Positions 1-22,738 of a stretch of DNA of 22,738 bases are shown piece after piece. The stretch is from NCBI GenBank assembly GCA_044352465.1, contig JBILDU010000042.1, forward strand, positions 1 to 22,738, given 5' to 3'. The notes below the pieces were generated by a model. The model saw only the letters and a list, made by a program, of their open reading frames with translations. It did not search any database and was not told the origin of the DNA. The position numbers and the translations under genes are program-made. Within the stretch, counting starts at the first letter, position 1. Each line of letters starts with the position of its first letter. This DNA is from Bdellovibrionota bacterium (GTDB lineage: Bacteria; Bdellovibrionota_C; UBA2361).

Positions 1-118
1 CAGTTTGGGGATTCGAACCCGCCGACTAAAAGGAGGCGGTCGCAATCCCCCCTTCTCCGCCAGTTTCTATTTAAGATTCAGTTTGGGGATTCGAACCCGC
101 CGACTAAAAGGAGGCGGT
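1..118 (+). repeat. Exact 40-bp direct repeat (1-40, 79-118; 78-bp period) flanking a tRNA-Ser-like 3' end (44-62)
   Basis: CAGTTTGGGGATTCGAACCCGCCGACTAAAAGGAGGCGGT occurs twice. The intervening sequence contains AATCCCCCCTTCTCCGCCA (T-stem 3' strand, acceptor strand, G discriminator, CCA). The repeat contains GGGGATTCGAACCC, the reverse complement of a tRNA T-arm. Confidence 0.85.
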
Positions 119-238
119 TGTCCGTCTCTCCGCACCTTATCCCTTTGAGTAAAGTTCGCTCGGGTTCTATCCGAGGGGTCTGCTCCCCCCCTGCGTGAAT
201 CGATTGACCACCCCGCCGACACCCCGTAACCTCGAGTC

Positions 239-913
239 ATGTCATCACCAAACCCCGATTGGAAACCAGGCGATAAGGTAAACTCACCGGTCACCGAGAT
301 GGTCACCCTTGATCCCCAAGCGATGACAACGCCCGATCTTTATAAACTGATGATCGGAACTATTATCCCCCGACCGATCGCCTTGGTGAGCACGGTCAGC
401 GAGGAGGGGATTTTTAACCTGGCTCCCTTTAGCTTTTTCACCGGCGTCTCAAGCAACCCTCCGTGTCTCGCCGTTTCGATCGCTCGGAAACCAAACGGCG
501 AAAAAAAAGATACGCTGAAAAATATCGAGGCCACCGATCAATTCGTGGTTAACACCACGAGCGAATGGCTCGTCGAGCCGCTTGTTCACTCAGCGGGGGA
601 TTTCCCCCCCGAGGTCGACGAAATGGCAACCGTTGGGCTTACCCCGCTTCCATCGGTAAAGGTGACCCCTCCTCGCGTTAAAGAGGCGGCGGTTCAGTTC
701 GAATGCGAGAACGTTGGGGTACTTGAAGTCGGGGAAGGGGATGCCGGCTCTTCGACACTTGTCGTTGGTCGTATCTTGCTCGCTCACGTGAGCGCCGCTG
801 CCTATAAAGATGGGAAAATCGATTTCACCGCTCTTAAGCCGGTCGCGCGACTCGGCGGGGTTACTTATTCCCTCATCGGTCAAACCTTCGACATCGCCGT
901 CCCGAAGCTTTGA
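239..913 (+). CDS. Flavin reductase-like family protein (FMN-binding split barrel)
   Basis: Motifs YKLMIGTIIPRPIALVST, NLAPFSFF, KDTLKNI, PPRVKEA, PVARLGG. Confidence 0.92.
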   Translation: MSSPNPDWKPGDKVNSPVTEMVTLDPQAMTTPDLYKLMIGTIIPRPIALVSTVSEEGIFNLAPFSFFTGVSSNPPCLAVSIARKPNGEKKDTLKNIEATDQFVVNTTSEWLVEPLVHSAGDFPPEVDEMATVGLTPLPSVKVTPPRVKEAAVQFECENVGVLEVGEGDAGSSTLVVGRILLAHVSAAAYKDGKIDFTALKPVARLGGVTYSLIGQTFDIAVPKL

Positions 914-1103
914 CAACCGCGCGAGAGCAAGCGGGGGATTCGCTCAGGCGTTGAGGCGAAGCGCAACTCTCTGAAACGACACTGAACATGTCAGAATCTT
1001 CGCGAGTTTTCCCAAGAGGGCGCGCCCTACCCCGCGGGGCCACGCAAAAAATGCTGAGCCTGCATCAAAGTCGATCTCCCTGGACCAGTTATTTTCATCG
1101 ACC

Positions 1104-1116
1104 TATCAAGTAATTA
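1104..1116 (+). promoter_or_regulatory. Putative IHF binding site
   Basis: TATCAAGTAATTA matches WATCAANNNNTTR exactly, about 60 bp upstream of a sigma54 -24/-12 element. Confidence 0.55.
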
Positions 1117-1174
1117 CCTGGCCATGACGACTATTACCGTGCAGATATTTCACGGCGCTTAGGCACCCATTCCG

Positions 1175-1189
1175 TGGCATCGCTTTTGC
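1175..1189 (+). promoter_or_regulatory. sigma54 (-24/-12) promoter of the response regulator gene
   Basis: TGGCATCGCTTTTGC has GG-N10-GC spacing and matches TGGCAC-N5-TTGC at all but one position; about 50 bp before ATG 1239. Confidence 0.7.
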
Positions 1190-1238
1190 CTTCCGACTAT
1201 CTGAGAGCTCTTGAAGTCAACCGTTTTAGCCGCCCGAG

Positions 1239-2645
1239 ATGGAAAAGATACTCCTTATTGAAGACGACGATAGCCTCCGCGAGGCTGTGTCCGCGATCCT
1301 TGAACGGGATGGTTACTCCGTCGATGCTTTCCCCGACGGCGAAAGCGGGCTCACCGCATTTAACCGCACCAACTACGAATGCATCCTCTCAGACTTCAAA
1401 CTCCCTCAAATGAACGGCCTCGCCGTGCTCGAGGCGGTGCGAGAGCGAACACGGGCCGTTCCTTTTGTCATCATGACCGCATTCGGTTCGATCGACATCG
1501 CCGTGCGAGCGATGAAATTCGGCGCGAACGATTTTATCTCAAAGCCGTTTGAACCGGAGGCGCTCTCAGCAGTAGTTCGCGACGTGATCACCCATCGCCG
1601 GATCGTCCATCGCTCAGTCGGATCGGCGCTCAGGCGGGATCGGCGTTTCCTTTCGGATTCCGCTAACACCAAAGACCTCCTTCATAAGGCAAAAAAAGTA
1701 GCTCGGGTCGACACGTCGGTTCTTATCCTCGGAGAGAGCGGCACAGGAAAGGAGCTCGTGGCCCGCTTCATCCATGAGCAAGGCCCCCGGAACCTCAAGC
1801 CCTTTATCGCGGTGAATTGCGCGGCGATTCCAGCCGACCTCCTAGAGAGTGAGCTCTTTGGACACGAAGCCGGTGCCTTTACCGGAGCTACTCAAACCCG
1901 TATCGGGATCTTTGAACTCGCCGCCGAGGGCACCATCTTTTTAGATGAAATCGGTGATATGCCCCCGGCGCTCCAGGTTAAACTCCTCCGAGTCCTCCAA
2001 GAGCGCGAGGTAAAACGTGTCGGCGGTACTAAAACGATCCGTGTAAATCCCCGCATCCTCGCCGCTACAAATCACGATATCGAAAGCGCGCTCAAAAACA
2101 GGACGTTCCGCGAGGACCTCTACTTTCGCATCGCGGTCGTCACTCTGACGATCCCCCCTCTTCGGGAGCGCCCTGATGATATCGAGCTCTTGACTCGTCA
2201 CTATACCGAAAGTTTCTGTTCAGCGATCGGGCGCGCAACTATAGAGGTTGATGCCGCAGCGAAAGCCGTACTCCACAACTACCCATGGCCGGGGAACGCC
2301 CGCGAGCTCGAAAACGTCATCGAGCGAGCGGTGATTATGGCTGAGCAGAGGATCCTTCCCGAACACCTCGGGATTACTCTTTCGGCTGGAACGACACCGA
2401 TCTCCCCCGGCTCGTATTCACTTCAAGAGACCGCAAGCCGCGCGGCACGCGAAGCTGAGATTGACTTGATCGTAAAAGTTCTCGCTGAGACCGGCGGCAA
2501 TAAGACTAAAGCTGCGCAGAAACTTGGGGTAAGCTACAAAACCCTCCTCAATAAGATACGGGATTATCGGCTTGAGGAAAAAGCATCCCGTGAGCCGCTC
2601 GATCTCCGAGATCAATCTACTCCGGTCAGCGAAATCGTGAAGTAG
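1239..2645 (+). CDS. sigma54-dependent NtrC/AtoC-family response regulator (REC-AAA+-Fis HTH)
   Basis: Receiver (LLIEDD, ILSDFKLP, FISKPF); Walker [24 protein letters not shown]; Walker B FLDEIG; WPGNARELEN; HTH NKTKAAQKLGVSYKTL. Confidence 0.95.
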   Translation: MEKILLIEDDDSLREAVSAILERDGYSVDAFPDGESGLTAFNRTNYECILSDFKLPQMNGLAVLEAVRERTRAVPFVIMTAFGSIDIAVRAMKFGANDFISKPFEPEALSAVVRDVITHRRIVHRSVGSALRRDRRFLSDSANTKDLLHKAKKVARVDTSVLILGESGTGKELVARFIHEQGPRNLKPFIAVNCAAIPADLLESELFGHEAGAFTGATQTRIGIFELAAEGTIFLDEIGDMPPALQVKLLRVLQEREVKRVGGTKTIRVNPRILAATNHDIESALKNRTFREDLYFRIAVVTLTIPPLRERPDDIELLTRHYTESFCSAIGRATIEVDAAAKAVLHNYPWPGNARELENVIERAVIMAEQRILPEHLGITLSAGTTPISPGSYSLQETASRAAREAEIDLIVKVLAETGGNKTKAAQKLGVSYKTLLNKIRDYRLEEKASREPLDLRDQSTPVSEIVK

Positions 2646-2647
2646 TA

Positions 2648-3373
2648 TCAGAAGGTGAGGGCATCTTCCTCACGCGCACCGAGTGCGACTTGGGTAAGCT
2701 CGCGCCCGCCTAAATTCTCACTTTGACGGCTCTTTAAGGCTCGAACGATCTCAAGCTGCTGTTCAATTGCAGCAGCAAGCGACCGAGCGTCGCTGCGCTC
2801 TTCTATATCACGCGGGAGTGCGCTTTGATTACCACTCTCCAGCGGTTCACTTTGAACATCGGCGCGCGGCTCATCGAGCCCCTGCCCCAGCGGGACATCC
2901 AGGATAGTGCTCGCAGACTCCTCAGCTAATTCAGCAGCTAATTCAGCTTGAAACGCCTCACGCGACCGTTCGTATTGAGTACCTCCAACAGCGGTCACTC
3001 GGTTTCGAATATCAGTCGCTGCGGCATAGGCTTCCGCATCTGAGGCACCGTTCGATCTCATCGATGCGAGCGTGCGTTGATACTCCTCTTCACCAACCTG
3101 GTTGATGCCCCGAAAATCGCTGGTGACGTCGATATTTTCTTGAGTCGATCCACCATCGGAGGTGACCGTTGCTTCAATTGAATGAGAGCGCTCGGCTGGA
3201 ACGAGGACTTGATCGGCCCACCATGCGGAATCGCCTTGGTGGCGCACCCCTGCACTTACTCGATCCTCGATCGGATTGAGGCTCGCTTTATTGAGATCGA
3301 TCCCCGTCTCTTCAATCGAAGGGGCTTCGGTCGGGCCAAGGCGGCTACCGTTATCGAGACCTAAATCGGACAT
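2648..3373 (-). CDS. Hypothetical acidic protein (241 aa)
   Basis: Long ORF filling the gap between two genes, GGAGG RBS 7 nt before ATG, Glu/Asp/Ala-rich, no recognisable motif. Confidence 0.7.
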   Translation of the reverse strand: MSDLGLDNGSRLGPTEAPSIEETGIDLNKASLNPIEDRVSAGVRHQGDSAWWADQVLVPAERSHSIEATVTSDGGSTQENIDVTSDFRGINQVGEEEYQRTLASMRSNGASDAEAYAAATDIRNRVTAVGGTQYERSREAFQAELAAELAEESASTILDVPLGQGLDEPRADVQSEPLESGNQSALPRDIEERSDARSLAAAIEQQLEIVRALKSRQSENLGGRELTQVALGAREEDALTF

Positions 3374-3537
3374 GATAAAATCCTCCGCTCCCCCATTACC
3401 GATATGGGATGGACTCTCCCCCGCGTATCATCGAAATTCTATCTCGAATCAGGATCTTAACGAAATTTTTCAGGGCTATGAAAAACAGCCCGAGGGTAGG
3501 GCTACACAAGCCTGCATCTCCTCGTCTTTCCAGGCAC

Positions 3538-4671
3538 TTAGGCCGCCATTACCCACTCCCGCAGCGCTGTTTCTAGATCACCCAGAGTCACCCGATATTC
3601 CCGATTCTTACTGATCGACTCACGCTTGAAAGCGTTTAGGCCGGCTTGATTGCATATCTCTTTGATATCCGCACACGACTTCCCCGCGGTTATTCGGGCC
3701 AACGCTCCGATATCGACGCCCTCTTCGAGGGTGAGTTTCCGAAGATAAAGGTTGAAAAGTTGGTGCCTCGCGGGAAGATCCGGGAGAGCGATCTCGATAG
3801 TCTTACTCAGTCGGCCGGCACGCTTGAGGGCTGGGTCAACGATATCGGAGCGATTTGTTGCACCGATGACGTAGAGCCCCTCAGTCTTCACGATTCCATC
3901 GATAAGCTGGAGCAGATGATTCAAAAGATTGTCGCTGTGGGAGGAGGCTGAGCCCCCCCGCCCCTTACCGATCGAATCGATCTCATCGATAAAAATCACC
4001 GCTGGCGCATGGCGGCTCGCCGCTTGAAAAAGCGCCGTGAGGTTTTTCTCCGATTCACCCACCCATTTGGAGATTACCTCGTCAGCTTTAAGAACGAAAA
4101 ACGACAGGTTTGCGGTTGCAGCGATGACCCGCGCTATCGTGGTTTTTCCAGTTCCGGGTGGACCATTAAAAAGAATTCCTTTGGGCACCTCGATGCCGTA
4201 ACGCTTTGCCGTCTTCGGGTCACGCAGGAGCTCGATGACGGTGAGGATTTCGTCTCGTACCTCCTGTGGCACGACAAGATCATCCCAGGTGAGTTTCTCA
4301 CCGCTCAGTTTTATCGGCTTCGGAGTGTAATGAGATCGACTCGCGGAAGTCCCACTAGCACCGTTGACACCCACCACGGGGCCTGTCGTTCTGAGCTTTT
4401 GATAAACAAGGATAAGTGTCAGGAGAGGGGGACCAAGATGCACGAGACGAAAGAGGACGATATCGAGACTTCCCCTTGGCACGGGGGATGAGAGCTTCAG
4501 CAACATAAAGAAAACGAGAGCTCCCGCGACGATGCCGAGGAGCAACTGTACCCGCTCGAGAAGCTCCGGACGTTGGCGGTAACCAGCACCAGCCGCAAAA
4601 AATATAAACGGCAGAAGACTAAACGCTGCAAGCGTTTCGAGCGTTAGTGCGGTGCCTTCGATAAAACCCAT
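3538..4671 (-). CDS. Membrane-anchored single-domain AAA+ ATPase
   Basis: 2-3 N-terminal hydrophobic helices; Walker A GPPGTGKT; pore loop SKWVGESE; Walker B IFIDE; SRH ATNRSDIVDPALKRAGR; no protease domain. Confidence 0.9.
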   Translation of the reverse strand: MGFIEGTALTLETLAAFSLLPFIFFAAGAGYRQRPELLERVQLLLGIVAGALVFFMLLKLSSPVPRGSLDIVLFRLVHLGPPLLTLILVYQKLRTTGPVVGVNGASGTSASRSHYTPKPIKLSGEKLTWDDLVVPQEVRDEILTVIELLRDPKTAKRYGIEVPKGILFNGPPGTGKTTIARVIAATANLSFFVLKADEVISKWVGESEKNLTALFQAASRHAPAVIFIDEIDSIGKGRGGSASSHSDNLLNHLLQLIDGIVKTEGLYVIGATNRSDIVDPALKRAGRLSKTIEIALPDLPARHQLFNLYLRKLTLEEGVDIGALARITAGKSCADIKEICNQAGLNAFKRESISKNREYRVTLGDLETALREWVMAA

Positions 4672-4927
4672 AAGCGAGCCGTTTTAACCACCTGCTCAAC
4701 CAGTTTACCCCCCCCAGACGAAGCTCATCTGCCCAGCGCCGATAGAGAATGAGCCACGCATAAACCGCCAGAATAAGCGCGCTCATACAGTAGTTATGGG
4801 GTTGTGCCCCCCTGAGGATACCCCCACAACCAACAAAACTCGCCCTCTTCGAAGAGGATAAAAGCCTGATAAAACAATTGAAATATAAATGCCGTGAATG
4901 CGGGCACCGGATCTTACGAACGGTCGG

Positions 4928-5587
4928 TCACCGAACGGTGGTACCTACCTCAGAGAAGAGAAGAGGAGTCAGACGCTCCCAAATAGGCCCGACGGGAAGA
5001 CCCTCCCCCGCGCTCACAATATCGTCCCGGCCGAGACCAAAACCGCGCGCGACGGCGACAAGTCGCTTTGTACGCTCGTTCGCCCGTAGCCGATCGACCT
5101 TCGTTGCGACAATAAGGAGGTGACACCCCGAGTTAAAAACAAGATCCCGCACGGCGAGGTCGTCGCGATCGGGATCTCGATTGCAATCGATCAAGAGGCA
5201 AACCGCTCGGAGAGAGTCGCGGGTATCGATGTATTCAACGGTCATCGCACCGAGCTCTTCCCGGCGCTCCTTTGAAAGGCGGGCGTAGCCGTATCCTGGA
5301 AGATCCACCAGGTGGAAATCCCGCTTCTTCACCCTTTCTCCAGCGATCGTCAGACGAAAGACGTTTATCTGCTGCGTTCGCCCCGGAGTCGAGCTTGTTC
5401 GAGCAAGCTTGTTGCGTCCCGCCAATCGGTTAATGAACGTTGACTTACCACTATTTGAACGGCCGATGATCGCCACTTCCGGAAGTCGATGATGCGGCAA
5501 CTCTGAAAAATACGCCGCACCGGCCACAAAGGTCGCTGCGGTGACAACCGGTGAATGATCCAGCTCCCGACCCTTGGCCTTCACCAC
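4928..5587 (-). CDS. engB: Ribosome biogenesis GTP-binding protein YihA/YsxC
   Basis: G1 GRSNSGKS, G2 TPGRT, G3 DLPGYGYA, G4 TKVD; GTG start. Confidence 0.93.
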   Translation of the reverse strand: MVKAKGRELDHSPVVTAATFVAGAAYFSELPHHRLPEVAIIGRSNSGKSTFINRLAGRNKLARTSSTPGRTQQINVFRLTIAGERVKKRDFHLVDLPGYGYARLSKERREELGAMTVEYIDTRDSLRAVCLLIDCNRDPDRDDLAVRDLVFNSGCHLLIVATKVDRLRANERTKRLVAVARGFGLGRDDIVSAGEGLPVGPIWERLTPLLFSEVGTTVR

Positions 5588-5590
5588 GTC

Positions 5591-5740
5591 TTAATCCTTT
5601 ACCCGCGCGGTATGTTCTTGAAGGCGCTTCTCAACCCGCTTCAAGCGCACGCCAAGGGAGACAATATAGACAACGAGCAAGCCCCACACGACAGAATAAC
5701 CCTGAAAAAGCGCGGGGAAAGTGTTCGGCACGGTCTCCAT
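5591..5740 (-). CDS. ccmD: Heme exporter protein CcmD (49 aa; below the ORF-track cutoff)
   Basis: Manual translation METVPNTFPALFQGYSVVWGLLVVYIVSLGVRLKRVEKRLQEHTARVKD*: one TM helix with a Y..VW..L..Y pattern and a basic tail; starts 4 nt after the ccmC stop. Confidence 0.85.
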   Translation of the reverse strand: METVPNTFPALFQGYSVVWGLLVVYIVSLGVRLKRVEKRLQEHTARVKD

Positions 5741-5744
5741 AAAT

Positions 5745-6458
5745 CTACTCCAGCGTTAATTGATCGACCCGTTGCTTGAGAATCTCGACCCGCGCGCGGT
5801 ACCAAATAAGTAACGCTTGCAGCAGCACGAGGGAAATCATCGCGATGAACATCGTGTACTCGAAGAGAGGTTCCTTCAGACCACGATTCTCGACGACTTG
5901 AGGGTGAAGCTGCGCAACATGGGGGAGAAGCTTCACCGAATACCATACCAGCGGAACGGTCACCGCGCTCACGATACCCAGGACCGCAGCGTGTTGCGGT
6001 CTCTTGGCCGAATCACCGAACGCTCTTAAGAGATTCAACCCAAAGAAGACGAGACAAAGGAGGAGAAAAGTCACGAGGCGTGGCTCCCAACGAAACCAGG
6101 TGTTCCACGCCGAATGGCCCCATATCATCCCGGTTACCATAACGATCAAGGCAAAGAGGAACCCCACCTCACCAGCCGCATGCCCAATCGCATCGGCGAC
6201 CCGGCTACGGGTCGCGAGCACCCAGAGACTTGCCACCAGCAGCACCGCGCACGCCGCGTAACACGCCATCGCACTGCCGACATGAAAGTAGAATATCCGC
6301 TGCACCGGCCCCATGAGACGTTCATTCGGTACCACAAGAAAGGTGAGGTACGTGGCGTAGCCCACACCGCAAGCCGTTCCCAAGACCAGCAGTACCTCAG
6401 CGATACGGCTGAGAGCGTCACGACCTGAAACACGAGGGCGAAGCGGATTCGAGGACAT
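5745..6458 (-). CDS. ccmC: Cytochrome c biogenesis heme exporter CcmC
   Basis: QRIFYFHV, WWD-like WGHSAWNTWFRWEPRL, QLHP. Start set at ATG 6458 (MSSNPL) because the ORF-track extension overlaps ccmB. Confidence 0.92.
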   Translation of the reverse strand: MSSNPLRPRVSGRDALSRIAEVLLVLGTACGVGYATYLTFLVVPNERLMGPVQRIFYFHVGSAMACYAACAVLLVASLWVLATRSRVADAIGHAAGEVGFLFALIVMVTGMIWGHSAWNTWFRWEPRLVTFLLLCLVFFGLNLLRAFGDSAKRPQHAAVLGIVSAVTVPLVWYSVKLLPHVAQLHPQVVENRGLKEPLFEYTMFIAMISLVLLQALLIWYRARVEILKQRVDQLTLE

Positions 6459-6481
6459 CGGGGCAGAATCTCTGAGATAAA

Positions 6482-7159
6482 TCAGTCGCGCACGACGTAC
6501 GCGATGAGGTTTAAACCGAGCACAAAGTACAATACATCGAGTCCGACAAGCAACGACAACCACGGCGAGCTCACGGGCAATCCTCCTCCCGTGACCACTC
6601 CCATCGAGAGCTCTATCGCAGCAAAAAAGAGGGGGAAGGAAAGGGGAAAGAGGAGCACAGGAAGAAGGATACCTTTCAATCGAGAGGTGCTTGAGACCGC
6701 ACCTAAGAGGGTGGTGAGCGCGGCAAAACCGCCCACCACAAGCACCGACACGACAAGAAATTCGGGGAACTGCGCGAATAGCGGAACATCGAGGAGGATG
6801 CCGAGTGCCACGAGATTCAACAGCTGCCCGATCCCCATAATGAGAGCGCTCACGAGCCACTTCGAAACGAAGATGAGAGCAGGTGAGCGACCCGCCAAGA
6901 GGATTCCCTCGATAGCCATGTGCTCGAGCTCGGGTTCATACATTCGAGTTGCCGCCGTCGTGGCTGAAAAAAGAAAAGAGATCCACACGAGTGCAGGAAA
7001 GAGGCGGGTGATAACATCGCCACCAACAAACGCACTGTTAACTCCGAGCGCCGCAACTACCGCGATCACGAGCGCCAGGAATAGGTTTACCCCCAACGTT
7101 TCCTTTGTACGAAGCTCGATCCTCAAATCTTTTAACAGCAGTGCGCCAACCCCCCTCAT
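6482..7159 (-). CDS. ccmB: Heme exporter membrane protein CcmB
   Basis: LLLKDLRIELR start, six TM helices, LLPVLLFPL motif; lies between ccmA and ccmC. Confidence 0.92.
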   Translation of the reverse strand: MRGVGALLLKDLRIELRTKETLGVNLFLALVIAVVAALGVNSAFVGGDVITRLFPALVWISFLFSATTAATRMYEPELEHMAIEGILLAGRSPALIFVSKWLVSALIMGIGQLLNLVALGILLDVPLFAQFPEFLVVSVLVVGGFAALTTLLGAVSSTSRLKGILLPVLLFPLSFPLFFAAIELSMGVVTGGGLPVSSPWLSLLVGLDVLYFVLGLNLIAYVVRD

Positions 7160-7863
7160 CGGTTCACCTCCCGATAGAACGCGATGACATCATCCCCAGA
7201 GCTCGTCGCCGAATCAGCAGCGATCGTGCCTCCCTTGAGCACGATGACGCGATCAACTTTTCCTCTCACTCGGGCGATGTCGTGGCTCGCGATAACCACA
7301 CCACCACCACGCTCTCCGGCGAGGCAAGCGGCGATTTCGTTGAACAAGATATCGACCGACCGGTCATCAAAAGAGGCGGTGGGCTCATCGAGAAAAAGGT
7401 AGCGGGGTCTGGCTACCAGCGCTCGACACACCGACAAGCGAAACTGCTGCCCCCGCGAAAGCTCGGGAAGCATCTTCTTTCGAACCTCTCCCAGCCCCCA
7501 CCGTTCGAGCGAATGAGCGACATCGGCGGTCCCTCTCCCCACAAGTCTCGTCGCAAAATCCAAGTTCTCCTCGACGGTGAGGTAGCGATAGAGCATCAGT
7601 TGGTGCCCGACGTAGCCAAACGGCTCACCCCCGGGGATTCCACTCATCCCACCCACATCGGGGGGGGTGAGCCCCGCCAAGATACGCAACAGAGTTGATT
7701 TTCCCGCTCCGTTTGGACCGAGGAGAAGGAGCTTTTGAGATGGCGGAACGGTAAGATCGATCCCCTTGAGCACAGCGGTTTTTCCGAAGCTCTTACGGAC
7801 GCCCCGGAGTTCGATTCCCGCGCTCACTGGACTAACGGGATTCAAGCCCATCGATTCGCTCAA
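7156..7863 (-). CDS. ccmA: Heme ABC exporter ATP-binding protein CcmA
   Basis: GPNGAGKSTL, YVGH..LY..LTVEENL, signature LSRGQ, YLFLDEP; 4-nt overlap with ccmB. Alternative start ATG 7851. Confidence 0.88.
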   Translation of the reverse strand: MSESMGLNPVSPVSAGIELRGVRKSFGKTAVLKGIDLTVPPSQKLLLLGPNGAGKSTLLRILAGLTPPDVGGMSGIPGGEPFGYVGHQLMLYRYLTVEENLDFATRLVGRGTADVAHSLERWGLGEVRKKMLPELSRGQQFRLSVCRALVARPRYLFLDEPTASFDDRSVDILFNEIAACLAGERGGGVVIASHDIARVRGKVDRVIVLKGGTIAADSATSSGDDVIAFYREVNR

Positions 7864-8119
7864 GAATAGTCGCCAGCTCGATACTCAACCGATTTTTGGT
7901 TTGCTCGTAGTCGGCGACCGAGATCTTTCCCGTCGTAAAATCGAGCTCTAAGTCGCGGAGGACCTGAATACACCGCGCTTTTTGATCGGCGAGCGTTGTC
8001 GCAAGTTCCTCACCATCAACTAAACCCGACGTACCGTCATCGAGCACCAGGTACGGACGCACGAGAAACCAAGCGACAAAGGCAGCCAGAAGGATACTCG
8101 CCAGAAGCGCGACACTCAT
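7832..8119 (-). CDS. Small CcmI-N-like membrane protein
   Basis: N-terminal TM ending LVRP, followed by LRDLELDFTTGKISVADYE, which resembles the CcmI N-terminal segment; overlaps the ccmF stop. Confidence 0.7.
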   Translation of the reverse strand: MSVALLASILLAAFVAWFLVRPYLVLDDGTSGLVDGEELATTLADQKARCIQVLRDLELDFTTGKISVADYEQTKNRLSIELATILERIDGLESR

Positions 8120-10119
8120 GAGACCACCTCCTCAGATACGCCGCGCGCACGTGCGATGGCGGGAACCTCACGGGCCTGCGGAATCGCCACGACGACCGTT
8201 CCGACGATCATCACAATCGCCCCAACCCAGAGCCACAATTGTAAAGGATTAATGAAGACCTTGAAGGCCGCCCGCTTACCCGAATCGTCGAGCCCTGCGA
8301 GCACGAGATAGAGGTCTCCCCGCACCGAATGATAGAGCGCCACCTCGGTCGTGTTCTCTTTATTGCGCGGATAGAAGCGCATCTCCGGCTGAAGAACCTT
8401 CACCACCGCATTATCGCTCACCGTCTTCACCGACACCTCAGCCGTGAGGGCCTGATAGTTCTTGCGGGGGATATCCCGTAACGCGTCGAGCGAGAGCTCA
8501 AATCGCCCGATCTTATACGACTCGCCCTGCGCAAGGGAGAAATCCTTCTCAACCTTGTGGGCCATCGAAGCAGTGATGGCGATCGTGACGATCACCACAC
8601 CGAAGTGAACCAGATGCCCACCGTAACGCACCCGATGCCGCCGCACGAGCGTTTGAACACCGCTCACTACCGAGTCCTCAGTGCGCCCAACCTGCTGCGC
8701 TCGGTAGCCACGGTGCAGCTCTCCCATAATGGTGAGGACAACAAAAAAGGAGAGGGCATAGGCGAGCGTTGGCCAAAAGCCAAAAACGCCCGCCCAAAGC
8801 ATTAAAACACCGAGAAAAAAGGCGCTCAGAAACGGGAGTAAGAAAGTTTTCCGCAAACTCCCCAACGAAGCCCGGCGCCATGCGATAAGCGGTCCTACCC
8901 CCATCATGAAGATAAGGCCCATGAAGAGCGGAACGTTCACCGCATTGAAAAACGGGACCCCCACTGCCAGCTTTTTACCGGTGACCGCCTCGGAGAGCAC
9001 CGGAAACATGACGCCCCACAGCGTCGCGAAACAGATGCTGAGGAAGATAAGGTTATTGAGAAGAAAAGCCGCCTCGCGGGAAAAGAGGCTCTCGATCTTT
9101 CGATCTGACGCAAGTTCACGGCGACGATAAAAACTGAGCGCTGCGGCAACAACGGTGATAATTCCGATATACACCAAGAAGATCCAACCGATATCGGTTG
9201 AGGCGAACGCGTGCACACTTTGGACGACCCCGGAGCGGGTGAGGAACGTTCCAAAGACAGTCAGTCCGTACGTCAATACGATGAGCCAGATGTTCCAGAA
9301 CTTGAGCATGTTTTTGCGCTCTTGCACCATCACCGAGTGCAGGAACGCCGTGCCGGTGAGCCACGGCAAGAATGAGGCGTTCTCCACCGGATCCCACGCC
9401 CAAAACCCACCCCAGCCGAGCTCGATGTATGCCCAATAGCCTCCGAGGACGATCCCGGCGGTCAAAAATCCCCACGAGACGAGCGTCCACCGCCGGGTAA
9501 GCCGAATCCACTCGTTCGAGAGATGGCCGGCGAGGAGTGCACCGATGCAAAACGCAAACGGAATACTGAAGGTCGTAAACCCGGCATACAAAGTCGGCGG
9601 ATGGATCGCCATGAACGGGTTCTGGAGCAGGGGATTGAGCCCGTTCCCATCAGGAGGAATAAACGGGGCTTTGATGTATCGAAACGGATTAGTAAAAAAA
9701 ACCACCACCGTGAGGAAGAAGAGGGAGGAGGAATTCACCACCGCGAGCACCCACGGCATCAGCGCCCGGGGATAGGTATGGCTTCGCGCCGCCACGATCG
9801 CGCCACACAGGGTAAGGAAGAACGCCCAGAGCAGCATCGATCCATCCATCCCGCCCCACAAGGCTGAGATCTTGTATACCGCCGGCATGTCGCGGTTTGA
9901 ATGCTCCCAAATGTACTGATTCGAAAAATCGGAGATGTAGAAACCGTAGCACAGCGCGAGTGTCGCAAGCCCCGCACAAACTCCGACAAGAACGGTTGCG
10001 TTGACAACTGCAGCCGACCAACTGCGTTTCCCCGTCTTCCCGCCATAGAGACCGGCGAGTACCCCGAAAAGGGCGACGAGCCACGAAGCACACAAAGCGA
10101 AATGTCCGAACTGCGCCAT
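8116..10119 (-). CDS. ccmF: Cytochrome c heme lyase CcmF
   Basis: WGGMDGSMLLW, GLNPLLQNPFMAIHPP, WWD motif ELGWGGFWAWDPVENAS, TAFLHS, TRSGVVQSVHAFA; GGAG RBS. Confidence 0.97.
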   Translation of the reverse strand: MAQFGHFALCASWLVALFGVLAGLYGGKTGKRSWSAAVVNATVLVGVCAGLATLALCYGFYISDFSNQYIWEHSNRDMPAVYKISALWGGMDGSMLLWAFFLTLCGAIVAARSHTYPRALMPWVLAVVNSSSLFFLTVVVFFTNPFRYIKAPFIPPDGNGLNPLLQNPFMAIHPPTLYAGFTTFSIPFAFCIGALLAGHLSNEWIRLTRRWTLVSWGFLTAGIVLGGYWAYIELGWGGFWAWDPVENASFLPWLTGTAFLHSVMVQERKNMLKFWNIWLIVLTYGLTVFGTFLTRSGVVQSVHAFASTDIGWIFLVYIGIITVVAAALSFYRRRELASDRKIESLFSREAAFLLNNLIFLSICFATLWGVMFPVLSEAVTGKKLAVGVPFFNAVNVPLFMGLIFMMGVGPLIAWRRASLGSLRKTFLLPFLSAFFLGVLMLWAGVFGFWPTLAYALSFFVVLTIMGELHRGYRAQQVGRTEDSVVSGVQTLVRRHRVRYGGHLVHFGVVIVTIAITASMAHKVEKDFSLAQGESYKIGRFELSLDALRDIPRKNYQALTAEVSVKTVSDNAVVKVLQPEMRFYPRNKENTTEVALYHSVRGDLYLVLAGLDDSGKRAAFKVFINPLQLWLWVGAIVMIVGTVVVAIPQAREVPAIARARGVSEEVVS

Positions 10120-10137
10120 ACGGTTTCTCCTAAGCTC

Positions 10138-10599
10138 TTAAAGTCCCGCGCGGGGGGCCTGGTCTGGGGTCGGCATCGCACCGGAGTATTTGTCGGTTGG
10201 CTTTGGCGCCTCGTATTTCGAGGGGCACTGGGTAAGAAGCTTCGTCGCTTCCAGCACTCCACCAGAGAAATTACCATCCATGATGACGTCTCGACCGGGA
10301 GCGAACATATCGGGCTTCACCCCGCGATACACCACGGGGAGGCCCCCTACGCCGAGCTCTTTCGTTCCCGGATCGAGCACGGTGAATTTGAGCTCAAAGG
10401 CGGGCTGGACCGCATAGTCGATCGGATCAGACGAAACCCGTCCGGCGACCCGAATGCGCGAAACCACACTGCCTTCCGGCTCAGCTGCCAACGCCGACGG
10501 GAGGAGCACGTCAGAGGTGCCAACCCGCGAAGCCTGAAAAACAAGTAACCCTCCAACAACGAAGGCCACAAAGAGGAGGCTAAAGAAAACTCGATTCAT
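10138..10599 (-). CDS. ccmE: Heme chaperone CcmE, CxxxY (System I*) variant
   Basis: N-terminal TM, IRVAGRV, VVYRGVKPDMFAPGRDV, LLTQCPSKY. Start could instead be ATG 10620. Confidence 0.92.
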   Translation of the reverse strand: MNRVFFSLLFVAFVVGGLLVFQASRVGTSDVLLPSALAAEPEGSVVSRIRVAGRVSSDPIDYAVQPAFELKFTVLDPGTKELGVGGLPVVYRGVKPDMFAPGRDVIMDGNFSGGVLEATKLLTQCPSKYEAPKPTDKYSGAMPTPDQAPRAGL

Positions 10600-10727
10600 G
10601 ATCGGTGCGTCAATTGACATGAGGTAACGACGCAAACGGTGAATTCGTCATACGGGCCCACCGACTACGCCGACGGAAAACGCAAGGAGTATAGACAGAT
10701 GAGCCGATGAGTACAACGGCGGGGGGG

Positions 10728-12221
10728 CTAAAACCGGCCACTGAGAGGCTTGAGCGTACGAATCCCAAGGACCTGCTTTATATCGTTTATCTTGCCGGTG
10801 ATGTGGGCCTCGTACCACCCCCTATCCCACCACTCCAGGGGATCAACTGGAACACCACTCAGGCGCATTTGGAGCAGATACCCGGGCCCGCGGAACAGAC
10901 CACTGCGCCCCGCTGTTCCGATCGCCTGGCCTACCGTGACCGCATCGCCCCGCTTGACCGAGATTGCCCCGAGCCCCGCATAGAGTGAGGCAACTCCAAG
11001 ACCGTGATCGACCACCACCGTATTTCCATACACTCCAACCGCCTCAGCGAGCACCACGATACCATCGTTCAACGCGCCGATCTCGGCATCGCTCCGTGAG
11101 GTGATTACTTCATATCCGAGACTCGGGCTCGTGCCGACAACTTCGCCATCTCGGGTGTACACAAGCGACTCTCCGAAGCGGGCCTTGAATCCACCTTGGG
11201 GAAGCGCAAAAGCGCCGTTCCAGTATCGCTCAAAACGGGGCTCTCTGAGCGCTCCTTGAATCTCCCGTTCGTTCAACCTACGTAAGCTCGTGTTCGCAAG
11301 CGCAAACTTCTCAAGTTGCCGCTCGACACTACCCCGCTCTCCGGAGAAAGAAATCGGCTCACCGGCAAGGTGGGCTGCCTCCTCAAGTTTGGCGAGATTG
11401 GCATCAACGATGGGAACAACTACTGTGCGAAGAAAATCATCGGTCACCGAGATTTCCTCACGGGTTGGCGAACGTGGCTGAACCCTGTTGTAGAATGATG
11501 CGGAAGATACGTTACCGACATCATCTTCGGCGAAGACACGTATCGCTGAGCTCTCGATCTTTCTCCCCGGCTCAATTCCATAGATCGCGACGAAAAGGCC
11601 CGAATCATTCAACTCAGGGTCGATGCCCCGCGCCGGAAATCCCACAAACGTCTGGCTTCCAACTTTAACGCCGGAGAGAGCCAAATTTTCATCGGCGGCT
11701 CGATAAAATACGAGCTGCGAACCTCCCTCGCGGGCGTTGTGTTGAGCTGAAACGACCTCAACTCGGGGGCGCCGATAATCAACTTTAAGGGGGACAACCA
11801 ACTCAGACTGATTACTCCAAAAACTCCGGTCGAAGGCCCGAATTTCCAGCGAGGCACCGCCCTCTTCGAACAAACTTTTATCGCCGTGAAAGTCGATCGA
11901 AATCTCACCCAGCCGTTCTCCCGCGAGGGAGCGTCGCAAAATCTCTTTCACCTGCCGCTTCTGTCGGGTACGCACCACAACCTCGTCGAGCCCGGCTTCC
12001 TCGTCGCTCAACTGAATCTTGATCGATACGGGAGCCACCCCAATGCCCCGCACGTTCTCGAGGAGGGTAATGGTGGGGCGCCCACGCTCGAGAAATCCAC
12101 CAGCGACCCGACTCCACCCGAAAACGGCCAGAGTTACTAAGGCTGTGACGATAACCAGCAGTACGATGACACCGAAGGGGATTCGACCGCGGTCGCTAGG
12201 GAGGGAAGGGGGGTGTTTCAC
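10728..12221 (-). CDS. Membrane-anchored M23/LytM-family protein with degenerate active site
   Basis: N-terminal TM; C-terminal LytM fold GIVVLAE..GVYGNTVVVDHGLG..SLYAGL..V..GQAIG..G.SG..VPVDPLEWWD; Zn ligands absent. Confidence 0.85.
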   Translation of the reverse strand: MKHPPSLPSDRGRIPFGVIVLLVIVTALVTLAVFGWSRVAGGFLERGRPTITLLENVRGIGVAPVSIKIQLSDEEAGLDEVVVRTRQKRQVKEILRRSLAGERLGEISIDFHGDKSLFEEGGASLEIRAFDRSFWSNQSELVVPLKVDYRRPRVEVVSAQHNAREGGSQLVFYRAADENLALSGVKVGSQTFVGFPARGIDPELNDSGLFVAIYGIEPGRKIESSAIRVFAEDDVGNVSSASFYNRVQPRSPTREEISVTDDFLRTVVVPIVDANLAKLEEAAHLAGEPISFSGERGSVERQLEKFALANTSLRRLNEREIQGALREPRFERYWNGAFALPQGGFKARFGESLVYTRDGEVVGTSPSLGYEVITSRSDAEIGALNDGIVVLAEAVGVYGNTVVVDHGLGVASLYAGLGAISVKRGDAVTVGQAIGTAGRSGLFRGPGYLLQMRLSGVPVDPLEWWDRGWYEAHITGKINDIKQVLGIRTLKPLSGRF

Positions 12222-12239
12222 TGTTTCCGGTGAGAGATG

Positions 12240-13343
12240 TCAAATTTCAAGTTCGGTATCTTGCAATGCGGTTCCAAATCGCTCCACCAAATACACTTTG
12301 AGCTTTTCACGAATACGATTCTCGAGTTGTCGTACCCGCTCTCGGCTGAGCGAAAGCTTTTCCGCGATATCTTGGAGGGTTGCTTTCTCCTCACCCAACA
12401 TTCGCTCGCGAAATATTATCGCCTCCTTCTCATTCAAAGTAGAGCCAAAGTCGTCGATCGCCTTCAAAACCAAGCCGCGAAGCTCCTTCTGCGCAAGCAG
12501 CTCCTCCGCCGAGAGCTCGCTCGAGGGAAGAACGGAGAGAAGCGTTCCTTCACCATCATCTTGAAACGGTGCATCGACACTCACATCTGCGCCGCTGAGC
12601 CGCTGCTCCATCTCAACGACTTCGCTCTCCTTCACGTTGAGCTTCTCCGCGAGGAGCTTCGGCCCCGGATAAAACCCCTCGCGCTCGAGCCGCTCCTTCT
12701 CCTTCTTCAGGTTAAAAAACAGCTTGCGCTGGGCTTGCGTTGTACCCAACTTCACCAACCGCCAATTGGCGATAACATAGCGAATAATATAGGCTTTAAC
12801 CCACCATACGGCATAGGAGGGGAAGCGTACGTTGCGATACGGATCGAAATTCTTCACCGCTTCCAGGAGGCCAACGTTACCCTCCTGGATAAGGTCGAGA
12901 AGGTTACGGGCAGCACGCTCATAATCTCGCGCCAATTTGACGACGAGCCATAAATTGCTCGATACCAACTTGTAAGCCGCTTCAAGATCTTTCTTCTCGA
13001 AGTAGCGAACAGCGAGCTCCCGCTCCTCCTCTCGGCTCAGCGCTGGGTAGCGGGCTATTTCGCGAAGATAGGCCGAAAGGGCATCGTAACGAACCAAGCC
13101 CCGATCAGCGCTCGACTCGGCCTCTTGATCCTCGGCGAGCTCAGGAAGGCCCTCCTCCGTATCGGCGAAGTCCGCCGGCAGGACTTCGAGGCCCGGCTCA
13201 ACCTCGGTGGGCTCGCTTGAACCTACGTGGGATGCGCCAATCGGATCCTCACTGCTTCCGATAAGCTCCCCTTCAAGCACCTCGGGCTCTTGAGAGGAAG
13301 AGTCTATGGCCGTAGTATTATTGTCTTTTTTTTCTTTACCCAC
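12240..13343 (-). CDS. rpoH: RNA polymerase sigma-32 factor
   Basis: Region 2 DLIQEGNVGLLEAVKNFDP, YAVWWVKAYI; RpoH box LVKLGTTQAQRKLFFNL; region 4 SLSRERVRQLE; GTG start. Confidence 0.9.
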   Translation of the reverse strand: MGKEKKDNNTTAIDSSSQEPEVLEGELIGSSEDPIGASHVGSSEPTEVEPGLEVLPADFADTEEGLPELAEDQEAESSADRGLVRYDALSAYLREIARYPALSREEERELAVRYFEKKDLEAAYKLVSSNLWLVVKLARDYERAARNLLDLIQEGNVGLLEAVKNFDPYRNVRFPSYAVWWVKAYIIRYVIANWRLVKLGTTQAQRKLFFNLKKEKERLEREGFYPGPKLLAEKLNVKESEVVEMEQRLSGADVSVDAPFQDDGEGTLLSVLPSSELSAEELLAQKELRGLVLKAIDDFGSTLNEKEAIIFRERMLGEEKATLQDIAEKLSLSRERVRQLENRIREKLKVYLVERFGTALQDTELEI

Positions 13344-13546
13344 CCCTCTACGCTATCAAGAAGGATTCAATCGAATCAAGCTCGTAGCTCACCCCTTCCA
13401 CGAACACCACCGTCGAGCCCGTCTGAGATTGATTTTAAGTTTAACCCCCCAACTGTCGAATATTGTCAGTGGATACAGTCAATTTTTGGCACCCCCGAGC
13501 GGCTTTGCGAGCCGACTCAGGGTGTTATGATTTTTTGGGCGCCGCC

Positions 13547-15241
13547 ATGTCCGCCAACGTAGGCGAGCTCCTCGTGCACGCGGGGAAGATATCGCCGGAG
13601 CAACTTCAGGTCGGACTCGAAGCCCAGCGGGCCAATGGTGGGAGTCTCGGCGCTCAACTTGTTAAGCTGGGGCTCATCGGCGAAACCGCGGTTGCGGAAG
13701 TCTTGAGTTCGCAGTTTGGTGTCCCGGTCATCGAGCTATCGAACTATTCGCTCGACGAGGGGGCCTTAGCTCTCATTCCACAAAATCTCGCGGTCAAACA
13801 CAACGTCCTCCCCATCGTAAAGTCCGACACGACCCTCACCGTTGCAATGGTAGACCCATCGAATCTGGTGGCGCTCAACGACATTAAATTTATCACCGGC
13901 CTTGATATCCGCGTGGTGCTCGCTACCGAGAGCGACATGAAGCACACCCAAGAGCGGGTCTTCGAAAGCGCGGTTTCATACGACGCTATCATCGGGGACC
14001 TCGACACAAGCGATGTTGAGGTAATCGATGCCGATGAGCAGCTCGACATTCGAGAGCTCGAGCGGGCTACGGAAGACGCTCCGGTGGTCAAACTCGTCAA
14101 TGCCATCCTCACCGACGCGATAAAAAAAGGGGCCTCCGATATTCATATCGAACCGTACGAGAAGCACTTCAGGGTTCGGTTTAGAATCGACGGCGTTCTC
14201 TACGAAATCATGCGACCACCTGCTCGTCTCAAAAACGCGATCACCTCGCGGGCGAAGATTATGGCGAACCTTGATATCGCCGAGCGACGACTGCCCCAGG
14301 ACGGACGCATTAAACTCAAACTCGCGAACAACCGTGAGATGGACTTTCGCGTCAACGTTCTCCCGACCCTCTTTGGCGAGAAAGTCGTCATGCGACTCCT
14401 CGACAAATCAAATCTTCAGCTCGACATGATGAAACTTGGGTTCGAGAGCGGGCAGCTCACCGATTTCAAAAACGCGATCTCAAAACCACACGGCATGGTT
14501 CTCGTCACGGGACCGACCGGCTCGGGCAAAACAACGACGCTCTACTCCGCGCTCGCCGAGCTCAACAAAGTCACCACAAACATCAGCACCGCGGAAGATC
14601 CTGTCGAATTTAATCTGGCGGGGATCAACCAAGCCCAGATGCACAGCGAAATCGGCTTCACCTTCGCCGCTGCTCTCCGCGCTTTTTTGCGCCAAGACCC
14701 CGACGTCATCATGGTCGGCGAAATACGCGATCTCGAAACGGCCGAGATCGCGATCAAAGCCTCGCTTACCGGGCATCTGGTGCTCTCGACTCTCCATACG
14801 AACGATGCCCCTTCGACGATAAATCGCCTACTTAACATGGGTGTCGAGCCTTTTCTCGTCGCCTCCTCAGTCAACGCGATCGTCGCGCAGCGCCTCGCCC
14901 GCCGAGTGTGTGCTCATTGCGCCCATCCCATCGACATCGATACCGACGTCCTTATCGGAATCGGGTTCTCACCAACCGAAGCGGGTATGGTGAAAGCACG
15001 CAGCGGCACCGGCTGTGAAAAATGCTCCGGAACCGGATACAAGGGCCGGATCGCACTCTACGAGATCATGCCGCTCCACGAGCCGCTGCGCGAGTGCGTC
15101 CTCAATGGTGCCACCGCGAGCGAGCTAAAGCGTGAAGCGATCAAGCACGGCATGCTCACGTTGCGAGCATCTGGGCTTATGCGGCTGCGTGAGGGGACAA
15201 CAACGGTCGAAGAAGTGTTGCGCGTCACGGCGGCGGATTAA
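13547..15241 (+). CDS. pilB: Type IVa pilus assembly ATPase PilB
   Basis: MshEN-like N-terminus, ASDIHIEP, AERRLPQDGR, Walker A GPTGSGKTT, RQDPD..VGEIRD, TLHTND, CxxC..CxxC. Start set at ATG 13547. Confidence 0.95.
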   Translation: MSANVGELLVHAGKISPEQLQVGLEAQRANGGSLGAQLVKLGLIGETAVAEVLSSQFGVPVIELSNYSLDEGALALIPQNLAVKHNVLPIVKSDTTLTVAMVDPSNLVALNDIKFITGLDIRVVLATESDMKHTQERVFESAVSYDAIIGDLDTSDVEVIDADEQLDIRELERATEDAPVVKLVNAILTDAIKKGASDIHIEPYEKHFRVRFRIDGVLYEIMRPPARLKNAITSRAKIMANLDIAERRLPQDGRIKLKLANNREMDFRVNVLPTLFGEKVVMRLLDKSNLQLDMMKLGFESGQLTDFKNAISKPHGMVLVTGPTGSGKTTTLYSALAELNKVTTNISTAEDPVEFNLAGINQAQMHSEIGFTFAAALRAFLRQDPDVIMVGEIRDLETAEIAIKASLTGHLVLSTLHTNDAPSTINRLLNMGVEPFLVASSVNAIVAQRLARRVCAHCAHPIDIDTDVLIGIGFSPTEAGMVKARSGTGCEKCSGTGYKGRIALYEIMPLHEPLRECVLNGATASELKREAIKHGMLTLRASGLMRLREGTTTVEEVLRVTAAD

Positions 15242-15350
15242 CCGGTGTACCGCCACATCGACCGGCAACCGCGATCGTTTTCGTCCGAATACATTTCGCT
15301 CGACCGAGCCGACGGTTGCGGTCATGCGATAACGTTTTAAGAGGGTGACT

Positions 15351-16571
15351 ATGCCGGTGTATCTGTGGGAGGGGACCAGTGCCGCCGGGAAGCGGATCTC
15401 CGGCGAGCTTGAGGGCCGCGACATCCAAGCTGTGTTTAACGCTCTCAAAGCCCAACGCATCGTCCCCGTTGCTCATCGAATCCGCCCGAAGGGCAAGGGG
15501 CTCGATATGGAGATCAAGCTCCCTGGGTTTGGGCCGAAAGTTCGACAGCGTGACGTGGTCATCTTTACCCGTCAATTCGCTACCATGATCGAAGCTGGAC
15601 TCCCGATCACTCAGGCGCTGGACATCTTGGCCCGCCAATCACCGAATCCAGCGTTCCAAAAAGCTCTCAACGGAGTGAAAGATACCGTCGAATCGGGCGG
15701 CACCCTCTCAGAAGGACTCGCCAAATCGCCGAAAGCTTTCGATGACCTCTACGTTAACATGATCACCGCCGGCGAAAACGGAGGTATTCTCGACGTCATT
15801 CTGGAGCGCCTCTCCATACACATGGAGAAAGCGATGAAACTGAAGCGGGAGGTCAAGACGGCGATGATCTACCCCGCAGTTGTTATCTCCGCCGCTGGGA
15901 TCGTCACTACTATCCTCCTCGTCTTTGTTATCCCCACCTTCAAAGATCTTTTTAATGACTTCGGTTCGGCACTACCACTCCCCACCCAGCTCGTGCTTGA
16001 TCTCTCTGACTTCTTCGTGTCGAATTTCTTTCTCATTTTCGGCTCACTCATCGCGCTGACGATCTCGAGCATTCGCTTCATTCGCACGCCACGGGGTAAG
16101 GAAGTCGTCCACCCGCTTCTCCTGAACCTCCCGGTTTTCGGAGACATCATCCGCAAAGTTGCGGTGGCTCGATTCACTCGCACCCTGGGCACCATGATCA
16201 GCTCGGGCGTGCCTATCCTTGACGCACTCAATATCTGCGCCAAAACAGCTGGGAACACGGTCGTCGAGCGGGATGTGCAACGCGCTCGCGTGAGTATCTC
16301 AGAGGGCAAGACGATGGCCGAGCCACTCGGCGCGTCAGCGGTCTTTCCACCGATGGTCGTCCAGATGATCGGGGTCGGGGAGTCGACCGGTGCCCTAGAT
16401 GCAATGTTGCAGAAGGTCGCTGACTTCTACGAAGACGAGGTTGATAACGCCGTAGGTGCAATGAAGCAAATGATCGAGCCTATCATGATTTTGGTGCTCG
16501 GCACGATCATCGGCGCTCTCGTTATCGCGATGTATCTGCCGATATTTAAAATGGGTTCGGTGGTTCAATGA
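15351..16571 (+). CDS. pilC: Type IV pilus inner-membrane platform protein PilC (T2SS F family)
   Basis: [63 protein letters not shown] before ATG 15351. Confidence 0.95.
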
Positions 16572-18637
16572 GCAGGACACTCTCCGCCTGGAAGAGTTGG
16601 TTAAGCGTAGCCACGCCGCGACCCCCGCTTGACCACCCTCAAGCCTTCAGTGCGCACTGGCTTACCCGCTTCCGCATCTTCATCGCACTCAGTGCGCTCG
16701 TTATCATCCACTTTGCGAGCACGCTTCTGTTCGCTCCTGTCGCGGGGGTCGATCGTGAGGCCTGGCTACTGAGCTTCGGTGTCTACCTGCTCTTTATAGC
16801 CGTGCCCCACTTTCGCCTCCCGTACGAGCTGCGGCGGATAGCGACACTTGGTGCATACCTGATCGACCTATGTGCAATCACCGGATTGGTCTACTTGACC
16901 GGCGGCCCATTCTCTCCCTTTCTGTTTCTATTTCTTCCCGTCGTGGGATTCGTTGCTGCGACCGAGTCACGGCGAGCGGGGCTCTGGTGCTCCGCGATCG
17001 GAATAGGTTTGTACAGCCTCCTAGCGGGTGCCTTACAGGTCGGCGCGCTCGCTCTGGTGGATGGGACGGTGCTCCACGCGGGGCCACCCGGCGGACTCCT
17101 TCTCCAGATCATCGGACTCGGTTCGGGCATGATACTTACCGTTATCGGGGCAAGTTTTCTCGCGCTCCGCATGACCGCACAGTCGGTGATTGCGGCTTCG
17201 TCGACCGCTCTCGCCGTCGAACAACGGGAGCTTCTCGAACAGATCCCCGATGGCATCATCCGACTCCGCCTCGATGGAACGATTGAGTACCTCAACGAGG
17301 CAGCCGCAACGCTTCTGGGCGCAACGAGCGACCGCCTCCGCGGACGATCACTCCGTGACTATCTCATTGCCCACGGTGCAGATACGCTTATCGAGCTGTT
17401 GCCCAGCGAGAGTCTTTGCACAACCGATCTCACGATCACCGCTCCCAATTCGAACGAGACCCGTCACTTCAGCTGCATCGCTCGACCGTGCTACAACCGG
17501 CGCCACGAGCTCGTTGGTGCGTTCATTATCTTACGGGACATGACTACCCTGCGAACTGCTCAGGAGCAGCTCGAGATTCAAGAGCGCATGGCTCGCCTTC
17601 TGGCGACGACCGATGCGGATGAAAGCTTCCAACGGCACTCGACGCGCGTGAAAGGGTTTGTTGGTGAGAGCGCCGTCATGCAACGTATCTTTACGTTGAT
17701 TGAGCGAGTAGCGAAATTCGATGCAACGGTTCTCATCAGCGGGGAATCGGGCACCGGGAAGGAGCTCGTCGCCCGGGCGATTCACCTCGGCAGCGCCTAT
17801 GCGAGCGGTCCCTTCGTCGCGGTGAACTGCGGCGCAATTCCGGAAGCGCTCCTTGAGAGCGAGCTCTTTGGGCATAAACGAGGGGCGTTTACGGGTGCTG
17901 AGAGCGAGGCGCTCGGTCTTTTTCGGCGCGCCGATGGCGGCACCATTTTTCTTGATGAGATCGGCGAGCTCCCTTTATCGATGCAGGCCAAGCTCCTGCG
18001 CGTGGTTCAAGAGAAACAGGTGCGACCAGTTGGCGGAGATAGCGATATCCCGATTCGGGTGCGGGTGATCGCGGCGACTAATCGCAACCTTCGGGCCGAA
18101 GTGCGCGCTGCACGATTTCGTGAAGATCTCTTCTATCGGCTCAACGTCGTGAGTATCGCGCTCCCCCCGCTCCGGGATCGACGAGAAGATATCCCCCCGC
18201 TTGTGGATTCGCTTTTGCGCCAGCTGTGCCGCGGCAAGGCGGCGCTCCCGGTGGTACCTCCAGCAACCATGCAAGCGCTGATGGGATACAATTACCCCGG
18301 GAACGTCCGCGAACTTGAGAATGTCCTTGAGCGCGCGCTTGTCTTCGGAGGAGAGGTCATCCTTCCCGAACACCTCGCTGAACAGGTGCGGGGTTTGGGC
18401 ACTGCGTCGGTGGAAGAGCCTCCCCCTCAACGCGAAACGGAAATCATTTTCGCGAACGAGATTCAATTTCCCCTCGACCTCGACGCTATCCTCGCGGATA
18501 CCGAGCGACGCTACCTCGAACTTGCACTCGTCCAAACAAACGGGGCCAAGAAGAAGGCGGCGGATCTTCTTGGTCTCAATTTCCGCTCCTTCCGATACCG
18601 ACTTCAAAAATTCAATATCGCGAGCGAAGGCGATTAG
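16568..18637 (+). CDS. PilS(TM+PAS)-PilR(AAA+/HTH) fusion: membrane-bound one-component sigma54 activator
   Basis: PilS-type TM motif [22 protein letters not shown] ([23 protein letters not shown]); then [35 protein letters not shown]; PilR-type [19 protein letters not shown] overlap with pilC. Confidence 0.9.
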
Positions 18638-18742
18638 CACGAACCCGGAGAGCGTCATAGTTTTTGGGAGGGCCCCGACCACCCAAGAGGATAGGCCTCT
18701 TCGAGATCGCAGCGGCCGACCGAGAACGGTTTTTAAGAACCT

Positions 18743-18759
18743 GTAACAAAAAGTGTCAC
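18743..18759 (+). promoter_or_regulatory. Candidate activator (PilR-type) upstream binding site
   Basis: Imperfect palindrome GTAACA-AAAAG-TGTCAC containing GTGTC, about 105-120 bp upstream of the -24 element. Confidence 0.5.
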
Positions 18760-18812
18760 TGGTGCCGTTTTTTTGCATCTTAACGGAGCTAAATCGTCGG
18801 TGCACCCCGCGC

Positions 18813-18825
18813 TAAGTGATTGATT
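18813..18825 (-). promoter_or_regulatory. Putative IHF binding site
   Basis: Minus strand AATCAATCACTTA matches WATCAANNNNTTR exactly; lies between the UAS and the sigma54 core. Confidence 0.65.
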
Positions 18826-18862
18826 TGTCGACTATAAGAGAAAGGGCTCAACTTTTTGTCTG

Positions 18863-18878
18863 TGGCATCCGACTTGCT
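18863..18878 (+). promoter_or_regulatory. sigma54 (-24/-12) promoter of pilA
   Basis: TGGCATCCGACTTGCT, GG-N10-GC; expected upstream of pilA in PilR-controlled loci. Confidence 0.85.
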
Positions 18879-19039
18879 TGGGTGATTATCAGGGAAAAGA
18901 GCGCAAGGACACGCTGGGCCTTTTGGGCGGTACGGGGCGACACAGTCGCAGCGGAATCCGACGCCAGGGAGAAGGTAGGTCACTCCGATCCCGGTAGCTT
19001 GGTTTATGTCATAAAACGTCTTAACAAAGGAGACACCAG

Positions 19040-19420
19040 ATGAAGAAGGCTGAAGCGGGATTTACGTTGATCGAACTCCTCGTTGTGGTAGCGATCATCG
19101 GTATCTTAGCTGCGATAGCGATTCCCCAGTTCAACTCTTACCGTCAACGGGGCTACGACTCCGCTGCGCGCTCTGACCTTAGAAACGCGGCAGTGGCTCA
19201 AGAGGCATATTTCGTTCAGAGTAACGAGTATCGTAACTGTACGGACGGCGAGTGTTTGGAGGGCGGTTCCGCGGCTCTCCCAGGTCTGCGCTCGCTCTCA
19301 AACGGCGTAACCCTCTCGATGACGGCGACGACGACCGGGTTCACAGCGACCTCGTCGAACTCGCTCGGCTCCGGGGCAGTTTACACCTGGAACAGCGCGA
19401 ACGGTGGAATGCAGCCGTAA
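19040..19420 (+). CDS. pilA: Type IVa major pilin
   Basis: Class III signal [29 protein letters not shown]; strong AAGGAG RBS; own sigma54 promoter and terminator. Confidence 0.93.
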
Positions 19421-19440
19421 AGAAAGCGGTTCATGCCAGC

Positions 19441-19476
19441 AAAAGACCGGGCCCTCGCAGGCCCGGTCTTTTTTTT
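19441..19476 (+). terminator. Rho-independent terminator after pilA
   Basis: AAAAGACCGGGCC-CTCGCA-GGCCCGGTCTTTT stem ending in an 8-T run. Confidence 0.9.
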
Positions 19477-19553
19477 CGCACCAACCAAACTGAATAGCGC
19501 TGATAAAAAGAGATCCTCGATAGAGCGGGGAATCGCTATACTCAACGATACTC

Positions 19554-21548
19554 ATGGAACGATCAGCCCCACATGTCGGTCGACTTGGCTTGGGGCTCCT
19601 GATCGCCACCTGGTTTTTCGCCACATTATTTACCCCAAGCACGGTGCTTTGGCGCGACTCCGGAGAGTTCATTCTCGCGGGTTTCTTTCTCGATATCGTT
19701 CATCCCCCCGGCTATCCACTCTATGCTCAACTGGCCAATCCGTTCGCCCTTCTTCCAGTCGGTCCGATCGCTTGGCGGGCTCACCTCTTTTCAGGTGCCC
19801 TCGGAGCTCTTTTTCTCTTTAGCCTTACCCTTACCACCGCCCGAATTCTCTCTTTTTTAGGGCTTCATCGATTCACCACTGCCGTCTCCGTTCTTCCAGC
19901 GTTTCTCCTCCTCATGAGCCCTGCGTTTCTCCGCGGACTTCTGTCCGCCGAAGCATACCTGCTCCATGCGGTCCTCATGCTCGCCTTGCTCAATCTCTAT
20001 TGCGTGTACCTGCAAACCACCGATTTACGGCTCTTGATTCTCGCGGGTTTCATCGCTGGCCTCTCACTTGGAAACCACGTCTCGGGCGTTCTTACCTTCA
20101 TTCCGGTGACGATCCTCGTCCTCATCGACATCCGTCGCACTGCGCGGGCGATCCTCCCCGCATTTCTCGCGGCGGTACTCGGGCTCGGAGTGTACGGCTA
20201 CCTCCCGGCACGATCCTTCGCTTCTCCCCCGCTTAATACCGGCGCCCCCCACTCAGTCGAGCGATTTGTCGCCCACATCACGAACGCGCGGGACAGACTC
20301 CTACGCCCCTCGATTCAAGCCATCCCCGGAACAAACATCCCCCGAGAGTCGTGGGACGACCGCCTCTTTCACGCAGCAACTCACGATCTCCGCACCCTCA
20401 GCGGTGAGCTCTCTATCGTCATATTGCTCAGCGCTGGAATAGGAGTTCTTTTTGTCCTTCGTATGCAGCCCCTCTTCGGTGGCATTATTCTCTCTGTCTT
20501 CGGAGGGAATATGTTGTTTTTCTCCGGTTGGGATCCTGACCCGTGGATCATCTCCCTTGCCCTCCTGGCTGTTCTCGCCTCCGTAGCGCTGGCGGCGTTA
20601 CTGCTGAGCAGCCACCGCCCCCTCGTTCGCCTCGTGGTGGCCGGCAGCCTCATCGCGGGAGTCGCACTCACCACACAGAGCCCCACGGTCATCTTGAAGG
20701 CAGCCTCGGTAAGAGGATTCTCTGCTGCCCCGGACGCTGCCCGCTCACTCGTCGACTCACTTCCACACGGTGCCCCGATTATCACCGAAGCCTCGTGGTT
20801 CATCGCACAGTACCTCCACACGATCGAAGGATATCGTGAGGATGTTGTCCCGATCTATCAACCGAGCCTACTGTTCCCTCATCTTTTCGCCCCACTCGAG
20901 ATCAATATTCTCGCTGAGCACCTCTCGTTCACTCCCCATGCGGAGCTCCCTCCCAACGCCCCGGATGAGCAGCAACTCCGAAATTTCATTACAGCCGTCA
21001 GTCGAAGCGGGCCGGTTTTTTTTGAACCAAACCTCGAATTGAACGGCCGTTTTCGGGCCATCGCTCGACTGTCCTCGGAGGGAACAACCCGACTTGAACG
21101 CGATCGATCAAGCGCCCGCGAACAGGGTTACGTTGAGCAGACTTCTCGTTACCTGACTGAATTGCGGGCGGCAGCCGTCAGCGATCCCCTTTTTTTCGGC
21201 ACCGATACGCAGCAGTATCTCGAAACTATCCTCACAAATGCGGCGGATCTTCTCCGCGTCACCGGATATCCGGTCGACGCCCTCACCCTCATCGAACGGG
21301 TGTGCTCAACGGCAACTCCGCGCTGTTCGGCTACGATCGAAGCTAATCGCGCGCTCTACCTCCTCGACACCGAACGGATCCACGAGGCTATCGACGTTAT
21401 TCTTGAGGCCGCGCTTCGGGAGCCGCAGGCGATCCGACGCTTACTCCCTAATCTTCAGCTCGCCCTCTCCCAAATTTCGCCTGAGGAGATCGAGCAACTG
21501 CAACGACATCCCCCCTACAAGACGATAATCGAACAGGCCGGCTTTTAG
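19554..21548 (+). CDS. DUF2723/TMEM260-like GT-C membrane glycosyltransferase
   Basis: WRDSGEF..LDIVHPPGYPLY, SAEAY.L, GLSLGNH, YLPARS..PPLN.G, YLHTIEGYREDV; multiple TMs and a helical (TPR-like) C-terminus. Confidence 0.85.
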   Translation: MERSAPHVGRLGLGLLIATWFFATLFTPSTVLWRDSGEFILAGFFLDIVHPPGYPLYAQLANPFALLPVGPIAWRAHLFSGALGALFLFSLTLTTARILSFLGLHRFTTAVSVLPAFLLLMSPAFLRGLLSAEAYLLHAVLMLALLNLYCVYLQTTDLRLLILAGFIAGLSLGNHVSGVLTFIPVTILVLIDIRRTARAILPAFLAAVLGLGVYGYLPARSFASPPLNTGAPHSVERFVAHITNARDRLLRPSIQAIPGTNIPRESWDDRLFHAATHDLRTLSGELSIVILLSAGIGVLFVLRMQPLFGGIILSVFGGNMLFFSGWDPDPWIISLALLAVLASVALAALLLSSHRPLVRLVVAGSLIAGVALTTQSPTVILKAASVRGFSAAPDAARSLVDSLPHGAPIITEASWFIAQYLHTIEGYREDVVPIYQPSLLFPHLFAPLEINILAEHLSFTPHAELPPNAPDEQQLRNFITAVSRSGPVFFEPNLELNGRFRAIARLSSEGTTRLERDRSSAREQGYVEQTSRYLTELRAAAVSDPLFFGTDTQQYLETILTNAADLLRVTGYPVDALTLIERVCSTATPRCSATIEANRALYLLDTERIHEAIDVILEAALREPQAIRRLLPNLQLALSQISPEEIEQLQRHPPYKTIIEQAGF

Positions 21549-21714
21549 GCGTCATGTTGCCTGCGGGTTCCGAGTGGCCGGGTTATCAGCTCCGGCTGTG
21601 GCTGAAACAGCTCGTATCGGCCCGACGATCTTTCCATTTTGGAACCGCCATTTCTGAAGTATCATCTCATGAAAGGGGTAGCTCTTTTGCTGGCCCGTTT
21701 TAAAATCGCTTTTT

Positions 21715-22738
21715 ATGCAAAAAGATTCCAAAGACTTCCTCTACGAGCTCCTTACCACACCGTCTCCAACCGGCTTTGAAGAGGAGATCCAACACGTCGT
21801 TCGCACCCGCATGGCGCGTTACGCTGACTCCATCGAAACAGACCTCCACGGCAACGTCATCGTGGCGCTCAATCCGAAAGCATCCCGTCGGGTGATGCTC
21901 GCCGGTCACTGTGACCAGATAGGGTTTATGGTGAAGCACATCACCAAAGATGGCTTCATCTATCTTTCCCCCCTCGGCGGTATCGATGCGGGCGTCCTCT
22001 TAGGTACCCACGTCACCATTCACGCCAAACGGGGCGCAGTCCATGGGATCTTTGGACGGAAACCGATTCACCAACAGTCCGCGGAAGAGCGCGATCGGGT
22101 GAAGCTCGACCTCGATAAGATGTGGGTCGACATCGGCGCGAAGACTCAGAAAGAAGCGGAGAAGCGAATCGCTATCGGCGATCCGGTGACGTTTAAACTA
22201 GGGGTCACTGAGCTCGGACCGGACCTCGTGTCCTCGCCCGGGCTCGACAATCGAGTCGGGCTTTTTGTCGCGATGGAGACATTACGCCTCTGCGCCGAAG
22301 AGAAACTTGCGGTCGGGCTCTACAGCGTCAGCACGGTACAAGAGGAAGTTGGACTCCGCGGGGCACGCACCGCAGCTTTTAGCGTCGACCCCGAGGTCGG
22401 CATCGCTATCGACGTGACCCACGCCTCAGACAATCCGGCCAACGACAACGCGAAGGCGGTACCCTGCACGTTGGGTCGCGGCCCCTGCTTTTCGCACGGC
22501 CCCAACACCAATCCGGTGGTGGCCGATATGCTCGTTGCTGCTGCCAAAAAATTGAAGCTTCCGTATCAGCCAGCGCCATCGTCACAGCTCCTCGGCAACG
22601 ATGCCAATGCGATTCAGGTCTCGCGCGGCGGAGTCGCTACCGGTAGTATCGGCATCCCCAACCGCTATATGCATACTCAGGTTGAGGTCTGTAGCCTCTC
22701 CGATCTTGAGAACGCGGCGCGGGTCCTCGCCGGATTCG
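21715..22738 (+). CDS. M42 family metallo-aminopeptidase (runs off the window end)
   Basis: Manual translation MQKDSKDFLYELLTTPSPTGFE..MLAGHCDQIG..LGGID..GLDNRVG..VQEEVGLRGA..IDVTHA..RYMHTQVE; no stop codon in the window. Confidence 0.92.
   Translation, partial: MQKDSKDFLYELLTTPSPTGFEEEIQHVVRTRMARYADSIETDLHGNVIVALNPKASRRVMLAGHCDQIGFMVKHITKDGFIYLSPLGGIDAGVLLGTHVTIHAKRGAVHGIFGRKPIHQQSAEERDRVKLDLDKMWVDIGAKTQKEAEKRIAIGDPVTFKLGVTELGPDLVSSPGLDNRVGLFVAMETLRLCAEEKLAVGLYSVSTVQEEVGLRGARTAAFSVDPEVGIAIDVTHASDNPANDNAKAVPCTLGRGPCFSHGPNTNPVVADMLVAAAKKLKLPYQPAPSSQLLGNDANAIQVSRGGVATGSIGIPNRYMHTQVEVCSLSDLENAARVLAGF

Follow-up and report, generated by a model that had tools for sequence, protein, structure and literature searches.

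Organization of the locus

In the window, i.e. the whole 22,738-nt stretch of DNA that was analysed, a row of type IV pilus (T4P) genes leads into a single gene that joins a PilS-type sensor to a PilR-type activator, followed by the major pilin gene. The genes and features are as follows:

13463..15241, + strand: pilB, T4P assembly ATPase, heading the pilB-pilC-fusion row (T2SSE 2.1e-144, MshEN)
15345..16571, + strand: pilC, T4P platform protein (T2SSF 1.1e-69); on inspection of the sequence, its stop codon overlaps the fusion ATG as ATGA
16568..18637, + strand: PilS-PilR fusion gene, 689 aa, predicted membrane-anchored sigma54 enhancer-binding protein (EBP)
16652..17167, + strand: PilS-type six-helix transmembrane (TM) domain, aa ~29-200, with R36 and the motif D100..T105..Y109.TGG.FSPF
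17225..17554, + strand: PAS domain, aa 220-329 (PAS_4 4.5e-12, PAS 9.8e-11)
17543..17605, + strand: post-PAS helix, aa 326-346, a helix in the AF2 model, homologous to the helix entering the PilS H-box
17600..17656, + strand: junction linker, aa 345-363, sequence-variable and predicted to be disordered
17660..18394, + strand: sigma54-interaction AAA+ domain and lid, aa 365-609 (Sigma54_activat 1.1e-70, AAA_lid_14 1.8e-18)
18491..18613, + strand: Fis-type HTH, PilR-like, aa 642-682 (HTH_8 1.5e-10)
18745..18757, + strand: AACAAAAAGTGTC, candidate enhancer half-palindrome that differs at one position from GACA-N5-TGTC and lies 118 bp upstream of the promoter
18863..18878, + strand: predicted sigma54 (-24/-12) promoter for pilA, TGGCATCCGACTTGCT, with 1 mismatch to consensus, conserved
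19040..19420, + strand: pilA, type IVa major pilin (N_methyl 3.6e-09), leader MKKAEAG, mature F1..E5..P22

A sequence-only reading of this DNA had placed one 689-aa ORF in the pilS-pilR slot, and a single uninterrupted frame indeed runs from 16568 to 18637 behind pilC and before pilA. All the motifs picked out in that reading (TM, 337-345, Walker A, GAFTGA and HTH) are present in the translation, including GESGTGKE at 392-399, GAFTGA at 439-444, FRSFRYRL at 672-679 and a further motif at 337-345. Six hydrophobic helices, recognized by hydropathy, and HTH_8 occur in one polypeptide. Pfam searches with the 689-aa protein agreed with the expected series of PilS-like TM, PAS, Sigma54_activat and HTH_8 domains, giving 6TM_PilS at aa 35-149, PAS at 220-329, Sigma54_activat at 365-530, AAA_lid_14 at 536-609 and HTH_8 at 642-682. 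As had been claimed, no HisKA, HATPase_c or Response_reg was found in this protein at E <= 1, while the other EBP of the window (1239-2645), serving as a positive control, does show a REC domain; lacking HisKA, HATPase and receiver, the fusion therefore has no phosphotransfer. The 6TM_PilS match of the window protein is itself sub-threshold (E 0.003 and 17.7 bits, below the 27-bit cut-off for a single sequence), and its assignment is based on pairwise alignments and on the family, in which 12 of 12 aligned members match at E <= 0.01 (best E 6.2e-14).

Multiple alignment of these 12 members, at 45-67% identity, showed that the Walker A, GAFTGA-type loop, Walker B, HTH and TM3/TM4 motifs are invariant, with GESGTGKE, DE463-464 and the PilR-like HTH motif unchanged in all of them. 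The same holds for G439, F441, T442 and A444 of the GAFTGA loop, which contacts sigma54, and for A342, L344 and L345 of the post-PAS helix. A Sigma54_activat AAA+ domain, GAFTGA, a Fis-type HTH and a sigma54 promoter at the putative target are all present, as in an EBP. The quality of the AF2 monomer model is modest (pLDDT 63.7, pTM 0.32); it has TM-region helices at 29-54, 60-81, 86-111, 117-132, 135-158 and 174-224, a continuous helix from TM6 to PAS, and pLDDT < 50 across aa 341-368.

Derivation from PilS and PilR

Both halves of the protein can be traced to a split pair. In BLASTP, aa 30-344 are collinear with residues 47-363 of a Nitrospira PilS (24% identity, E 1e-10), and aa 364-689 align to the PilR adjoining that PilS at 142-459 (46% identity, 3e-89), so that the PilR alignment begins at residue 142, past the REC domain. 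Comparisons with PilS were collinear at 1e-10 and 2e-13 with low identity, 24-26%, and the PAS domain of the fusion is collinear with that of PilS. In the PilS kinase P0138, similarity to the fusion stops at residue 332 and HisKA begins at 334. The proposal that pilS and pilR had collapsed into one gene is thus borne out as six TM helices, PAS and pre-H-box helix, a linker of ~19 aa, then AAA+ and HTH; the short linker in place of the H-box, put at about 20 aa before, measures 19 aa, with PilS similarity ending just before HisKA. We infer that adjacent pilS and pilR were fused when an in-frame deletion removed HisKA, HATPase and the receiver, which would have joined the PilS sensor through a short flexible linker to the PilR AAA+ ATPase and HTH.

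The fusion follows pilC immediately in each of the first 12 loci looked at and in all 9 additional loci of sufficient length, and pilA was found downstream of it in 11 of 22 scanned loci. This position is occupied by separate pilS (with H-box) and REC-pilR genes in Nitrospira, Manganitrophaceae, Methylomirabilota and Acidobacteriota, which identifies it as the pilS-pilR slot, and separate pilS and pilR are likewise reported behind pilC in B. bacteriovorus (PMC4237445). A search of the own genome for a second PilS found none, the only other 6TM_PilS match being a RegB/RegA-like pair.

Distribution of the fused form

Homologs with the same fusion were sought in a phylum-level sample of 124 genomes. 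The full single-ORF form (662-789 aa) was found in 51 genomes from many families, bearing out the expectation of homologs in related genomes, and a short form (522-619 aa) in 9 more; 5 genomes gave partial or ambiguous matches, and 59 gave no match at the cut-off used. Only one frameshift or stop, a TAG in genome G013, was seen among the 65 matches. The carriers belong to a lineage of uncultured freshwater bacteria. The short form was PAS-less in 7 of 7 cases examined, and some PAS-less variants have a spacer of about 25 aa or less between membrane and AAA+ domain. Variant survey and tree together show that PAS disappeared repeatedly and that the TM domain was retained. Since PAS-less variants exist, PAS is dispensable, and the coupling path is thus not uniform across the family. 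In the tree of AAA+-HTH sequences, which left out the REC-PilRs of close relatives, all 44 fused forms fell into a single group, with a support of 89 that does not count as strong.

The best 120 database clusters were all full-length. Precomputed domain annotation gave PF25323 together with PF00158 in 92 of them, and several bore the name "PilR"; a label like "two-component response regulator PilR" is incorrect for the fusion proteins. A first word-based search with aa 1-345 gave 11 matches. In the N-terminal profile search multi-PAS proteins dominated the best 150 matches, and only the 29 single-stretch matches were used, comprising 26 fused proteins, 2 PilS kinases and 1 fragment. In fusion-less genomes of the lineage (G012, G030, G011, G005 and G017) the same profile gave only generic PAS matches and a RegB-like kinase. 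A pattern scan of genome contigs for AAA+/HTH returned mostly ordinary REC-type regulators and no fused forms; four of its matches that looked full-length were adjacent split pilS and pilR, and none of the 70 EBPs in the scanned loci had at least 3 N-terminal TM segments.

The pilA promoter and rpoN

Of the 8 sigma54-consensus matches in the window, a total not above chance (shuffle mean 6.8), TGGCATCCGACTTGCT at 18863 is the only one with fewer than 2 mismatches. Its weight comes from conservation, because a TGGCAYCCGAMTTGCT-like site lies upstream of pilA in all 10 related loci checked. Of 10 related loci, 6 have exact GACA-N5-TGTC ahead of the promoter, versus 0.41 in shuffles; the motif, which was defined post hoc after inspection of the data, is absent in its exact form from the window and 3 other loci. 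All 5 relatives tested have a full-length sigma54 gene, rpoN. For the own genome, PF04552 and PF04963 gave no match, and TIGR02395 matched over its first 64 positions only, corresponding to the rpoN N-terminus, at the end of contig C152, which we read as a gene cut by the assembly rather than absent.

Proposed function of the fused protein and alternative explanations

We propose, with a probability of roughly 0.6, that the fusion functions as a one-component activator of pilA that is bound to the membrane and independent of phosphorylation. The protein would remain in the inner membrane and bind TGTC-type enhancer sites that precede the pilA sigma54 promoter by ~75-180 bp; with the sensor module in a permissive state, the AAA+ domains would form an active ring and open the promoter. 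Phosphotransfer would be replaced by conformational coupling along the TM6-PAS-helix path, so that signalling would be allosteric, and the pilA locus might be held at the membrane by the protein itself. Judging from P. aeruginosa PilS, the input would most probably be how much pilin the membrane contains, which would put pilA under feedback control. Against the proposal weigh the low identity to PilS, the PAS-less variants, the genomes that gave no match and the reach demanded of a membrane-tethered ring.

The sensor module offers several points of comparison with pilin-sensing kinases. R24 of PilS and E5/P22 of PilA matter for pilin sensing, according to PMC6528607. R36 of the fusion, which we equate with P. 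aeruginosa R24 via an alignment to P. fluvialis PilS and not to the PAO1 sequence, aligns with an Arg that all 13 PilS kinases compared have where TM1 begins, and it is replaced by Gln in 1 of 12 fused members; the window PilA has both E5 and P22. Prediction of a complex between the fusion TM domain (aa 25-215) and PilA scored 0.00 in both runs, which, made without controls, speak neither for nor against contact. By analogy with PilS, the TM domain of the fusion may read pilin.

A bolder version of this reading, which we hold tentatively and at somewhat worse than even odds, is that these proteins form the first natural family of polytopic-membrane sigma54 activators, in which the PilS-PilR phosphorelay was replaced lineage-wide by direct conformational coupling, and an AAA+ ring remodelling sigma54-RNAP at the membrane surface is gated by how much pilin the inner membrane carries. 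If such a pilin-gated ring exists, pilA would be transcribed, translated and inserted at a single membrane site, and the TM bundle would, given the repeated loss of PAS, suffice to gate the ATPase.

Among the alternatives, an unlikely one keeps the membrane-bound one-component activator and gives it an input other than pilin, with the PAS domain or TM bundle sensing a ligand, redox, membrane state or surface contact. Most members do have a PAS domain, and the 6TM_PilS model also matches the RegB-like kinase in the same genome, so the 6TM fold is not specific to pilin sensing. Yet PAS is the part that was repeatedly lost while the TM domain was retained, PilS kinases have the same Arg where TM1 begins, and the gene keeps adjoining pilA, all of which speak against this alternative.

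Quite unlikely, in our estimate, is membrane sequestration followed by proteolytic release, in which the TM domain would park an inactive activator until signal-triggered cleavage in the linker or TM region let a soluble AAA+-HTH fragment activate pilA in the cytoplasm. Release by cleavage is a common control of membrane-tethered transcription factors. The linker at aa 345-363, predicted to be disordered, poorly conserved and just ahead of the AAA+ domain, would suit it. Cleavage would also avoid the steric problem of a AAA+ ring that is held in the membrane by 36 TM helices and still has to contact sigma54-RNAP, a difficulty that is worst for a membrane-pinned hexamer of the short variants with almost no spacer. 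Against it, ToxR- and CadC-type regulators work while membrane-bound, as described in PMC10269533 and PMC10629549. Moreover, the TM3/TM4 motif, R36 and the TM6-to-PAS and post-PAS helices are conserved as in signalling kinases, and conformational signalling therefore fits better than a passive anchor.

That the gene is a functionless, decaying remnant of pilS-pilR is very improbable. The idea has a precedent in Neisseria gonorrhoeae, in which rpoN is defective. There, Rsp is a fusion of the PilS/PilR homologues Nps and Npa (PMC6528607; PMC10269533; Carrick et al. 2000 cited there) and, according to PMC6528607, is regarded as a remnant without a role in pilE transcription. The fusion described here, however, is intact in 51 of 124 genomes from many families with all catalytic motifs invariant, the single TAG is the only lesion among all matches, the pilA sigma54 promoter is conserved in 10 of 10 loci, and rpoN is intact in 5 of 5 relatives. 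Finally, although the source genome is a metagenome-assembled genome of 170 contigs, an assembly artefact or a strain-specific deletion fusing two genes can be dismissed almost with certainty, for among four independent lake runs, all used as DNA contigs, contigs of X7, X9 and X11 bridge positions 17570-17660 without indels (X8 is gapped there), as the misassembly check proposed earlier had called for, and the same ORF recurs in dozens of further genomes.

To our knowledge, the common view of sigma54 activators is that they are soluble and reach the polymerase by looping of the DNA. A family that is conserved and has every subunit anchored by six helices raises the question whether the ring can assemble at the membrane and reach sigma54-RNAP, and is thus a natural test of a sigma54 activator working from the membrane. 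It is also a natural experiment in the conversion of a two-component into a one-component system at a known breakpoint, before the H-box and after the receiver, which shows the parts of PilS that carry the signal. For the idea that PilS-type TM domains read pilin, the fusion provides a simpler system, free of a kinase/phosphatase balance.

Relation to known systems

The earlier statement that this architecture had not been described holds in part. The Rsp fusion is published and the domains are visible in databases, while no conserved, apparently working family was found in the literature; our search, with subscription journals mostly outside its scope, found no membrane-anchored sigma54 activator family besides Rsp. 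Like the window fusion, Rsp is described as combining a PilS-type N-terminal part with a PilR-type C-terminal part through the joining of adjacent genes. Compared by description only, Rsp is a relic of one species, whereas the window fusion is lineage-wide and stands beside a sigma54-driven pilA with rpoN intact.

One close counterpart is the PilS-PilR pair, which shares with the fusion the slot between pilC and pilA, a homologous 6TM and PAS sensor, a homologous AAA+ and HTH output, a sigma54 promoter at pilA and the conserved Arg at the start of TM1. Unlike this pair, the fusion is one polypeptide without HisKA, HATPase or receiver, and the activator is itself an integral membrane protein. 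Regulators of the PrdR, TyrR, DhaR and PrpR types resemble it in having PAS directly before AAA+ and a control free of phosphorylation, and the best NCBIfam alignment of the fusion is to PrdR (aa 217-682), far below the cut-off of that model. These types are soluble, whereas the PAS domain of the fusion derives from PilS, as the collinear alignment indicates, and is attached to a 6TM domain. FtsH is a membrane-anchored AAA+ hexamer, a protease with two TM helices per subunit; we claim no homology past the AAA+ fold, and use the analogy to illustrate that a AAA+ ring can assemble with TM-anchored subunits.

In combining sensor and DNA-binding domain in one membrane protein, the fusion resembles ToxR, CadC, TcpP, TfoS and VtrA (PMC10269533), and as in any such one-component regulator the target DNA must therefore reach the membrane. 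The terms "sigma" and HTH_8 are absent from the accessible text of that survey of transmembrane regulators (PMC10269533). The ToxR/CadC group consists mostly of single-pass proteins with sigma70-type DNA-binding domains, OmpR-like and similar, that recruit RNAP. The fusion differs from this group in being six-pass, and it is predicted to act on sigma54 through an ATP-driven AAA+ ring.

Locus and domain architecture of the fused protein

A single uninterrupted frame at 16568-18637 (+ strand) encodes the 689-aa fused protein; its start codon and the pilC stop codon share the sequence ATGA. The neighbouring genes are:

12240-13343, - strand, sigma70-family gene
13463-15241, pilB
15345-16571, pilC
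19040-19420, pilA, after the fusion gene and a 400-bp gap
19554-21548, + strand, directly after pilA, TMEM260-like (GT-C type) glycosyltransferase with C-terminal TPR, 664 aa

The TMEM260-like protein is a candidate pilin O-glycosyltransferase. At L002, a locus from the same genus, pilA is likewise followed by an ORF that resembles it at the N-terminus. The pilB-pilC interval (13463-16571) is without pilT; a pilT-like gene lies between pilB and pilC in the relatives L096 and L103 and in the split-system loci L021, L029 and L047. Upstream of the pilus genes is an ordinary-looking System I cytochrome c maturation cluster (5745-10635, - strand) with CcmF (8116-10119, -), CcmE (10138-10635, -), CcmB, an ABC ATPase and a CcmC-like protein.

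Pfam domains of the fused protein were as follows:

aa 35-149, 6TM_PilS, weak (E 0.003, 17.7 bits against a cut-off of 27)
aa 220-329, PAS
aa 365-530, Sigma54_activat (1.1e-70)
aa 536-609, AAA_lid_14
aa 642-682, HTH_8

HisKA, HATPase_c and Response_reg were not found by Pfam in the 689 aa even at E ≤ 1, and the positive control for receiver detection, the window's other sigma54 activator (1239-2645), does give a receiver domain. Many named NCBIfam activators were matched, all sub-threshold, with PrdR at the top (aa 217-682, covering PAS, AAA+ and HTH). Hydropathy indicated six hydrophobic segments, in agreement with the six TM helices (29-54, 60-81, 86-111, 117-132, 135-158 and 174-224) of an AlphaFold2 model of modest confidence (mean pLDDT 63.7, pTM 0.32), in which the sixth helix is predicted to continue unbroken into the PAS domain (229-324), followed by a helix (326-346), a low-confidence linker (341-368) and the AAA+ and HTH domains. 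The protein has all parts of a sigma54 activator and no phosphorelay part, and, with a 6TM_PilS match below the cut-off, it appears to have all parts of a PilS sensor. The sequence-only reading, in which PilS and PilR had collapsed into one kinase-less membrane activator, is confirmed by frame reading and Pfam as to the single ORF without kinase or receiver domain, and every motif it quoted was found in the protein.

Origin of the fusion

A scan of other genomes' contigs gave four matches that looked full-length, in Nitrospira, Ca. Manganitrophaceae, Methylomirabilota and Acidobacteriota; these were rejected as fusions, each being two adjacent genes, pilS then receiver-type pilR. The split loci of these groups sit after pilB-pilT-pilC and encode a PilS of 558-602 aa with H-box and a receiver-type PilR of 459-479 aa. 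Fusion aa 30-344 are collinear with Nitrospira PilS 47-363 (24% identity, E 1e-10), which bears out the proposed kinship of the N-terminus to PilS, and aa 364-689 align with Nitrospira PilR 142-459 (46% identity, 3e-89). Similarity to P0138, a PilS kinase used for comparison, stops at its residue 332, and its HisKA begins at 334 (Pfam). PilS is thus retained up to the helix before the phospho-accepting His, and the fusion continues with PilR from the start of the AAA+ domain; 19 variable residues lie between the two parts. We infer that one in-frame deletion spanning the pilS-pilR boundary would yield the fusion. A TM N-terminus was found in none of the 70 activators from other-phyla loci.

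In an alignment of 12 fused proteins and 13 PilS kinases, the R36 column at the start of TM1 holds Arg in every kinase and in 11 of the fused proteins, and a TGG..SPF motif is common to fused proteins and non-gammaproteobacterial PilS. PilS Arg24 and PilA Glu5 and Pro22 are described as mattering for the PilS-PilA interaction (PMC6528607, citing Kilmury and Burrows 2016). By alignment, R36 of the fusion may correspond to PilS R24, and the window PilA carries E5 and P22. A separate PilS was not found in the window genome, where the only other 6TM_PilS-type protein belongs to a RegB/RegA-like pair:

G000:C26 (locus L092, window genome), 119-1917, - strand, 427-aa 6TM kinase and 172-aa REC-Fis regulator

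The 6TM domain of this RegB-like kinase exceeds the 6TM_PilS cut-off (30.2 bits), so PF25323 is not PilS-specific. Such a pair is also present at L110.

The pilA promoter and the proposed mechanism

In the fusion-pilA gap, TGGCATCCGACTTGCT at 18863 has one mismatch to the sigma54 consensus searched; consensus matches in the window total 8, not above chance, and the weight of this site therefore lies in its conservation. A TGGCAYCCGAMTTGCT-type -24/-12 element was present upstream of pilA at 10/10 loci examined, including PAS-less and class-level members. At six of these ten, the sigma54 promoter is preceded, at a distance of 74-181 bp, by the 13-bp palindrome GACA-N5-TGTC (mean 0.41 in composition-matched shuffles, 0/1000 reaching 6), a comparison that is biased because the motif was defined post hoc from the same sequences. 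The window's own copy (18745-18757) has one mismatch. The form GACAAA-N-TTTGTC, found before the sigma54 promoter at L003, L004, L006, L012, L097 and L102 and repeated as many as three times at one locus, is a candidate site for binding of the fused activator. PilR of P. aeruginosa binds TGTC-containing repeats. Full-length rpoN is present in 5/5 fusion-bearing relatives; in the window genome the gene breaks off where a contig ends (G000:C152:50-238, -), with only 64 N-terminal model positions present and the remainder absent from the assembly. The other sigma54 activator, a classical REC-AAA+-HTH protein (1239-2645, +), is preceded at 1175-1190 by a sigma54-like TGGCATCGCTTTTGCC with two mismatches, a match no better than chance that may mean autoregulation.

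The fused protein is most likely a membrane-resident activator with pilA as its target. Its sensor half would govern assembly of the AAA+ domains into an active ring, a conformational change being passed to them along the TM6-PAS-helix path. A ring tied by 36 helices would face problems of geometry and RNA polymerase access in membrane-bound action, most acute in variants with 25 aa or fewer between membrane and ATPase, and here release by proteolysis is the rival to membrane-bound action. What the membrane-resident activator senses is, on the analogy of PilS, probably membrane pilin; the rival is an input other than pilin. Coupled transcription, translation and insertion could, speculatively, keep the locus at the membrane, which is conceivable because pilC, the fusion and pilA lie close together and each specifies a membrane protein. 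The structural side of the sequence-only reading is supported, and its functional side is plausible.

Conservation and genuineness

The fused gene is real and under selection, and a dead remnant fits poorly with its conservation. Matches at E ≤ 1e-95 occur in 65 of 124 genomes of a phylum-level sample: the open frame measures 662-789 aa in 51 and 522-619 aa in 9, and the match is partial or ambiguous in 5. The same single frame recurs in many of 40 relatives. Among 12 aligned fused members (45-67% identity), the Walker A and B motifs, the GAFTGA-type loop, the HTH and the TM motif D..T...Y.TGG..SPFLF are invariant or nearly so, and each member gives a 6TM_PilS match at E ≤ 0.01 (best 6.2e-14). 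The fused gene lies directly 3' of pilC at 12/12 loci and 9/9 further loci of sufficient length, and the anticipated proximity to pilA was seen as a downstream type IVa pilin gene in 11/22 loci scanned. In one short-form homologue (G013:C3:173979-175100) an in-frame TAG lies within the match, which may be a pseudogene or sequencing error.

A whole-protein profile retrieved at least 120 clusters (90% identity) of full-length fused proteins, and 92 of the best 120 carry PF25323 and PF00158 together as precomputed domains. Among the matches listed, few carry names: some are called "sigma 54-interacting transcriptional regulator", their MAGs being labelled Oligoflexia, Bdellovibrionales, Bdellovibrionota, SAR324 or Dadabacteria, and others bear the JGI name "two-component system response regulator PilR"; no cultured organism is among the named rows of the best 120 clusters.

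The source genome is a MAG of 170 contigs (94.9% complete), and an assembly artefact is very unlikely, since in three of the four independent sequencing runs on lake water a contig bridges the junction without indels:

X7 contig, 17315-18476, identical to the window
X9 contig, 16568-18197, 34 substitutions
X11 contig, 17161-17694, 4 substitutions
X8, gap at the junction

PAS-less variants and phylogeny

Short forms of 516-594 aa (L095-L101, in genomes G003, G002, G015, G023, G009, G013 and G059) join a multi-helix N-terminus straight to the AAA+ domain in 7/7 examined, with no PAS above threshold in any, and occupy the post-pilC slot on every contig that extends to it. A tree of the AAA+-HTH region, built with FastTree, included 115 rows: 44 fused forms, 70 other-phyla activators (19 adjoining a 4-6-TM kinase) and, as outgroup, the NtrC-like paralogue from the window. 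Three fused sequences without the Walker A pattern used were left out. All 44 fused forms fell in one clade (support 89, not starred), separate from that of receiver-type PilRs with PilS neighbours, in a sampling without receiver-type PilRs of close relatives and with database rows selected by N-terminus. PAS-less forms are dispersed inside the fused clade, where strongly supported branches require at least three changes. The pattern fits a single fusion origin followed by repeated PAS loss.

Relation to known systems

The sequence-only reading knew of no description of this architecture. The literature searched, mostly outside subscription journals, yielded no description of a conserved family of sigma54 activators anchored in the membrane; complete novelty is tempered by gonococcal Rsp, the nearest described object, and by database annotation. 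Rsp joins the PilS and PilR homologues Nps and Npa and is regarded as a remnant that plays no part in pilE transcription (PMC6528607). It is also cited as hinting that two-component systems may give rise to membrane regulators (PMC10269533). The nearest system is PilS-PilR, which is two-component, whereas the fused protein, which lacks the kinase and receiver domains, is not. ToxR/CadC-type one-component membrane regulators resemble the fusion in logic but differ in domains.
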